Part shown: positions 1 through 64,000 of the stretch, piece after piece
Layout: the number at the start of each line of letters is the position of its first letter
Position numbering within the stretch: position 1 is the stretch's first letter
Assembly (NCBI GenBank): GCA_017635595.1
Contig: JAGBLF010000024.1
Location: forward strand, 4,441 to 68,440
Direction of reading: 5' to 3'
DNA: 64,000 nucleotides
Origin: Alphaproteobacteria bacterium
Lineage (GTDB): Bacteria > Pseudomonadota > Alphaproteobacteria > RF32 > CAG-239
Position numbers and translations under genes: made by a program
The notes under the pieces: generated by a model
The model's input: only the letters and a program-made list of their open reading frames with translations
What the model was told of the DNA's origin: nothing
Database searches by the model: none

Positions 1-289
1 TGACGAAGAAGGATTGATTGATAATCATCGGCTGTTCTTTGCAACCGATGAGAATGAAATCAAACAGCTTTTGCAAAAACATCGGATTAATTATGTTTAC
101 CTGCCTAAAACAGAGTTTAATAACGGTAAAGTATCATATAGAAGCGACTATTATATTGAGCCTGAAAAAAATATTGATAAATTTTACGGTAAAATCATGA
201 CCGGAAAAAAGATATATGATTGGTTAGAAGTCGTACCGTCTGATTTAAGAAACGGTACGGTTTACAAAGTAAAAATGGAGTTATTTTAA
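1..289 (+). CDS. C-terminal fragment of a GT-C/STT3-like membrane glycosyltransferase (tandem paralog of 305..2071), truncated by the window edge
   Basis: Translation is highly similar to the last ~90 aa of the next ORF (IDNHxLFFxxDExEIK...DYYIEPEKNIDKFYGKIxTGKxIYDWLxVVPSD). Confidence 0.75.
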   Translation, partial: DEEGLIDNHRLFFATDENEIKQLLQKHRINYVYLPKTEFNNGKVSYRSDYYIEPEKNIDKFYGKIMTGKKIYDWLEVVPSDLRNGTVYKVKMELF

Positions 290-304
290 AATACTGGAAA
301 AACT

Positions 305-2071
305 ATGAATACATTTTTTGAAAAAGTCATTAATCATTTATATAAGCACCAGATTTTATGGTCATTTATAGCTGTTTTTGCCATCAGTTTGTTTGACGCT
401 ATTTATTACTTTTCTTCTGAAGGAAAATTGTTTTATTATGATACTGACTGCTACACAAGAGCCTTAAGAATTCTTGACTGGATAAAAGATTTTCAATGGG
501 CTGAAAAAATATTTCCGTACGCTAACGTGCCTGACGGATTTGTTTTGCATTTTACACGAATTAATGATGTGATTTGGGTTTTGCTCAGCTTGCCGTTTAT
601 GTTATTTGAACCATTAAAAGATGCAATTTTCCACGGCGGATTTCTCTTTTCTCCGTTTTTTCTGTTTTTATCTTTAATCGCATTCTTTTGGGGACTGAAA
701 CCGTATATCATTAAGTATGAGAAAACCCCTGTCGCATTTGCATTGGTATTTATAACAACTTTGCTGTTTTGTTATAAACTTGTAAATATTTTTGACTTTT
801 TCCGTCCGGACCATCACGCTGCCATGTTCTGTATTTTCTGTTTCGAACTTGCCGTTTTGTTACGTTATCTTGCCAATCCTAAAGAGAACCATTGGATTGC
901 GGCCGGTTGCGTCAGCGGTTTAGGTTTGTGGTGTTCGACAGCTATTGAAGGGATGCTGATTACCGGAATTGTACTGACCGTTTTATATATTAATTGGCTT
1001 TACGGTATTATCAAAAGCCAACAGTTATTATTTTTTAATTTGGGTTTATTTATTTGTGTCACTCTTGCTTGGCTGATTAACCCTCCGTACGGCGGCTACC
1101 AGATATCAGATGTTAATCGTTTATCCGTTATTCATGTTACTTTATCGGCTTTAATATTTTTATCGACCTTGTGTTTGCTGAAAGCCGATAAATTTTCAAT
1201 TATCGTTAAACTGGTTTGTCTTAGCGGATGTGCCAGCATCATACTCTTATTGACATTTATCTTATTTGGTGCCAATACCTTGCTGACACCTGTCTTTTCC
1301 AAAGAATTACAACAGATCGTCTCGCCTTATATCGCTGAAATGCAGCCTGTTTATAAAACAGCCTTGGCATACTGTTATATAATAAACCTGATTTTGGGAA
1401 CGGGACTGGTTTGCTATCTGTTGTATCAAAACAAATCACGAAAAATATATGCTCTCAACATGATATTACTCACTGTTCTGACCATACCGTTGGGAATTGC
1501 CGCTGTTCGCTTTTATCCTTATTACCTAGCTGTCTTTTTGTATTTGAACGGTTTTATTATTATTTCTTGGATGTTTTTAAGTACTGATAAAAAATACGCT
1601 TATGCAATTTTTATCTATCTGACGACAAATATCTTTTTATTAACCAGCTTTCAGTCGGTTGCCCATTCTCAAACGATTCCGCCTATATCGGAAAAAATTG
1701 AAAATCTGGCAACTGATTACAATATTTCTCCGCAATTTTGTTGGGATTTAGGTATTAAAACGTTAGCTTCACCATATCACTATAATGTGCGCGGACTTAT
1801 TGATAATCATAAATTATTTTTCTCGTCCGATGAAGATGAAATTAAAGAGATTTTACAACAACATCAGATTAAGTATATTTATTTACCCCAAACAGATTTT
1901 AATGATACCGGCAAATCTTTCAGAAATGACTATTATATTGAACCGGAAAAGAATATTGATAAATTTTACGGCAAAATCATAACCGGAAAAGATATATACG
2001 ACTGGTTAGATGTCGTTCCGTCGGATTTTAAAAACGGGACTGTTTATAAAGTAAGATACGATTTATTTTAG
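305..2071 (+). CDS. Multi-pass membrane GT-C fold (STT3/AglB-like) glycosyltransferase
   Basis: Many TM segments; DTDCYTRALR near the N-terminus, RPDHH, IAEMQP (TIxE/SVSE-like) and a soluble C-terminal domain with SPYHxN. Confidence 0.6.
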   Translation: MNTFFEKVINHLYKHQILWSFIAVFAISLFDAIYYFSSEGKLFYYDTDCYTRALRILDWIKDFQWAEKIFPYANVPDGFVLHFTRINDVIWVLLSLPFMLFEPLKDAIFHGGFLFSPFFLFLSLIAFFWGLKPYIIKYEKTPVAFALVFITTLLFCYKLVNIFDFFRPDHHAAMFCIFCFELAVLLRYLANPKENHWIAAGCVSGLGLWCSTAIEGMLITGIVLTVLYINWLYGIIKSQQLLFFNLGLFICVTLAWLINPPYGGYQISDVNRLSVIHVTLSALIFLSTLCLLKADKFSIIVKLVCLSGCASIILLLTFILFGANTLLTPVFSKELQQIVSPYIAEMQPVYKTALAYCYIINLILGTGLVCYLLYQNKSRKIYALNMILLTVLTIPLGIAAVRFYPYYLAVFLYLNGFIIISWMFLSTDKKYAYAIFIYLTTNIFLLTSFQSVAHSQTIPPISEKIENLATDYNISPQFCWDLGIKTLASPYHYNVRGLIDNHKLFFSSDEDEIKEILQQHQIKYIYLPQTDFNDTGKSFRNDYYIEPEKNIDKFYGKIITGKDIYDWLDVVPSDFKNGTVYKVRYDLF

Positions 2072-2077
2072 GAGATA

Positions 2078-3712
2078 TCAGCGCGAACCGCCGCGTTCAT
2101 ATCCTTGATTAGATAACGAATTTTGTTGGCGTTGCTCGTTTTGGCGCTGCTCGTTCTGGCGTTGTTCATTATAGCGTTGCTCGTTTTGGCGCTGCTCGTT
2201 TTGACGTTGCTCACTCTGACGTTGATCGTTTTGAATAACCAAACGCAATCTGTCATCTTCGTTATTGCGCGCCTGACGGTTCGCATCTTCCTGCTGACGC
2301 TGACGATTGGTATTTTCTTCTTGTTGACGGGCATTATTACGCTGAATATCATCACTGTAAATGCGCATTTTCAAGGTATCTTCCGCCTGCTGATTAATAC
2401 GCTTTTGGTTTTCGGCATACACCTGTTTTTCCGGAACTTTCGGATAAATGTTACGGAAATTATGATGCCATTGGAAATAGACCAAAAATACAGACGGAAA
2501 CGCCGCCAACAGCTCTTGAGCCATCGTGCGCGGACGAGTAATTTCGTAAGCCTGACGAGCCATAAATTTGCGCGTTTCTTCAATAAAACGTTCCATCTTC
2601 TTTTTCTTTTTATCCGGCCGCCCCAAACGATATTCGCACATTTGAATTAATTGATTTAAAATCGGATCGCTGTTATCCATCACCAGGCGGCGTAATATTT
2701 TAAGCATTTTCTGCATATTGGCACTTTTATTCCAAAAAGCCTGAATGGCTCGAGCATCAATACCGTCAAAACCGAACGTTGCGCGCATATTACCGATACC
2801 GCCGGCATTTTTTAAAACATCCACCGAAAAATCGTACAATGCATTCCAATCTATGGATAAATCTTGTCGGACAATACCGCGAACGGCGCCGTTTTTAAGT
2901 TGTTTTAAGGCATAACGAACGGCCGCATAATCAACACCTTGGATTTTTTCACCTTCAAGCAATATTTCAACCGGCTCGGAAGCACTGTCCAAAATAAATG
3001 TTTCCATTTCGGTTGTTTCTTGTGTCAGCCATGCTTTGGCGTACAGATATGCATAGGCAAATACACTGGAATGAACGGCACGCATAATCGATACATTTTC
3101 AAATGTCAATTTATATTTATCGCGGAATTGTACCAATTTTTTCAGGCGTTCTTCTCCGCTGTAATTTTCTCGGATTTGTTGATATTGATATCCGAATCGG
3201 CGCGTTAAAATTGGGTACAGCTTTTTTAAATGCATCGCCATGCACCATTCACGAACAATCGAATAAATTGATGTTATCGGATTACGTGTATAGCCGTTAA
3301 TAACGATGGCAGCCACCGCATCCAAACCTATAAAATAAGGGTCCATATGTGAACAGTACGCATTCTTTTTGAACTCACTTTCAGCATTAATGACATAACG
3401 TTCAATAACCTCATCATCCATACCGAGCGAGCCGAAATCATCTTCCAATTCTGAAACTAAGCGATTAAAATCGAACTTTGGAACAACATCATCGCCATCC
3501 TCGATATATCCGTCGACATATTCATCATAGTACAAGCTGTAAAAACCGTACTCGGCATCATCATAGCTTTTTTTAAATGATTCCAAATCATCTTCAAGAA
3601 AGTCTTTAACCTGTTGGGCATAGCAAGGTTCATACACTTGTGTTTCAAGATAGTGTATGGCATCTTCTTCAAGTTCTTGTTTCGTATATGTTAAATCAGA
3701 AAAACGAATCAT
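2078..3712 (-). CDS. Hypothetical protein with C-terminal QRQNE repeats and an Arg-rich tail
   Basis: 544-aa ORF, acidic N-terminus, Q/R/N/E low-complexity C-terminus. Confidence 0.7.
   Translation of the reverse strand: MIRFSDLTYTKQELEEDAIHYLETQVYEPCYAQQVKDFLEDDLESFKKSYDDAEYGFYSLYYDEYVDGYIEDGDDVVPKFDFNRLVSELEDDFGSLGMDDEVIERYVINAESEFKKNAYCSHMDPYFIGLDAVAAIVINGYTRNPITSIYSIVREWCMAMHLKKLYPILTRRFGYQYQQIRENYSGEERLKKLVQFRDKYKLTFENVSIMRAVHSSVFAYAYLYAKAWLTQETTEMETFILDSASEPVEILLEGEKIQGVDYAAVRYALKQLKNGAVRGIVRQDLSIDWNALYDFSVDVLKNAGGIGNMRATFGFDGIDARAIQAFWNKSANMQKMLKILRRLVMDNSDPILNQLIQMCEYRLGRPDKKKKKMERFIEETRKFMARQAYEITRPRTMAQELLAAFPSVFLVYFQWHHNFRNIYPKVPEKQVYAENQKRINQQAEDTLKMRIYSDDIQRNNARQQEENTNRQRQQEDANRQARNNEDDRLRLVIQNDQRQSEQRQNEQRQNEQRYNEQRQNEQRQNEQRQQNSLSNQGYERGGSR
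2126..2230 (-). repeat. 15-bp tandem repeat encoding (E)QRQN(E) pentapeptides
   Basis: About 7 degenerate units of ttggcg(c/t)tgctcgtt on the + strand. Confidence 0.85.
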
Positions 3713-3770
3713 AACTTCGAACCTTTTTATTTAACATAGTACTTAAATAAGCGGTCTGTCAATAATGATT

Positions 3771-5591
3771 TTAGCGGCGTTCAAAAAGTTTTTCGATATC
3801 GGCCAGTTTAATTTTAACATATGTCGGGCGGCCGTGATTGCATTGTCCGGAATGTTCGGTTTTTTCCATATCGCGCAGCAAGCGGTTCATTTCTTCTATA
3901 TTAAGGGTGCGGCCGGCTCGTACTGAACCATGGCAGGCAATAGTCGCACAAATATGATGAATTTTATCGGTTAAGGCATAAGCATTGCCCCACTCGGCAA
4001 TTTCGGCTGACAAATCTTTAATCAGTTTTTTAACGTCGGTATCGCCGAGCAACGCCGGAATTTCGCGCACTAAAACTGCCGTATTGCCGAATTCTTCGAC
4101 AACCAAACCGAGTTGTGACAACGTGTCGGCATATTCAAGCAGCCCTACTTTTTCGGCTGCCGGCAAATCAATAACCTCCGGCAACAGCAAAAGTTGCGAC
4201 GACATACGCTTATGCTCGGCCATACTTTGCTTAAGCTTTTCCATCGTAATCCGTTCATGAGCAGCATGTTGGTCGATTATAACAATACTGTCTTCAGTTT
4301 GCGAAATAATATAAGTGTTATGAAATTGCGCTTTTGCCAAACCCAATTCTCCGACCTCGTTAACGGTTTCAACCGAAGGTTCATCGGCAACGCGTACGGA
4401 ATATTGATTATCCAATGCCGGAATATTTGCCGTATATCCGCCTTTAGCGCCACCGCGCGACAGCGGCATTTGAAAACGAGGCATTTCTCGTCGAGATGCA
4501 TTAACCTCCAAATATCCACTCGCAGACGTATAATCTGCACGCATATTTTCTTGCAGCAAGTGTTCCAAACCACCCGTATCGGCACTGTGCTGACTACCGA
4601 AATCCAAAGCACGACGAATAGCGCCGACAATCAAACTGCGGATTGCTCCGTTATCATAAAAACGCACTTCGGCTTTTGCCGGATGAACATTCACATCAAC
4701 ATAGCGCGGATTAACATTGATAAACACGGCACAAGCCGGATAGCGACCGGACATCATCATATCCTGATACGCTCCTTTAATGGCACCTAAAATAAGTTTA
4801 TCGCGTACCGGACGATTATTTACAAACAAGAATTCCGATAATGAATTGGCTTTATTATATGTCGGCAAGCTGACGGTACCGGTAACATTGCAAAATTCGT
4901 TCTCGGCCGATATCGGCATACTGTTTTCTTCAAATTCTTTGCCCAAAACATCAGATATACGACGTTGACGGCTGTCAAAAAGTTCGCCCTGACAGGCATC
5001 TAAGCTGATTTTCTTTTTACCGTCACTGTATAAATAAAAAGATACGGCCGGATTTGCCAAAGCAATTCGCTGCAACATTTCCATACATTGTGCGGCTTCG
5101 GATGCTTCGGTTTTCAAAAACTTCAAGCGTGCCGGTGTCGTAAAAAACAAATCACGCACCTCAATACGCGTACCGGCATTACCGGCTGCCGGCCGAGCAT
5201 CTTCTTTTTGCCCGCCCGTAACATTGATTTGCCAAGCGGTCTCATCATCTTTCCGACGTGATGTAATCGTCAGTTTGGCAACCGAGGCAATTGAAGGCAA
5301 TGCCTCACCGCGGAATCCCAAAAAATTGATGGCAAACAAGTCATCGGTCGGCAATTTTGAAGTTGCATGACGTTCAACCGCTAAAGCTAACTCATCCCTA
5401 CCCATACCGCAACCGTTATCCGTCACCGTAATCAGATTTTTACCGCCGCCGGCTAAAGTTACTTCGATTTTGGAGGCACCGGCATCTATCGCGTTTTCCA
5501 CCAACTCTTTGATAACCGAAGCCGGCCGCTCGATAACCTCGCCGGCAGCAATTTGGTTAACCAGATTTGAAGGTAAAACGCGAATAGACAT
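3771..5591 (-). CDS. mutL: DNA mismatch repair endonuclease MutL
   Basis: NQIAAGEVIERPASVIKELVENAIDAG, GFRGEAL, DQHAAHER, CHGSVRAG, CNHGRP motifs. Confidence 0.98.
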   Translation of the reverse strand: MSIRVLPSNLVNQIAAGEVIERPASVIKELVENAIDAGASKIEVTLAGGGKNLITVTDNGCGMGRDELALAVERHATSKLPTDDLFAINFLGFRGEALPSIASVAKLTITSRRKDDETAWQINVTGGQKEDARPAAGNAGTRIEVRDLFFTTPARLKFLKTEASEAAQCMEMLQRIALANPAVSFYLYSDGKKKISLDACQGELFDSRQRRISDVLGKEFEENSMPISAENEFCNVTGTVSLPTYNKANSLSEFLFVNNRPVRDKLILGAIKGAYQDMMMSGRYPACAVFINVNPRYVDVNVHPAKAEVRFYDNGAIRSLIVGAIRRALDFGSQHSADTGGLEHLLQENMRADYTSASGYLEVNASRREMPRFQMPLSRGGAKGGYTANIPALDNQYSVRVADEPSVETVNEVGELGLAKAQFHNTYIISQTEDSIVIIDQHAAHERITMEKLKQSMAEHKRMSSQLLLLPEVIDLPAAEKVGLLEYADTLSQLGLVVEEFGNTAVLVREIPALLGDTDVKKLIKDLSAEIAEWGNAYALTDKIHHICATIACHGSVRAGRTLNIEEMNRLLRDMEKTEHSGQCNHGRPTYVKIKLADIEKLFERR

Positions 5592-5596
5592 TTTTC

Positions 5597-7237
5597 TTAC
5601 TTTCGGATACGTTTAATATGGTTAATCAATCCGGTTGTCGAACTGTCATGTTCGACGCCGAATGCTGTTCCTTCCAATTCCGGCAGAATGTTCAGAGCCA
5701 ATTTTTTGCCGAGCTCAACACCGAATTGATCAAACGAGTTGATATTCCAGATAACACCCTGCGTATAAACTTTATGCTCATACATTGCTACCAACATACC
5801 TAAAGTATACGGGTCTAATTTGCGCAAAACAATGGTTGTGGACGGGCGATTACCGCTGAAGCTCTTAAATTTTTTCAATCTATTGATTTCGGCTTCGGAT
5901 TTACCGGCTTTTTGCATTTCCAAAGCGGCTTCTTCCTCGGTTTTACCCTGCATCAAAGCCTCGCCCTGCGCCAAAACATTAGCTACCAGAATTTGATGAT
6001 GGTTACCGATTTCATTGTGTGAAATCGCCGGAATAATAAAGTCAATCGGTACAATTTCCGAGCCCTGATGCAACAATTGGAAGAACGAGTGCTGAACATT
6101 AGTGCCGGCGCCGCCGAACAAAACCGGTCCGGTTGCATAATCAACGTATTTGCCGTCTAAGGTAACGGTTTTGCCGTTGCTTTCCATGTCGAGTTGTTGC
6201 AAGTAGGCCGGCAGATATTGCAGGTATTGGTCATACGGAATAACACCGTAGCGATGAATATCGTAAAAATTATTGTACCAGATTCCGATTAGTGCCAAAA
6301 TCACCGGAATATTATGTTCCAAATCGGCTGTGGCAAAATGTCTGTCCATAGCGTTGGCACCTTCGAGCATACGCTCAAAATTTTTGTAACCGACGGCAAT
6401 GGCAATAATCAAACCGATAGCCGACCACATTGAATAGCGGCCACCGACAAAATCCCAAAATTGGAACATATTTTCCGGATTAATTCCGAATTTTTCAACT
6501 TCTTCTTTATTGGTCGATAAAGCAACAAAGTGCTTTGAAACGGCATGTTCGCCCAAAGCATCGACCAGCCATTTACGGCAGGTTTTGGCATTGGTTAAGG
6601 TTTCGATTGTGGTAAATGTTTTGGAAGCAACAATAAACAAAGTCGTTTCCGGATCGATATTATTCAAAACCTCGGCACATGATGTTCCGTCAATATTCGA
6701 AATAAAGTAACACTTTATATCTTTAGCCCAATAAGGACGTAATGCTTCGGTTGCCATAAAAGGTCCCAAATCCGAACCGCCGATGCCGATGTTGACAATG
6801 TTGGTGAGTTTTTTGCCGGTATAACCCAAAAAACGCCCCAAACGAACTTTTTCGGAAAAATCTTTTATTTTTTCGAGAGTTTCATTTATTTGCGGCATAA
6901 CATCACGACCATCCACGTAAATCGGCGTATCTTGACGATTACGCAAAGCTATGTGCAGCACCGCGCGATTTTCGGTTTTATTGATTTTTTTGCCGCTGAA
7001 CATATCCTGTATTTTTTCTTCGACACCGCGTTCACGCGCCAAACCAAACAGCGAAGTCATTACCTCGTCGTCAATACGGTTTTTGGAATAATCCACAAAC
7101 ATATTTTCCAGCTGCAGCGAATATTTTTCGGCGCGGTTGGCATCAGATGCGAACAAGTCACGCATTTGAGTATCTTTAAAGTGCTTATAAACACTCTCTA
7201 ATTGGTTCCAGGCTTTGGTATTTTTCTTACCGAACAT
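5597..7237 (-). CDS. pgi: Glucose-6-phosphate isomerase
   Basis: NIGIGGSDLGP, ASKTFTTIET, DFVGGRYS, QQLDMESNGK, FDQFGVELGK motifs. Confidence 0.98.
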   Translation of the reverse strand: MFGKKNTKAWNQLESVYKHFKDTQMRDLFASDANRAEKYSLQLENMFVDYSKNRIDDEVMTSLFGLARERGVEEKIQDMFSGKKINKTENRAVLHIALRNRQDTPIYVDGRDVMPQINETLEKIKDFSEKVRLGRFLGYTGKKLTNIVNIGIGGSDLGPFMATEALRPYWAKDIKCYFISNIDGTSCAEVLNNIDPETTLFIVASKTFTTIETLTNAKTCRKWLVDALGEHAVSKHFVALSTNKEEVEKFGINPENMFQFWDFVGGRYSMWSAIGLIIAIAVGYKNFERMLEGANAMDRHFATADLEHNIPVILALIGIWYNNFYDIHRYGVIPYDQYLQYLPAYLQQLDMESNGKTVTLDGKYVDYATGPVLFGGAGTNVQHSFFQLLHQGSEIVPIDFIIPAISHNEIGNHHQILVANVLAQGEALMQGKTEEEAALEMQKAGKSEAEINRLKKFKSFSGNRPSTTIVLRKLDPYTLGMLVAMYEHKVYTQGVIWNINSFDQFGVELGKKLALNILPELEGTAFGVEHDSSTTGLINHIKRIRK

Positions 7238-7238
7238 A

Positions 7239-8645
7239 TTATTTTTCCTCCTTTACGCCGATTGTTACAAAATCGGGCTGTGTGCTAAAATATTTTTTTG
7301 CAGCGGCATTTACTTCTTTGAGTGTCACCGACTGAATATAATCATTTCTTTTTTCCAAAAAATCAGCGCCCAATCGATATTTTTGCATAGATAACAGCAT
7401 ATCCGATATCCCGTCGATTGAGGCAAATCGTAAATTAAACGAAGCTAAAAGCGCATCTTTGGCCAACTGCAATTCCTCTTGAGTAACTCCCTGAGAGGCC
7501 ATTTTTTGCCATTCATCCAAAAGCAATTGCTTCGATTGAGCGAAATTTTCAGGTGTCACGGAATAAGAACCGCTCAGCAATGCACTGGCATCACTGATAT
7601 TAAGACCGGTATAAATACCATAAGTCAACCCTTCTTTTTCACGAATGTTTTTATTGAGACGAGAACTTAAACCGGACTCACCGAAAATATAATTGGCTAT
7701 ATAAAGCGGATAGAAATCCAAACTGTTGCGATAGGTTCCTTTGGCTGCAAAACGAACAACGGCTTGCGGCGTTTCACGCTCGATATTAATGCTTTCACCC
7801 GAGCTGATAACCTCTAACGGCAACAATTCTTTCCCTGTTGATTTTTCCGGCAAACTGCCGAATAATTTTTGTAACAAATCCGCGGTTTCGGCGGCGGTCA
7901 CATCGCCGGCCACCCCGATAAGCAAATTATCCTGCGCCAGATGATTGGTCATAAACAGGCGCAAATCATCGGCGGTCAAAGCCGTGATATTTTCTTGTTT
8001 ACCGATACCGGCGCGTGAATACGGATGTCCGCCATAAATAAATTCGGCCAATTTGTCGTTGACGATATATTCCGGACGTTCCTGCGCCAATTGTAAAGCC
8101 ACAACGAGCTGTTGTTTGGTCAGCTCAAGATAATCTTCATCAAAAAGCGGCATCAACAAAGCTTCGCGCAGCAATTTGACGGCCATTTCCGTATTTTGTT
8201 TAGGAAACACGATTTCGCCGGCAAAAGAGTCTTTTGTTGCGCTAAATCCAATTCTTATGCCATATTCTTCGCTTAAATCTTTAAACTTTTGCGGCGCATA
8301 CGATTTTGTGCCGTTGAGCAGCATATCGGACAGGACATTAGTCAAACCCTGCTGATTATCCGCCTCATGTGCCCGACCGGCATTTTTAAACTCAAAACTG
8401 ACAGAAACAATCGGGTTTGAATGTTCTTCCAGCAAATATGCCGACAACTTATCGCTTTGAATTTCTTGTACAACAGAGGCAAATTTTTTATCTTTCAACA
8501 CGGATTGACGCAAGATTTCATCGGAATCTATCCGGTTAAGATATGTCCGAACGACCGAACCGGCGTAACCGCACACCGCTAAAATAAGAGCGGTTACCAA
8601 CAGCTTACCGAAAATGCCGGATTTATTTTTTGAGTATCTGCTCAT
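7239..8645 (-). CDS. M16 (insulinase/pitrilysin) family peptidase, non-catalytic subunit
   Basis: SRLNKNIREKEGLTYGIY motif; lacks HxxEH; paired with the upstream M16. Confidence 0.9.
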   Translation of the reverse strand: MSRYSKNKSGIFGKLLVTALILAVCGYAGSVVRTYLNRIDSDEILRQSVLKDKKFASVVQEIQSDKLSAYLLEEHSNPIVSVSFEFKNAGRAHEADNQQGLTNVLSDMLLNGTKSYAPQKFKDLSEEYGIRIGFSATKDSFAGEIVFPKQNTEMAVKLLREALLMPLFDEDYLELTKQQLVVALQLAQERPEYIVNDKLAEFIYGGHPYSRAGIGKQENITALTADDLRLFMTNHLAQDNLLIGVAGDVTAAETADLLQKLFGSLPEKSTGKELLPLEVISSGESINIERETPQAVVRFAAKGTYRNSLDFYPLYIANYIFGESGLSSRLNKNIREKEGLTYGIYTGLNISDASALLSGSYSVTPENFAQSKQLLLDEWQKMASQGVTQEELQLAKDALLASFNLRFASIDGISDMLLSMQKYRLGADFLEKRNDYIQSVTLKEVNAAAKKYFSTQPDFVTIGVKEEK

Positions 8646-9999
8646 CGGCCTCCTCCGCTGTTATTTCCGGCTCATCTTCCGGTACGATTTCCGGCAGCAA
8701 AACGCCGCGAACGACCGGTGCCTTCTGCACGGCCAGAAAAGCATTTTTCACACTGTCAACCGTCACTTCGTTAATATGACTTTCATAATTTTGAATATCA
8801 TCGAGCGTAAATCCGCTGACCATCATGTTGCCTATCCAGTACGCGGCATCGGCCGGATTATCGTTTACATACACCAAACCGGCCAAAATTTTACGTTTAA
8901 TTTGCGCCAATTTTTCATCATTGAGCTGACTAACGGCAGATTGCCCGACCTCATCGAGTTGTTGCCAAGCGGCTGAGATTTGCTTTCTGCTGTATTTAGC
9001 CGGAATCATCGAAAAAGAAAACACCGAATTACCGCCGGTCGTAAAACGATATCCGGCTGAAACCGAAACAGCCGTTTTTTGCTTGATAACCAATTCTTTA
9101 TATAATGCAGAGGTTTCTCCGCCGCCCAAATATTCAGCCAAAACCAGATAATCATAAATATTGCCCGATAATTTTTTATATGGTGGCAGTAAGGATTGGT
9201 GTACCATTTTAGCGGTCTGAATATCCGGCAATGACATTTCCAGCGTTTCAGTAAAAGTGACGGTATTTTCGGCAATCGGACGGCGTTGAATATCCTTAGC
9301 TTCGATTTCGGCAAAATACTTTTCGACCAAAGGTTTGGCCGTTTTGACATCGATATCGCCTGACAATATAAGAATAGCATTATTCGGCGCATAATAGCGC
9401 TGATAAAAATCGCGCGTATCTTTAAAAGTCAGACTTTCTATTTCTTCAGACAAACCCGTCACCGGATGCCCGTACGGCGAATTACCCCACAGCATTTTAT
9501 TCAATTTTTCCGTAAACGCGGCCGACGGTTTATTTTCGATAACCTGTTTACGTTCTTGCAGCACGATTTTTTGCTCGGCCTTAAAAGCTTCTTCATCAAA
9601 CGAAAGATTATGCATACGATCAGCTTCGAGAGCGAGCAAGACCTCCAGCCGGCTGACATCGGCCATTTGATGATAAGCTGTCATATCATGCCCCGTAAAG
9701 GCGTTAGAATCGGCCCCGTTTTTTTCCATAATGCGATTAAATTCGCCGTCAGGCACTCTTGAAGTCCCTCTGAACATCAAATGTTCGAGCAAATGCGCAC
9801 CGCCTTTATTGGCAAAAGTTTCATCTGTTGCGCCAACCTTATACCACAGCATTTGTTTAACAATCGGCGATTTATGATTTTCGACCACCACGCATTGCAG
9901 ACCGTTAGGCAAGGTAAACGTTTCCGCCTTAAATAATGCAGCTTCGGCAGAAGCACTTAAGCACAGCAACGCAGTAAGGATTTTTAAAAATCTATTCAT
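8623..9999 (-). CDS. M16 family zinc peptidase, catalytic subunit
   Basis: AHLLEHLMFRGT (HxxEH), NAFT, YYAPNNA; signal peptide. Confidence 0.93.
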   Translation of the reverse strand: MNRFLKILTALLCLSASAEAALFKAETFTLPNGLQCVVVENHKSPIVKQMLWYKVGATDETFANKGGAHLLEHLMFRGTSRVPDGEFNRIMEKNGADSNAFTGHDMTAYHQMADVSRLEVLLALEADRMHNLSFDEEAFKAEQKIVLQERKQVIENKPSAAFTEKLNKMLWGNSPYGHPVTGLSEEIESLTFKDTRDFYQRYYAPNNAILILSGDIDVKTAKPLVEKYFAEIEAKDIQRRPIAENTVTFTETLEMSLPDIQTAKMVHQSLLPPYKKLSGNIYDYLVLAEYLGGGETSALYKELVIKQKTAVSVSAGYRFTTGGNSVFSFSMIPAKYSRKQISAAWQQLDEVGQSAVSQLNDEKLAQIKRKILAGLVYVNDNPADAAYWIGNMMVSGFTLDDIQNYESHINEVTVDSVKNAFLAVQKAPVVRGVLLPEIVPEDEPEITAEEADEQILKK

Positions 10000-10213
10000 T
10001 TGCTTCTAAAGTGTAATCCTCAGTTTCATCGGCCGGTTTAGCGTTTTTGTCGGGACGGACACTATATTCCGGCGGCAAAACCAACGGCTGATTGGTTTGA
10101 ACATTGGTTTCATCCGGACCTTCTTTGGTAAAACCCAAAGCTTTTTTGGTCATCCCGCAAGCGCTTACCGACATAACGGCCACAGCGGCCAAAATCAAAT
10201 ACAATTTTTTCAT
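9992..10213 (-). CDS. DUF3035-like lipoprotein
   Basis: Lipobox VSAC; GPDE...PLVLPPEYSVRP; typical position between lspA and the M16 genes. Confidence 0.75.
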   Translation of the reverse strand: MKKLYLILAAVAVMSVSACGMTKKALGFTKEGPDETNVQTNQPLVLPPEYSVRPDKNAKPADETEDYTLEANE

Positions 10214-10683
10214 ATTTCGGATAATCCTTTCTTTTTAGAGCTTTTCATTTCCAAATAAATCAAGAGCAATGCCCCCACACAAATACAGCTGTCGGCAATA
10301 TTAAAAGCCGGCCAGTGATATGTTTCGTAATGGAAGTCCAAAAAATCCATTACCGCGCCGTAACGAACACGGTCAAACACATTTCCGAGTGCACCGCCGA
10401 TGATTAAACCGAGACAAATGTTCTTTTTAGTGCTTTTTTCGCGGTACATCCAATAGAACAGACCGCCGCAAACGGCCAATGCAACAACAATGAGTATGCG
10501 CGCTCCCAAATCGCCATGACCGTTAAACATCGAAAAACTGACCCCCGTATTCCACACTTTAACGACATTAAAAAAGTCATTCACCACGATAGGCTCATCA
10601 ATAACAAGCCGAGTATCCACAAAAAACTTACTCAGTTGATCGCATATAAGGGAAAGTGCCGCTATAAAGAGTCCCAAGAACAC
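10210..10683 (-). CDS. lspA: Lipoprotein signal peptidase II
   Basis: DQLSK, WNTGVSFS, GGALGNVFDR, VMDFLD, WPAFNIADSCI. Confidence 0.97.
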   Translation of the reverse strand: MFLGLFIAALSLICDQLSKFFVDTRLVIDEPIVVNDFFNVVKVWNTGVSFSMFNGHGDLGARILIVVALAVCGGLFYWMYREKSTKKNICLGLIIGGALGNVFDRVRYGAVMDFLDFHYETYHWPAFNIADSCICVGALLLIYLEMKSSKKKGLSEI

Positions 10684-10776
10684 CTCAACATCTCCTAATC
10701 ATCACAAAAATCCAAGTAACTATAAAACAAAAGTTTGCAATATGCCAGACAGATTTTAAGTATTCTACAAGTTTTT

Positions 10777-11730
10777 TCAGAACATACCTTTTTTACGGAA
10801 GAATATAATCACGATAAGCGTTGCCAACAACGAAAGAGCAATCACGATACCGAAGCCGAACGGATGTGCGGCAAACGGAACGGCCACGTTCATACCCCAA
10901 AACGTGCCGAGCATAGTCGGGATGGAAAGCACAATCGTAATGGCGGCCAAAAACTTCATGATTTGGTTTAAGTTATTATTGATAATTGAAGCAAAACCGT
11001 CCATCATGCCCTCTAAAATCGAGCGGTGCATATCAACCATTTCGATAGCTTGCTTGTTTTCAACGATAACATCTTCCAACAAATCGACATCGTCTTCGGT
11101 AAAGGCCAAAAGTTTGGTTGTAGCCGGTGACTTGGTCATACGCAGCAATTTTTCGAGCATCAGTTGGTTATCGCGCAAAGCGGTTGTAAAGTAAACGAGA
11201 GACTTTTGAATATCCATCAGTTGAAACAATTCTTCGTTATGGGTGGTTTGCTTAAGCGAATCCTCAATATGTTCGGTTTTGCGATTAATAATCGCCAAAT
11301 AGCGCAAGTAGAACTGCGTGGTTTTATACAAAATGGAAAGCATAAAGCGGGTACGGTTGCGCGTATCGAAAGTTTTGGCGGTATTTTTATTAAATGAGCT
11401 TAAAATACGGTTATCACGCGAACAAATCGTCAAAAAGTTTTGCCCCGTAAACACCAAACCGCAAGGCAATGTATCAAAAATCCCCTCTTCATCAAGCAAA
11501 GGCAGGTTCACGATGGCGGACAAAATTCCCTCGTCAAACTCGACACGTGAACGTTCATCGGCATCGAGGGCGTTATGTAAAATATCCGAATCGACCTTCA
11601 GCATCGTCGAAACCTGTTCGATTTCCTTACCTGCCGGATCGATTAAATTAAACCATGCTTTAGAAACAGATTTGATATTTTTGAGCTTAACTAATTTAGC
11701 GCCGGGTTCTGTTTTATAAATTCTCAGCAT
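10777..11730 (-). CDS. corA: CorA family Mg2+/Co2+ transporter
   Basis: ALDADERSRVE, SIINNNLN, GMN motif between two C-terminal TMs. Confidence 0.92.
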   Translation of the reverse strand: MLRIYKTEPGAKLVKLKNIKSVSKAWFNLIDPAGKEIEQVSTMLKVDSDILHNALDADERSRVEFDEGILSAIVNLPLLDEEGIFDTLPCGLVFTGQNFLTICSRDNRILSSFNKNTAKTFDTRNRTRFMLSILYKTTQFYLRYLAIINRKTEHIEDSLKQTTHNEELFQLMDIQKSLVYFTTALRDNQLMLEKLLRMTKSPATTKLLAFTEDDVDLLEDVIVENKQAIEMVDMHRSILEGMMDGFASIINNNLNQIMKFLAAITIVLSIPTMLGTFWGMNVAVPFAAHPFGFGIVIALSLLATLIVIIFFRKKGMF

Positions 11731-11771
11731 ATTTAAGCTCTCCTTTGATGATAAAGATTCAAAGTAAGTTT

Positions 11772-11857
11772 TGGTGCGGCCAAGAAGACTTGAACTTCCA
11801 CGGGCTTAGCCCATAACGACCTCAACGTTACGCGTCTACCAATTCCGCCATGGCCGC
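11772..11857 (-). tRNA. tRNA-Leu(GAG)
   Basis: Reverse complement GCGGCCATGGCGGAATTGGTAGACGCG...TT-GAG-GT...GTTCAAGTC...GGCCGCACCA with a long variable arm. Confidence 0.96.
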
Positions 11858-11931
11858 AAATTTCAAAACAACATACAAATATTATAATATTTTCAATAAA
11901 TCAAGTTTTTTTTCGCCGGTCGGTGAAAAAA

Positions 11932-12162
11932 GATGACGGTAAGAAAGAAAATGTCATTCTTGACCGGCAGGTCGAGAATCCCGGCCGCTTTATGATTTAG
12001 CCGAGATCCTCGCGCTACGCGCAAGGATGACTATAAAAAATAAAAGTGCAAGGATGACGGTAAGAAAGAAAATGTCATTCTTGCCGAGCAAGCGACGGCG
12101 AGAATCCCGGCCGCTTATAAAATGTCATTCTTGGGCGAGCGAAGCGAGAACCAAGAATGACA
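11932..12162. repeat. Cluster of REP-like palindromic elements (GTCATTCTTG...CAAG(G/A)ATGAC)
   Basis: 31-bp direct repeat at 11932-11962 and 12053-12083; repeated cgagaatcccggccgctt; 12-bp inverted repeat bounding 12123-12162. Confidence 0.75.
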
Positions 12163-12501
12163 ATAACAACTTAAATGTCGTTTATAAAATGTCTTCTACA
12201 GTATCCCTAGAGAAACTATCGAAACGCCCTGTAATACGTGCACATACAAGAGTTATCCACAGGCAGAAAAAATCAATCGCTTAAAAAAAAGCCCGTAAAA
12301 ACTAAAAGTCCACTCTAAGTTACAAAAAAATAGCCTAAAGGTCATATTCGGGGTTGAAAATAGTTAATAAAGTATTAAAATTCCGTATAACCTTTGTTGT
12401 ATTGGTATTGCATTCTGTTTGTTATATTTCTCTTTGTGGGTGCTATATCTTGACAATTTAAGGGAATATCACATTTTATAAATAACATAAGGAGAAATTT
12501 C

Positions 12502-15500
12502 ATGAAATATTCTAAATCTGCTATAGGGCTCTTAACAGCGCAATATCGCAGTGTTTTAAAGAAGTGCTGGCTGATTAACGTCGGCTTGTTCGCTTTAGGC
12601 GCAGCAGCTGCCACACCGGCAAGCGCAGCCGATGCTGGAACATGGACAAAAGCTATAGAAGATACAGATGCATTTATGGACAACTTGGCTTCTACATCAG
12701 GTGGAGCTTGGGATCGTGCTAACGGCAATGTTACCGGCTGGGGTGTTGACCAGATTTTAGGTATTATGGGCGATACCGCAACCAAGACGGATGCCGCAGT
12801 TGCTCTAGTTAATGACACTACTAAAGGTAACGAAGCTCTTTATACTTCTTTGGATGGCAAGCAAGCTAAGTTAACTTCAACTTCAGGCAATGCCGGAAAT
12901 GGTATTTCAATTACAGATACTGGTGTTATTTCTGCTAAAGCCGGTAATACGACAATCACTGTTGATGGTGATGGTATTAAAGTCGGCACAATTGCTCAAA
13001 GCCAAGTTGATGGTTTAGCAACTTCTTTGGCTGGCAAACAAGCTCAGTTGACAAGTGGCTCAGACAATGTTTCCTCAGCTGTTTTGACATCTGTTAGAGA
13101 TTCGAGTTCAGCTGTTGATACTGCACTTGTTTCAGAAAAAGCTGTTGCAACCGCTATTGAAACTGCTACAACTGGTATGGTTACTACAGATGGTACTCAG
13201 ACATTAACCAACAAAACAATTGATGCTGACAGTAACACTATTTCTAACATCGAAACCGATAACTTCAAATCTGGCGTTATTCAAACAACTGTCAGAGCTA
13301 CTGCTTCTGCTTCAGATACTGCTCTTGCTTCTGAAAAAGCTGTTGCAACTGCCTTGGATGGCAAGCAAGCTAAGTTAACTTCAACTTCAGGCAATGCCGG
13401 AGATGGTATTTCAATTACAGATACCGGTGTTATTTCTGCTAAAGCCGGTGATACGACAATCACTGTTGATGGTAATGGTATTAAAGTCGGCACAATTGCT
13501 CAAAGCCAAGTTAATGGTTTATCAGATGCTTTGGATGCTAAAGTAAACAATGCCGATAACTTCACTGCTGCAACAGATTCTGATTTGATTAAAAATAAGA
13601 CTGTTGTTGCCGCTATCAAAGACACAGCTGCTGCTGTTGATGTTAATGCAACTAAAAACACCACTCAAGATACTTCTATAGGTAACTTGTACACTGCAGT
13701 AAACGGCGGTACTTATAATGCTGCTACCGGTGAAGTTACAGGTGCTAGCACATTATCTTCTAACTTTACAACTCCTAACTTAACCGCTGCCGCTAACGAA
13801 CTTTTGACAGACATTACTGTTACCTCGGCCGGCAATTACATTGCTGCCAATGCTAACGTTGCAAGTAACTTAAGTGCTTTGGACGGTCAAGTTAAGAACA
13901 ATACCGATAACATTACTTCTATGGCTGCTTTGGTTGGTACAACTTCGGCTCCGGCAGCAGGTACAGGTATTTTAGCAGGCAAGACCATTACAGGTACTGC
14001 CGGTACAAACAACCTGAATATGGTTGATGCTATTTCTTACGTTGCCGCTAATGGTGCCGGTCTAGGTACTAATAATGTTTATACAGGTACAAATACATAT
14101 GGTAGTACATCCGGTAGCCAAGTTATCATTGATAACGGCGGTAACTTAACAGCTAACACCAGTTTGAAAGTCGGTACATCTACAACCAATATGTTAACAG
14201 TCAGCTCAGCCGGAACAGTTATCGGTGCTGCTAATGCCATCACAGGTACAGCAGGTAGTTTGGATATGGGTGGTAACTCTCTGAGCAATGTTCATGGTTT
14301 AACATTGACGGACGGTACAGGCCACACCAACGATGCAACCATTTCTGTGGATGCTAACGGTATCAGTACCGGCAACAAGACTTTAGATGTCGGTACAGGT
14401 GCTTTGAAGTCTGAAACCTTGTACGTTGGTACAACCGATCAATTCTCGGTTAACGGTGCAGGTAATATCAGCACATCAGGTACGTTGGATGTTACAGGTA
14501 CAGCTACTGTCGGCTCACTTGCCATCGGTACAACCGGTAAAGGCTTTGATGCCAACGGCAACTTAACTGCAGGCACAATATCTGCTACCGGTATCGATAC
14601 AACAACCGCCAACACCGTTAACCTTGGCGGTACAGGCTTTACAACAGCCGTTACCGGTGGTTTGACAGTCAGCGGTGATACAGCATTGTCCGGTAAATTA
14701 AATGTAACCGGTGATACAACTTTAGCTAAAACCGATGTTACAGGTGACTTAACCGTTACCGGTAATACATCTTTGGCTAATACCAGTGTTGCCGGTACTT
14801 TGGATGTAACCGGTAAATCAACATTTGGTAGTGCAACCGGTAGCCGTATTGAACTTGATGGCGGTGCTTTAACCGTTAAAGATTCAACACAAGCTCAAGT
14901 TGCTAAAATCGATAATGACGGAAATGCAAGCTTTAACGGCACTTTAGATGTTGCCGGTTTGGCTTCGCTCGACGGCGGTATCAATGTTAACGATAAGTTC
15001 GCAGTTGACACCAACGGTAAAGTAACCTTGAGCGACGGTACAAATACAGCTACCATCGAAGCGACACAAATCAAAGATTCTGATGGTAACGACATAACCA
15101 ATGTTATGAAAGTTGACGGTACAGGATTGTACACCGGTTATGTTGCTTCCGAATCCGGCTTTACAGTAGCTCAAAAAGATGCTGTTACCGGTTTGTATGA
15201 AGAAACATTCACTGTAAATGAAGACGGCGATATCGAAACTTTAGGCACATTGTCTGTTTCTGACGGTAAATTCGCTGTTGATGGCGATGGTGCTGTCAGA
15301 GCTGCAAACGGTGAGTTTGTAGTTGATAAAGACGGTAATACCAAAATCAAAGGTGCATTAGGTGCCGGTGCTACCGGTACAGAATTCGCTGTCGGTACAA
15401 AAGGTAATATCAAAGCTGCTAATGGTAACTTCACTGTTGATAAGGACGGTAACACAACTGTTGCCGGTACAATGGATATCGAAGGCGATACAACAATCGG

Positions 15501-17073
15501 TAACAAATTTAGCGTAACTGCTGCTGACGGCTCATTCTCTGCTGCCGGCGGTAAATTCACCGTTGACAAAGATGGCGCTATCACTTCAAAGAGCTGGATG
15601 TCGGTTGCTGACGGTAACTTCAAAGTTAACTCTACCGGCGGTTTAACAACCACGAGCTGGATGTCGGTTGCTGACGGTAACTTCAAAGTTAACTCTACCG
15701 GCGGTTTAACAACCACGAGCTGGATGTCTGTTGCTGACGGTAAGATGACAGTTAACAGCGATGGTGCTATTAAAGCTGCTGATGGTAACTTCACGGTTGA
15801 TAAAGATGGTAATGTGACAGCTCAAGGTGACTTGGGTGTACAAGGTACATCTTGGTTGAAAGATACCAATGTTGACGGTGCTTTGTCCGTAACAGGTGAA
15901 TCTTGGTTGAAGAACACCCATGTTGACGGTGCTTTAGCTACAACCGGCGATGCATCTGTTGGCGGTAATTTTGCTGTTACAGGTTCTTCTTGGTTAAGCA
16001 ATACTCACGTTAACGGCGATTTGGAAGTTAGCGGAACAACAAAGACTGGTGCTTTGACCTTCGACGGTTCAAGCTATGTTGCCGCTATGGATCAAGGCGA
16101 TGCCGCTATTACTAACGGTGTTGTTGATGATCAGGCTAAACGTACTATGGCTACCGTTGCTACCGTTGCTAAAACAATCGGTAAATTAGACGACAAAAAT
16201 GCTCATGGCGTAACAGACGTTTCTGATGTTGCTTCGGCTATCTCTACATTGTCTCAAAACGTTGAAACAGCTACCGGTGGTACATTCACTGATGCGGTTT
16301 GGACCGGTGCCGTTGATGCCGATAAAGATGTTGACTATACATACAGCCCGGCTGCAACCGCAACAGCTACTGCCGGATACCATGACATTATGTCTGCCGT
16401 ATCTCAGGTTGCTTCTAACGTCGGTGCTGCAACAACCGTTGCTTTCAACAATGTTGCTGACGACAATACGGTTAATGCCAACATTGATGCATTAAACAGA
16501 AAAGTCGGTAATATGAACAACATCGGCTATGGTTACAAGAACCTGTCGAACGGTACAACAACTCAACCGGATACAGTGGTTGAAGCTTTGCTAAACATTG
16601 ATGCTTCTATGGGCACAATCCACGGCTTGGCTGACAAACTGGAAAAAGCTGGTACTTACCAAGGAAACTTGGCTGAAGGCACAACGGTTGAACAACACTT
16701 AACCGCTTTGGACAGCGCTATCGGTAACCGTGCTAACTTCAACAAGATGCACTATACACAAGGTTCTAAGACCGTTGTGGATGCTATCGGTAAATTGGAT
16801 ACTAAATTGAACAGTGTCGATCATGATGTTCGCACATTGCGTCATAAGTTCCAATCCGGTATGGCATCGGCTGCAGCTTTGTCTGCGTTAGTACCTAACG
16901 CCAGAGCTCATGGCAATACCCAACTTTCTGTTGGTACCGGTATGTACCATGGTCACGGCGCTATGGCCGTCGGTGGTTTCCACTGGTTCACGGATAATAT
17001 ACTCTTCAATACAGGTATTGCTTGGGATGATAACGAAGCAACTTACCGTATGGGTGTAACTTATTCTTGGTAA
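12502..17073 (+). CDS. Trimeric autotransporter adhesin (YadA-like C-terminal anchor), 1523 aa
   Basis: Extended signal peptide; G/T/A/D-rich repetitive passenger; coiled stalk followed by GMASAAALS...LSVGTGMYHGHGAMAVG...YRMGVTYSW anchor; SD aggag. Confidence 0.92.
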   Translation: MKYSKSAIGLLTAQYRSVLKKCWLINVGLFALGAAAATPASAADAGTWTKAIEDTDAFMDNLASTSGGAWDRANGNVTGWGVDQILGIMGDTATKTDAAVALVNDTTKGNEALYTSLDGKQAKLTSTSGNAGNGISITDTGVISAKAGNTTITVDGDGIKVGTIAQSQVDGLATSLAGKQAQLTSGSDNVSSAVLTSVRDSSSAVDTALVSEKAVATAIETATTGMVTTDGTQTLTNKTIDADSNTISNIETDNFKSGVIQTTVRATASASDTALASEKAVATALDGKQAKLTSTSGNAGDGISITDTGVISAKAGDTTITVDGNGIKVGTIAQSQVNGLSDALDAKVNNADNFTAATDSDLIKNKTVVAAIKDTAAAVDVNATKNTTQDTSIGNLYTAVNGGTYNAATGEVTGASTLSSNFTTPNLTAAANELLTDITVTSAGNYIAANANVASNLSALDGQVKNNTDNITSMAALVGTTSAPAAGTGILAGKTITGTAGTNNLNMVDAISYVAANGAGLGTNNVYTGTNTYGSTSGSQVIIDNGGNLTANTSLKVGTSTTNMLTVSSAGTVIGAANAITGTAGSLDMGGNSLSNVHGLTLTDGTGHTNDATISVDANGISTGNKTLDVGTGALKSETLYVGTTDQFSVNGAGNISTSGTLDVTGTATVGSLAIGTTGKGFDANGNLTAGTISATGIDTTTANTVNLGGTGFTTAVTGGLTVSGDTALSGKLNVTGDTTLAKTDVTGDLTVTGNTSLANTSVAGTLDVTGKSTFGSATGSRIELDGGALTVKDSTQAQVAKIDNDGNASFNGTLDVAGLASLDGGINVNDKFAVDTNGKVTLSDGTNTATIEATQIKDSDGNDITNVMKVDGTGLYTGYVASESGFTVAQKDAVTGLYEETFTVNEDGDIETLGTLSVSDGKFAVDGDGAVRAANGEFVVDKDGNTKIKGALGAGATGTEFAVGTKGNIKAANGNFTVDKDGNTTVAGTMDIEGDTTIGNKFSVTAADGSFSAAGGKFTVDKDGAITSKSWMSVADGNFKVNSTGGLTTTSWMSVADGNFKVNSTGGLTTTSWMSVADGKMTVNSDGAIKAADGNFTVDKDGNVTAQGDLGVQGTSWLKDTNVDGALSVTGESWLKNTHVDGALATTGDASVGGNFAVTGSSWLSNTHVNGDLEVSGTTKTGALTFDGSSYVAAMDQGDAAITNGVVDDQAKRTMATVATVAKTIGKLDDKNAHGVTDVSDVASAISTLSQNVETATGGTFTDAVWTGAVDADKDVDYTYSPAATATATAGYHDIMSAVSQVASNVGAATTVAFNNVADDNTVNANIDALNRKVGNMNNIGYGYKNLSNGTTTQPDTVVEALLNIDASMGTIHGLADKLEKAGTYQGNLAEGTTVEQHLTALDSAIGNRANFNKMHYTQGSKTVVDAIGKLDTKLNSVDHDVRTLRHKFQSGMASAAALSALVPNARAHGNTQLSVGTGMYHGHGAMAVGGFHWFTDNILFNTGIAWDDNEATYRMGVTYSW
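12850..13522 (+). repeat. Near-identical ~170-bp direct repeats (12850-13018 and 13354-13522) inside the adhesin
   Basis: LDGKQAKLTSTSGNAG(N/D)GISITDTGVISAKAG...VGTIAQSQV duplicated 504 bp apart. Confidence 0.92.
15591..15743 (+). repeat. 63-bp tandem repeat (two identical copies plus a partial) in the adhesin
   Basis: SWMSVADGNFKVNSTGGLTTT twice, then SWMSVADG. Confidence 0.93.
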
Positions 17074-17083
17074 TAAACTGAAC

Positions 17084-17123
17084 AATAGCTTGGATGCTTA
17101 ACGGCATCCAAGCTATTTTTTTT
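17084..17123 (+). terminator. Rho-independent terminator of the adhesin gene
   Basis: aatagcttggatgc / gcatccaagctatt stem plus T tract. Confidence 0.9.
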
Positions 17124-17135
17124 GTAGAGAGCAAA

Positions 17136-17759
17136 ATGACTGATAAAGCAAATACCAAAACAAAAATTAAAGCAAATACAAAAGAAGAAGCTACTGCTCA
17201 ACCGCAAAAATGCGATGACAAATATTTAAAAATGCTGACAGTGGCTTTGCTTGCCGTCGTTATCGGCAGCGGTTGCGGTTTTTATTATTTTAATCAACAA
17301 CTCAAACAAGCCCAAAACAATGTCGAAAAATTATCGGCAGAACTGCAGAATTCCCAAATCGTCTATATCTATAATTTGGAGGCTGTTGTCGCATCTTCCA
17401 ATTTAGTAATGCTTAAACAAGAGTTTGAAACAAAAATTAATGAGTTAATCAAAGAAGTCGACGATTCACAACAAAAAATCAAAAACATGAAAAATGCAAA
17501 AGTAAAAGACGATTTTTCAGATGTTTATATGAAATCTCTTAAATTAAAACGTGATGAAACAATCAAGGCTTATGATGAAACAATGATACAGGCTACCGAA
17601 AATATTAATCTGGCCTTAAAAGAAGTCGCCCTCGCTAAAGGCGCGAAAACCATTTTCAATGCCAAAGCCATCGCGTTTACTTCAAAATATACGGTCGATA
17701 TTACACCGGAAGTTATAGAACTTGTAAATAAGAAAAACGCATCATTAAAGATGCCGTAA
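17136..17759 (+). CDS. OmpH/Skp-like chaperone
   Basis: N-terminal TM, IYNLEAVV, long coiled coil, C-terminal VDITPEVIELVN; start moved to ATG 17136 because 17094 lies inside the terminator. Confidence 0.6.
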   Translation: MTDKANTKTKIKANTKEEATAQPQKCDDKYLKMLTVALLAVVIGSGCGFYYFNQQLKQAQNNVEKLSAELQNSQIVYIYNLEAVVASSNLVMLKQEFETKINELIKEVDDSQQKIKNMKNAKVKDDFSDVYMKSLKLKRDETIKAYDETMIQATENINLALKEVALAKGAKTIFNAKAIAFTSKYTVDITPEVIELVNKKNASLKMP

Positions 17760-17771
17760 AATAATTACCCC

Positions 17772-17798
17772 AAGGCAAGGAAAACATCCTTGCCTTTT
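17772..17798. terminator. Hairpin terminator between the skp-like gene and the convergent cassette locus
   Basis: aaggcaagga / tccttgcctt stem plus T tract. Confidence 0.75.
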
Positions 17799-17829
17799 CT
17801 ATATCCCTTCCCATTTTTTTAATATATAT

Positions 17830-17959
17830 GAGCTGCCGAAGCCGTAGTTGTTTTCAGGGCTACCCCAAAGTTGGTACCGACTTGCGGATAGTTTTCCGTT
17901 ATGCCTTGATTATTGTAGTTCTGTATGAGTTGATTTTCACGTTCTGCCCGTGCCGTTTG
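17830..17959 (-). pseudogene. Frameshifted remnant of the conserved N-terminal region of 21153..22373 (repeat copy C)
   Basis: Near-identical to 22129-22259 (QTARAERENQLIQNYNNQGITENYPQ...ENNYGFGSS) with a 1-bp deletion and no C-terminal module. Confidence 0.9.
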
Positions 17960-18036
17960 TTAAAATCGGTCGAACGGTAAAATATCGTCTGGAAGACTTG
18001 CAGGCATATGTTTCCGATAACCGTAAAAGCTAAAAC

Positions 18037-18060
18037 AAAGGGAGCATTAATGCTCCCTTT
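18037..18060 (-). terminator. Terminator after the 18071..18646 membrane protein
   Basis: Perfect palindrome aaagggagcattaatgctcccttt. Confidence 0.85.
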
Positions 18061-18070
18061 CTCAATAAAA

Positions 18071-18646
18071 CTACATGATTTCGCGTGTCATTGCTAAGAA
18101 TACCAGTCCGACATAAATCAGCAACATTCCGAAGAATGTCCATATAACTGCACGATTACCTAATAGATAAGTTCCCCCTGCCAACAGAATAATCGGTACA
18201 AAAAATAACAAAATGCCGGCAAAAGACGTATAGCCCATTGTCCAATTTAATGTTCCGTAATCCGTTGCGGTCAGCCACAACAAATATCCCCAGTTTAAGG
18301 CAAACCATGTGCCGACCTCTGCCATACGCCAACTTATCGTCGGATTAAATCCGACAATTTTCCGCCGAATATAATCATATAAGAGGTAGAGCTGAGTATA
18401 CAGAATATATCCGAATAAAAATTCAATTGTATAAACGCATGGATGTCCTCCCCATACCCATTGATATATTTTCCCTTCTTGCCACAAGTAGGGGTCACAA
18501 CTGTCACCTTGTGTGTTTGTTCCTATCATCATCGGATAAAGTCCTACAACTGCCCACGTTATAAACGCAAACCATATTACGGTTAAACTATACCGAATTA
18601 TTTTTTCTTGTTTCCGAAAAAGAACTCCAACAGTTTTTGTTCCCAT
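18071..18646 (-). CDS. Multi-TM membrane protein, candidate immunity protein for the SLT-like module
   Basis: About 5 hydrophobic segments, Cys pair in a loop; SD aggag before ATG 18646; overlaps the upstream gene's 3' end by 49 bp. Confidence 0.6.
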   Translation of the reverse strand: MGTKTVGVLFRKQEKIIRYSLTVIWFAFITWAVVGLYPMMIGTNTQGDSCDPYLWQEGKIYQWVWGGHPCVYTIEFLFGYILYTQLYLLYDYIRRKIVGFNPTISWRMAEVGTWFALNWGYLLWLTATDYGTLNWTMGYTSFAGILLFFVPIILLAGGTYLLGNRAVIWTFFGMLLIYVGLVFLAMTREIM

Positions 18647-19365
18647 TGTTTTTCTCCTAACCAAGGCTTTGTTTCGTATGCAGTTTTTACCCTTGCACCG
18701 ACATCATTGATGTTATTTGCTCCAGTTTCGTTCCATAGTGTTCCAATTCTATCTGGTGTTGGGTTATTCAAAGAATTTTGCATTTGTTTCAAAACTTTTG
18801 TCCCTAATTCAATGTTCTGCTGAGGTATATAGGAATCATAATGTTTTCCGTTAAAATCGCCCCAAGTTTGACCTTGAATATTCATCGGCATTTGACTCCC
18901 TGATGCCCCAATTAAGTCTCCTAGATAATTGAAAACACCTTTATGTCCTGTGGCACCTTCGTTATACATAACCGCACGCACCAAATCCGGATCTATACTA
19001 TTTTGCATAGCATATTTTTCAATATCATTATTATGCTTATATACATAATATTTTCCTAACCAATTCATAGTATACCACGGCCATTCATAGTTAGCATTTT
19101 GACTATCTTGCATATATAAATTTAATTGTTGCCCATTCTTTAGTGCCTGTATACGTTGTGCTTCGGTTAAATAATTATCCCGCCAAGGTACCGGAGTAAC
19201 CTGTTCTGATTGATTATTCCACGGCGTTGAGGTTGTGTACCTCGGTGTTGCCGAAGTGCTCCATGGTGCTGGGGTTTGCGTTTGCAATCCCGATGTTGTG
19301 CCAAAGGAAGAACTTGCACCAAAGCTTGAGTCGCTCCCGAAACGTGCCATATGCCCGGCAATCAT
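18598..19365 (-). CDS. Lysozyme-fold / lytic transglycosylase (SLT)-like domain protein with a low-complexity linker; candidate toxin module
   Basis: IEKYAMQNSIDPDLVRAVMYNE (catalytic Glu helix), QMPMNI, PQQNIELGTKVLKQM; start uncertain (19365 or 19350; ORF open to 19458). Confidence 0.65.
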   Translation of the reverse strand: MIAGHMARFGSDSSFGASSSFGTTSGLQTQTPAPWSTSATPRYTTSTPWNNQSEQVTPVPWRDNYLTEAQRIQALKNGQQLNLYMQDSQNANYEWPWYTMNWLGKYYVYKHNNDIEKYAMQNSIDPDLVRAVMYNEGATGHKGVFNYLGDLIGASGSQMPMNIQGQTWGDFNGKHYDSYIPQQNIELGTKVLKQMQNSLNNPTPDRIGTLWNETGANNINDVGARVKTAYETKPWLGEKQWEQKLLEFFFGNKKK

Positions 19366-19409
19366 ATACCAAAGGTGAAACCTGATACCTTTAATATAAC
19401 CACTAGTAT

Positions 19410-20192
19410 TTAACGAGCCTTGTGTCTGGTATCGCAACTGCGAATATCTTCGAGCCAAATATTATTATTTTTAAGGCAATTTTCCTTCGTTATGGTGCAA
19501 GGTTTACCATCGCCACAATCATTGAAGGTAAAACCCTCTTTGCATATTCCTGTATCTATACAGCCATCTGTGTCATAAGGGTCAAAGTATAAAGAAATTA
19601 TATTGATACTCATACTTAAAATATATATTACAGTTACAATCCATGCGGTATAGTAAAACAAATTACTGATAATCAATTCAAAACACCGAATAGATTTATT
19701 TTTAAACAATTGCATAATTTTACATTGTTCTCTGATTTTTTTTAGAAAGAATACATAAACAAAAAAGGAATCAATGCATATTAACATAAATATGTTTCGG
19801 AGTGAGGAATTGAAATAAAGTAAGCATATTGATAACGCGACAATTATGCAAATAATTATTTTATCAAAATATGTCAGTTTATTCCACCAAACATTATGCT
19901 TTTTATTGTGCATAAAAATCTGGTAATCGCAATAACTTAAAACGCTCAAAAGCGCCACAAAACCTAAAGCTGAACACACAAACCAAATATCGCTATACCC
20001 AAACAAAAATGGCAACAATAAAATGACAGATATCGTCCCGAGAGCAATTGATAAAATATTACAATATTTCTGCTTATTGACACTCCAATGCAATGTCTGC
20101 ACTTGTTGATTGAAATAATGGCAAATACGCATATTACATAAAATAGCGCTAATCAGTACTAAAAATAAAAATACATATAATAAATTTATCAT
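19410..20192 (-). CDS. Multi-TM membrane protein with a Cys-rich C-terminal tail, candidate immunity protein
   Basis: About 6 TMs, very AT-rich, ends DGCIDTGICKEG...CTITKENC...SC; SD gagg; directly downstream of the SAA-like module. Confidence 0.6.
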   Translation of the reverse strand: MINLLYVFLFLVLISAILCNMRICHYFNQQVQTLHWSVNKQKYCNILSIALGTISVILLLPFLFGYSDIWFVCSALGFVALLSVLSYCDYQIFMHNKKHNVWWNKLTYFDKIIICIIVALSICLLYFNSSLRNIFMLICIDSFFVYVFFLKKIREQCKIMQLFKNKSIRCFELIISNLFYYTAWIVTVIYILSMSINIISLYFDPYDTDGCIDTGICKEGFTFNDCGDGKPCTITKENCLKNNNIWLEDIRSCDTRHKAR

Positions 20193-20223
20193 TCTATACC
20201 TCTTTTGTTGCCATCTTTGTCCT

Positions 20224-20251
20224 AGTATAAATACTTTGAATAATAATACAA
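20224..20251 (-). promoter_or_regulatory. Putative sigma70 promoter for 19410..20192
   Basis: TTGTAT-16 bp-TATACT on the minus strand. Confidence 0.5.
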
Positions 20252-20261
20252 GATTAAATAA

Positions 20262-20929
20262 TTATTTTTTATAATACCTAAACCGATCAAGTGGATCATA
20301 TCCTGCCGGACGATATTTATCGCAAGCCTCATAGGCGGAACGATATTGCCCGCTTTGTGCCATTTGTCGTCCGTCTGCATTTACTCGCATGTCATTACGA
20401 AAATCATCATTAGCCTGTTGGAAAGTTTTTCCTTTAAGAAGTACGTTTTTAGGATAGTCAATTAATTCTCTTCCTAAACCGATTGCCCCCGCTGTCGCCG
20501 AGCCCAAAGTTCCTCTTTGCGCTGCATCATAATTTCCGACACAATGATAGTAATTGTCAATGGTGGTACCTTGTTTTTGCATTTCCGGTGTACTTTTGTA
20601 GTTAGCATTTACCATGTTTATATAGTTTTCACCTAAATCTCTTGCTGCTCCAACAATCTGATTTGTAAAACTTTTATCAGATTGAGGTGTATCAGATGTA
20701 CGAACAAAACTTTCAATTGCGGAAGTAAAGGTATTTCTTTTATCGGCACGCAATTCTGGATAACCATATGCAGATTGAGTATTATTCTGTGTCTGCACCG
20801 GTTGTAGTGGTGTCGGTGTTGTATTCATTGCCGGATGATGACTTATCGCATCACTTATATTCGAGCTGCCGAAGCCGTAGTTATTTTCAGGGCTACCCCA
20901 AAAGTTTGTCCCGACTTGCGGGTAGTTTT
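20262..20929 (-). CDS. Orphan cassette: partial conserved N-terminal repeat fused in frame to a serum-amyloid-A-like C-terminal domain
   Basis: Frame is open upstream of Met 20828 (NYPQVGTNFWGSPENNYGFGSSNISDAISHHPAMNTTP); C-terminus GAARDL..NY...DNYYHCVGNYDAAQRG...DMRVNADGR...YRPAG. Confidence 0.75.
20813..20929 (-). repeat. Repeat copy B of the conserved N-terminal segment
   Basis: Near-identical to 22079-22195 (offset 1266 bp). Confidence 0.93.
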
Positions 20930-20974
20930 TATATAACCTAAAGTATATATTTTAAATATTTTTCAATTTATATA

Positions 20975-21002
20975 TTGACTTATACTGAAAAAGTGTTATA
21001 CT
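20975..21002 (+). promoter_or_regulatory. Sigma70 promoter (TTGACT-16 bp-TATACT with extended -10 TG) facing the 3' end of 21153..22373
   Basis: ttgact 20975-20980; tg-t-tatact 20994-21002. Confidence 0.7.
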
Positions 21003-21007
21003 AGAAG

Positions 21008-21140
21008 TACCTTAAGGTATTTCTCTCCAATAGGAACGAAAGATTTTAATCGCCTATTGTCGTATCTTGGATCGTGCTAGACTGTCGATTTAAGGATAGA
21101 GAAAAAGGAAGGAAGCTATTTTTAAGATAGCTTCCTTTTT
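21008..21140 (+). ncRNA. Putative ~130-nt structured small RNA
   Basis: Lies between promoter and terminator, no ORF; stems tttctct/agagaaa, caatagg/cctattg, tatcttggatcg/cgatttaaggata. Confidence 0.5.
21109..21140. terminator. Bidirectional Rho-independent terminator
   Basis: aaggaagctat / atagcttcctt stem flanked by A- and T-tracts. Confidence 0.85.
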
Positions 21141-21152
21141 AGTTTTTAATTA

Positions 21153-22373
21153 TTATTTAAAGTAATACATGGAAGCAACCGTTGAACCTTCTTCCACTGG
21201 AGATGTTACTAACCTTAATGTTCCGTCATAATTACGCACCAAATATACATTTTGCCCAAATTCATTTGATTCAAAAGGTTTTTGTTGAATAATCCTCGGT
21301 ATTTTTTGTGCATCTGCTCGCCCAATACGATGTCTGTATATAAATTTATCCAAGCCATAGTTCTGGACGCTACCGGTTTCTCGTCCTAATGACTTTCCAT
21401 GAACTATTACTTCTCCGTTTGGCCCCTTTATAGCCTCACCGCGTTGAAGAACGACCGGTTCGCCGTTATGATTTCTCATGCGCGCAATAACATCGCGGCC
21501 GTTACCTTGAAACGGATCTGCAGTTAATTTATCGTATGCTTTTCCGATTTTATAACCGTTATAGGCCATATTTGCCTGATTATAGCCGGCATTTGCCAGT
21601 GCACCTCCAGTTAAAGCACTGCCACCATAACCGGCTATTTGACCTGCTGTCTGTGCCAAATTGCGACTTTGCGCATCTTTTAACTGCAAATAATCATTCA
21701 TTTGTGAATCAAACCCGAGTTTGTTACCCAACCAGTCCAATCCGCCAAAGGTCATCCCGTTAACAGTCCTGTTCATACCATAAAGAACATCCATAGCATT
21801 CATCAACATATCATTTTCAACGGCACGTCTCCGTTGTTGTGCCCAAACACCTGTTTGTGGCAAAGAAGCTGATGAAATCTTGTTTATGTCGTTCGGTGTT
21901 GTGTAATTTTGTTGATTAGTCAACGTATTGCTATAATCGTCGTTCCATGTAGGTGTATGACTGCCATCAAAGCTGTTACCTATACCGGACATAAAGCTAC
22001 CGGCAACATTTGCCTGTTCATAATTGTTTATGGCTCGCTGATAATCATCCGATGTCGCTGACATCTGCATAATCGGCATCGGCGTGGTATTCATTGCCGG
22101 ATGATGACTTATCGCATCACTTATATTCGAACTGCCGAAGCCGTAGTTGTTTTCAGGGTTACCCCAAAAGTTGGTAGTATATTGCGGATAGTTTTCCGTT
22201 ATGCCTTGATTATTGTAGTTCTGTATGAGTTGATTTTCACGTTCCGCCCGTGCTGTTTGATACTCTATCTCATCACGAAGCGAAAACTGACTATGGTCAA
22301 CCCCAAACGTATCTATTTTATTGTCCCCCGTTTCATAGCCTAACGGTGATTTATATTTTTTCCATATATCCAT
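21153..22373 (-). CDS. Full-length putative polymorphic toxin: conserved N-terminal domain, linker, Gly-rich helical region and BECR/PBECR-like nuclease C-terminus
   Basis: SD agaggag; part of the N-terminal region is repeated twice downstream; GMTFGGLD...AGYGGSALTGG segment; C-terminal VVLQRG...YGLDKFIYRH...IPRIIQQ...VASMY. Confidence 0.65.
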   Translation of the reverse strand: MDIWKKYKSPLGYETGDNKIDTFGVDHSQFSLRDEIEYQTARAERENQLIQNYNNQGITENYPQYTTNFWGNPENNYGFGSSNISDAISHHPAMNTTPMPIMQMSATSDDYQRAINNYEQANVAGSFMSGIGNSFDGSHTPTWNDDYSNTLTNQQNYTTPNDINKISSASLPQTGVWAQQRRRAVENDMLMNAMDVLYGMNRTVNGMTFGGLDWLGNKLGFDSQMNDYLQLKDAQSRNLAQTAGQIAGYGGSALTGGALANAGYNQANMAYNGYKIGKAYDKLTADPFQGNGRDVIARMRNHNGEPVVLQRGEAIKGPNGEVIVHGKSLGRETGSVQNYGLDKFIYRHRIGRADAQKIPRIIQQKPFESNEFGQNVYLVRNYDGTLRLVTSPVEEGSTVASMYYFK

Positions 22374-22533
22374 TTTTTAACTCCTCTCTTAAAATTTGCT
22401 CATTCATAAGTTTTTTCCTTTTCTAATATTTTAAGTTATTATAAAATGGATACAGATTATTTTGCCTCCTTTCGCCATAAAATCGGTTAATAATACAATT
22501 TCATGCAAATGAATATGCTCCATTTCAAGATAA

Positions 22534-22562
22534 ATGTTATGATTTAAAATAATAATTGTCAA
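22534..22562 (-). promoter_or_regulatory. Putative sigma70 promoter for the cassette locus
   Basis: TTGACA-17 bp-TAACAT on the minus strand. Confidence 0.6.
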
Positions 22563-22812
22563 GTTTAAAAATAAGAAATATACAATAATTATAATTATGA
22601 AAAAGAATAATCTTATTTATGTCATAAAACAATTACTGACTATGATGAGACGATATTTAAGGCTACCAAACATAATAATTCAGCCTTAAAAGAAATCACT
22701 TAGAAAATATGTTATTTTGAGCTAAGCGGCGCATAACCTCGCAAAATTTATTGACGGGTAAGGCGGCTTTTGTTATAAATCATGTCATTATTTCGTATTA
22801 GGGAGACCGCTG

Positions 22813-23241
22813 ATGAAAGATTTTACATTTGCTGAAATTAAAGATGCCTGTCAGGCTATTGCTGATAAAATTAAATCGGAGAATCCGAGCAAAATCACGA
22901 TAGCGGCGGTATCACGCGGCGGGCTGATTCCGGCCACCATGACAGCTCATTTGTTAGGTATTAAGGACATTCGTTTTATCCGTCTTTCTTCTTATGCCAG
23001 TGATAAGCAACAATCCGAGATTCTCGATACAACGCTCGATGAAATTCCGAATGACCCGACAACTTATATTATAGACGATATCTGTGACAGCGGCGAAACC
23101 TTATTGTATTTGCGTCATAAATATCCGGCGACTAAAATTTATACCGTTATCAATAAAAATCAGTCCATAGTTCCGGATTTTGCGCCGATTACCGAACCGG
23201 CAGGGTTGTGGATTAACTTTCCGTGGGAAGTCGTTGAGTAA
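22813..23241 (+). CDS. Purine (xanthine/guanine-type) phosphoribosyltransferase
   Basis: AVSRGGLIPA, IIDDICDSGET PRPP-binding loop, WINFPWE. Confidence 0.88.
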   Translation: MKDFTFAEIKDACQAIADKIKSENPSKITIAAVSRGGLIPATMTAHLLGIKDIRFIRLSSYASDKQQSEILDTTLDEIPNDPTTYIIDDICDSGETLLYLRHKYPATKIYTVINKNQSIVPDFAPITEPAGLWINFPWEVVE

Positions 23242-23246
23242 TTCCC

Positions 23247-23765
23247 CTATTTTTTAAGCTTTTCCAAAACGGCAAACGGATTATCTTTTTTAATCGGTTC
23301 GACTTCGGCATATTGCGAAAAATCAAAAACCTCCCCTTCGGCACGCGGATAATCGTCTAAATTCAGCGCAATCTGTTCAATGGCTATATCGGCCAAATTA
23401 ATCCGTCCGTTTTCGATAATATCCGGAACATCGTCATTAATGCCGGCTTCCATATCCTTAATATCCTGATACGTTGCCTTGGTATCAAACATTAATTCAA
23501 ACGGCACATCAAAATCTTTTACAAAATTTTCCAAACTGATAACGCTTTTGAGCTCTATTTTGGCGGCAACATTTCCCCATACCTTCATTAAATGCTCTTT
23601 AATATTGAGTTTCAAGAAAATTTCGGCCTTAAACATTTTAACATTTTCAACCTGCAAAACAGCCGTTATATCCTTAAGTTCATCGGCATCGGCATTGAGC
23701 TCGAATTTGTACCGGTTCTGATTTAATTCATCTATTTTGATAGGATATGAAAAAATTTTTTGCAT
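23247..23765 (-). CDS. DUF177/YceD family protein
   Basis: SVISLE, INLADIAIEQIALNLDDYPR, NPFAVLEKLK; divergent from bamE as in alphaproteobacteria. Confidence 0.88.
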   Translation of the reverse strand: MQKIFSYPIKIDELNQNRYKFELNADADELKDITAVLQVENVKMFKAEIFLKLNIKEHLMKVWGNVAAKIELKSVISLENFVKDFDVPFELMFDTKATYQDIKDMEAGINDDVPDIIENGRINLADIAIEQIALNLDDYPRAEGEVFDFSQYAEVEPIKKDNPFAVLEKLKK

Positions 23766-23823
23766 TATAAAATCCTTGTGTTATATATACAGTATAGAAA
23801 TATAAATATAAGGAATCATACAG

Positions 23824-24279
23824 ATGTCAATACGCAAATTATTTTTTCTTTGTGCCGTGTTAGTATGTAGCGGTTGTTCTTCCGACGTGTTTTTGGATCA
23901 CAACGGCAATATGCCGGAAAATGAAAAAATAGCCCAAATACATAACGGTTTAACCAAAGACGAAGTCAAAGAAATTTTAGGTGCACCGAGCTTAACAACA
24001 GGCTTAAGCGATGACCATTGGATTTATATGTCCTCAACCATCAGACGTGTTGCTTTTATGCGTCCGACGGAACTTGACCGCCAGGTGCTGGCTCTTACGT
24101 TTGATGATGATAAGGTCAGCAAAATAGATACACGAACAATGGCCGACGGAAATAATATTGCCATTGACCAGGATAAAACATTATCTGCCGACAGAAAACA
24201 AGGATTCTTCCAAAAGTATTTCGGCGGTGTCGGTACTTATATGCCTTTCGGTAACGGAAAATCAGACAAAGGACTTTAA
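23824..24279 (+). CDS. bamE: Outer membrane protein assembly factor BamE
   Basis: Lipobox CSGC; TKDEVKEILGAPS, WIYMS, VLALTFD. Confidence 0.88.
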   Translation: MSIRKLFFLCAVLVCSGCSSDVFLDHNGNMPENEKIAQIHNGLTKDEVKEILGAPSLTTGLSDDHWIYMSSTIRRVAFMRPTELDRQVLALTFDDDKVSKIDTRTMADGNNIAIDQDKTLSADRKQGFFQKYFGGVGTYMPFGNGKSDKGL

Positions 24280-24281
24280 TC

Positions 24282-25682
24282 GTGATTGAAAACTTAGAAA
24301 CTAACCTGCCGCGTACATTGGCTCACTTCGGTATTTTCGGCTCTATCGGCAAAATTATCGAAGGTCCGCTTATTACCGAAGTCGAATTCAAATTAGCGGA
24401 AGGTACAAAATTTGCCAATGTTGAAAAAATGACGCGTGATATTGCCCGCGAACTCGGTGTCAGCGGTGTGCGTGCCAAAGAAATTCCCAACTCAACCTAT
24501 ATTTGTTTTGAAGTGCCGCAGCCGCAGGCAACAACAATTCCGTTTCCGCCGTTGGTTTATTCGGCCGAATTTGTGCGTGCCACCTATGCTTTACCGATTT
24601 GTGTCGGCGTTAATATGCGCGGCGAACCTCTGATGAAAGATTTAAGCAAAATGCCGCACCTGCTGGTGGCCGGTACGACCGGTTCGGGTAAATCGGTCGG
24701 CTTAAACACATTTATTTTATCGCTTATTAACAAAAAAACACCTGAAGAATTACAGCTTGTTTTAATCGATCCGAAACGTATCGAATTTTCGATGTATAAT
24801 AACCAAAAATACATGTACCGCCCTGTTATTACCGATATGAATGAGGCCAGCACCTGCTTGGAACAACTTGTCAATGAAATGAACTATCGCTACACACTGT
24901 TTGAACAGCAAATGGTTCGCAATATCGGCGAATACCTTGAAAAAGGTTTTAAAATGCCGTATATCGTCTGTGTTATCGATGAGTTTGCCGACTTGATTAT
25001 GTTTGATAAAACGGTTGAAAAACAAGTGTTACAGTTGGCTCAAAAGGCACGGGCATCCGGTATTCACCTTATTATTGCCACCCAGCGTCCGTCGGTTGAT
25101 GTAATAACCGGTACCATTAAGGCAAATTTGCCGACACGTTTATCGTATAAAGTATCCTCACCGACCGATTCAATGATTATCTTAAATTCGTTAGGCGCTG
25201 AAATGCTTTTGGGACGTGGTGATTCGTTGCTTTTGGAAGAAAACGGCACATTAACACGTGTTTTAGGCGCGTATGTATCTAATCAGGAAATTTTGAATAT
25301 GTTAGAACCTTACCGCATTAAAGATACGCAACAAAAGTTTTCCAACATTTTGGCCGAACAGCGTCAACAGGCTCAAGAACAGGCAAATCAAAATTATCGC
25401 GACCATTTAGAAGCCGAACAGCAAAAGACTATATCTTGGAAAATCCGCAACTGGTGGGAAAAAATCGGCAAAGTTAATCAAAGAAGGATCATCAACTTCT
25501 TTATTACCATTGCCATGGGGATTATTTCAGGAATGACCGGTTCTTCGGCCAAAAAGAAATCGACCTCCGATGTTATTTCAAGTGCCACCAATCGGGCCGT
25601 CGGTTCAGTCAAACGCTCAATTAAAGCGCAGGCCAAAAAAGCCGTTACCGATGCGGTATTGAACTCGTTAAAGAAGAAATAA
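24282..25682 (+). CDS. FtsK/SpoIIIE motor-domain ATPase lacking N-terminal TMs and the gamma domain
   Basis: FtsK alpha-like start, MPHLLVAGTTGSGKSV, IDEFADL, ARASGIHLIIATQRPSVDVITG, GAEMLLGRGD. Confidence 0.88.
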   Translation: MIENLETNLPRTLAHFGIFGSIGKIIEGPLITEVEFKLAEGTKFANVEKMTRDIARELGVSGVRAKEIPNSTYICFEVPQPQATTIPFPPLVYSAEFVRATYALPICVGVNMRGEPLMKDLSKMPHLLVAGTTGSGKSVGLNTFILSLINKKTPEELQLVLIDPKRIEFSMYNNQKYMYRPVITDMNEASTCLEQLVNEMNYRYTLFEQQMVRNIGEYLEKGFKMPYIVCVIDEFADLIMFDKTVEKQVLQLAQKARASGIHLIIATQRPSVDVITGTIKANLPTRLSYKVSSPTDSMIILNSLGAEMLLGRGDSLLLEENGTLTRVLGAYVSNQEILNMLEPYRIKDTQQKFSNILAEQRQQAQEQANQNYRDHLEAEQQKTISWKIRNWWEKIGKVNQRRIINFFITIAMGIISGMTGSSAKKKSTSDVISSATNRAVGSVKRSIKAQAKKAVTDAVLNSLKKK

Positions 25683-25694
25683 CTTTTTTTAAGC

Positions 25695-26270
25695 TTAACT
25701 GTGGCCGGTTATATTAATTAACCGGTCTAAGTTTATGCCGGTTTCATCTATGGCACGTTGCCATTTTTCCTCATCTTTGGTGCGGAATAACAGTTCTTTA
25801 TCCGAATTGATAACTAACCAATCATTTCTAAATATTTCCGCTTCCAATTGTCGCGGCTGCCAAAAAGAGTACCCAAGTGCGACCAGCTTATCGTGCGGTC
25901 CCTGATCAAAAGCAATATCGGCGATAATTTCATTGGTAGAAGAAACAGCAATTCCGTTACCTATAACAATGGTCCCTTCACGAACATAATCTGTTGAATG
26001 CAGTACCATTCCCCTGACCTTTTCCAACGGTCCGCCGCTGTATAAATTAACTTCGTTCAGTTTGGCATAATTTTTTACCGGCAACTGCATGGTTAAATCC
26101 GAAAAAGTATATGTTTCCAAACGCTTATTGACAATAACGCCCATAGCGCCGTTTTGCCCGTGCGAGCAAATATAAATAACGGAACGCCCGAAACACTCAT
26201 CATCATTGAGTGTGGACGTAGCTATCAAAAGCTTGCCGGTTAGAGCATATCTGTTATCAAAATTATCCAT
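25695..26270 (-). CDS. YqgE/AlgH (DUF179) family protein
   Basis: GKLLIA, FGRSVIYICSH, GAMGVIVN, GGP, GYSFW..QLEAEI..NDWL. Confidence 0.92.
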   Translation of the reverse strand: MDNFDNRYALTGKLLIATSTLNDDECFGRSVIYICSHGQNGAMGVIVNKRLETYTFSDLTMQLPVKNYAKLNEVNLYSGGPLEKVRGMVLHSTDYVREGTIVIGNGIAVSSTNEIIADIAFDQGPHDKLVALGYSFWQPRQLEAEIFRNDWLVINSDKELLFRTKDEEKWQRAIDETGINLDRLINITGHS

Positions 26271-26363
26271 TGTTACATAAACCTTAAAAGCTAATTTTTT
26301 TTTTACTATTTCAGTATATCATATATTTTTACAAACGGAAAGTTAAAAACTTATAAATTTGAA

Positions 26364-29078
26364 ATGAGATATTTATTTTTTTATATAATGTGCTGTCTGG
26401 CACTTTTCAATAGCTCGGCCCGGGCAGGCATTTCCGATTTGCCCGCTGATTTTGAGGGCTATAACACGCGCCTTGAAATGGAAAAGATTGAAAATGACGA
26501 ACAAATACGTCCGACAATTGGCGCCACCATCAATATTTTATACGAAATCGGCGAATACGTTTACAAAAAATATACCATTGAAGAAATATCTGATCCGAAA
26601 TTTATCAATGTCATACGACAATTTTTCCCTGAAGAAAATGATGAGCAGCTTGAAGAAAAACGTCATTATCTGGAAATCAGTTATTACGCGTATCAGAAGG
26701 CTATGCAAATATATAATAAAGTCATTTCCTATAAATTGTTTCCGGATAAGCCTAAAAGAATCAAGTCCGACGACGAATATGATCATCCTAATGAAGTACC
26801 TTACAAAGAAGCGCCGGAAGGCAAATTTTATGTTGTTCATAATTTCAAAAAATTTTTATCTTACAGTACAAATCCGGACGAGATTCGTTCTATTTCCGCT
26901 TATGAACACGAAAAGAAAAAAGAACTTGATGCCATGGATCAAATCAATGAGGCTCTGCAAAAAATAAATTGGAAAAAAGTATGGCTCTACGGTTATAAAT
27001 ACAAGAATCCGTTGCTTTCCGATTTGGGTATAAGCGCGTGGTATGATACGCCTTATGTCGGTGTCCGTCTGGTAACGCCCGATACTTATATTAATAAAAA
27101 AGAAACAATGGATTTCGGCATTCAGATTATCACAAAAATGTCGACATTTGTTTTGGCCAACAACATCGATCCGCTGCACTTAAAACCGCAGATTGATTTA
27201 TCGCAGTCAACGAATGTCAAGAACATTAAAATAGCATATCCGGTACCGCTTAATTCCGGTTTTGATACGTATGCTTACAAATACTACGGAGATTTCATTA
27301 TTCCGTTTACCGTAGATGTTGTCGATATCGACAAACCGATCACGATTAAAGGCGAAATCAAACTGTCGTCTTGTGATGTTTACATGGATTGCGATAACAG
27401 AAATATCCCTTTAGAGCTGACTGTAGAACCTTCCGGACATGATTATCTGCCTAACGGCCTGAGTTATGCCTTTTTACAAGATAAGTCATCGGTACCTGAG
27501 GATGAAAGTAAACATCTGAGACTCAAAAAGATGTTTATAGATAAGAGAAATGATCGTCAAAGTGTTCATCTGCAGTTTACAACCGATAAAAAAATTCAAA
27601 ATTTTAAGGCTTTTGTTGAAGAGGTCGGCGGATATACCCGTTTCAATTCACCTTTTATTCGCTTACATGATAATAAAATCGATGTTTCTTTTGAGCCGAT
27701 TGATGAAGATAAAGATGTTGATTTAATCGGCTCCGAATTAACAATAACCGCTGCTCTTAACTCGACATACAATATTCGGGTTACATTGCCGGCCGAAGAG
27801 GTATCAAGTTTTGATCCTGACAAAGCATCTCTCAATTGGGGAATTATCTTTTTTGCCGTGCTAGGCGGTTTTATTTTGAATTTTATGCCGTGTGTTTTTC
27901 CTATATTGTCGTTAAAAATTATTTCGTTCAGCCGCACGGAAGAAAAGCATCGCAAACTGCTGAAACGCTCGCTTAAATTAACCTGTTTGGGAATTTATGC
28001 CGGTTTTACCGTTTTGATTATCGCCTTAATCATTGCTAAGTATCTGGGATATTCTTTAGGTTGGGGCATGCAGTTCCAAAACTTAAGTTTTCTGATTATC
28101 ATGACATTTATTTTAGGGTGTTTTGTGGTTTTAATGCCATCACTCAATTTTAACTTTTTGTCTCGCTTTACCAATCAGGCTCTATCACCCAAAGCCACAT
28201 TTTTAGTCGGCACGCTTATAGTCTTATTATCCACGCCTTGTACCGGTCCGTATTTAGCAACGGCTATCGGTTTTGCCTTGGCCGGCACCTATACCGAATT
28301 GGTCATTATATTGTATGCTGTAGCACTCGGTTTATCGCTGCCTTATCTGATTACTTTATGTGCCGATGAGCCGGAAAAACTTTTTCCAAAGCCGGGAAAA
28401 TGGATGTCAACACTGCATTATATTACGCAAATCATGTTGTATCTGACCATCTTGTGGTTCTTCAGCTTAATTTGGGGACAAACCGATACTATAACCGTGC
28501 TTAAAATACTTGGCTTCCTGGTTATCTTTGTTTGGATTTTCAGTATTCACCATAAATTCAGGCAATACCTGGAAGGTGTTTTGGATGAGGAAATAACCGA
28601 TAGTCTGCTCAAAAAAATAAAATTAACCGAACTTATCATATTGACACTGTTATTTGTGCTCTTTATCGGCTGGAGCACTTCAATTGCCCAAAAAAGTTAT
28701 GAATTCAATCATGCGCTCAATATGGTTAACAGGCAAACCGAAATCGATAAATTCAAGATTCAGGAAAAATTATCGCAGGGTCGATCGGTTTTGCTTGAAA
28801 TCGGTGCCGATTGGTGCATGACTTGTCACGTCAATAATTTTCTGTTGTTCAACAAAAATAATATTGAATTTTGGAAAAACGAATACCATCTCGACTTAAT
28901 TAAGATTGATTGGACAAATTATAATAAAGATATTTTAGACTACATGGAAAAATACGGGCGCAAAGGACTTCCTTTTTATATTTTATACACACCGTACATT
29001 CGCGAAGGTATTGTCTTACCGGAAATATTCAGCATTGAAGACTTACAAAACCTGATATATAATTCCAGAAAAAAATAA
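26364..29078 (+). CDS. DsbD-like thiol:disulfide interchange protein with a long N-terminal extension
   Basis: GGFILNFMPCVFPILSLK, LSTPCTGP, PKPGKWM, C-terminal thioredoxin ADWCMTC. Confidence 0.88.
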   Translation: MRYLFFYIMCCLALFNSSARAGISDLPADFEGYNTRLEMEKIENDEQIRPTIGATINILYEIGEYVYKKYTIEEISDPKFINVIRQFFPEENDEQLEEKRHYLEISYYAYQKAMQIYNKVISYKLFPDKPKRIKSDDEYDHPNEVPYKEAPEGKFYVVHNFKKFLSYSTNPDEIRSISAYEHEKKKELDAMDQINEALQKINWKKVWLYGYKYKNPLLSDLGISAWYDTPYVGVRLVTPDTYINKKETMDFGIQIITKMSTFVLANNIDPLHLKPQIDLSQSTNVKNIKIAYPVPLNSGFDTYAYKYYGDFIIPFTVDVVDIDKPITIKGEIKLSSCDVYMDCDNRNIPLELTVEPSGHDYLPNGLSYAFLQDKSSVPEDESKHLRLKKMFIDKRNDRQSVHLQFTTDKKIQNFKAFVEEVGGYTRFNSPFIRLHDNKIDVSFEPIDEDKDVDLIGSELTITAALNSTYNIRVTLPAEEVSSFDPDKASLNWGIIFFAVLGGFILNFMPCVFPILSLKIISFSRTEEKHRKLLKRSLKLTCLGIYAGFTVLIIALIIAKYLGYSLGWGMQFQNLSFLIIMTFILGCFVVLMPSLNFNFLSRFTNQALSPKATFLVGTLIVLLSTPCTGPYLATAIGFALAGTYTELVIILYAVALGLSLPYLITLCADEPEKLFPKPGKWMSTLHYITQIMLYLTILWFFSLIWGQTDTITVLKILGFLVIFVWIFSIHHKFRQYLEGVLDEEITDSLLKKIKLTELIILTLLFVLFIGWSTSIAQKSYEFNHALNMVNRQTEIDKFKIQEKLSQGRSVLLEIGADWCMTCHVNNFLLFNKNNIEFWKNEYHLDLIKIDWTNYNKDILDYMEKYGRKGLPFYILYTPYIREGIVLPEIFSIEDLQNLIYNSRKK

Positions 29079-29203
29079 GATATCTCAGCTTTGAAAATTA
29101 AATGCATAAACGTTTTTTATTATCGGATAAATCTCTGTTATAATTGTGGAATACGCACATTAAAAAGCACCTCAAACGAGGTGCTTTTTAATGTTGCAAG
29201 ATA

Positions 29204-29989
29204 TTATACCGCCACTTTGGCTTTTATTGTATCATAACTCTGATAATTTACCAACTCAAAGTCTTCATACACAAAATCATTAATATCCTTAACATTCGGA
29301 TTAATTTTCATCTGCGGCAACGGATACGGCGTATGCGAAAGCTGTTCCCTTACCTGCTCGAAGTGATTATGATAAATATGCGTATCCCCCAAAGTATGAA
29401 CAAACTCACCCGGTTCATAACCGCAAACTTGAGCGATCATCATTGTTAAAAGCGCGTATGAAGCAATATTAAACGGCACGCCTAAAAACATATCACAGCT
29501 GCGTTGATACAGCATACAACTTAATTTATTGTTTGCCACATAAAACTGGAACATCATATGGCACGGCGGCAAATGCATCTCGGCAATTTTACCGACATTC
29601 CACGCCGATACAATCATCCGACGATCATTCGGATTCTTTTTCAAGGTTTCTATAACCTGAGCGATTTGGTCAATTCCCTCGCCGTTCCAATTACGCCATT
29701 GCGAACCGTAAACCGGTCCTAATTCGCCGTTTTCGTCGGCCCATTCGTTCCAAATACGCACTCCGTGATCTTGCAGGTATTTAACGTTGGTATCACCTTT
29801 TAAAAACCACAGCAGTTCATAAATAATACTTTTAAGATGCACTTTTTTCGTGGTAACCAGCGGAAAACCTTTGCTCAAATCAAAACGCATCTGGCGACCG
29901 AAAACCGAACGTGTTCCCGTACCGGTTCGGTCCATTTTATCGACACCGTTCTCCATAATATCTTTCAGTAAATCCAAGTACTGTTGCAT
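29204..29989 (-). CDS. thyA: Thymidylate synthase
   Basis: [38 protein letters not shown]. Confidence 0.98.
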
Positions 29990-29992
29990 TGT

Positions 29993-30565
29993 TTACTTTC
30001 CTTCCGTTTCTAAATAGTTCAGAATCTTTTTAACCAGCGATTGTTCAACAAAATCGCCTTTTTTCAGCCACACGGTAGTGGTTATGTTATCTAAATCGAA
30101 TTTTGCCGGCAGTTGCATATAGTTTTGCTGCATAATATCAACGCTTTTATGCACCGATATCGGCTGTCCTTCCAAATCGGGATTAAGTGTGCCGTGATAC
30201 AAGCAGTCGACAACAATATCCGGACGCATATCCGGTGTTGAAAAAAACAACTCATAAATCGACGCACCGCCGGAAATATACAAATCTTCAGGATAATCTT
30301 TGAGCTGCCGAATATCATTGACGACGAAATGATTTTCTTTATCCGAAACCTCATAATTTTTATCAAAAGTTACGACTGCAAATTTGCGATTAGGCAATGT
30401 TCGTCCCGGAAAACTCTCATAAGTTTTTTGACCGACAACAAGTGTTTGTCCGAGTGTTAAATTGCGAAAACGTATGGTATCCGATTTAATCTGCCACGGA
30501 ATGGTCGGGCCGATACCGATGATATCATCGCCTTCGTGACGGCACCAAATAGCAACTTTTGTCAT
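29993..30565 (-). CDS. folA: Dihydrofolate reductase
   Basis: IG...IPW.IKSD..RF...T, VVGQKTYES, LPNR, ISGGASIYE; operonic with thyA. Confidence 0.88.
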   Translation of the reverse strand: MTKVAIWCRHEGDDIIGIGPTIPWQIKSDTIRFRNLTLGQTLVVGQKTYESFPGRTLPNRKFAVVTFDKNYEVSDKENHFVVNDIRQLKDYPEDLYISGGASIYELFFSTPDMRPDIVVDCLYHGTLNPDLEGQPISVHKSVDIMQQNYMQLPAKFDLDNITTTVWLKKGDFVEQSLVKKILNYLETEGK

Positions 30566-30657
30566 TTTATCCTCACCATAAAAAATCTCCGATGCTATCA
30601 GTATATGATAACCGCGGAGATTTGAAAGTATAATTGAAAGTTAACTAACAGATTTTA

Positions 30658-30822
30658 TTATTCGGATTTCTCGCCTGCCTTATGAGCAGTGACCTTCTCG
30701 GATAATTCACTCTCCTCATAGTTGCGATCCATATTTTCCGGATACGAGCAGCCGCAGTTATCATCATCCGAACAATCACATTTGTTTTGATAGTTATAAG
30801 TCCAGTGTTTGGTTATTTTCAT
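30658..30822 (-). CDS. Small 54-aa Cys/acidic protein (not in the ORF track)
   Basis: MKITKHWTYNYQNKCDCSDDDNCGCSYPENMDRNYEESELSEKVTAHKAGEKSE; purine-rich SD upstream. Confidence 0.55.
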   Translation of the reverse strand: MKITKHWTYNYQNKCDCSDDDNCGCSYPENMDRNYEESELSEKVTAHKAGEKSE

Positions 30823-30923
30823 TTTGGATCCCCTTTCCTAAGCAAAAATAATACATAAAAAATTTTTTTAAAGATTATAAAACACTAAGAGCGGCAATCC
30901 GGTTAAGGATTACCGCTCTTATC

Positions 30924-31421
30924 TTAAAAGTCTTCCGTGTCAGGGTAAAACCTTTCAACACAGAGTTTGTTGTTCACTTCGCTTAAGGCATAAACCTTAT
31001 TGTTATAGCAAATATTGCTGCCGACGGGTACAAACTTGATTGTTTGCACGTTGTACCAATTGACACCATTATCCTCGGTAAACACCTGCTGTTGGCAATC
31101 TTTGATGATTTGCCCCAGAGACTTTTTAGAGCGCAAATGGCAAAACATGCCACCATTCAGGTAAATCTTGAACACGTTATACGCGCGGCCTGTGACCGGA
31201 CATTCTTTAATCCAAGAAATTTTGTTTGTGTCCTTAAAAAGCTCCGGAGGAAATTCTCGACTGACACCGGTGTTGTACTTTTTCAGCGCTTTCTGAAAGT
31301 CTTTCAGATTAAGCCAACGATAGTGTCTGGTCTTAGAAAAATCGTCCAACAAAACGAGAGCGAACTCTTTACTGCTGCTCTTGAACCCCGTCCAAGATAA
31401 CAGCCAACTTAATAGATTCAT
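30924..31421 (-). CDS. Hypothetical protein
   Basis: 165-aa ORF with its own TTGACA-17-TAAAAT promoter and a downstream hairpin. Confidence 0.65.
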   Translation of the reverse strand: MNLLSWLLSWTGFKSSSKEFALVLLDDFSKTRHYRWLNLKDFQKALKKYNTGVSREFPPELFKDTNKISWIKECPVTGRAYNVFKIYLNGGMFCHLRSKKSLGQIIKDCQQQVFTEDNGVNWYNVQTIKFVPVGSNICYNNKVYALSEVNNKLCVERFYPDTEDF

Positions 31422-31527
31422 ATATGTAGATAATTAATTTTGTAGCTTGATTTTACATAGTTTTTATTTTTTTGTCAAATAAAAAATGCACTCCCCGCTA
31501 AAGGAGTGCACTTTTATAAGAGATAAT

Positions 31528-32223
31528 TTAGAGTGGCCAATTCACATTGATAACACCGATTTCGCCGGTTACATTGAGCTTTTTAAGTTCTCGCTCAAGT
31601 TCCTTTGACGATGTATCATAGCGTACGCCCTCCGAAACGCCGTCTTTGTCATACATAACATAGCCGTCTTTATCATAAGTGACAACAGCCGACATTGAAC
31701 CGTTTTTGACAATAAACAGCTTATCAAACTTTCTTGGTGCCAAGCCATGATGTTGCGTCGTTACCGCACCCCACTTACCAGCTGAATTCAAGAAGATGAC
31801 ATCGTCAGTAATCTTAATGTCCGTAAACGGTCCGGTTACAGAAGTTTTTCCAACTTCCCAAAGATGGATACCGCCTTTCGAATAGATGAAAGCATATTCC
31901 GGTACATCGGAATGCTTGATTGAATCAATCACAATGCCCTCTATGATAGGATATCCGCCTACCAATATCGTCGCTTCTCCAGCCGGCCCCGTCGTCGCAA
32001 TGACAGCATCATTGTACTCCGAATTCTCCTCGATTTTTGTAAATTTCGGTAAAAGAACGACTTGTCCGATACTGTCTTTCAACCCCAACAGACCATTTTG
32101 TTCAAACAGCGTGTAGGCACCGACCTTCATCTCACTCTTCTTGTCATCACAAGAACTCAACACACCTGCGGCCGCAATCATCAACACAGCGGTCAGCAAA
32201 CAGAAAAATACATTCTTCTTCAT
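31528..32223 (-). CDS. Lipoprotein with WG-repeat-like segments
   Basis: MKKN...LSSC lipobox; NGLLGLKDSIGQVVLLPKF and GKWGAV segments. Confidence 0.6.
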   Translation of the reverse strand: MKKNVFFCLLTAVLMIAAAGVLSSCDDKKSEMKVGAYTLFEQNGLLGLKDSIGQVVLLPKFTKIEENSEYNDAVIATTGPAGEATILVGGYPIIEGIVIDSIKHSDVPEYAFIYSKGGIHLWEVGKTSVTGPFTDIKITDDVIFLNSAGKWGAVTTQHHGLAPRKFDKLFIVKNGSMSAVVTYDKDGYVMYDKDGVSEGVRYDTSSKELERELKKLNVTGEIGVINVNWPL

Positions 32224-32393
32224 TTTTTCAAGGATTTTAATGAAACATAGATACCACAATAGTAGTATAAATTATTGATTATGCAGAACTGAAATTAACG
32301 CATCTTTTTAATTTTGTCAATCAAAAACGGTTTAACCTTCTTAAAACGACACAAAAAAAAAGAAGTTTCAATCTGAAACTTCTTTTTTAATTT

Positions 32394-32867
32394 TTATTGC
32401 CATTTGACTTCTAAAATCTCGTATGATTTTTTACCGTTAGGTGCGGCATACTCAGCTGTTTCGCCGATTTCTTTACCGATTAAAGCTTTAGCTAACGGCG
32501 ATGATAACGAAATCTTATTTTTTTCGATATCGGCTTCATAATCGCCGACAATTTGATATTCGCTTTCTTCATCGGTATCGGTGTTGGCCACTAAAACGGT
32601 TGCCCCGAATCGAACAATATCGCCACTCATTGTTGTCGGATCGATAACTTGGGCTCGACTGATAACGGCTTCCAGTTCTTGAATACGTCCTTCATTAAAA
32701 GCCTGTTTTTCTTTAGCGGCAGAATATTCGGCATTTTCCGATAAATCGCCTTTTGCACGTGCTTCGGCAATTTCGGCAATAATATTCGGGCGCTCTTCAC
32801 CTTTACGTCTTTTCAATTCTTGTTCCAACTGCTCATAACCGAACTTTGTCAGCGGAAATTTATCCAT
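32394..32867 (-). CDS. greA: Transcription elongation factor GreA
   Basis: ARAKGDLSENAEY, VRFGATV, ISLSSPLAKALIGK; SD ggagg before ATG 32867. Confidence 0.97.
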   Translation of the reverse strand: MDKFPLTKFGYEQLEQELKRRKGEERPNIIAEIAEARAKGDLSENAEYSAAKEKQAFNEGRIQELEAVISRAQVIDPTTMSGDIVRFGATVLVANTDTDEESEYQIVGDYEADIEKNKISLSSPLAKALIGKEIGETAEYAAPNGKKSYEILEVKWQ

Positions 32868-33064
32868 TTTTTCCTCCCTTATTAACAAATAAAAAACCCC
32901 TATAAAAATATATAGGATGTTTCACAAAGTTAGAAAAATCCGACTGTAAAATATCACTATTTTACAGCCGTCTTTCTATGTATCATTTGTTTGTACTATA
33001 ATACGAATAAATTTTAAATCAAGTAATTTTACAAACTTTATTCACTTTATCCTTATCGATTAGT

Positions 33065-33556
33065 TCAGTATTTTTTCTTATTCGGGTTTATACCGCCGTG
33101 TGATATTTTTGTACTGCCGCCCGATTTTGTTTCCAGAGCTTTCGGCTTATACTTCTTCGGAGCTTTCGGTTTATACTTTTTCGGCCCGGCTTTCATAACC
33201 GAGTGTTTCGGTTTATACTTTTTCGGCCCGGCTTTCATAACCGAGTGTTTAGGCTCATACTTTTTCGGCCCGGCTTTCATAACCGAGTGTTTCGGCTCGT
33301 ACTTTTTCGGTCCGGCTTTTAAAACCGAGTGTTTCGGCTCATACTTTTTCGGGGCTTTTGCAGGCTTGATATCATGCTTAGCCGGCTTCGGTTTCTTTAC
33401 TTTATGCGTTTCTTTGCGGTAGAAATGCGAATCGTAATGATAAACGTGATTGGTGCGGCTCTGACGGGCATAATAGTTCGGATGTACGCCGGTATCAACA
33501 TAATAACAGCCGCTTAAGCACATTATTGCAATAAATGCTGCCAAAAATTTTTTCAT
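33065..33556 (-). CDS. Lys/Pro-rich repeat lipoprotein
   Basis: Lipobox LSGC; four PKHSV(M/L)KAGPKKY(E/K) repeats. Confidence 0.75.
   Translation of the reverse strand: MKKFLAAFIAIMCLSGCYYVDTGVHPNYYARQSRTNHVYHYDSHFYRKETHKVKKPKPAKHDIKPAKAPKKYEPKHSVLKAGPKKYEPKHSVMKAGPKKYEPKHSVMKAGPKKYKPKHSVMKAGPKKYKPKAPKKYKPKALETKSGGSTKISHGGINPNKKKY
33166..33353 (-). repeat. 42-bp coding tandem repeat, about 4.5 copies
   Basis: Unit tcggtttatactttttcggcccggctttcataaccgagtgtt with few substitutions. Confidence 0.92.
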
Positions 33557-33575
33557 AGTTTTTCATCCTTATATA

Positions 33576-33944
33576 TCAGTGTTTGCCGTGATGATGGCCG
33601 CCGGAATGTCCGTGCGGTCCGCTATGGCGAGGCGGGTTATGGTGCGGTGCATAACGATGAGGCGGTGTACGATAATGCCGCGGGTAATGGTGCGGGCGGT
33701 GATATAAAGGCACCGGTATAAAAGGACTGTCATAATAAATAATATCCGGACCACTGTCAACATACACAACCGAAGGGTGCGTTTCGTAATAAACCGTTGC
33801 CGGCTGTTGAACCGAATATGTTGACGCACTGCCGGTCGTATAATATGTCGGTGCTGGTTGCGTGTAGTATACTTCCTCCGTAGGTACGGTATAATAACAA
33901 CCGCCGAGCATCGGTATTATCATTAATAAACATATTTTCTTCAT
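33576..33944 (-). CDS. Tyr/Pro/His-rich lipoprotein
   Basis: Lipobox LGGC; Tyr-rich middle; His/Gly/Pro-rich tail; SD aggag. Confidence 0.75.
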   Translation of the reverse strand: MKKICLLMIIPMLGGCYYTVPTEEVYYTQPAPTYYTTGSASTYSVQQPATVYYETHPSVVYVDSGPDIIYYDSPFIPVPLYHRPHHYPRHYRTPPHRYAPHHNPPRHSGPHGHSGGHHHGKH

Positions 33945-34169
33945 TTTACGTCTCCTTACTGTTGTTATTGTGCAACATAATTTTTCTGTTGTAAATATAA
34001 AATATATACATTCAGGTATGTATATTTAATTTTATCCGTTTTTTATAAAAATTATGCTTGACATTTAGTGCATATTATGTAAAAAAGTCTTCGTATTTGC
34101 TTTTGTTGTCTCTGTTATATTTTGGTAAAACTCCGCAACAGTTCAAGATATAATGAGTATGTAGATACT

Positions 34170-34209
34170 GGAGAGGTGGCAGAGTGGTTTAATTAGAGCG
34201 GTCTTGGAA
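34170..34209 (+). pseudogene. Degenerate duplicate of the 5' half of tRNA-Ser(TGA)
   Basis: ggagaggtggcagagtggtttaat identical to the start of the tRNA at 34332, then agcggtcttg. Confidence 0.75.
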
Positions 34210-34331
34210 TCGTAGCGTAGCGCAGATGGCGAACGAGAAAATTCCTTGAATTTGCGAGTTGAGCCTAAATCGTCGATAAAACGATAGTTTTATTCGGTTT
34301 TCTCACCGGTCTTTACGTTGAAAAAAGCGAT

Positions 34332-34421
34332 GGAGAGGTGGCAGAGTGGTTTAATGCAGCGGTCTTGAAAACCGTCGTGGGAGCGATCCCACCCAGAGTT
34401 CGAATCTCTGCCTCTCCGCCA
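34332..34421 (+). tRNA. tRNA-Ser(TGA)
   Basis: GGAGAGG acceptor, CT-TGA-AA loop, long variable arm, GTTCGAATC, ends GCCA. Confidence 0.97.
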
Positions 34422-34663
34422 ATTGTTGTTAAAAAGTGCCTTTTAAGGCACTTTTTTTGTATTCGAACTCTGGGGAAAAGAGTTCGACGCCGAATGAGAG
34501 GCGAACGAAGTGCGCCGGTAAGCGACAGCGAACGAATGAGAAGGAGGAGCCTTTTGTTGCTTTGAAAACCTACCTAAAATCAACCAAAAGAATAAGAAAA
34601 AAGCTTTCTTATTCTTTTGATACTTTTATTTTCTGATTTCAGAGTATTATCTCTTATCGCAAA

Positions 34664-36298
34664 TTATTGAAGTGCCGTTGTATTATTTTTTTCTATCTGC
34701 GTAATCTCACCGTTATCATCTATCCGATACTTAATGTAATCATACGGAAAATCAATATTATTTCCATGTATGTAAAATACATTATCCTCCTCATTCGGAT
34801 TAATAATATTAAAGCCAAAATCGCCGGCAATAATTTTGCCTATTTGAATATATGATAAGACAGAAGGTAAATCCTCACTATTTTTCTTTTTCATAAAAAA
34901 AGGAACTTTCGCCTGCTCAATCACTAAATTGTTATGTCCATACATGCCGTCATAATTAAACAGTTCGCCATGATCTGCCGTAATGTATATGCTATGCTTT
35001 TTATCACCATTTAAGTTTTCAAATTCTTCAACCATTTTATTTATTACCATATCGGTATAAAGCAAGGCGTTATCATAGGTATTTTGATAATATTCGAATT
35101 TATCTTTGCTCTCTGCCGCCGGTTTAAATTTTTCGAATTCGTCCTCACGTCCTTTGTAACGATTTTCAAACGGAGAATGAGGAGAACGCATATGCAAAAC
35201 AACAAAATTTTTACCCTTGCTAAAATCAACTTCATGCAACAATTTTGCCAGACCTTCATCATGATATCGGCTGAAAAACAATAAGCGCATATCATTTGTA
35301 ACCACTTTATCCAAATTTTTCATACCATAGCTCATTGTCAAACGAGATTCTTGATTGGAAAAGTAATAGGTTTTAAAGCCTGCTTGTTTTGCCAATCTGA
35401 AAAGATTTGCCGTTTTTGCATTAACTTCATTCATATTTGCGGGCTCACGTACACCGTTGAAAAAGAGCAATGAAGAAGTAGCCGTGGCAATTCCGCCCGA
35501 TATACCGAGCGATATTTTCCAATCGGAATTATTTTTAATTCTTTGTGCCATTAAAGGAAAAGTCTCGCGATTATACCCATATATCTGCAAATGAGGTGCA
35601 TATAAACTTTCGCCGAAAATTAATAATATATTTTCTGTTTCCGATTTTTCGGACGGAGCAACGGTATATGGCTTATATTCAACGCTAAGAGTCTGGTAGC
35701 CATCCGGCAGATAACGAAAGAAAAAATAAGAAAACGTACTTATGCTGTTGCGCAAACTCGGACGAGTTATACTCGGCTGAAAATACCAAATACCCTTTGA
35801 ATGTGAAAGTGCCCTATACGGCTTATGCAATGCCATGTATAATACAACAAGCCATATCCATTTAATCTTAGTCATTTGATATTTTTTGAAAACATATATA
35901 CACAGTCCGTACAGCAATAGCAATAATGGTGTGTTAAACCATGTATGACGTAAATAAGATACATCAAAAATATCTTTTGTTTCTCGGGTTATATTCATTA
36001 AATTACTTGCCTCTAACGGTGTCCCGAAATAAGACAAATAATTTAATTGAATTAATTGCATGAGGAATATGATTATAATAAGCAAAAAAGTAACAAAACT
36101 ACCGGCAAGAGACAGCAAGAATCCAAACAACAAAACCCCGCCAAAAAACAGGCTCTCAAAATATATAGGCAAATCAAAAATCGTTTTAAGAACAAAATCA
36201 GGTAAAAAAACAGCGATGGCAAAAATTATTACAAACAAAAAATTATAACCTATCTTTTCTATATTTTGCGGTCTGAGATAGTTTGCAATATTGATCAT
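34664..36298 (-). CDS. Phosphoethanolamine transferase / sulfatase-like membrane enzyme (EptA-like)
   Basis: 5 N-terminal TMs; IFGES, catalytic Thr (ATATS), SNQE, LHMRSPH, YDNALLYTD, ADHGE. Confidence 0.87.
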   Translation of the reverse strand: MINIANYLRPQNIEKIGYNFLFVIIFAIAVFLPDFVLKTIFDLPIYFESLFFGGVLLFGFLLSLAGSFVTFLLIIIIFLMQLIQLNYLSYFGTPLEASNLMNITRETKDIFDVSYLRHTWFNTPLLLLLYGLCIYVFKKYQMTKIKWIWLVVLYMALHKPYRALSHSKGIWYFQPSITRPSLRNSISTFSYFFFRYLPDGYQTLSVEYKPYTVAPSEKSETENILLIFGESLYAPHLQIYGYNRETFPLMAQRIKNNSDWKISLGISGGIATATSSLLFFNGVREPANMNEVNAKTANLFRLAKQAGFKTYYFSNQESRLTMSYGMKNLDKVVTNDMRLLFFSRYHDEGLAKLLHEVDFSKGKNFVVLHMRSPHSPFENRYKGREDEFEKFKPAAESKDKFEYYQNTYDNALLYTDMVINKMVEEFENLNGDKKHSIYITADHGELFNYDGMYGHNNLVIEQAKVPFFMKKKNSEDLPSVLSYIQIGKIIAGDFGFNIINPNEEDNVFYIHGNNIDFPYDYIKYRIDDNGEITQIEKNNTTALQ

Positions 36299-36499
36299 TT
36301 ACGTAGTCTCCTGTCGTATCAAAAAAATCATACATACCAATTTTATGGTACAAACCGATGTTTAAAGCAATCACTTTTTATGTATTCGGGCTTTCTGTGT
36401 AAAATATCAAAATTATCAGTAAAATCAATATATTAAAGAACGCTTTTGCATCTTAGGATATTAAAGCAAAAAAAGCACCCTCCCGGGTGCTTCTTTTAG

Positions 36500-36587
36500 T
36501 GGCGGAGCGTAGAGGACTCGAACCTCTGCACCGTTATTCGCGGTGACGGATTAGCAATCCGCTGTATTACCACTCTACCAACGCTCC
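36500..36587 (-). tRNA. tRNA-Ser(GCT)
   Basis: Reverse complement GGAGCGTTGGTAGAGTGG...TT-GCT-AA...GGTTCGAGTCC...CGCTCCGCCA. Confidence 0.96.
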
Positions 36588-36718
36588 ATAACGCAATCAT
36601 ATTTAACTTATGTTTTCCCTCTCGTCAACTAATTTTTTTAATTTTATGCAATTATTTTTATCCTTATTGAAAATCAATATCCCGTAATTATTTCTAATAT
36701 CATCACGGGAGGTATATT

Positions 36719-37033
36719 ATGGAATTATATTTAATCATTTCGTTATTTTTTATCTATTTAATTACAACCGCCTTAATAGAAAGCAATTTAGTCAAACGCA
36801 TTTGGACTACGGCTTTTATTGCCGCATTTATCTGTGCATCGCTCGCCCTTATTTTATTGCGTGTTACTCATCAGGATGTGATGATGCAGGCCGATACTTT
36901 CAACTGGTATTATATGATGTATATTTCCGGTTCGATTACAGCGGTTTTGGGAATCGTTAACTTGTGGATTTATCGTCAGCCGCTGTGGCACTTATTTTTT
37001 TCGGAACAGAGCTCTGAAAATAATAAAGAATAG
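36719..37033 (+). CDS. Small 3-TM membrane protein
   Basis: Hydrophobic 104-aa ORF, SD ggagg. Confidence 0.7.
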   Translation: MELYLIISLFFIYLITTALIESNLVKRIWTTAFIAAFICASLALILLRVTHQDVMMQADTFNWYYMMYISGSITAVLGIVNLWIYRQPLWHLFFSEQSSENNKE

Positions 37034-37090
37034 TTGCAGATTTTGATTTTTGCCTTATGATATCTCTCATCTGTCAAGGAGAGATATCAC

Positions 37091-38659
37091 ATGTATCGTA
37101 TCAATAATTTGCAAGTTCCGCTTGCAGCAACCGTCAGCGACCTGAAAAACATAACTGCTCAAAAGCTGAACGTATCCGCACAACAGTTACACAATTTTAA
37201 AATCGCTAAGAAATCGGTTGATGCACGCAATAAAAACAAGGTTCATTTTGTTTACAGCGTTGATTGCAATGCCGGCAAGATAAACGCCGACGATACGGAT
37301 ATTGAAATTCTGCCGCCGACGGAAAAGCTGACTTTCAAAATTAAAAACACCGGTTTGCGTCCGGTTGTTATCGGCAGCGGTCCGGCAGGAATGTTTGCCG
37401 GTATTGCCCTCGCCGAAGCCGGCTTAAAACCGATTATTATCGAACGAGGTTCGGAAGTTGATACTCGCCAGCGTGAAGTCGATACATTTTGGAAGCTCGG
37501 CAAACTTAATCCCGAATCGAATGTACAATTCGGTGAAGGCGGCGCCGGCACATTTTCCGACGGCAAACTCATGAGCGGCATCAAAAAAGATAAATTCACC
37601 GCCAAAGTCATGCAAGAATTATATGCCGCCGGTGCCCCGCAGGAAATCTTGTATCTGGCCAAGCCGCATATCGGGACCGATAATCTGCGTATCGTCGTTC
37701 GTAATATTCGCAAAAAAATCACGGAACTGGGCGGTGAATATCGCTTCAACTCCAAACTTATTGATTTAACAATTACCGATAACTGCTTGAAAGCACTAAA
37801 AATTCAACATAACAAGGAAGTTTATGAATTGCCGGCCGACCGCGTATTTTTGGCTATCGGTCACAGCGCCCGCGATACGTTTGAAATGCTTTACAAATCA
37901 GGCGTTTATATGCAGCAAAAACCATTTTCCGTCGGGGCGCGCATTGAACATGCACAAAGTCTGATAAATCGGGCGCAATACGGTAAATTTGCCGACAGCC
38001 CTTATCTTGGTGCCGCCGATTACAAATTAGCCGTACATTTGCCGAACGGCCGCTCGGTCTATACTTTTTGTATGTGCCCGGGCGGATCTGTTGTCGCCGC
38101 GGCTTCGGAAATTGGCCGCGTTGTCACGAATGGTATGAGCGAATTTGCCCGCAATAAACAAAATGCCAATGCCGCCCTGCTCGTCGGTGTTGACAGCCGC
38201 GATTTCGGCTCGGATACCCCATTGGCCGGTATGTATTTTCAACGTAAACTTGAAGAAGCCGCTTTTATGTTCGGCGGCGAAAACTATCGGGCGCCGGCAC
38301 AACTTGTCGGTGATTTTTTAAGACAAAAGAAAAGCCAAAATATAGGCACTGTTACACCTTCATATCAACCGGGCGTGCAACTGACCGATTTATCTCAAAT
38401 TCTGCCGGCAGATATTTCTGATGCAATGCGTGCCGGTATTATCGAAATGGCGAAAAAACTGCGCGGTTATGACAGCTATGATGCCGTTTTGACAGGTGTT
38501 GAAACCCGCAGTTCTTCTCCGGTTCGAATTGTCCGCGACGAAACTATGCAGAGCAATATCAAAGGCTTGTATCCGTGCGGCGAAGGTGCCGGATATGCCG
38601 GCGGGATAACTTCCTCGGCAGCCGATGCCTTAAAAGCGGTGCATTCTTTATGTGAGTAA
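37091..38659 (+). CDS. NAD(P)/FAD-dependent oxidoreductase (uncharacterised family)
   Basis: VIGSGPAG, SNVQFGEGGAGTFSDGKL, FCMCPGG, GEGAGYAGGI. Confidence 0.92.
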   Translation: MYRINNLQVPLAATVSDLKNITAQKLNVSAQQLHNFKIAKKSVDARNKNKVHFVYSVDCNAGKINADDTDIEILPPTEKLTFKIKNTGLRPVVIGSGPAGMFAGIALAEAGLKPIIIERGSEVDTRQREVDTFWKLGKLNPESNVQFGEGGAGTFSDGKLMSGIKKDKFTAKVMQELYAAGAPQEILYLAKPHIGTDNLRIVVRNIRKKITELGGEYRFNSKLIDLTITDNCLKALKIQHNKEVYELPADRVFLAIGHSARDTFEMLYKSGVYMQQKPFSVGARIEHAQSLINRAQYGKFADSPYLGAADYKLAVHLPNGRSVYTFCMCPGGSVVAAASEIGRVVTNGMSEFARNKQNANAALLVGVDSRDFGSDTPLAGMYFQRKLEEAAFMFGGENYRAPAQLVGDFLRQKKSQNIGTVTPSYQPGVQLTDLSQILPADISDAMRAGIIEMAKKLRGYDSYDAVLTGVETRSSSPVRIVRDETMQSNIKGLYPCGEGAGYAGGITSSAADALKAVHSLCE

Positions 38660-39134
38660 AAACTATAAATATTCGGAGAAAATTATGATAACCCCAAACA
38701 GATGGCAACATATTCTAGGCGTAGCCCGCAAAGCTAAATTTCTGGCTTCCAAACTGAAACCGAATGATGATAAATTTGCCGAAGACATGTTTGTATTGGG
38801 CATAATGCATGATTTAGGTTATGAATTTGCCGAAAGCAATGCGGCCCATGCGGCTGTCGGCGGCGAGATTCTTAAACGCGCGGGCTATCGGTACTGGTCT
38901 GAAGTCGCCTTGCACGGCGATGAAACGATTGAAAATATGTCGGATGAATTGTTTATCTTAAATTGCGCCGATATGATGACCGGTCCGAGCGGTGAAGATT
39001 TTACTTTTGCCGAACGACTGACGGAAATTGCCCAAAGATTCGGTACTGAGGCCGATGCTTATAAAAAATGCGTTATCGAAACAGACAAACTGAAAGCCGA
39101 TTCCAGATTCCTTAAAATTAATAAATCCCGTTAA
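38652..39134 (+). CDS. HD domain protein
   Basis: RWQHILGVA...MHDLGY...H...H...ADM. Confidence 0.85.
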   Translation: MSKNYKYSEKIMITPNRWQHILGVARKAKFLASKLKPNDDKFAEDMFVLGIMHDLGYEFAESNAAHAAVGGEILKRAGYRYWSEVALHGDETIENMSDELFILNCADMMTGPSGEDFTFAERLTEIAQRFGTEADAYKKCVIETDKLKADSRFLKINKSR

Positions 39135-39167
39135 TTTCTGATGATTAACGGGATAAATAAAATCAGT

Positions 39168-39452
39168 TTAAACAAAGTCAACGGAGGCATGCATGTCACC
39201 GTATTTGTAAGAAACTTTTAGGGACACATCACGCTCCAAAAACTTTTGCGGATTACTTTGTAAATATGGCACATCTTCCGCCGGCAAAGCCCACGAATTA
39301 TAGCCGATATGCCTCTGCGACGCCTGCTTTTGTCGAAGGCCGTCACGCACAATTTCTGTTTTGGTACGGGTCGCCAGCAGAATATTGACTTTATCGCCTT
39401 TTGGCGTACAGCGCACCAATTTTCCTTTGTAGATCGTTACTTCTTTTAGCAT
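39168..39452 (-). CDS. Hypothetical protein
   Basis: ORF with an upstream TTGACA promoter and a downstream hairpin; start taken at MLKEV. Confidence 0.55.
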   Translation of the reverse strand: MLKEVTIYKGKLVRCTPKGDKVNILLATRTKTEIVRDGLRQKQASQRHIGYNSWALPAEDVPYLQSNPQKFLERDVSLKVSYKYGDMHASVDFV

Positions 39453-39531
39453 AATTATTATATAAATTAGAGATAAGTTGAGCAAAAGCTAGCACGTCAT
39501 ATTCAAATTGTCAATATCTATCCATTTTAAA

Positions 39532-39564
39532 TTATGCACAGAGTTATCCACAAACTTATAAACA
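39532..39564 (+). promoter_or_regulatory. Three tandem DnaA-box-like 9-mers
   Basis: TTATGCACA (39532), TTATCCACA (39544), TTATAAACA (39556) at 12-bp period. Confidence 0.6.
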
Positions 39565-39605
39565 AAAGAGCACCGTTCCTCGTGAGAGGAAAAGGTGCTC
39601 TTTCA

Positions 39606-39899
39606 TCAAATCATAAGTTGCACGAATGTTTTATTATTCTCATCAACATTAACAAAGACACTCATTGTACTGCCACACTTAAGCAGCTTTATCTTTTCAA
39701 GGATGTCTTGTTTAAAACCGTCTTGTTTTTCATCAACTTTGACAGTTTTGCGACAAGGTTTTGTTGCGGCATCCGGATTATATTTTCCCATAGCGGCAAC
39801 ATGGGTACGAGCTTCAGCGGCGAGTTTAATTTTCACGCGGCCATCGGCAAAACGGATATCATTTATTACCCCGTCATACCGAAAACAATCTTTAATCAT
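39606..39899 (-). CDS. Hypothetical protein
   Basis: 97-aa ORF with a TTGACT promoter upstream and a terminator hairpin at ~39566-39603. Confidence 0.55.
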   Translation of the reverse strand: MIKDCFRYDGVINDIRFADGRVKIKLAAEARTHVAAMGKYNPDAATKPCRKTVKVDEKQDGFKQDILEKIKLLKCGSTMSVFVNVDENNKTFVQLMI

Positions 39900-39968
39900 A
39901 ATCTAATCTATATATTAATAATGTTAAATTGCATTCTCTTTAGCACTATTAATAAGATGAGTCAATTA

Positions 39969-40511
39969 TTAAATATTTTCGGCAATCATTTTTTCGACTT
40001 TTGACATATCCGCAATCGGTTCAAAACGCGCAACGACATTCCCTTTTCGGTTAATCAAAAACTTGGTAAAATTCCACTTAATGTCCGAATTTCGCTCAAA
40101 ATTTTCGTCTTGTTGGCGGATAAACGCGGCAAATTCGGCAGAATCTTCCGCATCACCGAATCCTTCAAAACCTTTTTGTGATTTCAAATACGAAAACAGC
40201 GGCAACGCATTGGCACCATTGACATCACTTTTTTTGAATTGCGGAAACTGCGTATGATAGCGCAACGCGCAAAACTGATGAATTTCATCATCACTTCCCG
40301 GTGCCTGCCCGAAAAACTGATTGCACGGCACATCTACAATTTCCAAACCTTTATCATGGTATTTTTCGTATAATCTTTCCAAATCGGCATACTGAGGTGT
40401 GAAACCGCATCCGGTTGCCGTATTCACGACCAACACGACCTTACCGGCATAATTTTGCATAGACACCTGCTCGCCGGTCGGTGTCAACACATATTGTTCA
40501 TAAAAGTCCAT
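39969..40511 (-). CDS. Glutathione peroxidase (Cys-type)
   Basis: VVNTATGCGFTPQY, PCNQF, IKWNFTKFLI. Confidence 0.96.
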   Translation of the reverse strand: MDFYEQYVLTPTGEQVSMQNYAGKVVLVVNTATGCGFTPQYADLERLYEKYHDKGLEIVDVPCNQFFGQAPGSDDEIHQFCALRYHTQFPQFKKSDVNGANALPLFSYLKSQKGFEGFGDAEDSAEFAAFIRQQDENFERNSDIKWNFTKFLINRKGNVVARFEPIADMSKVEKMIAENI

Positions 40512-40523
40512 TATGGTTCTCCG

Positions 40524-40898
40524 CTAAAAAGTTGCCGACCACAAACCGTGAATATTGCAGTGTTCATACGCTTTAACAACTTCATCATCTTCGGCAATAT
40601 AGAACACGGCCTGAGGTTTTTGGCCCGGTTGCAAAGTTTTACGTTGATTACCGGCTTTTGTTTCTAAAGCAATCCATTCAATATAATGCTGTTCTTCCAT
40701 CGGATGTTCGACACTGCCAATGGTGACGGTTACTTTTGTACCCTCTCGCACAATCACCGGAACATGCTTTTCAGTTGAGGCATCAACCGTGTTTTCGGTG
40801 ATTTTTTGCATTTCTTCACCGCAGCAAATAACCGGTACGCCCGATTTTTTAACAAAAGCGATGATATTACCACAATGTCTGCACTTATAAAATTCCAT
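40524..40898 (-). CDS. Desulfoferrodoxin / superoxide reductase
   Basis: CRHCGN...CCGEEM, EKHVP, HPMEEQHYIEWI, CNIHGLW. Confidence 0.96.
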   Translation of the reverse strand: MEFYKCRHCGNIIAFVKKSGVPVICCGEEMQKITENTVDASTEKHVPVIVREGTKVTVTIGSVEHPMEEQHYIEWIALETKAGNQRKTLQPGQKPQAVFYIAEDDEVVKAYEHCNIHGLWSATF

Positions 40899-41038
40899 AA
40901 TTTTTCTCCTTATTATTGTTAATGCTGCTAAAATTATATGATGTCATTTGTAAACTTCAAGTATTTTTTGTTTATTAATTTCTTGCAAAATAAGACAAAA
41001 TAGATTATCCTTATAGACAAATAAAAATTATTTAGCCT

Positions 41039-41728
41039 ATGAAACTATTTTGTCTTCTTATTTCTGTAGCGGTTCTGATATCATTTCTGTATGAGATACT
41101 TATTGCCGCTAATATTTCCGTTGAGAGGACGGACTATTTGTACACTCACGGCATTACACCGTCGCATTACCGTCCGACAACCGTTTGGAGCAGATTTATC
41201 AAGCGCCTGACTGACATCGTAACTTCTCTTACGGTCTGTGTAACGGTGTTACCCCTGCTCTACATTGTGCTCGGTATCCTCATTAAGCTGAACTCGAAAG
41301 GCCCTGTACTCTTTAAACACCGTCGAGTCGGTCGTTTCGGCAAGGAGTTCACTTGTTACAAGTTTCGCTCAATGTATATTGATGCCGGACCGCAGAGAGC
41401 CGTTGAGAACGATTCTCGTGTTACGCCAATCGGCCGTTTTATCCGTAAAACGCATTTGGATGAATTTCCGCAATTCTTTAATGTGCTTATCGGTGATATG
41501 AGCCTGGTCGGACCGCGTCCGCTGACAAAAGAACGCCTGAAACAATACGATGACAGATTATTGACCAACATCCGTTGTCTGGTACTCCCGGGTATAACCG
41601 GCCCTAACCAACTTATAGGAAGGGAGCATAATCTTAAGATTGATATTGAATATATCCAAAACCAATCTTGGTGGCAGGATATTAAGCTTATCTGCCAAAC
41701 ATTGTTGTTGAAGGATAAGAGTTATTAA
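41039..41728 (+). CDS. Bacterial sugar transferase (priming phosphoglycosyl transferase)
   Basis: IKRLTDI, KFRSM, DSRVTPIGRFIRKTHLDEFPQFFNVLIGDMSLVGPRP, PGITG. Confidence 0.93.
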   Translation: MKLFCLLISVAVLISFLYEILIAANISVERTDYLYTHGITPSHYRPTTVWSRFIKRLTDIVTSLTVCVTVLPLLYIVLGILIKLNSKGPVLFKHRRVGRFGKEFTCYKFRSMYIDAGPQRAVENDSRVTPIGRFIRKTHLDEFPQFFNVLIGDMSLVGPRPLTKERLKQYDDRLLTNIRCLVLPGITGPNQLIGREHNLKIDIEYIQNQSWWQDIKLICQTLLLKDKSY

Positions 41729-41861
41729 AAAGTGCCGTTGCAGCCTTAATCGGTTTGCAACGGTACTTTTTTTTGACAAAAAACTTGATTTTTTATTTTA
41801 TTTTTTATATGATTATCTCAAACAAAAATTTTTTAGTGTTAATTTTTAATTTGTATTATTT

Positions 41862-42803
41862 ATGAGAAAAATGACTTTAGGTGAAACAAAAAAGCTTCGG
41901 CTTTCACCGAATTTCAGTCTCCATGAGTTCTGTTACCATCCGGTTGCAGATTATCATGATTGGTACAATATTCCTAACGTGCGAGGCATGGTCTTGCTTC
42001 GAACTCTCTGCCGCAAGGTTTTGCAACCCATCCGCGACCACTACGGCCGACCTGTCCGTATTGTGAAAGGTTTTACCTGTCCGCGCTTAGGGCATCACCT
42101 CGGCGATGCGCCTAATTCGTCACATCTGACTTGTTTAGGCGTTGACTTTAAGGTAAGTGGTATCAGCCCATACTCTGTTGCCAAGTGGGTGGCCGAAAAT
42201 CTGGAGTACGATGTCATGCTATTCGAGTTTGATGATTACAGCCCGATAAACCGCGATGCCCCGTGGATTCACATCTCGTATTCACTCGACAATAATCGCA
42301 AGCTTGATCTGACAACCGAGACCGGTCTTCGCCGTTTCAGACTTTCGGATAATTTCACGCTGTGGGAACTTGTGCGTTCGGTAACCGCTACATCGCTCAA
42401 GATATTCAATATACCCAACGAAGCCGGTATCGAAAAGCTGCGCCAAGTTGCCGTGAATATCTTGCAGCCTGTTCGCGATTACTTCGGCCGACCGGTACGC
42501 ATCAATTCCGGGTATCGCTCACCAAAGCTGAATGCCTCCGTCAGACGCGCCAGCAAAACATCGCAACACATGCGGTGTGAAGCTGTCGATTATGAGATTA
42601 TGGGTATGGATAACTATGAACTGGCTCAGTGGGTTGCACAAAATCTGACCTATGACCAGCTCATTATCGAGTACTATGGTCGAGACAAATCTGATCCGAA
42701 TGACGGTTGGGTGCATACATCGTATACAGCCGCTCGTAAAAACCGCATGTGCAATTTAACGATTAACGACAAGGGGACTCGTCCCGGGCTCCTTAACGAT
42801 TGA
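41862..42803 (+). CDS. Peptidase M15A (D-Ala-D-Ala metallopeptidase-like) with two tandem domains
   Basis: Two repeats of LSxNFxLxE...LQPxRDxxGRPVRI...SxH...xxD...WxHxSY. Confidence 0.88.
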   Translation: MRKMTLGETKKLRLSPNFSLHEFCYHPVADYHDWYNIPNVRGMVLLRTLCRKVLQPIRDHYGRPVRIVKGFTCPRLGHHLGDAPNSSHLTCLGVDFKVSGISPYSVAKWVAENLEYDVMLFEFDDYSPINRDAPWIHISYSLDNNRKLDLTTETGLRRFRLSDNFTLWELVRSVTATSLKIFNIPNEAGIEKLRQVAVNILQPVRDYFGRPVRINSGYRSPKLNASVRRASKTSQHMRCEAVDYEIMGMDNYELAQWVAQNLTYDQLIIEYYGRDKSDPNDGWVHTSYTAARKNRMCNLTINDKGTRPGLLND

Positions 42804-42856
42804 TTGTTTACATCAAAGTAAAAACCGCCTCTTCATAGGGGCGGTTTTTACTTTCT

Positions 42857-44167
42857 TTATTTTCCTAAATTCGGACGCATGCAATATTCTTCTTGTTGCA
42901 TATACATCATCAGCGCCAAATCGGCATCATGTGTTTCTTTATTTTCGATTGCGGCTCTGCTGATACGGAAACGTCCGTTCGGACCGAACGCACCCTCCTC
43001 GCCGTATTTTGTCAGCACGTCTTCGAATATCGGCCAAAGTTCATCCATGGTTTTATTTGTTAAACGGCACATTGTGCTGTAATCGGTTTTTTCGCCTTCT
43101 ATTTCAACATCATTAGTTAAGTTGATAACGCAGGCTTTGCCGTCATATACGGCATTCATACCGCGTGTTATCAAGATATCGTTCTCGCGTTTAACTTCTT
43201 TAACACCATAATACGAATGCTTGTTATGACAGGCATTATATGCGTGCACCAAACCGTCAAATACGTATTCCGGCTTATGATTGTATTTGGCAATTTCTTT
43301 ATTTTTCAGCAATGTTTTTATGTCATCAAACCCATGTATACTCGGGATGACTTCCAACGGGAGATTTAAATCAAATAAATCATACTTAACATGACAGTAC
43401 TTATTTTCTTTCCCGATTACTTCAATAGAGTGACTTATGCGGTCAATCAACTTATCTTCTTTATTGGCGGTGCAATTTTGCAACGATATCATAAATTCGG
43501 GTGAAAACAAATTATAACGTGCCGCATATTCTTCGGGAGTAAGTTGTTCTTCCGGATCCTCTTCTTTTTCCGGTGCTTTAATAACCGGTTCAAATTCTTC
43601 GCTTTCGCATAACAACGCTTTCACCTGTGCAAAACTGACATCAAAATGGCTGCCTGATACAGATTGTTCGACAGAGTCGGTTTGTTCGCCGTTTTCATCA
43701 TACTGCGGAATATAAAAAGTTTCATTATACACTTCGGCAGATCTGTCTTGCATTGCTGAAACCAACTCGTTTAAATCATCTTGCACGATATTACAGTTAA
43801 GCCGTTCGGCCTTAGGTAAAATTTCTGCACCCTTGCTGTAAACATATTCAATATAAAAAGAGCACTGTTCGTTTTGCCATCCGTTAATTTTGACCGTAAT
43901 TTGTTGCGTGATTTCGGCATCATCGGTCTTCGCCGTTAAATCCGGATTATAAGCCGTAAAGTCCTCTGTATATTCAGTACAGTTTTCCGCTGCTTTCAGT
44001 AACTCCGATGAAAAGTTATACAATTTAGCTTCATCGGTAAGGATTGCTTCGGATGTATCATCAGCTTCCGGCACTTCGTTTTCTATATCCAACGATGAAG
44101 AAACCTGAGCATTGGCAGCCATAAAAGGTATCATCGTGAAAAAAGTCAGCATACAGATATAACGCAT
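42857..44167 (-). CDS. Secreted acidic Cys-containing hypothetical protein
   Basis: Signal peptide (…AANA|Q), SD aggag, spaced Cys residues. Confidence 0.7.
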   Translation of the reverse strand: MRYICMLTFFTMIPFMAANAQVSSSLDIENEVPEADDTSEAILTDEAKLYNFSSELLKAAENCTEYTEDFTAYNPDLTAKTDDAEITQQITVKINGWQNEQCSFYIEYVYSKGAEILPKAERLNCNIVQDDLNELVSAMQDRSAEVYNETFYIPQYDENGEQTDSVEQSVSGSHFDVSFAQVKALLCESEEFEPVIKAPEKEEDPEEQLTPEEYAARYNLFSPEFMISLQNCTANKEDKLIDRISHSIEVIGKENKYCHVKYDLFDLNLPLEVIPSIHGFDDIKTLLKNKEIAKYNHKPEYVFDGLVHAYNACHNKHSYYGVKEVKRENDILITRGMNAVYDGKACVINLTNDVEIEGEKTDYSTMCRLTNKTMDELWPIFEDVLTKYGEEGAFGPNGRFRISRAAIENKETHDADLALMMYMQQEEYCMRPNLGK

Positions 44168-44598
44168 TTTCTATCTCCTGTTTTGCGTTATTATATCCGG
44201 TTTTCTGCAATTATAAACTGTTTTCTGCTTTTATGCAGTGATTTCTGCAACAAAAAAGGAGGCAGAATAAATCTGCACTCCTTTTCCACTGCTCTTTGAA
44301 TATTGCAGAATAACTTAAAAGTTACGTCAAAACGCGCAACCGTATTCACAACTCTTAAAGAACAGTCTAACGCTTCAGCATACTCGGTCAAATAATCGAC
44401 AAGATTATTTGCCCTGTTACGATGTTTTTTTGCAGCGTCGGCTCCGTCAAACAGTTTAGAGTTTAATTGCTTAAAAACATCACTGTTTCAACCGGAACAC
44501 TGTATATTTAATCGTCATATTTATTTTTTCAATTTATCTAAAACCAAAGAATATAAAAGCCCCCGCATTGCACTAACGGCAAATACGGGGACTTAGCA

Positions 44599-45615
44599 TT
44601 AGGATTTAAGCGCTTGCCAAGAGGCTGATACATCATCGGGCAATCCCTTATAGGTTTGGATAATTGCCAAAACATTCTCGTCTGTCGGCGTGAGCTTTCC
44701 TTTAGACAGATTCTTCACCGCTGTCTTATAATAATGATTAAACGGCGTTATAATCAGCGGGTACATGCCAAGTCGCATAACGACAGGCTTGATTTTGATC
44801 AGCAAATCGCGACTGCTTTCACTGATAAAACCGCGAGCGCAGATAAATATAACCATTTGTGCCGATACGTATCCGACTTCGGGGACAATCTCGGCCACAA
44901 AGTTACATATCTCCGGATAGATTTCGCGCCGTTCTTTTTCGGTATCCAGGTTATCGTAGATATCTACAATCATTTCTTCTACCTGATGATACAGTTTTTC
45001 ACGACGGCAACCGTCTTTATGATACATCAGCATACGGATATCGGCCACGCCGAGCTTCACTTTGTTTTGTTGAAGTGTACGCAAATGGTGCAGAGCCTGC
45101 TTAAGAAATTGTTTATTCTCCTCGAACAGTGCATCTTGCATCACCACCTTGTCGCTCCAGGTATCAAAGTCCGGATTTTTGCCGGACATCACCATCTCGT
45201 AAGCGGTTTTACCGAGTTCATCAACCTTATGCAAATACTCGTTGAGTTTGGCAATAAGGTACTCCAGATTTCGATTATTCTGGTCTTGAACATAGGCACG
45301 GCGCACTTTGCGCAATACAGAATTGATCATGTTCTTGTCAAAGTACTGCTGAGACACAAATTCGTTGAACAGATCAAGTGACTTTATATCCAAACCGTGA
45401 CGCTGAACATGCTCGACGAGCGATTTTTTCATGCTGTCATACAGTCTGGACTCAATCCCGATGATGTCTATAAACTCATCTTCGATTTCAGTAAAGTCTT
45501 TACCTTCTGTCTTCATTCGGTACATAGCCACTTTACGAGCAACGGGTGTTGCTTTCTTAAACGCATCTGCAATCAGAGCATCTCGATCGAATTTCTTAAT
45601 GTCTTCTATTTCCAT
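44599..45615 (-). CDS. Hypothetical helical protein
   Basis: 338-aa ORF with its own TTGACA-17-TATCCT promoter. Confidence 0.7.
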   Translation of the reverse strand: MEIEDIKKFDRDALIADAFKKATPVARKVAMYRMKTEGKDFTEIEDEFIDIIGIESRLYDSMKKSLVEHVQRHGLDIKSLDLFNEFVSQQYFDKNMINSVLRKVRRAYVQDQNNRNLEYLIAKLNEYLHKVDELGKTAYEMVMSGKNPDFDTWSDKVVMQDALFEENKQFLKQALHHLRTLQQNKVKLGVADIRMLMYHKDGCRREKLYHQVEEMIVDIYDNLDTEKERREIYPEICNFVAEIVPEVGYVSAQMVIFICARGFISESSRDLLIKIKPVVMRLGMYPLIITPFNHYYKTAVKNLSKGKLTPTDENVLAIIQTYKGLPDDVSASWQALKS

Positions 45616-45780
45616 AAATTTATAATTTATATTTAAGTTATATAATTCTCAATTTGATAGGATAACGTTTTTCTGTCTGTTTGTCAATAAAAATTACTTA
45701 AGCGTAAAAAACAGTAGTATTTTGGATTTTCTTATCTTCTAAAAAAAACTAACCCGCCGGCCTAGCCGACGGGTTTTTCT

Positions 45781-48120
45781 TTATTTTCTTAAGGCAATTT
45801 CCAAAACTTCCGAAGCATTGGTAACCGGTATGATTTCCATACCCTGTTTCACATTATCCGGAATTTCGGCCAAATCCTTTAAGTTTTCTTTCGGGATTAT
45901 CACGGTTTTGATACCGCCGCGCAATGCCGCCAGCAGTTTTTCTTTTAAGCCGCCGATCGGTAAAACACGTCCTTGAAGGGTAATTTCACCGGTCATCGCC
46001 ACGTCGTTGCGTACCGGCGTTTTGGTAAACACCGATACAAGCGTTGTGTACATCGCAATACCGGCTGACGGCCCGTCCTTAGGCGTTGCCCCTTCCGGCA
46101 CGTGAACGTGGATATCGGTTTTTTCAAACACTTCCGGTGCTATACCCAAATCCGCCGAATGTGAACGAACAACCGAATAGGCCGTTTCAATAGATTCCTT
46201 CATCACATCGCCCAATTTACCGGTTTGCGTAACTTTGCCCTTCCCCGGCATATCCACCGCCTCGATAAACAAGATATCCCCGCCGACTTCTGTCCAAGCC
46301 AAACCGGTTGTGACACCGATATGGTCTTGCTTTTCGGCTTCACCGTAGCTGAAACGACGTACACCGAGATACTTTTCTAAGTTCTCCGGTGTGACTTCTA
46401 TTTTAACACACTTTTCCGTATGCAACAGAATTTCCTTGGTCGCTTTACGGGCAATGGTTGCCAACTCGCGTTCCAAATTACGCACACCGGCCTCGCGGGT
46501 ATAATAGCGAATAATGTCACGAATGGCATCATCGGTAATCACCAACTCCGAACACTGAACCGCATTCTCATCAAAGACCTTGCCGAGCAAGTGCCTTTTA
46601 GCAATCTCAACTTTTTCATCTTCGGTATAGCCCGAAAGCTGAATAATTTCCATACGATCCAACAGCGGACGCGGCATATTCAGCGAATTAGCGGTTGTGA
46701 CAAACATTACATCGGACAAATCATAATCTACTTCGAGATAATGATCGTCAAACGTATTATTTTGTTCCGGATCCAAAACCTCCAATAGCGCCGAGCTTGG
46801 ATCGCCACGCCAATCACTGCCGAGTTTGTCGATTTCATCGAGTAAAAACAGCGGATTCGACGTGCCGGCTTTTTTCATGGATTGCAAAATTTTGCCCGGC
46901 ATAGCCCCGACATACGTCCGGCGATGGCCTCTGATTTCAGCCTCGTCACGCATACCGCCCAGTGAAGCACGCACAAAATTACGATTGGTAGCACGCGCAA
47001 TCGAACGCCCCAGTGATGTTTTACCCACACCCGGCGGACCGACTAAGCATAAAATCGGGGCCTTAATACGTTTTGAGCGTGATTGTACGGCCAAATATTC
47101 AACAATGCGCTCTTTGACTTTTTCCAAACCGTAATGATCTTCTTCTAAAACGGATATTGCTTTATTCAAATCTTTGTTTAACTTTGTTTTCTTATCCCAC
47201 GGCAAATCCAACAGCCAATCCAAATAGTTGCGGATAACCGAACTTTCAGGCGAAGATGTTCCCATTCCGCGCAGTTTTTTAAGCTCGGCCAAAGCTTTTT
47301 CGCGCGCTTCTTTAGACAGCTTTGTGTTATTTATTTTTTTCAAAATAGCACCGAACTCATCTGCCTCATCACCGTTATTAAGCTCTTTTTGAATAGCCTT
47401 CATCTGCTCATTCAGGTAATACTCTTTCTGGCTTTTTTCCATTTGTTTCTTAACACGGTTTTTGATTTTTTCTTCCACTTCAAGAACCATCATTTCGGTA
47501 TCGATAAGCTGCAGAATTTTGTTAAGACGCATTTGCAGATTATCGGCCTCCAAAAGATATTGCTTATCTTCGGTTTTAAGAGAAAGATGTGAAGCTACCG
47601 TATCGGCAAGCTTATCATATTCATCAATTTGTTTGATTGATTGAATAACATCATACGGAATTTTTTTGTTGAGTTTGACATACTCTTCAAACTGACTGAC
47701 TACCGCACGACGCCAAGACTCCAATTCGGCCTTATCGCCTTTTTCCTGCGGATAACTTTCAACTGTTGCCGAAATATAACTTTTATGGTCGGTAAACGCC
47801 GTTATTTTCACGCGTTCCAACCCTTCAACCAACAATTTAACCGTACCGTCCGGAAGTTTCAGCATTTGTAAAACATTGCCGCGCGTCCCGACTTTATACA
47901 AATCTTTCGGTGTCGGAACCTCGGTTTCGGCTTTTTTCTGCATAACCAAAATCAGGTTCGATCCTTTATCATTTGCCTTTTGCACGGCTTCGATTGACTT
48001 ATCGCGCCCCACAAATATAGGCACAATCATTTTCGGATATACCACAACATCTCTGAGCGGTAAAACCGGCAAAACTTCTTTATCTTCCTTTACTTCTTTA
48101 TTTTCAATATTATCTGACAT
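45781..48120 (-). CDS. lon: ATP-dependent protease La
   Basis: LPLRD, GPPGVGKTS, RGHRRTYVGAMPG, PKDGPSAG, IGGLKEK. Confidence 0.98.
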   Translation of the reverse strand: MSDNIENKEVKEDKEVLPVLPLRDVVVYPKMIVPIFVGRDKSIEAVQKANDKGSNLILVMQKKAETEVPTPKDLYKVGTRGNVLQMLKLPDGTVKLLVEGLERVKITAFTDHKSYISATVESYPQEKGDKAELESWRRAVVSQFEEYVKLNKKIPYDVIQSIKQIDEYDKLADTVASHLSLKTEDKQYLLEADNLQMRLNKILQLIDTEMMVLEVEEKIKNRVKKQMEKSQKEYYLNEQMKAIQKELNNGDEADEFGAILKKINNTKLSKEAREKALAELKKLRGMGTSSPESSVIRNYLDWLLDLPWDKKTKLNKDLNKAISVLEEDHYGLEKVKERIVEYLAVQSRSKRIKAPILCLVGPPGVGKTSLGRSIARATNRNFVRASLGGMRDEAEIRGHRRTYVGAMPGKILQSMKKAGTSNPLFLLDEIDKLGSDWRGDPSSALLEVLDPEQNNTFDDHYLEVDYDLSDVMFVTTANSLNMPRPLLDRMEIIQLSGYTEDEKVEIAKRHLLGKVFDENAVQCSELVITDDAIRDIIRYYTREAGVRNLERELATIARKATKEILLHTEKCVKIEVTPENLEKYLGVRRFSYGEAEKQDHIGVTTGLAWTEVGGDILFIEAVDMPGKGKVTQTGKLGDVMKESIETAYSVVRSHSADLGIAPEVFEKTDIHVHVPEGATPKDGPSAGIAMYTTLVSVFTKTPVRNDVAMTGEITLQGRVLPIGGLKEKLLAALRGGIKTVIIPKENLKDLAEIPDNVKQGMEIIPVTNASEVLEIALRK

Positions 48121-48209
48121 ACAAATTTAACTCCGTTTGATACCTTTATATTATATAGGTAAGGTTTGTCTTTTCGACAATAGGTATCTCATATTTTTCC
48201 CACAATTAT

Positions 48210-48482
48210 TCAATACAAGGCCAAAGTTTTGGCATTTTGATTTAAATATTGCGCCGTTTCTGCAGATACGATTTTTTGAAAATGCGGCATATCGGCTTGA
48301 GTAAATTTTGCGCAGTATTTGTGAATAATTTGCCAGTTTGCCTGTTCCTGAACATATTTTTCAAAAGCCAATACTTTTGCCGTACGCTCGGATATTCCGT
48401 TTTTACCGCCGGGTATCGGATTTACCAGTGAAAAAATATAAAACAGTTCTTCGGCTAAATTTTTTAATTCTTGTTCATTCAT
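48210..48482 (-). CDS. Hypothetical protein
   Basis: 90-aa ORF with SD gagg. Confidence 0.6.
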   Translation of the reverse strand: MNEQELKNLAEELFYIFSLVNPIPGGKNGISERTAKVLAFEKYVQEQANWQIIHKYCAKFTQADMPHFQKIVSAETAQYLNQNAKTLALY

Positions 48483-48558
48483 TTGACACCTCTCTGAAAA
48501 GAAGATTTATTTCTTATTTTATAAGATGTCAATAATATAATTCTTACATATTCACAGA

Positions 48559-49485
48559 TTATTTATTTTTCTCTCTGAATTTTTCTTCTATACTGTTAGA
48601 AATATATTTATCGAGTTTTTGCGAAGCTTCACTTGCTGCTCTTGTAAGTAATTTTCTTACGAGTGTATCTGCAATTTCTTGTTCATCTTTGTCTGCTGCA
48701 AACAAAATGAAGTGATTTTGGCTGATGCCTATCCCGCTAAACTCGGCATCATGCATGGAAGTAATCGCTAATTCTATATTTATTTTCATTTTGCGATGTT
48801 CACTATCTATCTTATCAACGACAGCTTGTGCCAAATTCGGACTAACGATATAGTCGGCGTAATCTTTGGCATCCGGCGCATCGGTAACATAGAAATAATC
48901 GCTGTTCGAGAACAACCCTGTCAAAAATTCCTGATAATGGTCAGTCACATCACCGTTCCACATTGTCATATTTTCAATATACAACAGTTTTTTATCTTGC
49001 AGTGTATTGGCCTTAAACGAAGTGTTTTCTTTAATTTTATCGGCAACTTCGGCGGCCTGGAATTCTGCCGGTTCGCTGTTTTTGTAATCACGAACCAAAC
49101 CGGCAAGTTCATCCGGCATAATTTCAACAGCGGCATTCAATTTGACGCAAACATGAGAATCATCATCTATGGTTACGTCATGTTTTACATTAAGCATATA
49201 TTCATCGATAACCCGATATGAGATAATATCAAGTGCGCTTGCCGTCAGCCCCGGATAGCGATTCTGAATAATTCCCGACAGTTTGACGGCAGCAATACTT
49301 GCCTTATCGACAGCGCGATTTTCAGCTGTTTTTTTATCATCATCCGATTGTTTATCATCACAAGCTTCGGCTTCTACAAACCGAGTAATGATTTCATTAT
49401 CTGCCGAGTTTGCAAAATTCGCCTTAGCCGACATACAGGCTAAGGCGCAAATGCCATACATAAACAGACGTTTTTTTACCACCAA
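48559..49485 (-). CDS. Exported hypothetical protein
   Basis: Signal-like N-terminus; overlaps the upstream lipoprotein gene. Confidence 0.65.
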   Translation of the reverse strand: MVVKKRLFMYGICALACMSAKANFANSADNEIITRFVEAEACDDKQSDDDKKTAENRAVDKASIAAVKLSGIIQNRYPGLTASALDIISYRVIDEYMLNVKHDVTIDDDSHVCVKLNAAVEIMPDELAGLVRDYKNSEPAEFQAAEVADKIKENTSFKANTLQDKKLLYIENMTMWNGDVTDHYQEFLTGLFSNSDYFYVTDAPDAKDYADYIVSPNLAQAVVDKIDSEHRKMKINIELAITSMHDAEFSGIGISQNHFILFAADKDEQEIADTLVRKLLTRAASEASQKLDKYISNSIEEKFREKNK

Positions 49486-50147
49486 CTTCTATCCCCTTCC
49501 GCCTGATGGATAATTTCACTCCATTCACCGATAACGCGACCGGATTTTTCATTCAAGAATAAATCATATTTGATAGCCGGAACTTTTTTAGTCGGTGTAT
49601 CAAACCAATCAATAACGCTGTTTATAACATAATCAGCCTCATCTTTGGTTGGTGTTACGATAATGTTACTCATGTTTGCAAATCTGTTTTTGAGCGTTTC
49701 GGTTCCTTTTTCGGTACCGCCCGGCAAATCATCCGACTTAGGCTGAGCCTCATCGATATAAACTTTCATAATGCCTATTTGTTCGAAAAACGCGGCGGCT
49801 TCCTTTTGCATGGAGTTAACTGTACGATTAGCCGAAATAACATAAATTTCCGGTGCATCCGGAACATAAGTTATATCTTCCTGTCCCGGTAATGCCGGCT
49901 CATCCGGACAGCAACGGCGTTTATGATACGAACCTTTGAGGGTTTCGACAACACGCGGTTTTAACACAACCGGCTCGGCTGCATGCATACAACCGTTCGG
50001 TTGCATACAAGAATACGAACACGGCATTGCCGGTATTACTTGAACAGCTTCCACATTTCCGGCATTGGCCGGTTCCGGTGTTTCCTGCACTGTTCCGGCA
50101 CAGCCGGAGGCTAAAATCAATGCGCCTAAAAGTACCGTTTTTTTCAT
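49476..50147 (-). CDS. Hypothetical lipoprotein
   Basis: Lipobox ASGC; SD aggag; Cys-rich linker. Confidence 0.7.
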   Translation of the reverse strand: MKKTVLLGALILASGCAGTVQETPEPANAGNVEAVQVIPAMPCSYSCMQPNGCMHAAEPVVLKPRVVETLKGSYHKRRCCPDEPALPGQEDITYVPDAPEIYVISANRTVNSMQKEAAAFFEQIGIMKVYIDEAQPKSDDLPGGTEKGTETLKNRFANMSNIIVTPTKDEADYVINSVIDWFDTPTKKVPAIKYDLFLNEKSGRVIGEWSEIIHQAEGDRSWW

Positions 50148-50280
50148 TTTAAACTCCTTACAGATTCATATATTTCTATTTTTAAACAACTTCCCTTAAA
50201 AATACATTAATATTTGAAAAGAAGTCTTGAATATTGATAAAAAAGAATTTAACCTGTTGCCATAATATAAAGGAATTTTA

Positions 50281-50721
50281 ATGCTTATTACTTTTATTGC
50301 TTTAATAGCGCCTCTATTGGTATTGGTTCGCCCACTACAACGCAACGCGTTTTTTGTGCTGTATTTTGCGTTAATGTGCTTGTCGGCCTATATTACGGAA
50401 ACATATTATTTCAGAGTACAAGCCTTTTCTCATAAAGCTTTTTTGATTTTTGCCGTTTATCATCTGGTCTGTATCAATATTGCCGTATTTATCGCCTACG
50501 GTGCCGATAAACGCGCCGCAAGAGAAGGAGCTTGGCGGGTTCCGGAAGCTTATTTGCACGCTTTGGAATTTTTAGGCGGATGGATCGGCGCTTTTGTTGC
50601 TCAAAAATTTTTTCGGCACAAAACAAAAAAGAAAAGTTATCGTGTAATGTTTTGGCTGATGCTTGTTTTACAGAGTGCGGCCGTTTATATTATTTTGCGT
50701 TATTTGGGATTAATACATTAG
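50281..50721 (+). CDS. DUF1294 membrane protein
   Basis: YGADKRAA..GAWRVPE..LH...GGWIGA...FRHKTKK. Confidence 0.92.
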   Translation: MLITFIALIAPLLVLVRPLQRNAFFVLYFALMCLSAYITETYYFRVQAFSHKAFLIFAVYHLVCINIAVFIAYGADKRAAREGAWRVPEAYLHALEFLGGWIGAFVAQKFFRHKTKKKSYRVMFWLMLVLQSAAVYIILRYLGLIH

Positions 50722-50730
50722 GAGGTTTGT

Positions 50731-52203
50731 ATGAAATACGGTTTAACACTATTGGCGTTAAGTACAATTATTGCCGGAACGGCTATGGCCGAACCGCTTT
50801 TACTGAAAGCAGAAAACAACAATCTGTCTCTCAGTATCTACAATCAAAATTTAGCTCTTGTAAAAGATATTCGTACCGCCGATTTAAAATCCGGTTTAAA
50901 CGAAGTTATTTTTGATGGTGTTGCCGAGCGCATACAGTCCGAAACAGCCATTATCTATGGCGACGGCATCAAAGTGAATGAACAAAATTACAGTTACAAC
51001 CTGATGTCTTATGATAATATTTTGCGCCAGTATATCGGTCAAGAGGTCACTGCCGTTCGCATTAATCCAGAAAACGGCAAAAATATTATCGAACAAGCCA
51101 CACTCATCAGCATCAACGGCTCGCAACCTATAATCAAAACCGAACACGGTATCGATGCAGAATATCCGGGGCGCATTGTTTTTGATAAAGTGCCGGCAAA
51201 TTTAAGCAATAAACCGATGCTGACTGCCAAATTAAATGCTAAAAATGCCGGCAATAAAACATTAAACTTAGCTTATTTGACCGACGGCTTAAGCTGGAAG
51301 ACCGACTATGTTGCAAATGTTTTAAGTCCAACCCAATTAAACCTGACCGGCTGGGTTACGATTAAAAACGAATCTGGTATTGACTATGAAAATGCCAAAA
51401 TCCAGCTCATCGCCGGCGATGTCAATGTTGTGCGCAACAGCTTCAAAGGACGCGGTATGGTGATGATGGCTAAAGCTGCCGTATTTGAGGAAGCTGCCGA
51501 TAATATGGCTTACGGCTCCGTTGAACCGGAAGCCGTTAACAGTTATGAGCTTTATACCCTGCCGACCACATCTACCATTAAAAATCATCAAAACAAACAA
51601 ATTGCGCTGATTGAGAAAACCGACGTTGTTTACAAAAAAGAATTCAATTTGTATTCACCTTTTTACTTCGGCAATTATGCTGCCGATGAATTTGAAAAGC
51701 GTCACCCGGTCATTACTTATGTTATCGAAAACAAAAGCGAATCGAATTTAGGTATCTCCCTACCGAGCGGCACAATACGTTTTTATCAAAATGACAAAAA
51801 CGGCAATTTGCAATTTATCGGTTCAAACAATATCGGCAACACCGCCAAAGAAGATACTTTACGTTTGAATTTGGGCGATGCATTCAATATTTCTGTCAGC
51901 GGTAAAGTAACAAAAATCAAAGAAAAGGAAATCAATCGTAAACCTAAAAAGAATCTATGCCATCAGGTCAAACAACTTAAAACTTTTGACGTTTCCATTA
52001 CGGTAAATAATGCCGAAGATACCGACAACACATTGGTATTTACGCAAAATATGCCGCAAGGATACCAAATTGTTAAAGAGAATATCAAGGGAACAGAAAA
52101 AAATGCCACAACGCGCGAATGGCAAGTTCCGACTAAAAAGAACAGCAAAACCGATTTAACCTTCTCGGTTGACATTCCGTTTGAATTGCAGGTTTGTGAT
52201 TAA
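50731..52203 (+). CDS. DUF4139 domain exported protein
   Basis: SIYNQNLALVKD, YLTDGLSWKTDY, IQLIAGDV, LPSGTIRFY. Confidence 0.88.
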   Translation: MKYGLTLLALSTIIAGTAMAEPLLLKAENNNLSLSIYNQNLALVKDIRTADLKSGLNEVIFDGVAERIQSETAIIYGDGIKVNEQNYSYNLMSYDNILRQYIGQEVTAVRINPENGKNIIEQATLISINGSQPIIKTEHGIDAEYPGRIVFDKVPANLSNKPMLTAKLNAKNAGNKTLNLAYLTDGLSWKTDYVANVLSPTQLNLTGWVTIKNESGIDYENAKIQLIAGDVNVVRNSFKGRGMVMMAKAAVFEEAADNMAYGSVEPEAVNSYELYTLPTTSTIKNHQNKQIALIEKTDVVYKKEFNLYSPFYFGNYAADEFEKRHPVITYVIENKSESNLGISLPSGTIRFYQNDKNGNLQFIGSNNIGNTAKEDTLRLNLGDAFNISVSGKVTKIKEKEINRKPKKNLCHQVKQLKTFDVSITVNNAEDTDNTLVFTQNMPQGYQIVKENIKGTEKNATTREWQVPTKKNSKTDLTFSVDIPFELQVCD

Positions 52204-52394
52204 TCTTCGAAAATCGATGCAATTTAAAAAAAACGCTCGCAACAGAGCGTTTTTTTATTGACATTTTAGACAAATCGACATATATTAGACTTAATTTCAT
52301 TATAATTGTGGCTACATATTTATACTCCTATTATTAGAGCCACACTTTGGAAAATAATTTTCTTTTTTTATTAACATCAAAACTTATTTTAACA

Positions 52395-53000
52395 ATGGAG
52401 AAGAAGGTATTTTTTCAGAAGTTAGGCATCGCAGCCGTAACAATCGTTTCACTTGGGCTTCTCGTATGGGCTATGTTTATTCCGGAGTCCAACGTATTCT
52501 GGAACACCTATCTGGGAGCACTGATTGCCGGCTTTATCTACTTCTTGGTCAAGTTCTGGCGTGACCGTTGGGACAATGAATTCGGACCGGTTCTGGCTAA
52601 AACATCGATTGTGGGCATGTGCACCAGCCTCTTTGGCCCTACAGCTCAGATGCTCGGATTGCACTTTGCCGGAACTAACATCATGGCCGACGCAAACATC
52701 AGTTCTCTGCCCTGCCAGTTCGGCGTTGCATGGGCACTGCTACTGCTTGCATTCTGCCTGCTGTCTGCATACACCGATACCAAAAATGAAAAGCCTGTTG
52801 TCAGATGGTTTGTCCTTTCAGGTGTCGTTTGGTTGCTCTCAATGCAGGTAGCGTTCGTAGATGAGGTCCTCAAGGTCTTCGGTTACACGCTGCCTGAATG
52901 GCTCGAACATATATTCTCGGTAATTTATCCGGTAATATTCTTCGGAACTGCCATTTTAGCATTCTGCTGCCTTATACGGGGCATATTCGGGAAAGACTGA
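52395..53000 (+). CDS. Hypothetical multi-TM membrane protein
   Basis: About 6 hydrophobic helices; own TTGACA-17-TATATT promoter. Confidence 0.65.
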   Translation: MEKKVFFQKLGIAAVTIVSLGLLVWAMFIPESNVFWNTYLGALIAGFIYFLVKFWRDRWDNEFGPVLAKTSIVGMCTSLFGPTAQMLGLHFAGTNIMADANISSLPCQFGVAWALLLLAFCLLSAYTDTKNEKPVVRWFVLSGVVWLLSMQVAFVDEVLKVFGYTLPEWLEHIFSVIYPVIFFGTAILAFCCLIRGIFGKD

Positions 53001-53135
53001 TCTTGACCATAAACTCTTAATCGCGAACGGCGTACCTTTTCAAAAGGTTGCGCCGTTTGTGTTTTTTTAAATCCTTTTATTTTAATAATGACATCATAAA
53101 TTTTAGCTGTATAATACCGCATAAGGAGAAATATT

Positions 53136-53768
53136 ATGCTTTATTGTTCGTCGTTTGATTGTCAAAAATGTCCGCGTTTATCAGAGTTCCGCTCTCAAAA
53201 CAAACAAAAATTTACTTCTTATCATAACGGGCCTGTCGAATCGTTCGGCGATTTGAGTGCAGCAATTTTGATTGTCGGCTTAGCGCCTGGCTTGCACGGT
53301 GCTAACCAAACGAATCGTCCGTTTACCAACGATTACGCCGGTGATATCCTTTATCCGGCCTTAAAAAAATTCGGATTTGCCCGCGGCAATTACGGCAAAG
53401 TCAAAAACGACGGCTTTGAGTTGATAAATGTGCGCGTTACCAACTCCGTTCGCTGCGTGCCGCCGCAAAATAAGGTTACTGCCGATGAAATTAAGGCCTG
53501 CCGACCGTACTTGCAAGCTGAAATTGCCGCCATGCCGAACTTAAAAATCATTCTCTCGCTCGGCTCGGTTTCGCACGGTGCAGTTTTGCAAGCGCTCGGC
53601 TACAAAAAATCGGCTTTCAAATTTGCCCATGGTGCCGAGCATAAGCTGTTTAACCACAATATTATACTCATAGACTCGTACCACACATCGCGCTATAATA
53701 TTAACACCAACGTTTTAACCGCCGAAATGTTTGATAAAATTATATCCCGCTTAACCGAATTACTATAA
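53136..53768 (+). CDS. Uracil-DNA glycosylase (family 5 / UdgB-like, Fe-S)
   Basis: CQKCPRL, VGLAPGLHGANQTNRPFT, VRCVPPQNK, SYHTSRYN. Confidence 0.92.
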   Translation: MLYCSSFDCQKCPRLSEFRSQNKQKFTSYHNGPVESFGDLSAAILIVGLAPGLHGANQTNRPFTNDYAGDILYPALKKFGFARGNYGKVKNDGFELINVRVTNSVRCVPPQNKVTADEIKACRPYLQAEIAAMPNLKIILSLGSVSHGAVLQALGYKKSAFKFAHGAEHKLFNHNIILIDSYHTSRYNINTNVLTAEMFDKIISRLTELL

Positions 53769-53841
53769 AAATGCTAACGTTTTTTTATACTTTTTCGGCC
53801 ATACTGCAAAGTAGATTTTTATCTTTAATGATGAGGAAGAA

Positions 53842-55587
53842 ATGTTTAAAAAAGCGGTATTTTTTCTGTTAACGCTTATACTTGCTTTTGATATTGCGCC
53901 GCTTTGCGCTGCCGAATTGGTGCAAAGCACCGAGCATACGACCGTCAGTATTGTCAGTAACGGCCGCGATACGATTTTGGCGCGGTTTGATATGCAGCCC
54001 GATTGGCACACCTATTGGCGCAATCCTGGTGAAGTCGGATTTCCGACAGTCGTTAAATCCGATAACGCAAACGTATATATCGAAAATCAATCCATACCGA
54101 AAGTTCACACCATTTTTGAAGAAATGAAAGAATATTTGTATGAAAATACAGCCTACTTTCAACTTCGCTCAAATAACATACAAGATGCAAAAATCACCTT
54201 TGATTTTGTAGAATGTAACGATATTTGCCAACCGAAAAGCCTGACTTTTGATTTATCGTTATTGCAAAGTGCCGATATTGCCGAATGGCTGCAAATAAAA
54301 GAACGTGCCGATGCAACTTTTCCGCTCAAAATACAAATAGACGGCGAGACCGACGGCAATTCGTTACGCTTGGACGGTATGCCTGCCGATAACCTGCAGT
54401 TTATCCCGGCCGAACGCGGCGTTATTACCGGAGAATCCGTTGACATAACTTCCCAAAACGGCTCGGCTCAAATCAAATGGCAAAACGAACCGAATCGCCG
54501 ATTGAAGCAAGCTTTGATACTAACCCCTTCAGAAGCCTATATGGCCGATATTGATTACACCGAATCAGGCTTACAGCTTTTATACATCGTGTTACTGGCC
54601 TTTATCGGCGGCATTATCCTTAATGCCATGCCGTGCGTTTTCCCGATATTGAGCTTAAAAATCTTTTCGCTTATCAACCAAAAGCGCAAAAGAAGGCAAC
54701 CGCTCTTAAATGCCTTTTATTATACTTTAGGCGTGTTGTTATCATTTTTATTACTGACAACAATTTTGCTTATACTGAAAAACAGCGGCGAATCGGTCGG
54801 CTGGGGATTTCAATTACAATCGCCGTGGTTTGTCGGTATTATGGCATTTATTTTCTATATTCTGTTTGCTTTTATGGTCGAATGGCTGCATTTTCCGTCG
54901 TTTGCCGGCGATTTTATGCATAAAGCGGCAAATTTAGGCGAATTTTCAACCGGTTTCTTTGCGGTTTTAATTGCCAGCCCTTGCACCGGACCTTTTATGG
55001 GGGCTGCCGTCGGTTATGCCTTTATGCACGGAAGTTACGAGCTCTATGCCGTATTTACGGCATTGGCACTTGGCTATGCCCTGCCCTATGCACTTATTGA
55101 ATTATATCCGCACGCCTTAAGCAAAATAATGCCGAAGCCGGGCTTATGGATGCGCCGTGTTAAAATCGTTCTATCCGTTCCGATTTTACTGACAGCAGTC
55201 TGGTTATCTGCCGTCTTAACAGAACAAATTATGCCTGATACAAATGATGAAAAATCGGCTTATGCTTTAGATTGGCAACCTTATGATGCCGAAACTATCG
55301 CCGAATTGAACGAACAAGGCAAAAATATCTTTATCGACTTTACGGCCGATTGGTGCTTAACTTGCAAGTTTAATGAAAAAATCTTAATCAATACTTCGCG
55401 TTTTAAGAATTTTGTTCAAAAAAACAATGTGCATTTATTTATGGCCGATATGACCGACTATAACGAAGAATATAACAATGCCCTCAATATGTACGGACGT
55501 GACGGCATTCCGTTATATATATATTACAAAAACGGCAGTTATGAAATCCTGCCGCTGTTCTTTTCGATATCCGATTTAAAAGATTAA
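53842..55587 (+). CDS. DsbD-like thiol:disulfide interchange protein
   Basis: WHTYWRNPGE, NAMPCVFPILSLK, ASPCTGPFMG, FTADWCLTCK. Confidence 0.92.
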   Translation: MFKKAVFFLLTLILAFDIAPLCAAELVQSTEHTTVSIVSNGRDTILARFDMQPDWHTYWRNPGEVGFPTVVKSDNANVYIENQSIPKVHTIFEEMKEYLYENTAYFQLRSNNIQDAKITFDFVECNDICQPKSLTFDLSLLQSADIAEWLQIKERADATFPLKIQIDGETDGNSLRLDGMPADNLQFIPAERGVITGESVDITSQNGSAQIKWQNEPNRRLKQALILTPSEAYMADIDYTESGLQLLYIVLLAFIGGIILNAMPCVFPILSLKIFSLINQKRKRRQPLLNAFYYTLGVLLSFLLLTTILLILKNSGESVGWGFQLQSPWFVGIMAFIFYILFAFMVEWLHFPSFAGDFMHKAANLGEFSTGFFAVLIASPCTGPFMGAAVGYAFMHGSYELYAVFTALALGYALPYALIELYPHALSKIMPKPGLWMRRVKIVLSVPILLTAVWLSAVLTEQIMPDTNDEKSAYALDWQPYDAETIAELNEQGKNIFIDFTADWCLTCKFNEKILINTSRFKNFVQKNNVHLFMADMTDYNEEYNNALNMYGRDGIPLYIYYKNGSYEILPLFFSISDLKD

Positions 55588-55589
55588 AT

Positions 55590-55922
55590 TTAATCGGTAT
55601 TTTCTTCGTCGCCGTCATCAATAATGATAAACTCGTTATCGCCGATAACGTTTAAGACGGCACGGGCACGCTCATCTAACAAATCCAAATCCAAGCTGTT
55701 TGAGGACAGCAGATTAACTTTTTGCTCCAATTCTGAACGCTTTTTCGTATAATTGGCACTCATTTTCTCGGCTTCGGCAACTTTTTCCTGTAAATATAAA
55801 TAGCGTAGAATTCCGCGCTCGCCTCTGATGGCAAAATATGAGAAATAGCCGCATAAAAGCATTAATACAACAATAACCGCCGAGCTTTTACTTTTTGCAA
55901 CAATAAATGACCAAATATCCAT
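55590..55922 (-). CDS. ftsB: Septum formation initiator (FtsB/DivIC family)
   Basis: TM, GERG, coiled coil, SLDLDLLDERAR. Confidence 0.85.
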   Translation of the reverse strand: MDIWSFIVAKSKSSAVIVVLMLLCGYFSYFAIRGERGILRYLYLQEKVAEAEKMSANYTKKRSELEQKVNLLSSNSLDLDLLDERARAVLNVIGDNEFIIIDDGDEENTD

Positions 55923-55998
55923 ATTATTCTCTGTTTATCTTTCTTATTTTTTGTACATTCGAACACATTTTTATTAAAAAAAAGTTATGATAGTCTGC

Positions 55999-56724
55999 CT
56001 AATAGAAATTTTTTGTTTTCGTAATAAAATTTGACGCTCGATTATCTATAAGCTTACCGTCTCTTAGGCTGACTTCCCTGTCCATCTTGTGTGCCAAATC
56101 TATGTTATGCGTTGCAATCAGTGCCGATAAGCCGGTTTCTTTGACAACTTCCAGCAATGTTAAAAGCACATTGTCCGAAGTATTCGGGTCCAGATTGCCT
56201 GTCGGTTCGTCGGCAAGCAGCAGTTTCGGTGTGTTAGCCAAAGCACGTGCAATGGCCACACGTTGTTGCTCACCGCCGGAAAGCTCGGCCGGCCGATGAT
56301 GCTCACGCTCACTCAGGCCCAAACGCTGTAACAGCCACATCGCTTTTTCTTCAGCATCTTTATATTTTACGCCGGCAATAAGTTGCGGTAAAATCACGTT
56401 TTCCGCTGCATCAAAATCAGGCAACAGATTATGATACTGGTAGACAAACCCCAAATAGTCGCGGCGCAATGCCGTACGTAATCCGTCAGAAGCATCGGTG
56501 CAGCTTTCGCCGTTAATGTAGATTTCACCCGAAGTCGGTGTTTCCAATAAACCGGCAATTTGCAGCAAAGTTGACTTACCCGAACCTGAAGGACCGATTA
56601 AGGCTACAATTTCTTTAGGCTTTATGTCTAAATTAACATCCTTTAAAACATCAAGTTGCTCACTGCCTTGAATAAATGTTTTATTGATATTTTTTAAGGT
56701 TAATGTCGTTTGTTTTTTATTCAT
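55999..56724 (-). CDS. lolD: Lipoprotein-releasing ABC transporter ATPase
   Basis: [39 protein letters not shown]; coupled to lolC/E. Confidence 0.92.
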
Positions 56725-57967
56725 AACGCAAAGCCTCCGCCGGATCAAATTTTGAAGCTCGGTATGCCGGATACAGCGTTGCCAAAAAAGACAGCAGCAA
56801 TGTCAGTACGACAACCAAAACAACCTCGGTTACATCTACTTTGGCCGGCAACTGAGACAAGAAATATATCTCCGGCGAAAACAAATCGCGACCGGATAAT
56901 TTTTGTAAAAATTGCCGAATATTTTCGATGTTATCACAGAACAATAACCCGAGTAATACGCCGATTGACGTTCCGACAAAACCGATAAATGCGCCGTCCA
57001 TAAAGAATATGCGCATAACCATACCGCGGGTTGCGCCCATTGTCCGCAATACAGCCACATCACGGCTCTTATCTTTAACCAACATAATCAAGCCGGTAAT
57101 AATATTGAATGCCGCCACCAAAATAATCAGCATTAAAATCAAAAACATAACATTACGTTCAACATCTATTGCATTGAAAAAGGCTGAATTTGTTTGTTTC
57201 CAGTCATAAACATACGCGTCCAGTGTCACGCTTTTTTCAATAAGCGCACGCATCTGCGCCAATTGATTTTCGTTTTTCAATGTCACATCAATAACCGATA
57301 CGGCATCCTTTAGGCCGAAATATTTTTGTGCCGACTCTAACGGCATAAAAATAAAGTTGGCATCGTACTCATACATCCCCAAGTTAAAAGTTCCGATAAC
57401 CCGATACGACTTAATCCGCGGCACCGAGCCGAATGCCGTGACCTTACCGTTAGGTGAGATAAGAGTGATTTCATCATCAACATAAATACCGAGTTTATGA
57501 GCCAATTTTTCACCGACAACCACCACATCATCTTCATAAGCATCCAAATCGACACGGGCAAAACCATCACGCATAACCTTTTTCTTTAAGATATCTTCTT
57601 TATCGATACCGCGGACCATAGCCCCCTCGGCTCCGCGCCCCGAAGAGACCAGAAGCTGTTTTTCTATCATCGGCAAAGCCAAATCAATCCCGTCAATGCT
57701 TTGTAAATCGCGAATAGCTTTTTTGTAGTTATTAAACGGAAATTCCGGTGATGATACAATGGATATATGGCCGTTAATTCCTAAAATACGGTTCAACAGT
57801 TCGGCCTTAAACCCATTCATAACCGACATCACGATAATCAGTGTTGCCACGCCGAGCGCAATACCGGTAAAAGCAAATCCGGTAATGACGGATATAAAAC
57901 CCTCTTTACGCTTGGCCCGCAAATAGCGCCACGCCGTTAAGCGTTCAAATTTTGAAAACAAGATCAT
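56717..57967 (-). CDS. Lipoprotein-releasing ABC transporter permease LolC/E
   Basis: [55 protein letters not shown]. Confidence 0.95.
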   Translation of the reverse strand: MILFSKFERLTAWRYLRAKRKEGFISVITGFAFTGIALGVATLIIVMSVMNGFKAELLNRILGINGHISIVSSPEFPFNNYKKAIRDLQSIDGIDLALPMIEKQLLVSSGRGAEGAMVRGIDKEDILKKKVMRDGFARVDLDAYEDDVVVVGEKLAHKLGIYVDDEITLISPNGKVTAFGSVPRIKSYRVIGTFNLGMYEYDANFIFMPLESAQKYFGLKDAVSVIDVTLKNENQLAQMRALIEKSVTLDAYVYDWKQTNSAFFNAIDVERNVMFLILMLIILVAAFNIITGLIMLVKDKSRDVAVLRTMGATRGMVMRIFFMDGAFIGFVGTSIGVLLGLLFCDNIENIRQFLQKLSGRDLFSPEIYFLSQLPAKVDVTEVVLVVVLTLLLSFLATLYPAYRASKFDPAEALRYE

Positions 57968-58045
57968 TCTCCTTATAATTTATCTGAATTTATAAAGAAT
58001 CTTATTGTTTTGCAACCTTGAACAGGCGGATATACACAGCGCCGA

Positions 58046-59011
58046 TTACATTCCGATACGCTGATTTAACTTCAAAAGTTTTACAATCGAGAATATGGTA
58101 TAAAACTGTTCAAATACAATATCAACTTTGGCTTTGTTAATATTGGAACGGAAAAAAGAATTTGCCTCAAACATATCCTGTTTGGTCGGAATAGCCAACA
58201 ACAGCGTATTATTCTGAAAACAAAATTGAATTGATTTGCCGTCGTACAAATCACGCAACTTAAGCATTCGTTCCATAAAGCCGGTTGTCAGTAAATAACG
58301 TGATTCGATTTGGCTGTCGGCGTACACTTCAAAATATTTTTCAAACAGACTGTCCTCCAGCTTAACGTTTTGCAGCCCTTTCACTTTATGAAAAGCATTA
58401 AACAGACCATGATCCTGCAGCACAACCGTTCTACCCTTAAACGGCTTATTCATCTCAAACAAAATACATACACCTGAAAAAACATTTTTTTTCATTTCGT
58501 GATTATTCATATCACGTTTGACCATACGCAATTTTTCCTCGGCAACGGTAATGTGAACATCATCATAGGTACCGCAAAAAAAGTCATCACCTATATTTTG
58601 ATTATAGTCATCAAACAAATCGGATGACATCAGATACGAATCGGCAATCGTATTTTCATATTGGTAGTAAAATGAGCCGAAAAAGCTGGCAAAATCAGGC
58701 ATTATTTGCGGTTTAACCCGTTTTTTATACATATAAATCGGGCCAATCAGCATCATAATCACAAGACAAGATAATCCGAGATAAACGCCGCACATAATAT
58801 TATTATCACTGCCGATGCCGCTTTCCAACAATTTTTTAATCACGGCAGGATAAAACAATAAGGCCATACCGACCAAAATTACAAAAAAAGTTAAATATCG
58901 CAAACGTATAACTTCATGCTTATGCAAAATCGGCAAAATTTTTTGCGTATAAAAATTATCAAAGTCGTGTTTTAAGTTGATATACTCGATATCTTTTTGG
59001 TAATCAATCAT
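58046..59011 (-). CDS. DUF3137 domain membrane protein
   Basis: 2 TMs; FSG, KPFKGRTVV, VKLEDSLFEKYFEVYADSQIESRYLLTTGFMERM; in the lemA operon. Confidence 0.85.
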   Translation of the reverse strand: MIDYQKDIEYINLKHDFDNFYTQKILPILHKHEVIRLRYLTFFVILVGMALLFYPAVIKKLLESGIGSDNNIMCGVYLGLSCLVIMMLIGPIYMYKKRVKPQIMPDFASFFGSFYYQYENTIADSYLMSSDLFDDYNQNIGDDFFCGTYDDVHITVAEEKLRMVKRDMNNHEMKKNVFSGVCILFEMNKPFKGRTVVLQDHGLFNAFHKVKGLQNVKLEDSLFEKYFEVYADSQIESRYLLTTGFMERMLKLRDLYDGKSIQFCFQNNTLLLAIPTKQDMFEANSFFRSNINKAKVDIVFEQFYTIFSIVKLLKLNQRIGM

Positions 59012-59973
59012 TCAACCAATGCCTTTATTATTTGGATAAAATTAAAAGTTTTCTCAAATTCGGTATTCATTTGCAGGAACTTATTTTTATCGATTTTGCG
59101 GCTCCAGAATTTATAGTTATCAAAATACAACGTACTGCCTTCAAAATAGATACGGATAAAGTTATCCTGAATTTGCAAATACATATTTTTGGCGGTAAAA
59201 GCCTCTTTCATATCCAATATCGTTTCGTAGAACAGAGATAACATAATTTGCTGGGCAAAATCAGTGTTATCCGTAAAACATTTGAAATAGTTTGATGCCG
59301 GAATTTCCATGCGCGGTGACACGGCATCCAGTCCCGGGAATTTACTCTTTCGATAAAAACCGGACTTATCAAAAACCAAAAGCGTACCGGCAAATTTGTC
59401 CGGAAATGTCAGGTACACGATAACCCCCGACGATATTTTTTTCTCGCGGCTTTTACCGAACAACACGGAATTTTTGGTGTAAAGTGTATCGCGTATTTCG
59501 ACTTTAACGTCACCGACATCGTTGGAAATGTTGTGCGAAGCGCTGACGGAATCATGCGACGGAATAATTGGCGCATGAACCAATTTAACTTCACCGGTCG
59601 TTTTATGTTTCCAATCACCGTAATATTGCAAAAACACATCAAAAATATCTTGACGAGGTTCGCGATAATACCTGAAAACAGGCCATATAGCAAAAGAAGC
59701 AGCCACTATACCGAATAAAACCAGCTGTTCATAATTTACCGAATGCTTGTTCATTAACGCGTTAAACAGCACAAACAGCACATTTGCACTGATAATGAAC
59801 GTTATTGACCAAACATATCCCCAAAAACGGCTGTGATACTTGTCTTTAAGACAATTATCTTCTTCAACCAAAGGAACTATTTTTTGGTTAAAATACGTAT
59901 CGAAGGCACTTTCTTCCTGCTGTTCCGGTGCATCGATAAATTGCATTTTATCCGAATTATCAATGTATTCCAT
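59008..59973 (-). CDS. Divergent DUF3137-like membrane protein
   Basis: Same length and 2-TM topology as the downstream gene, with degenerate motifs. Confidence 0.55.
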   Translation of the reverse strand: MEYIDNSDKMQFIDAPEQQEESAFDTYFNQKIVPLVEEDNCLKDKYHSRFWGYVWSITFIISANVLFVLFNALMNKHSVNYEQLVLFGIVAASFAIWPVFRYYREPRQDIFDVFLQYYGDWKHKTTGEVKLVHAPIIPSHDSVSASHNISNDVGDVKVEIRDTLYTKNSVLFGKSREKKISSGVIVYLTFPDKFAGTLLVFDKSGFYRKSKFPGLDAVSPRMEIPASNYFKCFTDNTDFAQQIMLSLFYETILDMKEAFTAKNMYLQIQDNFIRIYFEGSTLYFDNYKFWSRKIDKNKFLQMNTEFEKTFNFIQIIKALVE

Positions 59974-59987
59974 CAGATTACTCGTAA

Positions 59988-60557
59988 TTATTTAAAATAG
60001 TCCTTGGCATCAATAGGTTTACGCTCAGCTTCAGAAACCTCGAAGAAAGGTGTTTTTTCATACGAAATACCCAAAACGGAGGCAACCAGACTGCTCGGAA
60101 AAATTTCAACCATATTCTTTAACTCATTAACATTGGCATTGTAAAAACGACGAGCAGCGGCAATATGTTCTTCGACTTCATTCATACTTTGCATAGCCGT
60201 AATCATGGTTTGATTAGATTTCAAATCCGGATAATTTTCCAAAGAAATTTTGAACTCCTGCAATTTTTCATTAAGCATTTTTTCGAGTTCCATTTTTTCT
60301 TTAGGCGAAGCTACAAAAGAACTTTGCATGGCGCGCGTACGCAATTCGGTCAGTTCTTTCATTAAATTTTTTTCGTGTTCCATAAATTTTGCCGCCATTT
60401 GCAGCATATTCGGAATTAAATCATAGCGTTTTTTCAGTTGTACATCAACATCGGCCATTGATTCATGTACTTTGTTGCGGCACTTAATCAAGCGAACGTA
60501 CAACAAATAAAAAAGCGCCAAAACGACAATGGCTACAATCATAACTATATTTGGCAT
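59988..60557 (-). CDS. lemA: LemA family protein
   Basis: VDVQLKKRYDLIPN, ENYPDLKSN, IAAARRFYN, FPSSLVA. Confidence 0.96.
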   Translation of the reverse strand: MPNIVMIVAIVVLALFYLLYVRLIKCRNKVHESMADVDVQLKKRYDLIPNMLQMAAKFMEHEKNLMKELTELRTRAMQSSFVASPKEKMELEKMLNEKLQEFKISLENYPDLKSNQTMITAMQSMNEVEEHIAAARRFYNANVNELKNMVEIFPSSLVASVLGISYEKTPFFEVSEAERKPIDAKDYFK

Positions 60558-60713
60558 TGCATTACTCCTTAAAGATAATTACTGTTTTGTACATACTATA
60601 ACATGAGTCTTAAAATTTATTAAAGAATTTTTTGCACTGTTGTTATAAAAAAATACATTGATTCGGACAAAAAAGTATGTTACACTGAAAAAAAATAAGC
60701 GAAGGGCAAAAAA

Positions 60714-61082
60714 ATGAATGAGAGACGCGCAAGTTTTTTATTAAGGCAAATTAATCGGAGTGTAGATGCCAAAACACGGGAAGAAAATGCTGTCCGTGAG
60801 CAGGAAGCACGTGAACGTGATGCTTATGTTCAAAGAGAGATTCGTCAAAGAAACGCCGCAGAATTAGCTTTGTCGACAAAACGCGGATCTCAGGATTTGT
60901 CGGCAGAAAAAGCAATGATGCGTGACCATAAAATTGCTGCCCGCATGATAGAGCAAAAACGGCTTATGGCTGCGAGTGCACGTCCTGAACGCAAAAATGA
61001 AGAATTAGAACGTAAAAATGATGCACGTGTCCGTCAACAATCGATGGAACGTCAATATGTACGTCAACACACAAGAATGTAA
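60714..61082 (+). CDS. Arg/Glu/Gln-rich coiled-coil hypothetical protein
   Basis: 122-aa charged ORF. Confidence 0.65.
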   Translation: MNERRASFLLRQINRSVDAKTREENAVREQEARERDAYVQREIRQRNAAELALSTKRGSQDLSAEKAMMRDHKIAARMIEQKRLMAASARPERKNEELERKNDARVRQQSMERQYVRQHTRM

Positions 61083-61085
61083 GTC

Positions 61086-61301
61086 ATGGATATAAAAGAA
61101 ACATTAAAGCATGCTTGGAAGCGCCTGATGCATTTGAATATTTTGCGTGCTGACAGTAAGCAAAATAAAGGACGTTCGGAGTCTCAAAATGTAAATATTG
61201 ATATGTCGCACAACAACAGCCGTGATTACCAAAATGCCAAGCCGGGCGAACATGTATATACGCGTCGTCGGCAGAAATCGCGCAGCAGCCGAACAATGTA
61301 A
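61086..61301 (+). CDS. Small basic hypothetical protein
   Basis: 71-aa ORF starting 4 bp after the previous stop; Arg-rich end. Confidence 0.55.
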   Translation: MDIKETLKHAWKRLMHLNILRADSKQNKGRSESQNVNIDMSHNNSRDYQNAKPGEHVYTRRRQKSRSSRTM

Positions 61302-61349
61302 TTTTGCCCGACACAAGAGAAGTTTAACTTAATTTTTTATATAAGGATT

Positions 61350-61886
61350 ATGGATACAAAAAAATTAAAAGAGCTCATTGAGCAGAATGATGTGAGTGGA
61401 TTATCAAAGGTCATATTCAATCAGCACTATGACCACAGTTCAGAGCACGGTTATACCTACCCGCTCGGTGCCGAAAATGAAGCTTTGGCGGTCAAGCAGA
61501 TGCTTCAGACACAAAGCGCGGAGTGGTACAAGTTTTTGTCTCGTTATCAACAACATTATCCGTTATCTGCCCTGGCAGATGATGAGCTTGCCGATAACGC
61601 CGCAGAGAACGTACAGGCCCGCGAGCTGTTACTGGCCGGAATGGAGAAGTATGGATGTACCCCGACTCTTGCTGCACATCTGTGCCGCTTTTTTATGACG
61701 GCTCAGGCAGATGGCAGTGAACTGATAGCAGCTGTTTGCACCAACTCGCGAATCAGAAGCTTAGAGGTTCGCGCGTTATTGGAGCGCCTGGCCGACCGAG
61801 AGCACACAGCCTGTCCGGATAAAAATCCGCCGCAGTATCTAAAGCTCTACGATAAGTCAATAAATGGCTATCGCAACCGAGTATGA
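61350..61886 (+). CDS. Hypothetical protein
   Basis: 178-aa ORF with SD aagga and a terminator at ~61901-61939. Confidence 0.65.
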   Translation: MDTKKLKELIEQNDVSGLSKVIFNQHYDHSSEHGYTYPLGAENEALAVKQMLQTQSAEWYKFLSRYQQHYPLSALADDELADNAAENVQARELLLAGMEKYGCTPTLAAHLCRFFMTAQADGSELIAAVCTNSRIRSLEVRALLERLADREHTACPDKNPPQYLKLYDKSINGYRNRV

Positions 61887-62020
61887 GCTTAGAACTTACC
61901 GCAACCGCCGTTTTACACCAAAACGGCGGTTGTTTTTTATATGCGGCCCAAAAAAATAATTGCACAATATTATTTTTTCTTTTATCTTTACCGTAAGATG
62001 ATTATTTACGGAGGCTGCTT

Positions 62021-62461
62021 ATGTATTGCTTTTATAACCCGCTTGAACTTTCCGACGAGCAAAAACTCGTATATATAAAATTACTTGTGTATTTAGCTCA
62101 AACCGATAACGCATCGGCGGTTATGGAAAGGACTTTTATAAAAAAAACTATTGTCCAAATGAAGATAGATCCGAAAAGCCTGCATGATTTGTCCGTTCCG
62201 GTAACAAATGATGATTTGTACTCTGCCTTATTGCCCATCAACGGGCGGTTCATGGCTATAGATTTACTACATCGCCTGTGGTATGCGGCATCTATTGACG
62301 AGAACTTTGCCGATGAAGAAATCGAGCTTATTCAGAAAATAGCCAAAATATTAGACATTGATGAAGATACAATTTTGAAAATAGGCAATTTTGTCGTCGA
62401 CGAAACGAACTTTTTCGCCCAAGTAAAAGATATTTTTGAAACAGATAACGTCCGTTGCTAA
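62021..62461 (+). CDS. TerB-like (tellurite resistance/DjlA N-terminal fold) protein
   Basis: LAQTD...ERTFI and AASIDENFADEEIELIQKIAKIL repeats; SD ggagg. Confidence 0.7.
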   Translation: MYCFYNPLELSDEQKLVYIKLLVYLAQTDNASAVMERTFIKKTIVQMKIDPKSLHDLSVPVTNDDLYSALLPINGRFMAIDLLHRLWYAASIDENFADEEIELIQKIAKILDIDEDTILKIGNFVVDETNFFAQVKDIFETDNVRC

Positions 62462-62568
62462 TATATTGATTTAAGATAATTATTATTTAAAAAATGCATA
62501 AAAAACAAAAAAAATGAAAATAATGCTTGCATTTATAAATGAATTGATTTATTAACAATACCTGTTAG

Positions 62569-62645
62569 GCGCCCGTAGCTTAATTGGATAGAGCATCTGA
62601 CTACGGATCAGAAGGTTGTGAGTTCGAGTCCCGCCGGGCGCGCCA
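62569..62645 (+). tRNA. tRNA-Arg(ACG)
   Basis: GCGCCCG acceptor, CT-ACG-GA loop, TTCGAGT, ends GCCA. Confidence 0.96.
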
Positions 62646-62712
62646 TTTAACTCCCTGTTTTTACAGGGATTTTTTATTTTTAAAATTTTTTATCAAGCCA
62701 CAAAATCCCTCC

Positions 62713-62749
62713 GGTCACACGCTGGTCACACGTTTTTTCCGGTTACACG
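62713..62749 (+). repeat. GGT(C/T)ACACG direct repeats (three copies), candidate integrase arm-type sites
   Basis: 62713-62721, 62724-62732, 62741-62749, just downstream of tRNA-Arg. Confidence 0.55.
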
Positions 62750-62883
62750 AAAAAAAGAAGGTCGCAAATCAAAAAGCAAATCGGTAAAATTTGTCCCAGA
62801 ATATAAAAAATTATCGCGAATCGCCTGTTGATAAAATTTGCTTGAAAATCATTTTATGCCGCACAAAAAGCAAATAAGTATGC

Positions 62884-63690
62884 TTATTCCACTTCTATTA
62901 CTAAATTGGGATTAAATCCACAAGGTTCACCATATTTCACATATCCTCTCGGATTACATATGACACGGCAATCGCCGATTTCATAGTCGCTGGCTTGATG
63001 TATATGTCCGTGACACCACAGCTTTATATTCGGTCGATCCAATATAAAATCCTCTAAATTACTGGCATAGCATGGTGTTATTTCGTCGTTCTTGTATTCT
63101 CTTGGCACCGACATCATACTCGGAGCATGATGTGTGATTACAACAATTTTCTTATCCGGGAACTTTTTGCATACAGCATCAATCGCCTCTACCGTCTGTT
63201 GAAACATCTTGGCACAGTCTTCAGGTTGTAATCTTCTCAATAACCGCGTATCCTCTTTTTCTTTGTTATAATCCGAATTAAATTTGCCATAGCGAAAATC
63301 ATTTAAATTACGAGTTGCATACCACATATACATATCTTGAGCATCTTTGTTCAATAATTTGTAATCCGTCCATAGCGTTCCGCCGACAAACACTATATCA
63401 TTCACGATCTTGTAAGTGTTATTCAAATATGACAATGATGCAGAAAGCGGATAATTTCGTTCAAATTGGTTCTTAAAATACTGCAGAGAATGTTTACTTT
63501 CATTATAAACAATATGATTTCCGCTGACAAACACACCATTTTTGACATTTTTCTTTAGCCACCGTGAAGTTTCTTCATAATATCCGGATATATCTCCACA
63601 GATTACAGTAAATGTTTCGGTATCATCTAATCTAAACGGATTCCCTGAATTTATTTCCAAATGTAAATCTGATATAATGCGAACTTTCAT
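62884..63690 (-). CDS. Calcineurin-like metallophosphoesterase
   Basis: ISDLH, CGDI, SGNH, GGTLWTDY, ITHHAP, WCHGHIH, CNPRGY. Confidence 0.93.
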   Translation of the reverse strand: MKVRIISDLHLEINSGNPFRLDDTETFTVICGDISGYYEETSRWLKKNVKNGVFVSGNHIVYNESKHSLQYFKNQFERNYPLSASLSYLNNTYKIVNDIVFVGGTLWTDYKLLNKDAQDMYMWYATRNLNDFRYGKFNSDYNKEKEDTRLLRRLQPEDCAKMFQQTVEAIDAVCKKFPDKKIVVITHHAPSMMSVPREYKNDEITPCYASNLEDFILDRPNIKLWCHGHIHQASDYEIGDCRVICNPRGYVKYGEPCGFNPNLVIEVE

Positions 63691-64000
63691 TGTTTCTTTT
63701 TGAACCGTTATTAGTGAATATTTTTTGCTATATAATGAATTTAATAGATATTATTTCCTTTGTAAATGGCTATATATCGGGATTCCAGAACTTTTACTCA
63801 ATGAGTTATCTTTTATGCAAATCTGCAATGGTATTGCTTTTTTACATAAAAACATAGCCTTGATCATTATCTTGCAAACTATGCAAAAATTGTAAAATAC
63901 GCTTAACCAAAATACTAAAATATTAAAAATTGTAAATTGTATTTAACAAAAATCTTGACTCTTATGATTTTGTTAATTATAATTAACATTAAAGGAGAGC

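Follow-up and report, generated by a model that had tools for sequence, protein, structure and literature searches.

In the 64,000-nt stretch of DNA analysed here (the window), a 4.9-kb island lies between an OmpH-like gene and a phosphoribosyltransferase (PRT) gene (Table 1). Its parts follow one another as a promoter and leader, a gene for a 406-aa protein, a terminator-like hairpin, a cassette with a prok-SAA (SAA) domain and its six-transmembrane, Cys-rich partner, an SLT-like cassette and its three-transmembrane partner, and finally a frameshifted stub. An earlier, sequence-only reading had placed everything here on the minus strand, and the ORF listing agrees for all island ORFs. It had also described the region as AT-richer than its flanks, which holds against the left flank (GC 0.41-0.47, compared with 0.29-0.40 in the island) but only in part against the right one (0.33-0.44). 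A partial copy of the OmpH-like gene marks the right edge of the island, and the closest relative (locus L121 of G138) lacks the island at this site, its OmpH-like gene being followed immediately by the PRT gene.

Table 1. Features of the island, in window coordinates
Feature	Position	Strand	Basis
Whole island, read as a probable toxin/immunity array, 4.9 kb	17797..22720	-	
End stub, N1 residues ~39-84	17823..17962	-	repeats, frames, three-way alignment
Terminator-like hairpin after the last candidate immunity gene	18037..18060	-	
197-aa membrane protein (mem197), three hydrophobic segments	18071..18664	-	hydropathy
Orphan cassette 2: SLT-like (lytic-transglycosylase-like) C-terminal module, 286 aa	18598..19458	-	
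260-aa membrane protein, six hydrophobic segments and Cys-rich C-terminal tail	19410..20192	-	hydropathy, Cys count
Orphan cassette 1: 5'-truncated N1 block (20813-20936) and prok-SAA/Lipocone domain (~20334-20672)	20262..20951	-	
Terminator-like hairpin directly 3' of the full gene	21109..21137	-	
406-aa gene: N1 head, low-complexity linker, Gly-rich helical 'mid' region, RelE/BECR-like C-terminal domain	21153..22373	-	
C-terminal domain, aa 270-406	21156..21566	-	AF2 model, fold search
'Mid' region, aa 170-265, motif NG-M-T-x-GG-LDWLG and Gly-rich stretch	21579..21866	-	
Homology block of the 406-aa gene: N1 3' part and 'AISHHPAMNTTP'	22079..22262	-	repeats, three-way alignment
N1 head domain, aa 1-89 (~88 aa)	22107..22373	-	
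Conserved 5' leader, GGAG Shine-Dalgarno 9 nt before ATG	22374..22533	-	upstream regions aligned by eye
Promoter-like site TTGACA-17-TAACAT	22534..22562	-	best of region, score 10 of 12
Partial diverged copy (74%) of the 3' part of the flanking OmpH-like gene	22621..22697	+	repeat search and alignment with G138

Only the full gene has a promoter ahead of it, and a hairpin follows immediately 3' of that gene. Because promoter-like sites are as numerous in the region as expected from shuffling, support for this promoter rests on conservation: TTGACA and the ~190 nt 3' of it are conserved upstream of paralogues on contigs C7, C25 and C2. Together with the GGAG motif, this bears out the promoter and Shine-Dalgarno sequence that had been proposed for the gene. 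The leader matched no family in an Rfam search. Searches of Pfam, NCBIfam and PHROGs gave nothing for the 406-aa protein, while its residues 170-406 have 75 homologues. Its last ~70 aa adopt a RelE/BrnT/CdiA-CT-like fold in the AF2 model, for which VIA-align gave BrnT (Z 6.6, rmsd 3.0, 65 aligned), CdiA-CT (Z 6.2), RelE (Z 5.8) and colicin D (Z 4.3), a modest match with Z below 8 and ~70 residues covered; H302, R311, E313, K343, H348 and Y377 are invariant in this domain. The 'mid' region is found in just 4 of the best 120 N1 proteins, all four lacking Pfam peptidoglycan domains, and is common to proteins whose extreme C-termini differ. For the 406-aa type, neither the window nor C2, C31 and nine further loci show an adjacent or conserved immunity gene, which is odd for an RNase-like toxin.

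The N1 head has 22 invariant columns across 61 sequences. Residues 11-70 reach a pLDDT of 76-84 in the full-length AF2 model, with a helix at 32-55, and the 3' part, with many aromatic, Gly and Asn residues, is predicted to be disordered. Pfam, NCBIfam and PHROGs contain no family that N1 matches; RHS, FHA, LXG, PAAR and MafB models and a signal peptide were likewise absent, just as had been claimed. The view of N1 as an unrecognised N-terminal domain thus stands, with the refinement that at least three further head classes, interchangeable with it, carry the same toxin tails. In one protein collection, 413 of 428 candidate homologues matched residues 1-100; a second held 271 N1 representatives among 1.84 billion proteins, with N1 at protein residue 1 in 150 listed matches of those 271. 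The family is restricted to a single order of uncultured gut Alphaproteobacteria that has received little study. Of 201 genomes of this order, 78 carry it, as do 6 of the 22 genera; a genome can have as many as 20 matches, and the 1.5-Mb source genome has 11, with paralogous loci on C2, C7, C31, C9, C10 and C25. Among the best 120 N1 proteins, nine Pfam families stand behind the head (SAA 14, GH108 13, Tlde1 10, Pesticin 8, PG_binding_3 6, VgrG3-like C 4, and YkuD, SLT and PG_binding_1 one each), and at least 62 have no Pfam domain; the RelE/BECR-like fold of the 406-aa type is a further tail type. The predicted pattern of a constant N-terminus, unrelated C-termini and variable downstream small genes was therefore found, the last encoding membrane proteins or lipoproteins.

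Part of the N1 coding DNA recurs within the island, as had been noticed from the letters alone. The repeat search paired 20813-20929 with 22079-22195 (89% identity) and 17863-17962 with 22163-22262 (91%), and a 47-nt core is present in three copies at 91-94% (17823-17869, 20856-20902 and 22122-22168). The homology block of the 406-aa gene is common to the SAA orphan, which in the three-way alignment matches the full gene from ENYPQ to PAMNTTP, and to the end stub, which matches it from QTARAERE to GFGSS. The proposed in-frame fusion of the repeat to a different C-terminus agrees with the stop-to-stop ORF 20262-20951, which opens inside the N1 block, without a start codon for the head, and continues in frame into the SAA module. 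The remnant at the left end is indeed frameshifted by a 1-nt deletion (one T missing, by alignment and frames); no C-terminal module lies behind it, and similar stubs stand at array ends in other loci.

Orphan cassette 1 matches Pfam SAA (E 9.6e-13, 48.9 bits, cut-off 30.8) and animal SAA chains in the PDB (E 3e-5), and retains an N-x-x-G-R motif of the type reported for the prok-SAA clade. The 260-aa membrane protein, near whose gene lies a promoter-like site (20290-20261), is its candidate immunity protein. In these respects (SAA match, motif, transmembrane Cys-rich partner) the cassette resembles the prok-SAA Lipocone tips of Burroughs et al. 2025 (PMC12419801), whose main-text sections describe prok-SAA as the tip of polymorphic toxins that are countered by transmembrane, lipoprotein or Cys-stabilised immunity proteins; the trafficking heads named in those sections (VirD4-binding domain, PAAR, WXG/LXG, T9SS, MuF, cystatin-like, GbpC and TPM) do not include N1. 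Orphan cassette 2 falls just below the Pfam SLT cut-off (E 3.3e-4, 20.6 bits against 21.3). Over 245 aa it shares 96% identity with residues 164-408 of N1 protein P0007, and it is 80% identical to the tail of N1 protein P0165. Homologues of mem197, its candidate immunity protein, lie 3' of SLT-like modules in three further loci (L070, L047 and L079; ~40% identity). The array had been described as cassettes sharing an N-terminal block, which is true of the SAA cassette and the end stub but not of the SLT-like cassette, whose N1 block is lost. Likewise, the idea of a full gene followed by toxin/immunity cassettes is supported by the membrane partner of each orphan module, but not by the 406-aa gene, which has no immunity gene beside it.

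Recombinant junctions at the repeat had been proposed as a check, and a 3873-nt contig from a metagenome (run X6) joins 19343 to 22079, placing the SLT-like module on an N1 head; it is 98.8% identical over the cassette and only ~80% over the head. It is very unlikely that the array is an assembly artefact in which ~120-nt repeats joined pieces from different loci or strains. Several paralogous loci do lie at contig ends, and in the best-holding public run the Logan contigs break exactly at each N1 block, so that cassette order across the repeats rests on the original assembly; no independent contig of that run bridges the full order. However, one contig covers 20856-21465, starting within the orphan block, crossing the spacer and reaching the 3'-terminal part of the 406-aa gene, the frame from N1 block into SAA module is unbroken, and a like architecture recurs independently: 80 loci from other species hold 96 full and 28 truncated N1 blocks, and 28 of these loci have two or more blocks on one strand.

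The locus thus combines a constant ~88-aa N1 head, a low-complexity linker and interchangeable C-terminal modules, with 5'-truncated spare modules, each with a small membrane-protein gene, downstream of a single promoter-driven full gene; in other strains, the spare modules form the C-terminal part of full-length N1 proteins. Judging from sequence, we consider it highly probable that this is a lineage-specific polymorphic antibacterial toxin/immunity system, a judgement that excludes its delivery route. Head/tail variation, the recurrent arrays and the exchanged SLT-like tail support the proposed likeness to Rhs, CdiA and MafB loci. As described by Zhang et al. 2012 (PMC3482391), these also have a constant N-terminal part, a variable C-terminal toxin and a downstream cognate gene, and silent 5'-truncated cassettes that carry the homology block of the expressed gene and are exchanged between strains. 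Unlike what is described there, N1 proteins are short (~225-460 aa) and lack RHS/YD, FHA repeats, PAAR, LXG, a MafB head, a signal peptide and any transporter gene as partner, the homology block falls within a head without library match, and at least four unrelated heads draw on one tail pool. One might instead take these proteins for enzymes with which the cell remodels its own wall and which share a head for anchoring, with the orphans as duplicates in decay, since many tails are peptidoglycan enzymes and signal peptides are absent. We find this scarcely credible: Tlde1, pesticin-like, VgrG3-C-like and prok-SAA tails are known antibacterial effectors (PMC12419801), every module comes with a separate and variable membrane partner, distribution is uneven and differs between strains, with many copies in some genomes, a nearly identical cassette sits behind diverged heads in different strains, and the closest relative has no island.

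As for delivery, we tentatively favour the conserved VirB/VirD4 type IV secretion system (T4SS) of the order. The source genome (96% complete, 32 contigs) contains VirB2/3/4, VirB6-11-like genes and VirD4, the T4SS being the only large machine found, as well as a type-IV-pilus-like operon; searches of it for TssC, contractile sheath, FlhA and PCAT, as markers of T6SS, sheath, T3SS and PCAT exporters, and for two Pfam relaxase families gave no match. Since the T4SS is near-universal (VirB4 in 197 of 201 genomes), which N1 is not, their co-occurrence is uninformative. The last 10 residues of N1 proteins have a mean charge of +1.84 compared with -0.09 per 10 aa inside the tails (100 distinct tails), and 30 of 62 coarse tail groups reach at least +2 compared with 26% of 914 background ORFs, a statistic that includes related proteins and takes its premise from general background on such signals. 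Known T4SS signals are C-terminal, which counts against this route for an N-terminal head, and it would require recognition of four unrelated head classes. The claim that no secretion genes are adjacent is upheld: none, T4SS genes included, is among the recurrent neighbours of N1 loci. X-Tfi, the partners of Xanthomonadales X-Tfe effectors, are periplasmic lipoproteins or membrane proteins, and to our knowledge X-Tfes are not arranged as cassette arrays. As portrayed in PMC6536674 and PMC8740702, that system resembles ours in its chromosomal VirB/VirD4 genes and scattered, periplasm-acting peptidoglycan-enzyme effectors, but its recognition domain, XVIPCD, is C-terminal whereas the constant part of N1 is N-terminal.

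That some other or a new route is used is possible, though we hold this with less conviction. The earlier suggestion of an undescribed delivery domain is sustained by the lack of any library match to the head; that of an undescribed route can be held only as a possibility, given the conserved T4SS of this genome. A new kind of route, in which the four head classes would serve as adaptors for vesicles or for a novel export or contact apparatus, seems to us rather doubtful. It would fit heads that match nothing known, the absence of all the tested machine markers and the restriction to one little-studied order, but it argues from absence, in a genome that is incomplete and fragmented and that has a T4SS and a type-IV-pilus-like operon. 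The enzymatic tails of T6SS effectors, namely Tlde1 (PF10908) and the VgrG3 C-terminal domain (PF21277), also stand behind the heads N1 and N2; these proteins, however, have no PAAR, VgrG or MIX-type part, and in the genome no TssC or contractile sheath was found.

Colicins, pyocins and pesticin have an N-terminal uptake part and a C-terminal killing part and shuffle heads and tails, and immunity against envelope-acting bacteriocins is provided by membrane-bound or periplasmic proteins. We consider it unlikely that N1 proteins are such diffusible bacteriocins, released by lysis or leakage without a dedicated machine, their heads being receptor/translocation modules that take the tail across the target outer membrane. 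This idea accommodates the missing signal peptide, the lack of secretion genes among recurrent neighbours, the colicin-like order of head and toxin, the predicted disorder and the composition of the N1 3' part, tails that include a pesticin-like lysozyme and a colicin-D-like fold, one tail set shuffled among several unrelated heads as in pyocins, an HTH-bearing small protein upstream in 19 of 80 loci, and the presence of TolB. However, neither a lysis gene nor an evident receptor-binding domain was seen, Pfam colicin or pyocin domains are absent, truncated-module orphan arrays are typical of contact-dependent systems, and the positively charged C-termini are left unaccounted for. Ton-dependent import, though no other import mode, is ruled out by the absence of a TonB_C match in the genome.

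Under the toxin/immunity reading, N1 would be a trafficking module that lets the protein leave the producing cell without a Sec signal and reach the periplasm of related bacteria nearby. Most tails (GH108, pesticin-like, Tlde1/YkuD, VgrG3-C-like and SLT-like) would hit peptidoglycan there, and prok-SAA/Lipocone tails would act on lipid-linked precursors, also in the periplasm; tails resembling cytoplasmic RNases, such as that of the 406-aa type, have the additional Gly-rich 'mid' region, which we propose carries them across the inner membrane. Switching would occur by homologous recombination at the N1 3' part, which would swap the expressed tail and leave the old tail or a stub downstream.

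The island in the window carries every one of its features on the minus strand, and it very probably represents, as judged from its sequence, a polymorphic toxin/immunity array built on a head domain absent from the libraries searched. The sequence-only reading had described a block present in three copies, one of them fused in frame to another C-terminus and one a frameshifted remnant, and both repeat alignment and ORF frames confirmed this layout. The three copies share 89-94% identity across 47-117 nt, and the cassette 1 ORF starts within a copy of the 3' part of the 406-aa gene's N-terminal coding region and then continues in frame into a different C-terminus. The coordinates are collected in the table.

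Table. Features of the toxin island (window positions)
Feature	Position	Strand	Remark
Island	~17797-22720	-	all features on minus strand
Promoter-like site TTGACA-17-TAACAT	22562-22534	-	top-ranked such site of the region
Leader, 160 nt, with GGAG 9 nt 5' of ATG	between promoter-like site and 406-aa ORF	-	
406-aa ORF	22373-21153	-	
Terminator-like hairpin immediately 3' of 406-aa ORF	21137-21109	-	
Cassette 1 ORF, stop to stop, head start codon absent	20951-20262	-	
260-aa protein, 6 hydrophobic segments, 7 Cys in final 60 residues	20192-19410	-	hydropathy, Cys count
286-aa SLT-like ORF	19458-18598	-	
197-aa protein, 3 hydrophobic segments	18664-18071	-	hydropathy
Second hairpin, 3' of 197-aa gene	18060-18037	-	
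Third block copy (end stub), 1 T missing and therefore frameshifted	17962-17823	-	

At the syntenic site of the closest relative (G138), an OmpH-like gene directly abuts a phosphoribosyltransferase gene, with flanking proteins 93-95% identical to those of the window. The alignment picks up again at ~22720, and the right edge of the island holds a 77-nt diverged copy of the 3' part of the OmpH gene. Judged by this relative, the island is apparently an insertion; because the two genes lie apart in the 12 other loci fetched from the genus, it is the sole comparison. Immediately to the left of the island lies a 1523-aa ORF (window 12502-17073) rich in internal repeats, whose C-terminal segment resembles a trimeric-autotransporter anchor. 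Elsewhere in the window's genome (G000), contig C24:1269-2255 is a second copy of the window's yceD/bamE-like region at 70% DNA identity, a level typical between species of the genus, and this copy is either paralogous or sits on a contig binned here from a different species. Among the public runs listed as matching the window there was no RNA run.

The N-terminus had been thought to hold no recognised delivery domain, and the database searches agree. Residues 1-89 of the 406-aa protein matched nothing in Pfam, NCBIfam or PHROGs; no Pfam or NCBIfam model for RHS/YD, TPS plus FHA repeats, the MafB head, LXG or PAAR matched the protein, nor did any of these appear among the families of 120 homologues. 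In a search with residues 1-100, 413 out of 428 candidates (223-711 aa) reached E<=0.001, and the best 120, aligned and scanned against Pfam, have the same ~88 starting residues throughout (the N1 head) and diverge afterwards, which is the constant N-terminus with unrelated C-termini that had been anticipated for the homologues. When a profile of 61 heads was run against 1.84 billion representatives, 271 proteins were recovered, 200 of them at E<=1e-10. Among the 150 of these 271 matches that were listed, those to the profile start begin at most 25 residues into the protein, with one exception at residue 52, and protein lengths span 60-740 aa. The N-terminal region is the sole one conserved family-wide, and we found no description of the heads in the literature searched or in the sections covered of PMC12419801.

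The family is concentrated in one group of organisms. In GTDB species genomes, 252 out of 310 pattern hits were confirmed as N1, and the 80 loci kept belong nearly all to entries labelled uncultured Alphaproteobacteria or 'proteobacterium' from human gut, rumen or horse faeces, three bearing other labels. Within the window's order, N1 occurs in 78 out of 201 sampled genomes and 6 out of 22 genera, with 1-20 matches per genome, 11 in the window's own. Folded alone, N1 reached a mean pLDDT of 55.7 and was therefore too poor for a fold search, and residues 1-98 gave a best score of 0.77 in the ESM Atlas, which is chance level. In the full-length model, residues 11-70 stand at pLDDT 76-84, with short strands and a helix at 32-55, and residues 71-90 are low. 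The invariant residues of the 61-sequence profile include D34, E35, Y38, Q39, R42 and E46, which would share one face of the predicted helix. At locus L007 (G000 C25), positions 2291-2740 encode a 150-aa 'mini' protein that shares only the N1 core ('FGV.H..FSLRDEIEY') and a mid-like Gly-rich segment, and a 192-aa membrane protein comes after it.

Orphan cassettes that lack their 5' end and share the block with a full gene, as read from the window, recur in other species. Across the 80 loci the N1 profile found 96 full and 28 5'-truncated blocks, with at least two blocks on one strand in 28 loci; the truncation points group around three parts of the profile (60-65, 45 and 32), and a stub closes several of the arrays, as it does the window's. 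The idea that cassettes are exchanged between strains and onto N1 heads likewise finds support. At locus L022, the N1-headed protein P0007 (408 aa) matches the SLT-like orphan through its residues 164-408, at 96% identity over 245 aa; for a second protein, P0165, the identity is 80%. Furthermore, a 3873-nt contig from public run X6, which belongs to another bovine-gut study, matches 18234-19343 with 13 differences, continues with 186 other letters and then matches 22079-22274 with 39 differences; thus, the SLT-like cassette lies directly behind an N1 head in that organism, whose cassette is much more like the window strain's than its head is. A joint 17178-20162 in runs X1 and X3 was discarded, because one of its sides is just 21 letters long and AT-rich. 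In run X4, also from another study, contigs carry both orphan cassettes (18234-20837) and none cover 20999-21882, the tail of the 406-aa gene, which suggests that the X4 strain, known from contigs only, may have a different expressed tail.

The tails themselves may act largely at the cell envelope. The Pfam tally for the best 120 N1 proteins comprised SAA (14), GH108 (13), Tlde1 (10), Pesticin (8), PG_binding_3 (6), VgrG3-like C (4), YkuD (1), SLT (1) and PG_binding_1 (1), and at least 62 of the 120 had no Pfam domain at all. The cassette 1 orphan scores 48.9 bits against Pfam SAA (cut-off 30.8) and hits animal SAA chains in the PDB at E 3e-5, and its translation contains 'NADGR', which corresponds to the N-x-x-G-R motif given for the SAA-Wnt clade in the main-text parts of PMC12419801. 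By its sequence it is an SAA/Lipocone domain and a putative toxin. In those same parts, Burroughs et al. 2025 assign prokaryotic SAA to the Lipocone superfamily, describe it as the toxin tip of polymorphic toxins with lipid-carrier head groups as predicted target, and give it immunity partners that are TM proteins, lipoproteins or stabilised by Cys (PMC12419801). Because partners of these kinds are reported there, the six-segment, Cys-rich 260-aa protein is, by analogy, a plausible candidate for the SAA immunity partner. The SLT-like orphan of cassette 2 reaches 20.6 bits (E 3.3e-4) with Pfam SLT, marginally under the cut-off of 21.3, and a PDB sequence search with it found nothing.

The tail of the 406-aa protein is of another kind. 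It has no sequence match in Pfam or, queried with alignment A3, in the PDB, and its final ~70 residues have a predicted fold like that of RelE/BrnT/ParE and CdiA-CT RNase toxins (best Z 6.6, which is modest; rmsd 3.0; 65 aligned). In the fold search, 19 out of the 20 top rows were RelE/ParE/HigB/YoeB-type or CdiA-CT toxins, and colicin D stood at Z 4.3. The tail's invariant His, Lys, Arg, Glu and Tyr would be compatible with an RNase.

Each C-terminus had also been expected to come with its own co-varying small gene, and this holds for the SLT-like module. A homologue of the 197-aa membrane protein lies 3' of the SLT-like module in three further loci (L070, L047 and L079), and the pairing of SAA with the 260-aa protein is plausible. 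For the 406-aa type the expectation failed: no conserved adjacent immunity gene was found in the window, at the copies on contigs C2 and C31, or at nine homologous loci. There are three possible explanations: a mistaken RNase reading, a full-length protein without activity in its producer, or immunity encoded elsewhere.

Further loci of the same genome vary these parts. A copy of the 406-aa gene with 72% identity lies on C2 together with a stub, adjoining rpoC. On C31, the Gly-rich mid region of the window's protein (aa 170-265) leads into a different extreme C-terminus; next comes an orphan bearing the C-terminus seen in the window, with a second point of homology ('GGSALTGGAL...') as its junction. 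C7 and C9 carry N1 fused to a pesticin/lysozyme-like tail, beside a lipoprotein gene in convergent orientation, and C10 carries a Tlde1 protein under a non-N1 head. The mid region and tail of the 406-aa protein were found behind three more N-termini, N2, N3 and N4. N2 has 81 homologues with the same tail repertoire (Tlde1, SAA, GH108, VgrG3-like C and GH46), and a profile-profile comparison of N1 with N2 showed no similarity (probability 0.3%). Because the 'mid' motif occurs in 4 out of 120 N1 proteins, none of these four with a peptidoglycan-type Pfam domain, we speculate that the mid region may serve as an entry module that takes tails with a cytoplasmic target across the inner membrane. At locus L005 (G000 C10), positions 95-260 and 1607-1740, the last ~40 codons of an N3-class 222-aa protein are duplicated, the duplicate sitting just 5' of the next N1 gene, past a Tlde1 and immunity pair; this duplication suggests that N3 genes may have a further recombination block at their 3' end.

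Upstream, the promoter and leader (~190 nt) are conserved 5' of four N1 genes in this genome (window 22374-22562, C7:52026-52215, C25:60-250 and C2:1-82) and contain short upstream frames initiated by ATG. This stretch could be a regulatory leader or merely the product of recent duplication. An Rfam scan of 17000-23300 gave no family for it, with one sub-threshold chance match only, and a pattern search found no LexA-box-like direct repeats in the four upstream regions. In 19 out of the 80 loci, a protein of ~152 aa, which belongs to no Pfam family, is encoded in the same orientation as the first N1 gene and ~100 bp 5' of it (e.g. L055:9111-9884 and L010:6231-6686), and it is the sole recurrent neighbour other than immunity genes. 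Eight out of 20 copies extend to 198-258 aa, and the one copy scanned (258 aa, L055) gave a weak N-terminal HTH match below Pfam's cut-offs. The protein may be a regulator or adaptor; the window's genome has no homologue.

As for export of the toxins, the sequence-only reading had noted that no secretion genes are adjacent, and clustering of 1163 ORFs from the 80 loci likewise found no secretion-system gene as a recurrent neighbour. TssC, Phage_sheath_1, FHIPEP, TonB_C and two relaxase families had no match in the window's genome (96.2% complete). A Peptidase_C39 match there, considered as a PCAT exporter, was rejected as a standalone 270-aa secreted protein. The genome does encode a scattered VirB/VirD4 T4SS, with VirB2 (two copies), B3, B4 and VirD4 on C13 and VirB10 on C7, the latter flanked by VirB6-like, B8, B7, B8, B9 and B11 genes assigned by ORF size and order. 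We take this layout to resemble the rvh systems of Rickettsiales. In the islet at C7:55765-71949, VirB10 (TrbI) forms the C-terminus of a 1405-aa protein; a 1728-aa ORF lies beside it, and VirB8 is apparently duplicated. C13:86099-96305, read by eye, is a type IVb pilus- or T2SS-like operon (ATPase, platform protein and two secretin-sized lipoproteins) that adjoins virB2 and is divergent from virB2-virB4. VirB4 occurs as a single copy in 197 out of the 201 genomes sampled from the order, which makes the T4SS a core trait there and its co-occurrence with N1 uninformative. A distance of 3.7 kb separates virB11 from an N1-lysozyme gene on C7, but rnpA-yidD-yidC-engB-like genes (named by eye) lie in between, and we put this down to chance proximity.

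A positively charged C-terminal signal is a feature of T4SS substrates known from the Agrobacterium literature. The last 10 residues of N1 proteins have a mean charge of +1.84, whereas the interior of the tails (100 distinct ones) averages -0.09 per 10 aa, and a charge of at least +2 is found in 30 out of 62 coarse tail groups versus 26% of 914 background ORFs, the N1 proteins being related to one another. By analogy, this gives a weak hint of a T4SS-type C-terminal signal. T4SS-mediated killing is established in Xanthomonadales, with a C-terminal signal (PMC6536674 and PMC8740702), and basal Rickettsiales have been proposed to kill congeners by a T4SS (PMC11077975). Effectors of the Xanthomonadales system (X-T4SS) and the N1 family both share a genome with a VirB/VirD4 T4SS; however, the former have their conserved VirD4-binding domain (XVIPCD) at the C-terminus, whereas the conserved region of the N1 family is N-terminal. 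A T4SS route for N1 toxins is a serious, if tentative, possibility. Colicin-like bacteriocins have translocation and receptor domains and a lysis gene, whereas N1 proteins have no such Pfam family and no lysis-type gene was seen in the island. They also have a disordered N-terminal translocation region, on which N1 gives a mixed picture, with low model confidence when folded alone and at residues 71-90 of the full-length model but not at residues 11-70. A co-fold of N1 with TolB from the same genome (alignments A2 and A4; residues 21-439), made with a colicin-like Tol box in mind, scored 0.00 without controls and is uninformative either way. We consider the colicin-like route unlikely, and that some other route is used is a tentative possibility as well, slightly less likely than the T4SS. 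Taken jointly, it has nearly an even chance that N1-N4 are recognition modules of an order-wide core antibacterial T4SS or, alternatively, users of a wholly new route.

Polymorphic toxins are a major bacterial means of distinguishing kin from rivals and, to our knowledge, each class described so far goes with an identified trafficking domain and machine. If the T4SS reading is true, the N1 proteins would be the first polymorphic toxins delivered by a T4SS that come in cassette arrays and are targeted through an N-terminal part, possibly plus a positively charged C-terminal tail. The family is also a source of many uncharacterised tails and may supply natural toxin/immunity pairs acting on the cell envelope. 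Once known, the binding partners of the heads would reveal T4SS killing beyond Xanthomonadales with a new signal, or a new bacteriocin import module, or a new route, which would matter to the fields of bacterial antagonism and secretion. This would concern an entire order of gut and rumen Alphaproteobacteria, abundant yet uncultured, whose genomes of ~1.5 Mb hold up to ~20 copies of the toxin family.

Follow-up and report, generated by a model that had tools for sequence, protein, structure and literature searches.

The open reading frame (ORF) at positions 20262..20828 of the window, the 64,000-nucleotide stretch of DNA analysed here, belongs by profile match and predicted fold to the serum amyloid A (SAA) family. 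We consider it probable that this ORF is a stored orphan cassette of a polymorphic toxin system, carrying a killing domain of the prokaryotic SAA (prok-SAA) group of the Lipocone superfamily in an uncultured ruminant-gut alphaproteobacterium. Prokaryotic SAA domains have been described as polymorphic-toxin tips of that superfamily (Burroughs, Nicastro, Aravind, eLife 2025, PMC12419801), and the module is a clean further example of the toxin kind described in 2025, not a novel class. All features located below by window coordinates lie on the minus strand.

A bacterial relative of serum amyloid A

A preliminary description of this DNA had placed an SAA-like domain, recognised from motifs aligned by eye, at 20262..20828, and the extent of the ORF is as given there (minus strand, 188 aa from the first ATG). 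Family membership was borne out by profile search: Pfam SAA (PF00277) matched the protein with an E-value of 9.6e-13 and 48.9 bits, over the curated gathering threshold of 30.8 bits, across residues 53-165 (20334..20672; profile positions 2-96 of 102). Among PDB sequences, phmmer matched the 188-aa protein to eight SAA chains, with E-values from 3e-5 (7zh7) to 2.3e-3, and the sole non-SAA row, a flagellin at E 0.34, was taken as noise. Four of the five motif pairs proposed with animal SAA were recovered in the HMMER alignments (GAARDLGENY..NANY; DNYYHCVGNYDAAQRG; the G..A..I..RE helix; and DMRVNADGR against animal ..ANEWGR), the fifth, YRPAG, lying beyond the aligned stretch.

An AlphaFold2 model of the module, based on an 18-sequence alignment (mean pLDDT 84.2, pTM 0.80), predicts four core helices (residues 54-75, 90-103, 107-130, and 136-159) followed by a short fifth helix (165-172), with additional helices near the N-terminus (33-44) and the C-terminus (179-187). 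When the model was searched against the PDB with Foldseek, the best seven matches were mouse SAA3 or human SAA1 only (TM-score by target 0.76-0.82, 29-32% identity, probability 1.00, E 0.03-0.05), and the match ranked after them had an E-value of 0.99 and a TM-score of 0.2. None of the PDB matches reached E 0.001, and the separation from non-SAA structures was clear. The predicted model has the four-helix SAA bundle, and the ORF is, on profile and modelling evidence, a genuine member of the SAA family, truly related to the serum amyloid A of animals.

The bacterial module shares its Pfam family, its fold, and the motifs of helices 1-4 with vertebrate SAA (human SAA1, mouse SAA3; PDB 4ip8, 4q5g, 6py0), but has 10 inserted residues between helices 1 and 2 as well as the two additional helices. 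Unlike the vertebrate proteins, it has no signal peptide and sits in a toxin slot beside a putative immunity partner. It also departs from acute-phase Met-SAA, a secreted HDL apolipoprotein of about 104 aa made with a signal peptide.

Candidate active site

Five polar residues of the module, H95, E121, D124, D146, and N150, are invariant in an alignment of 18 homologues (18/18), in line with the earlier proposal that H/N/D-type residues could form an active site. The SAA-Wnt clade of the Lipocone superfamily is described as having four core helices and a short fifth, a conserved His in helix 2, a Glu in helix 3, an acidic residue near the end of helix 3, and the motif sNxxGR in helix 4 (PMC12419801). 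The same set of features is seen here: H95 lies in helix 2, R120-E121 and D124 lie in helix 3, and the predicted model has the SAA helical bundle with its short fifth helix. Helix 4 holds D142, N145, D146, and V-N150-A-D-G-R, of which V149-N150-A-D-G153-R154 fits sNxxGR, with N150 invariant (18/18) and the G and R variable within the subfamily. The invariant residues match the positions that have been put forward as the active site of Lipocone proteins (PMC12419801).

Prok-SAA domains are predicted to act on phosphate-linked lipid head groups outside the cytoplasm; by the authors' own account the enzymatic mechanism rests on TelC, PTDSS, and conserved residues, and Zamocky and Ferianc 2023 is cited for prok-SAA (PMC12419801). 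A lipid head-group activity of the present module is a published prediction of this kind, drawn from conserved residues and analogy. One analogue with an assigned reaction is TelC of Streptococcus intermedius, an extracytoplasmic toxin of the same superfamily, which is active only outside the cytoplasm and cuts lipid II between undecaprenol and pyrophosphate, and whose immunity protein TipC acts at the outer face of the membrane (PMC12419801). TelC differs from the SAA module in belonging to the TelC clade, not SAA-Wnt, and in being an LXG protein of a Gram-positive bacterium delivered by type VII secretion (PMC12419801), and TipC is unrelated to the six-helix membrane partner described below.

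A truncated cassette downstream of a full-length gene

The SAA ORF is a 5'-truncated orphan cassette. Its frame stays open for 41 codons 5' of the ATG, from about 20950, and these codons are a copy of residues about 60-100 of the ORF 21153..22373, a full-length family gene of 406 aa and the donor of homology blocks in the array; the label of cassette given in the preliminary description was apt. A 117-nt homology block at 20813..20929, likely a recombination handle, is 89% identical to 22079-22195 within the 406-aa gene, encodes ..NYPQVGTNFWGSPENNYGFGSSNISDAISHHPAMNTTP.., and lacks a start codon of its own. A third N-terminal homology block (17823..17962, 91% to 22163-22262) has decayed, with one base missing and nothing 3' of it, and more family fragments occur on contigs C2, C7, and C31 of the window genome. 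The 406-aa protein itself consists of a type-a N-terminal module (about residues 1-105), a Gly-rich centre, and a C-terminus without family match; it had no match in Pfam, NCBIfam, or PHROGs, and no immunity gene was seen adjoining its gene.

Rhs, CdiA-CT, and MafB systems are known for orphan cassettes, in which a full-length gene is followed by 5'-truncated toxin modules with their immunity genes, and a short homology common to gene and modules permits tip replacement. The same layout is found here, with the truncated SAA module and its putative immunity gene downstream of the 406-aa gene and homology shared among them. Unlike the parents in those systems, the parents here are only 230-430 aa long and have no Rhs/YD shell, haemagglutinin repeats, signal peptide, or known secretion domain.

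Downstream of the SAA cassette and its partner, the array continues with a second module, an ORF weakly similar to lytic transglycosylases (SLT-like; 18598..19458; Pfam SLT E 3.3e-4, 20.6 bits, slightly below the cut-off of 21.3) that probably begins at an internal ATG close to 19365 or 19350, and with a 197-aa multi-pass membrane protein (18071..18664) that matched no family at the curated cut-off and is a possible immunity partner of the SLT-like module. A terminator-like hairpin found by hairpin scan (18037..18060) closes the array, and the locus is flanked by an adhesin/OmpH-like gene and housekeeping genes.

A terminator-like hairpin with a T-rich tail (21109..21137; 11 pairs, loop of 7) lies directly 3' of the stop of the 406-aa gene, ahead of the SAA cassette. 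No Shine-Dalgarno-like sequence was seen on reading the sequence before the SAA ATG, and the cassette has no N-terminal module, ribosome-binding site, or evident promoter of its own. The partner gene, for its part, has AGAGG 6 nt before its ATG and a promoter-like site upstream, in the 3' end of the SAA ORF (20261..20290, 9/12 consensus); another such site (TTGACA, 17 nt, TAACAT; 22534..22562, 10/12 consensus) lies upstream of the 406-aa gene. The promoter scan returned 21 sites against 21.5 expected in shuffles, so that both are mere positions, matches to the consensus only. In its present state the SAA cassette is probably silent and its immunity gene probably expressed.

These features could also mean that the module is a dead remnant, never used, and that the immunity gene alone is of use, guarding the cell against its neighbours. 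The leader fragment without start codon, the missing Shine-Dalgarno, and the upstream terminator are all consistent with this, as are the clear decay of the third homology block and a truncated SAA remnant in a relative (L027). The 188-aa frame is nevertheless intact and keeps all invariant residues, it is 93-95% identical to modules in full-length genes, and the handle retains its 89% identity to the main gene. We regard a dead remnant as distinctly unlikely, and a stored, usable cassette remains our preferred reading.

Among sequencing runs, no RNA run was listed for the region, and the 20 DNA rows listed, from 11 studies, were all gut metagenomes where an organism was recorded. In four runs, whose contigs were short and broken at repeats, no contig joined the homology block of the main gene to that of the cassette, and stretches without cover carry no information. 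One X3 contig joins 19343 to 20788 and skips 1444 (side 44, depth 4.6; intervening letters not known); it may derive from a strain that lacks the SAA gene and its partner, or from another organism, and since the two frames in the junction are out of phase, nothing is drawn from it.

A fast-evolving membrane partner

The gene following the SAA ORF (19410..20192) encodes a candidate immunity protein of 260 aa with six predicted membrane helices and a C-terminal tail. Its AlphaFold2 model (mean pLDDT 84.3) places the helices at residues 2-33, 38-57, 68-95, 108-127, 131-155, and 166-203. In an alignment of eight homologues, the Cys-rich tail (residues 204-254; 19431..19583) holds six invariant cysteines (C211, C217, C226, C232, C239, and C253) and 20 of the 29 invariant columns of the protein. 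We infer from the positive-inside rule, applied to the partner sequence, that this tail faces the periplasm.

The downstream membrane protein had been proposed as the partner of the toxin, and it is conserved in that place: a homologue lies directly downstream of SAA in 10/10 distinct intact loci of the subfamily (hmmsearch E <= 7.9e-17). The partner diverges faster than the toxin, with toxin/partner identities to the window of 95/81, 93/76, 89/53, 93/54, 58/37, 53/42, 57/37, and 44/29% at eight loci. In more distant SAA subfamilies, the partner in 21/21 loci is of another kind, a membrane-anchored ORF that has four invariant cysteines and in most cases one predicted transmembrane segment. The four cysteines are invariant in 15 aligned partners of this kind, and the motif, chosen after seeing the data, occurs in 1/225 background ORFs. 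A four-cysteine domain is listed as an immunity protein coupled to prok-SAA (PMC12419801), and the distant-subfamily partners fit that domain as it is described there.

A shared C-x-D-x-G start was considered as a sign of homology between the two kinds of partner and rejected, hhalign giving a probability of 5% over 13 columns, which lends no support to the tail of the six-helix partner being the domain of the four-cysteine family. Foldseek returned no usable match for the partner in the PDB or the protein atlas, and a complex prediction for SAA residues 25-188 with the partner tail (196-260) gave a score of 0.01 and a mark of 0.32, the fold of the partner itself being uncertain, a result that weighs neither way on binding. 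Across both sets of loci, the adjacent downstream gene appears to co-vary with the tip, as immunity genes do, and the 260-aa membrane protein most likely protects against the SAA toxin.

Shared leaders with variable tips

A search with the type-a leader (residues 1-110 of the 406-aa protein) matched 413 proteins at E<=0.001, and the window genome holds 14 matches on seven contigs. Among the 120 listed of these 413 proteins, 45 carry one of five Pfam tip kinds, namely SAA (14), Tlde1 (11), GH108 (12), pesticin-type lysozyme (4), and VgrG3-like C-terminus (4), and the tips of the other 75 match no Pfam family. Every recognised tip among the listed proteins acts on the cell wall or in the periplasm. 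Leaders shared among differing tips are a hallmark of polymorphic toxin systems and agree with the earlier view of the domain as occupying the variable C-terminal toxin slot of a modular family. The SAA module itself follows a type-b leader in P0001 (94% identity) and a full type-a leader in P0004 (84% identity), and less similar copies follow other leaders; P0165 is an Rhs protein that ends in an SAA tip. As judged from alignments, one SAA module is shown to have been swapped among at least three unrelated N-terminal leaders.

The full-length relatives are 230-430 aa long and have neither signal peptide nor hydrophobic N-terminus. No known secretion or trafficking domain of the sort expected in polymorphic toxins (PAAR, LXG, Rhs, TPS, MuF, etc.) was recognised in any of the leaders among Pfam, NCBIfam, PHROGs, and PDB sequences. 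The only PDB-sequence match of the type-a leader, to a designed PPR repeat protein, was biased, with 0 stretches passing, and was discarded. Certain SAA proteins of the order have a leader of only about 30-40 residues, so that a long leader is not always needed.

Lipocone toxins are described with delivery hallmarks including PAAR, WXG/LXG, VirD4-binding, T9SS, and MuF, and prok-SAA with fusions to Zincin/vWD and 'broken-hairpin' domains (PMC12419801). The window module would resemble the published prok-SAA toxins in being a variable C-terminal tip, in having a membrane-anchored immunity protein encoded next to it, and in its predicted extracytoplasmic action; the short N-terminal leaders and the six-helix, six-cysteine partner are not known to be named in that study, whose source data may list them (PMC12419801).

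The features of these proteins can be accommodated by a second reading, which keeps toxin and immunity and makes them diffusible bacteriocins of the colicin M/pesticin type, released by lysis or leakage, with a disordered Gly/Asn/Tyr-rich leader that binds an outer-membrane receptor and drives periplasmic import into relatives. Colicin M is a bacteriocin that cleaves lipid II, the immunity proteins of colicin M and pesticin are membrane-anchored and periplasmic, and the class, like the effectors of the X-T4SS, comprises small proteins that attack lipid II or peptidoglycan in the periplasm and are countered by immunity proteins facing that compartment. Proteins of 230-430 aa without signal peptide and recognised tips that all act in the periplasm, pesticin-type lysozyme among them, would suit such a mode of action, and the leader motif with the strongest conservation, (V/I)D(T/S)(Y/F)GV around residues 20-25, is similar to the TonB box (consensus D/E-T-x-x-V). 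The window genome has TolB, but TonB_C and Plug each gave 0 matches in this genome (96.17% complete), which leaves a TonB-box route into kin without visible machinery; D(T/S)(Y/F)GV was marked down as a TonB box on this account, and the system differs from the colicin M/pesticin class in that neither TonB nor a TonB-dependent receptor was found in this genome. No lysis gene was seen in the locus either, and arrays of orphan cassettes are a usual trait of polymorphic toxins that depend on contact. A diffusible bacteriocin is, in our estimation, unlikely.

Distribution and possible export

A profile limited to the SAA part detected the domain in 86/201 sampled genomes and 16/22 genera of the order, and each examined copy has its own adjacent membrane-anchored partner gene. 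The A2 profile, run over the order, matched 116/201 genomes, but it includes leader columns and is for that reason not used as a count of the SAA domain.

The preliminary description had also raised the possibility of a host-protein mimic. On a reading of this kind, the domain would be no enzyme toxin but a lipid- or retinol-binding protein, or a mimic of host SAA, that serves the bacterium in its interaction with the ruminant. The fold matches SAA1/SAA3, one of the matched structures is SAA3 with retinol, and the gut metagenome runs place these bacteria in animal guts. The identity to mammalian SAA is only 29-32%, though, which speaks against a recent capture from the host; the leaders are shared with peptidoglycan hydrolases, invariant polar residues occupy the predicted catalytic positions, and there is no signal peptide. 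The spread of the domain across the order, always with a fast-evolving membrane partner, is the signature of a toxin and its immunity protein, and we consider mimicry extremely improbable.

For export of the toxin, several routes were set aside. The type VI sheath gene TssC was found in 0/201 sampled genomes, FlhA, for flagellar export, was not found in the window genome, and neither was a MuF domain, for MuF packaging. VirB4 is present in 196/201 genomes of the order, and the window genome has VirB2, B3, B4, B10, and D4; the core VirB/D4 system of the order is scattered over the chromosome and has a giant VirB10-like protein. On co-occurrence, this type IV secretion system is the foremost candidate for export; as VirB4 is near-universal in the order, this co-occurrence does not discriminate. 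In the Xanthomonadales, effector/immunity pairs of the X-T4SS are exported by VirB/D4 through a C-terminal recognition domain, unlike the proteins described here, in which the conserved module is N-terminal. A bolder version, in which leaders a, b, and c form an undescribed delivery class for antibacterial effectors active in the periplasm, within an order of gut alphaproteobacteria with small genomes, VirB/D4 is a bacteria-killing machine that reads N-terminal signals, and SAA is a lipid-II-type warhead, strikes us as doubtful.

Delivery by phage deserves mention at this point, since in the window genome one type-b leader protein with a Tlde1 tip, accompanied by a small membrane protein, immediately follows the virion module of a prophage (L054; terminase, major head protein, tail protein, and virion structural protein). 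This would fit proteins that phages bear as cargo or build into their virions, with phage or phage-like particles as the vehicle into the target periplasm. No phage gene adjoins the locus in the window, however, and the flanks of two further loci (L012, L013), read by eye from ORF starts, are without an evident phage module. The leaders match no PHROG family, the prophage virion protein shows no significant similarity to the leader of an SAA protein with which it was compared, and the absence of MuF noted above points the same way. We judge phage carriage highly unlikely and retain an exported polymorphic toxin as the preferred explanation.

Proposed mode of action and implications

In the sequence of events that we favour, recombination at the 117-nt handle would join the SAA module to a full N-terminal leader, and the joined protein, once exported, would enter the periplasm of a competing relative. 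In that compartment, the cone-shaped bundle of helices may take up a lipid tail, and the His/Glu/Asn site may cut or swap the phosphate-linked head group. By analogy with TelC, the likeliest substrate would be the undecaprenyl-pyrophosphate link in lipid II or in another carrier lipid of its kind. The partner would shield the producer and its kin, its disulfide-bonded tail keeping the toxin at the periplasmic surface of the inner membrane.

What serum amyloid A, a major acute-phase protein of humans, does at the molecular level is still under debate, and a computational study has traced its proposed origin to bacterial toxins that cleave the head groups of lipids (2025, PMC12419801). The pair described here is compact enough for a direct test, with a module of 164 residues, a partner of 260 residues, and H95, E121, and N150 as clear candidates for the catalytic site. 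If toxic, the module would provide the first biochemical activity for the SAA branch, with a bearing on the effect of animal SAA on bacteria. The leader family, in turn, points to an unrecognised delivery of cell-wall toxins in abundant uncultured rumen bacteria.

A serum amyloid A domain of the prokaryotic kind

The 188-aa ORF at 20262..20828 (minus strand) matched the Pfam serum amyloid A (SAA) model significantly (E 9.6e-13, 48.9 bits, cut-off 30.8) across residues 53-165, i.e. profile positions 2-96 of 102. A sequence search further linked it to eight PDB SAA chains (best E 3e-5), and in the alignments helices 1 and 2 are separated by 10 inserted residues. The confident AlphaFold2 model obtained with 18 homologues (pLDDT 84.2, pTM 0.80) consists of four long helices and a short fifth, preceded by an additional helix at the N-terminus and followed by one at the C-terminus, and its top seven Foldseek matches in the PDB were mouse SAA3 and human SAA1 (TM by target 0.76-0.82, identity 29-32%, probability 1.00, E 0.03-0.05). 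No meaningful PDB match was detected beyond these seven, the next one having an E of 0.99 and a TM of 0.2. The SAA-like domain proposed in the preliminary description is thus confirmed by profile, sequence, and fold, and the resemblance to SAA is true homology rather than chance. Four of the five motif pairs with vertebrate SAA proposed by eye were reproduced in the alignments, while the YRPAG pair fell outside the aligned stretch.

Animal SAA and bacterial "prok-SAA" form part of the SAA-Wnt clade of the Lipocone superfamily, for which the inferred active site comprises a His in helix 2, a Glu in helix 3, and an Asp or equivalent in helix 4, with an sNxxGR motif in the SAA-Wnt clade (Burroughs, Nicastro and Aravind, eLife 2025; PMC12419801). 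Eight residues of the window ORF were invariant in 18/18 sequences (H95, R120-E121, D124, D142, N145, D146, and N150), and its helix-4 motif reads V-N-A-D-G-R. The ORF is therefore a member of the described prok-SAA kind. The same study reports the recruitment of prok-SAA as a polymorphic-toxin tip, i.e. a variable C-terminal domain, names a domain with four cysteines as one of its coupled immunity proteins, and sees the origin of animal SAA in bacterial toxins of this sort (PMC12419801).

SAA modules as exchangeable, probable toxin tips

Among 142 candidates, 23 proteins matched the SAA ORF at E <= 0.001, 22 of them with a precomputed SAA match, and their SAA modules were attached to unrelated N-terminal leaders. 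The type-a leader, shared with the 406-aa gene of the window (21153..22373, minus strand), starts M-D-I-W.. and includes a conserved stretch ..(V/I)D(T/S)(Y/F)GV(D/N)H..F..RDE.., the type-b leader starts M-T-E-F-T-R-E-L-M-F-G-K-R-P.., and other leaders are also present; a signal peptide was found in none of them. Identity to the window module reaches 94% for the SAA module of a type-b protein (P0001) and 84% for that of a protein with a full type-a leader (P0004).

Residues 1-110 of the 406-aa protein matched 413 proteins of 223-711 aa. Among the 120 matches listed, with names checked on ten examples, tips were SAA (14), GH108 (12, four also with PG_binding_3), Tlde1 (11, one also with YkuD), a pesticin-type lysozyme (4), or a VgrG3-like C-terminus (4), and 75 had no Pfam family. 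All tips recognised among these listed matches target peptidoglycan or work in the periplasm. The presence of SAA modules behind varied leaders, together with cell-wall-acting tips on the type-a leader, supports the earlier suggestion that the SAA module sits in a toxin slot, and the overall evidence lends no support to the idea of a host-protein mimic. A profile search of a library of 1.84 billion proteins retrieved 563 representatives at E <= 0.001, of which 142 reached 1e-10 and 16 reached 1e-30; one of the representatives is an Rhs protein whose tip is SAA (P0165).

Neither the 406-aa type-a protein nor a 399-aa paralogue has an adjoining immunity gene (window 21153-22373; also L004, C2:83-1282, and L005/L006, contig C31, in the window's own genome). 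The central Gly-rich region (..AGQIAGYGGSALTGGAL..) recurs on C31, where it leads into another C-terminus, behind which lies an orphan copy of the window-type C-terminus; modules are thus swapped at a second level within the 406-aa protein, the tip of which had no family match. At another locus (L018:7683-8556, the same place as L029), the SAA gene of one relative is broken into overlapping ORFs of 222 and 115 aa, owing to a frameshift or to an error of assembly; P0010 is an intact version of 281 aa from elsewhere.

A conserved membrane partner downstream of the probable toxin

The 260-aa membrane protein at 19410..20192 (minus strand), a candidate immunity protein, has a homologue immediately 3' of the SAA gene in eight related public-genome loci. 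Local HMM searches covered these eight and the 30 loci of the order-level search (order RF32), and after merging six loci across sources based on identical ORF sizes and scores, 10 distinct intact loci of the SAA subfamily were obtained, window included. The partner was directly downstream in 10/10 (E 7.7e-132 to 7.9e-17), and an eleventh locus (L027) retains a 3' SAA remnant only, without partner. Six membrane helices were predicted in the partner by AlphaFold2 (pLDDT 84.3), and its 55-residue tail accounts for 20 of the 29 invariant columns, including six cysteines. By the positive-inside rule, three Lys/Arg-rich loops would be cytoplasmic and the tail periplasmic, in agreement with a disulfide-bonded tail. 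Toxin/partner identities to the window were 95/81, 93/76, 89/53, 93/54, 58/37, 53/42, 57/37, and 44/29%, and the partner thus evolves faster than the toxin.

The 21 loci whose SAA modules belong to more distant subfamilies (36-46% identity) yielded no homologue of this partner, and all of them instead include a small downstream ORF with a cysteine-rich domain and, mostly, one predicted transmembrane segment. Four cysteines are invariant among 15 aligned ORFs from these loci, and the cysteine motif, picked after the data were seen, occurs in 21/21 of them vs 1/225 other ORFs. A profile comparison of the two partner kinds yielded no link (probability 5%).

An orphan cassette within a gene array

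The minus strand from 22373 to 17823 forms a small array of genes and hairpins, in which the 406-aa gene is followed by a terminator-like hairpin (21137-21109), the SAA ORF, the partner, an ORF that weakly matches lytic transglycosylase (18598..19458; Pfam SLT E 3.3e-4, slightly below cut-off), a 197-aa multi-pass membrane protein (18071..18664), another terminator-like hairpin (18060-18037), and a decayed fragment (17823-17962). The second downstream pair (18071-19458) looks like another effector/immunity cassette, and the Ser/Gly/Phe-rich N-terminal stretch of its SLT-like ORF shows no clear relationship to the type-a leader. Just upstream of the array, a 1523-aa ORF (12502-17073) displays a start resembling a signal peptide, long Thr/Gly/Asn-rich stretches that repeat internally, and a C-terminus that, by eye only, is typical of trimeric autotransporter adhesins.

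Upstream of the SAA ATG (20828), the frame is open for 41 codons, none of them a start codon, and positions 20813-20929 are 89% identical to 22079-22195 within the 406-aa gene, a shared block that corroborates the proposed cassette organization. A third copy at 17863-17962 (91% identity) has one base missing and nothing behind it. The SAA ATG has no Shine-Dalgarno-like sequence ahead of it, in contrast to the partner ATG, which is preceded by AGAGG at 6 nt, and a consensus promoter scan was uninformative (21 sites vs 21.5 expected). Given the lack of an upstream start codon and Shine-Dalgarno sequence, and the terminator ahead, the cassette is devoid of the first ~57 residues of the family N-terminal module, a ribosome-binding site, and an evident promoter. 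The SAA ORF is probably a stored toxin module, together with its candidate immunity gene. One low-depth metagenome contig (run X3) links 19343 to 20788, passing over the SAA module and partner (1444 nt), and may represent a strain variant without the cassette or another organism.

Distribution and candidate export routes

Within the window's own genome (1.50 Mb, 32 contigs, 96.17% complete), the 406-aa protein has 14 matches, spread over seven contigs; several lie where a contig ends, and further 5'-truncated fragments are among them. Another contig encodes a second, divergent SAA ORF of 140 aa with a very short leader (L002:1342-1764; C29:62780-63202, minus strand; Pfam SAA E 3.7e-16); a 109-aa membrane protein with a Cys-containing tail end comes after it. 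With the SAA part alone as query (E <= 1e-5), matches were found in 86/201 sampled genomes of the order and 16/22 genera. Relatives' loci derive from uncultured Alphaproteobacteria, one of them Rhodospirillales, in deer, yak, and other ruminant gut samples, and the runs in which the window stretch occurs are gut metagenomes, a few of them with a sheep or bovine label.

TssC, the type VI sheath gene, was found in 0/201 sampled genomes of the order, and searches of the own genome, 96.17% complete at 1.50 Mb, found no MuF, no FlhA, no TonB C-terminal domain, and no TonB-dependent receptor plug. With TssC, FlhA, and both TonB-related domains not found, the envelope is a pared-down one for a Gram-negative bacterium of the gut. 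VirB4 is single-copy in 196/201 genomes of the order, and the own genome encodes VirB2, VirB3, and VirB4 in the neighbourhood of type IVb pilus genes (TcpQ, secretin, PilO, ATPase), VirD4, and a VirB10 (TrbI) domain within a 1405-aa ORF (1409-aa open frame) adjoining a gene labelled VirB11-like by eye only, from its N-terminus. These type IV secretion genes are scattered across the genome (L055, C7:55762-65885, and L020, C13:88000-102663); a 1641-aa ORF also adjoins the VirB10-domain ORF. With TssC, MuF, FlhA, and TonB not found and VirB genes present, we infer that a core type IV system is the leading export candidate. The near-universal VirB4 does not discriminate, and the conserved module is N-terminal.

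A diffusible bacteriocin similar to colicin M or pesticin, with Tol-dependent entry, is a possible alternative; TolB is present in the own genome. Carriage by phage is an unlikely alternative. One type-b toxin/partner pair does adjoin the end of a prophage virion module (L054, C10:1-16000), where terminase, major head protein, tail protein, and virion structural protein were recognised along with a PHROG match annotated as amidase; directly after this prophage come a type-b protein tipped with Tlde1, a membrane protein of 114 aa, and, at the contig end, the start of a type-a gene. However, the window locus is not at a prophage module, and the flanks of two relatives' loci have, by eye, no evident phage module.

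Whichever the route, it has been argued, based on TelC cutting lipid II outside the cell, that the targets of such toxins, within the periplasm or the membrane, are phosphate-linked lipid head groups (PMC12419801). This published prediction of lipid head-group cleavage in the target periplasm is supported by the residue conservation, the company of the module, and the putative periplasm-facing tail of the partner. Overall, the novelty is modest: this locus provides a new example of a described kind, and its short leaders and partner with six transmembrane helices and six cysteines go beyond what the available portion of PMC12419801 describes.
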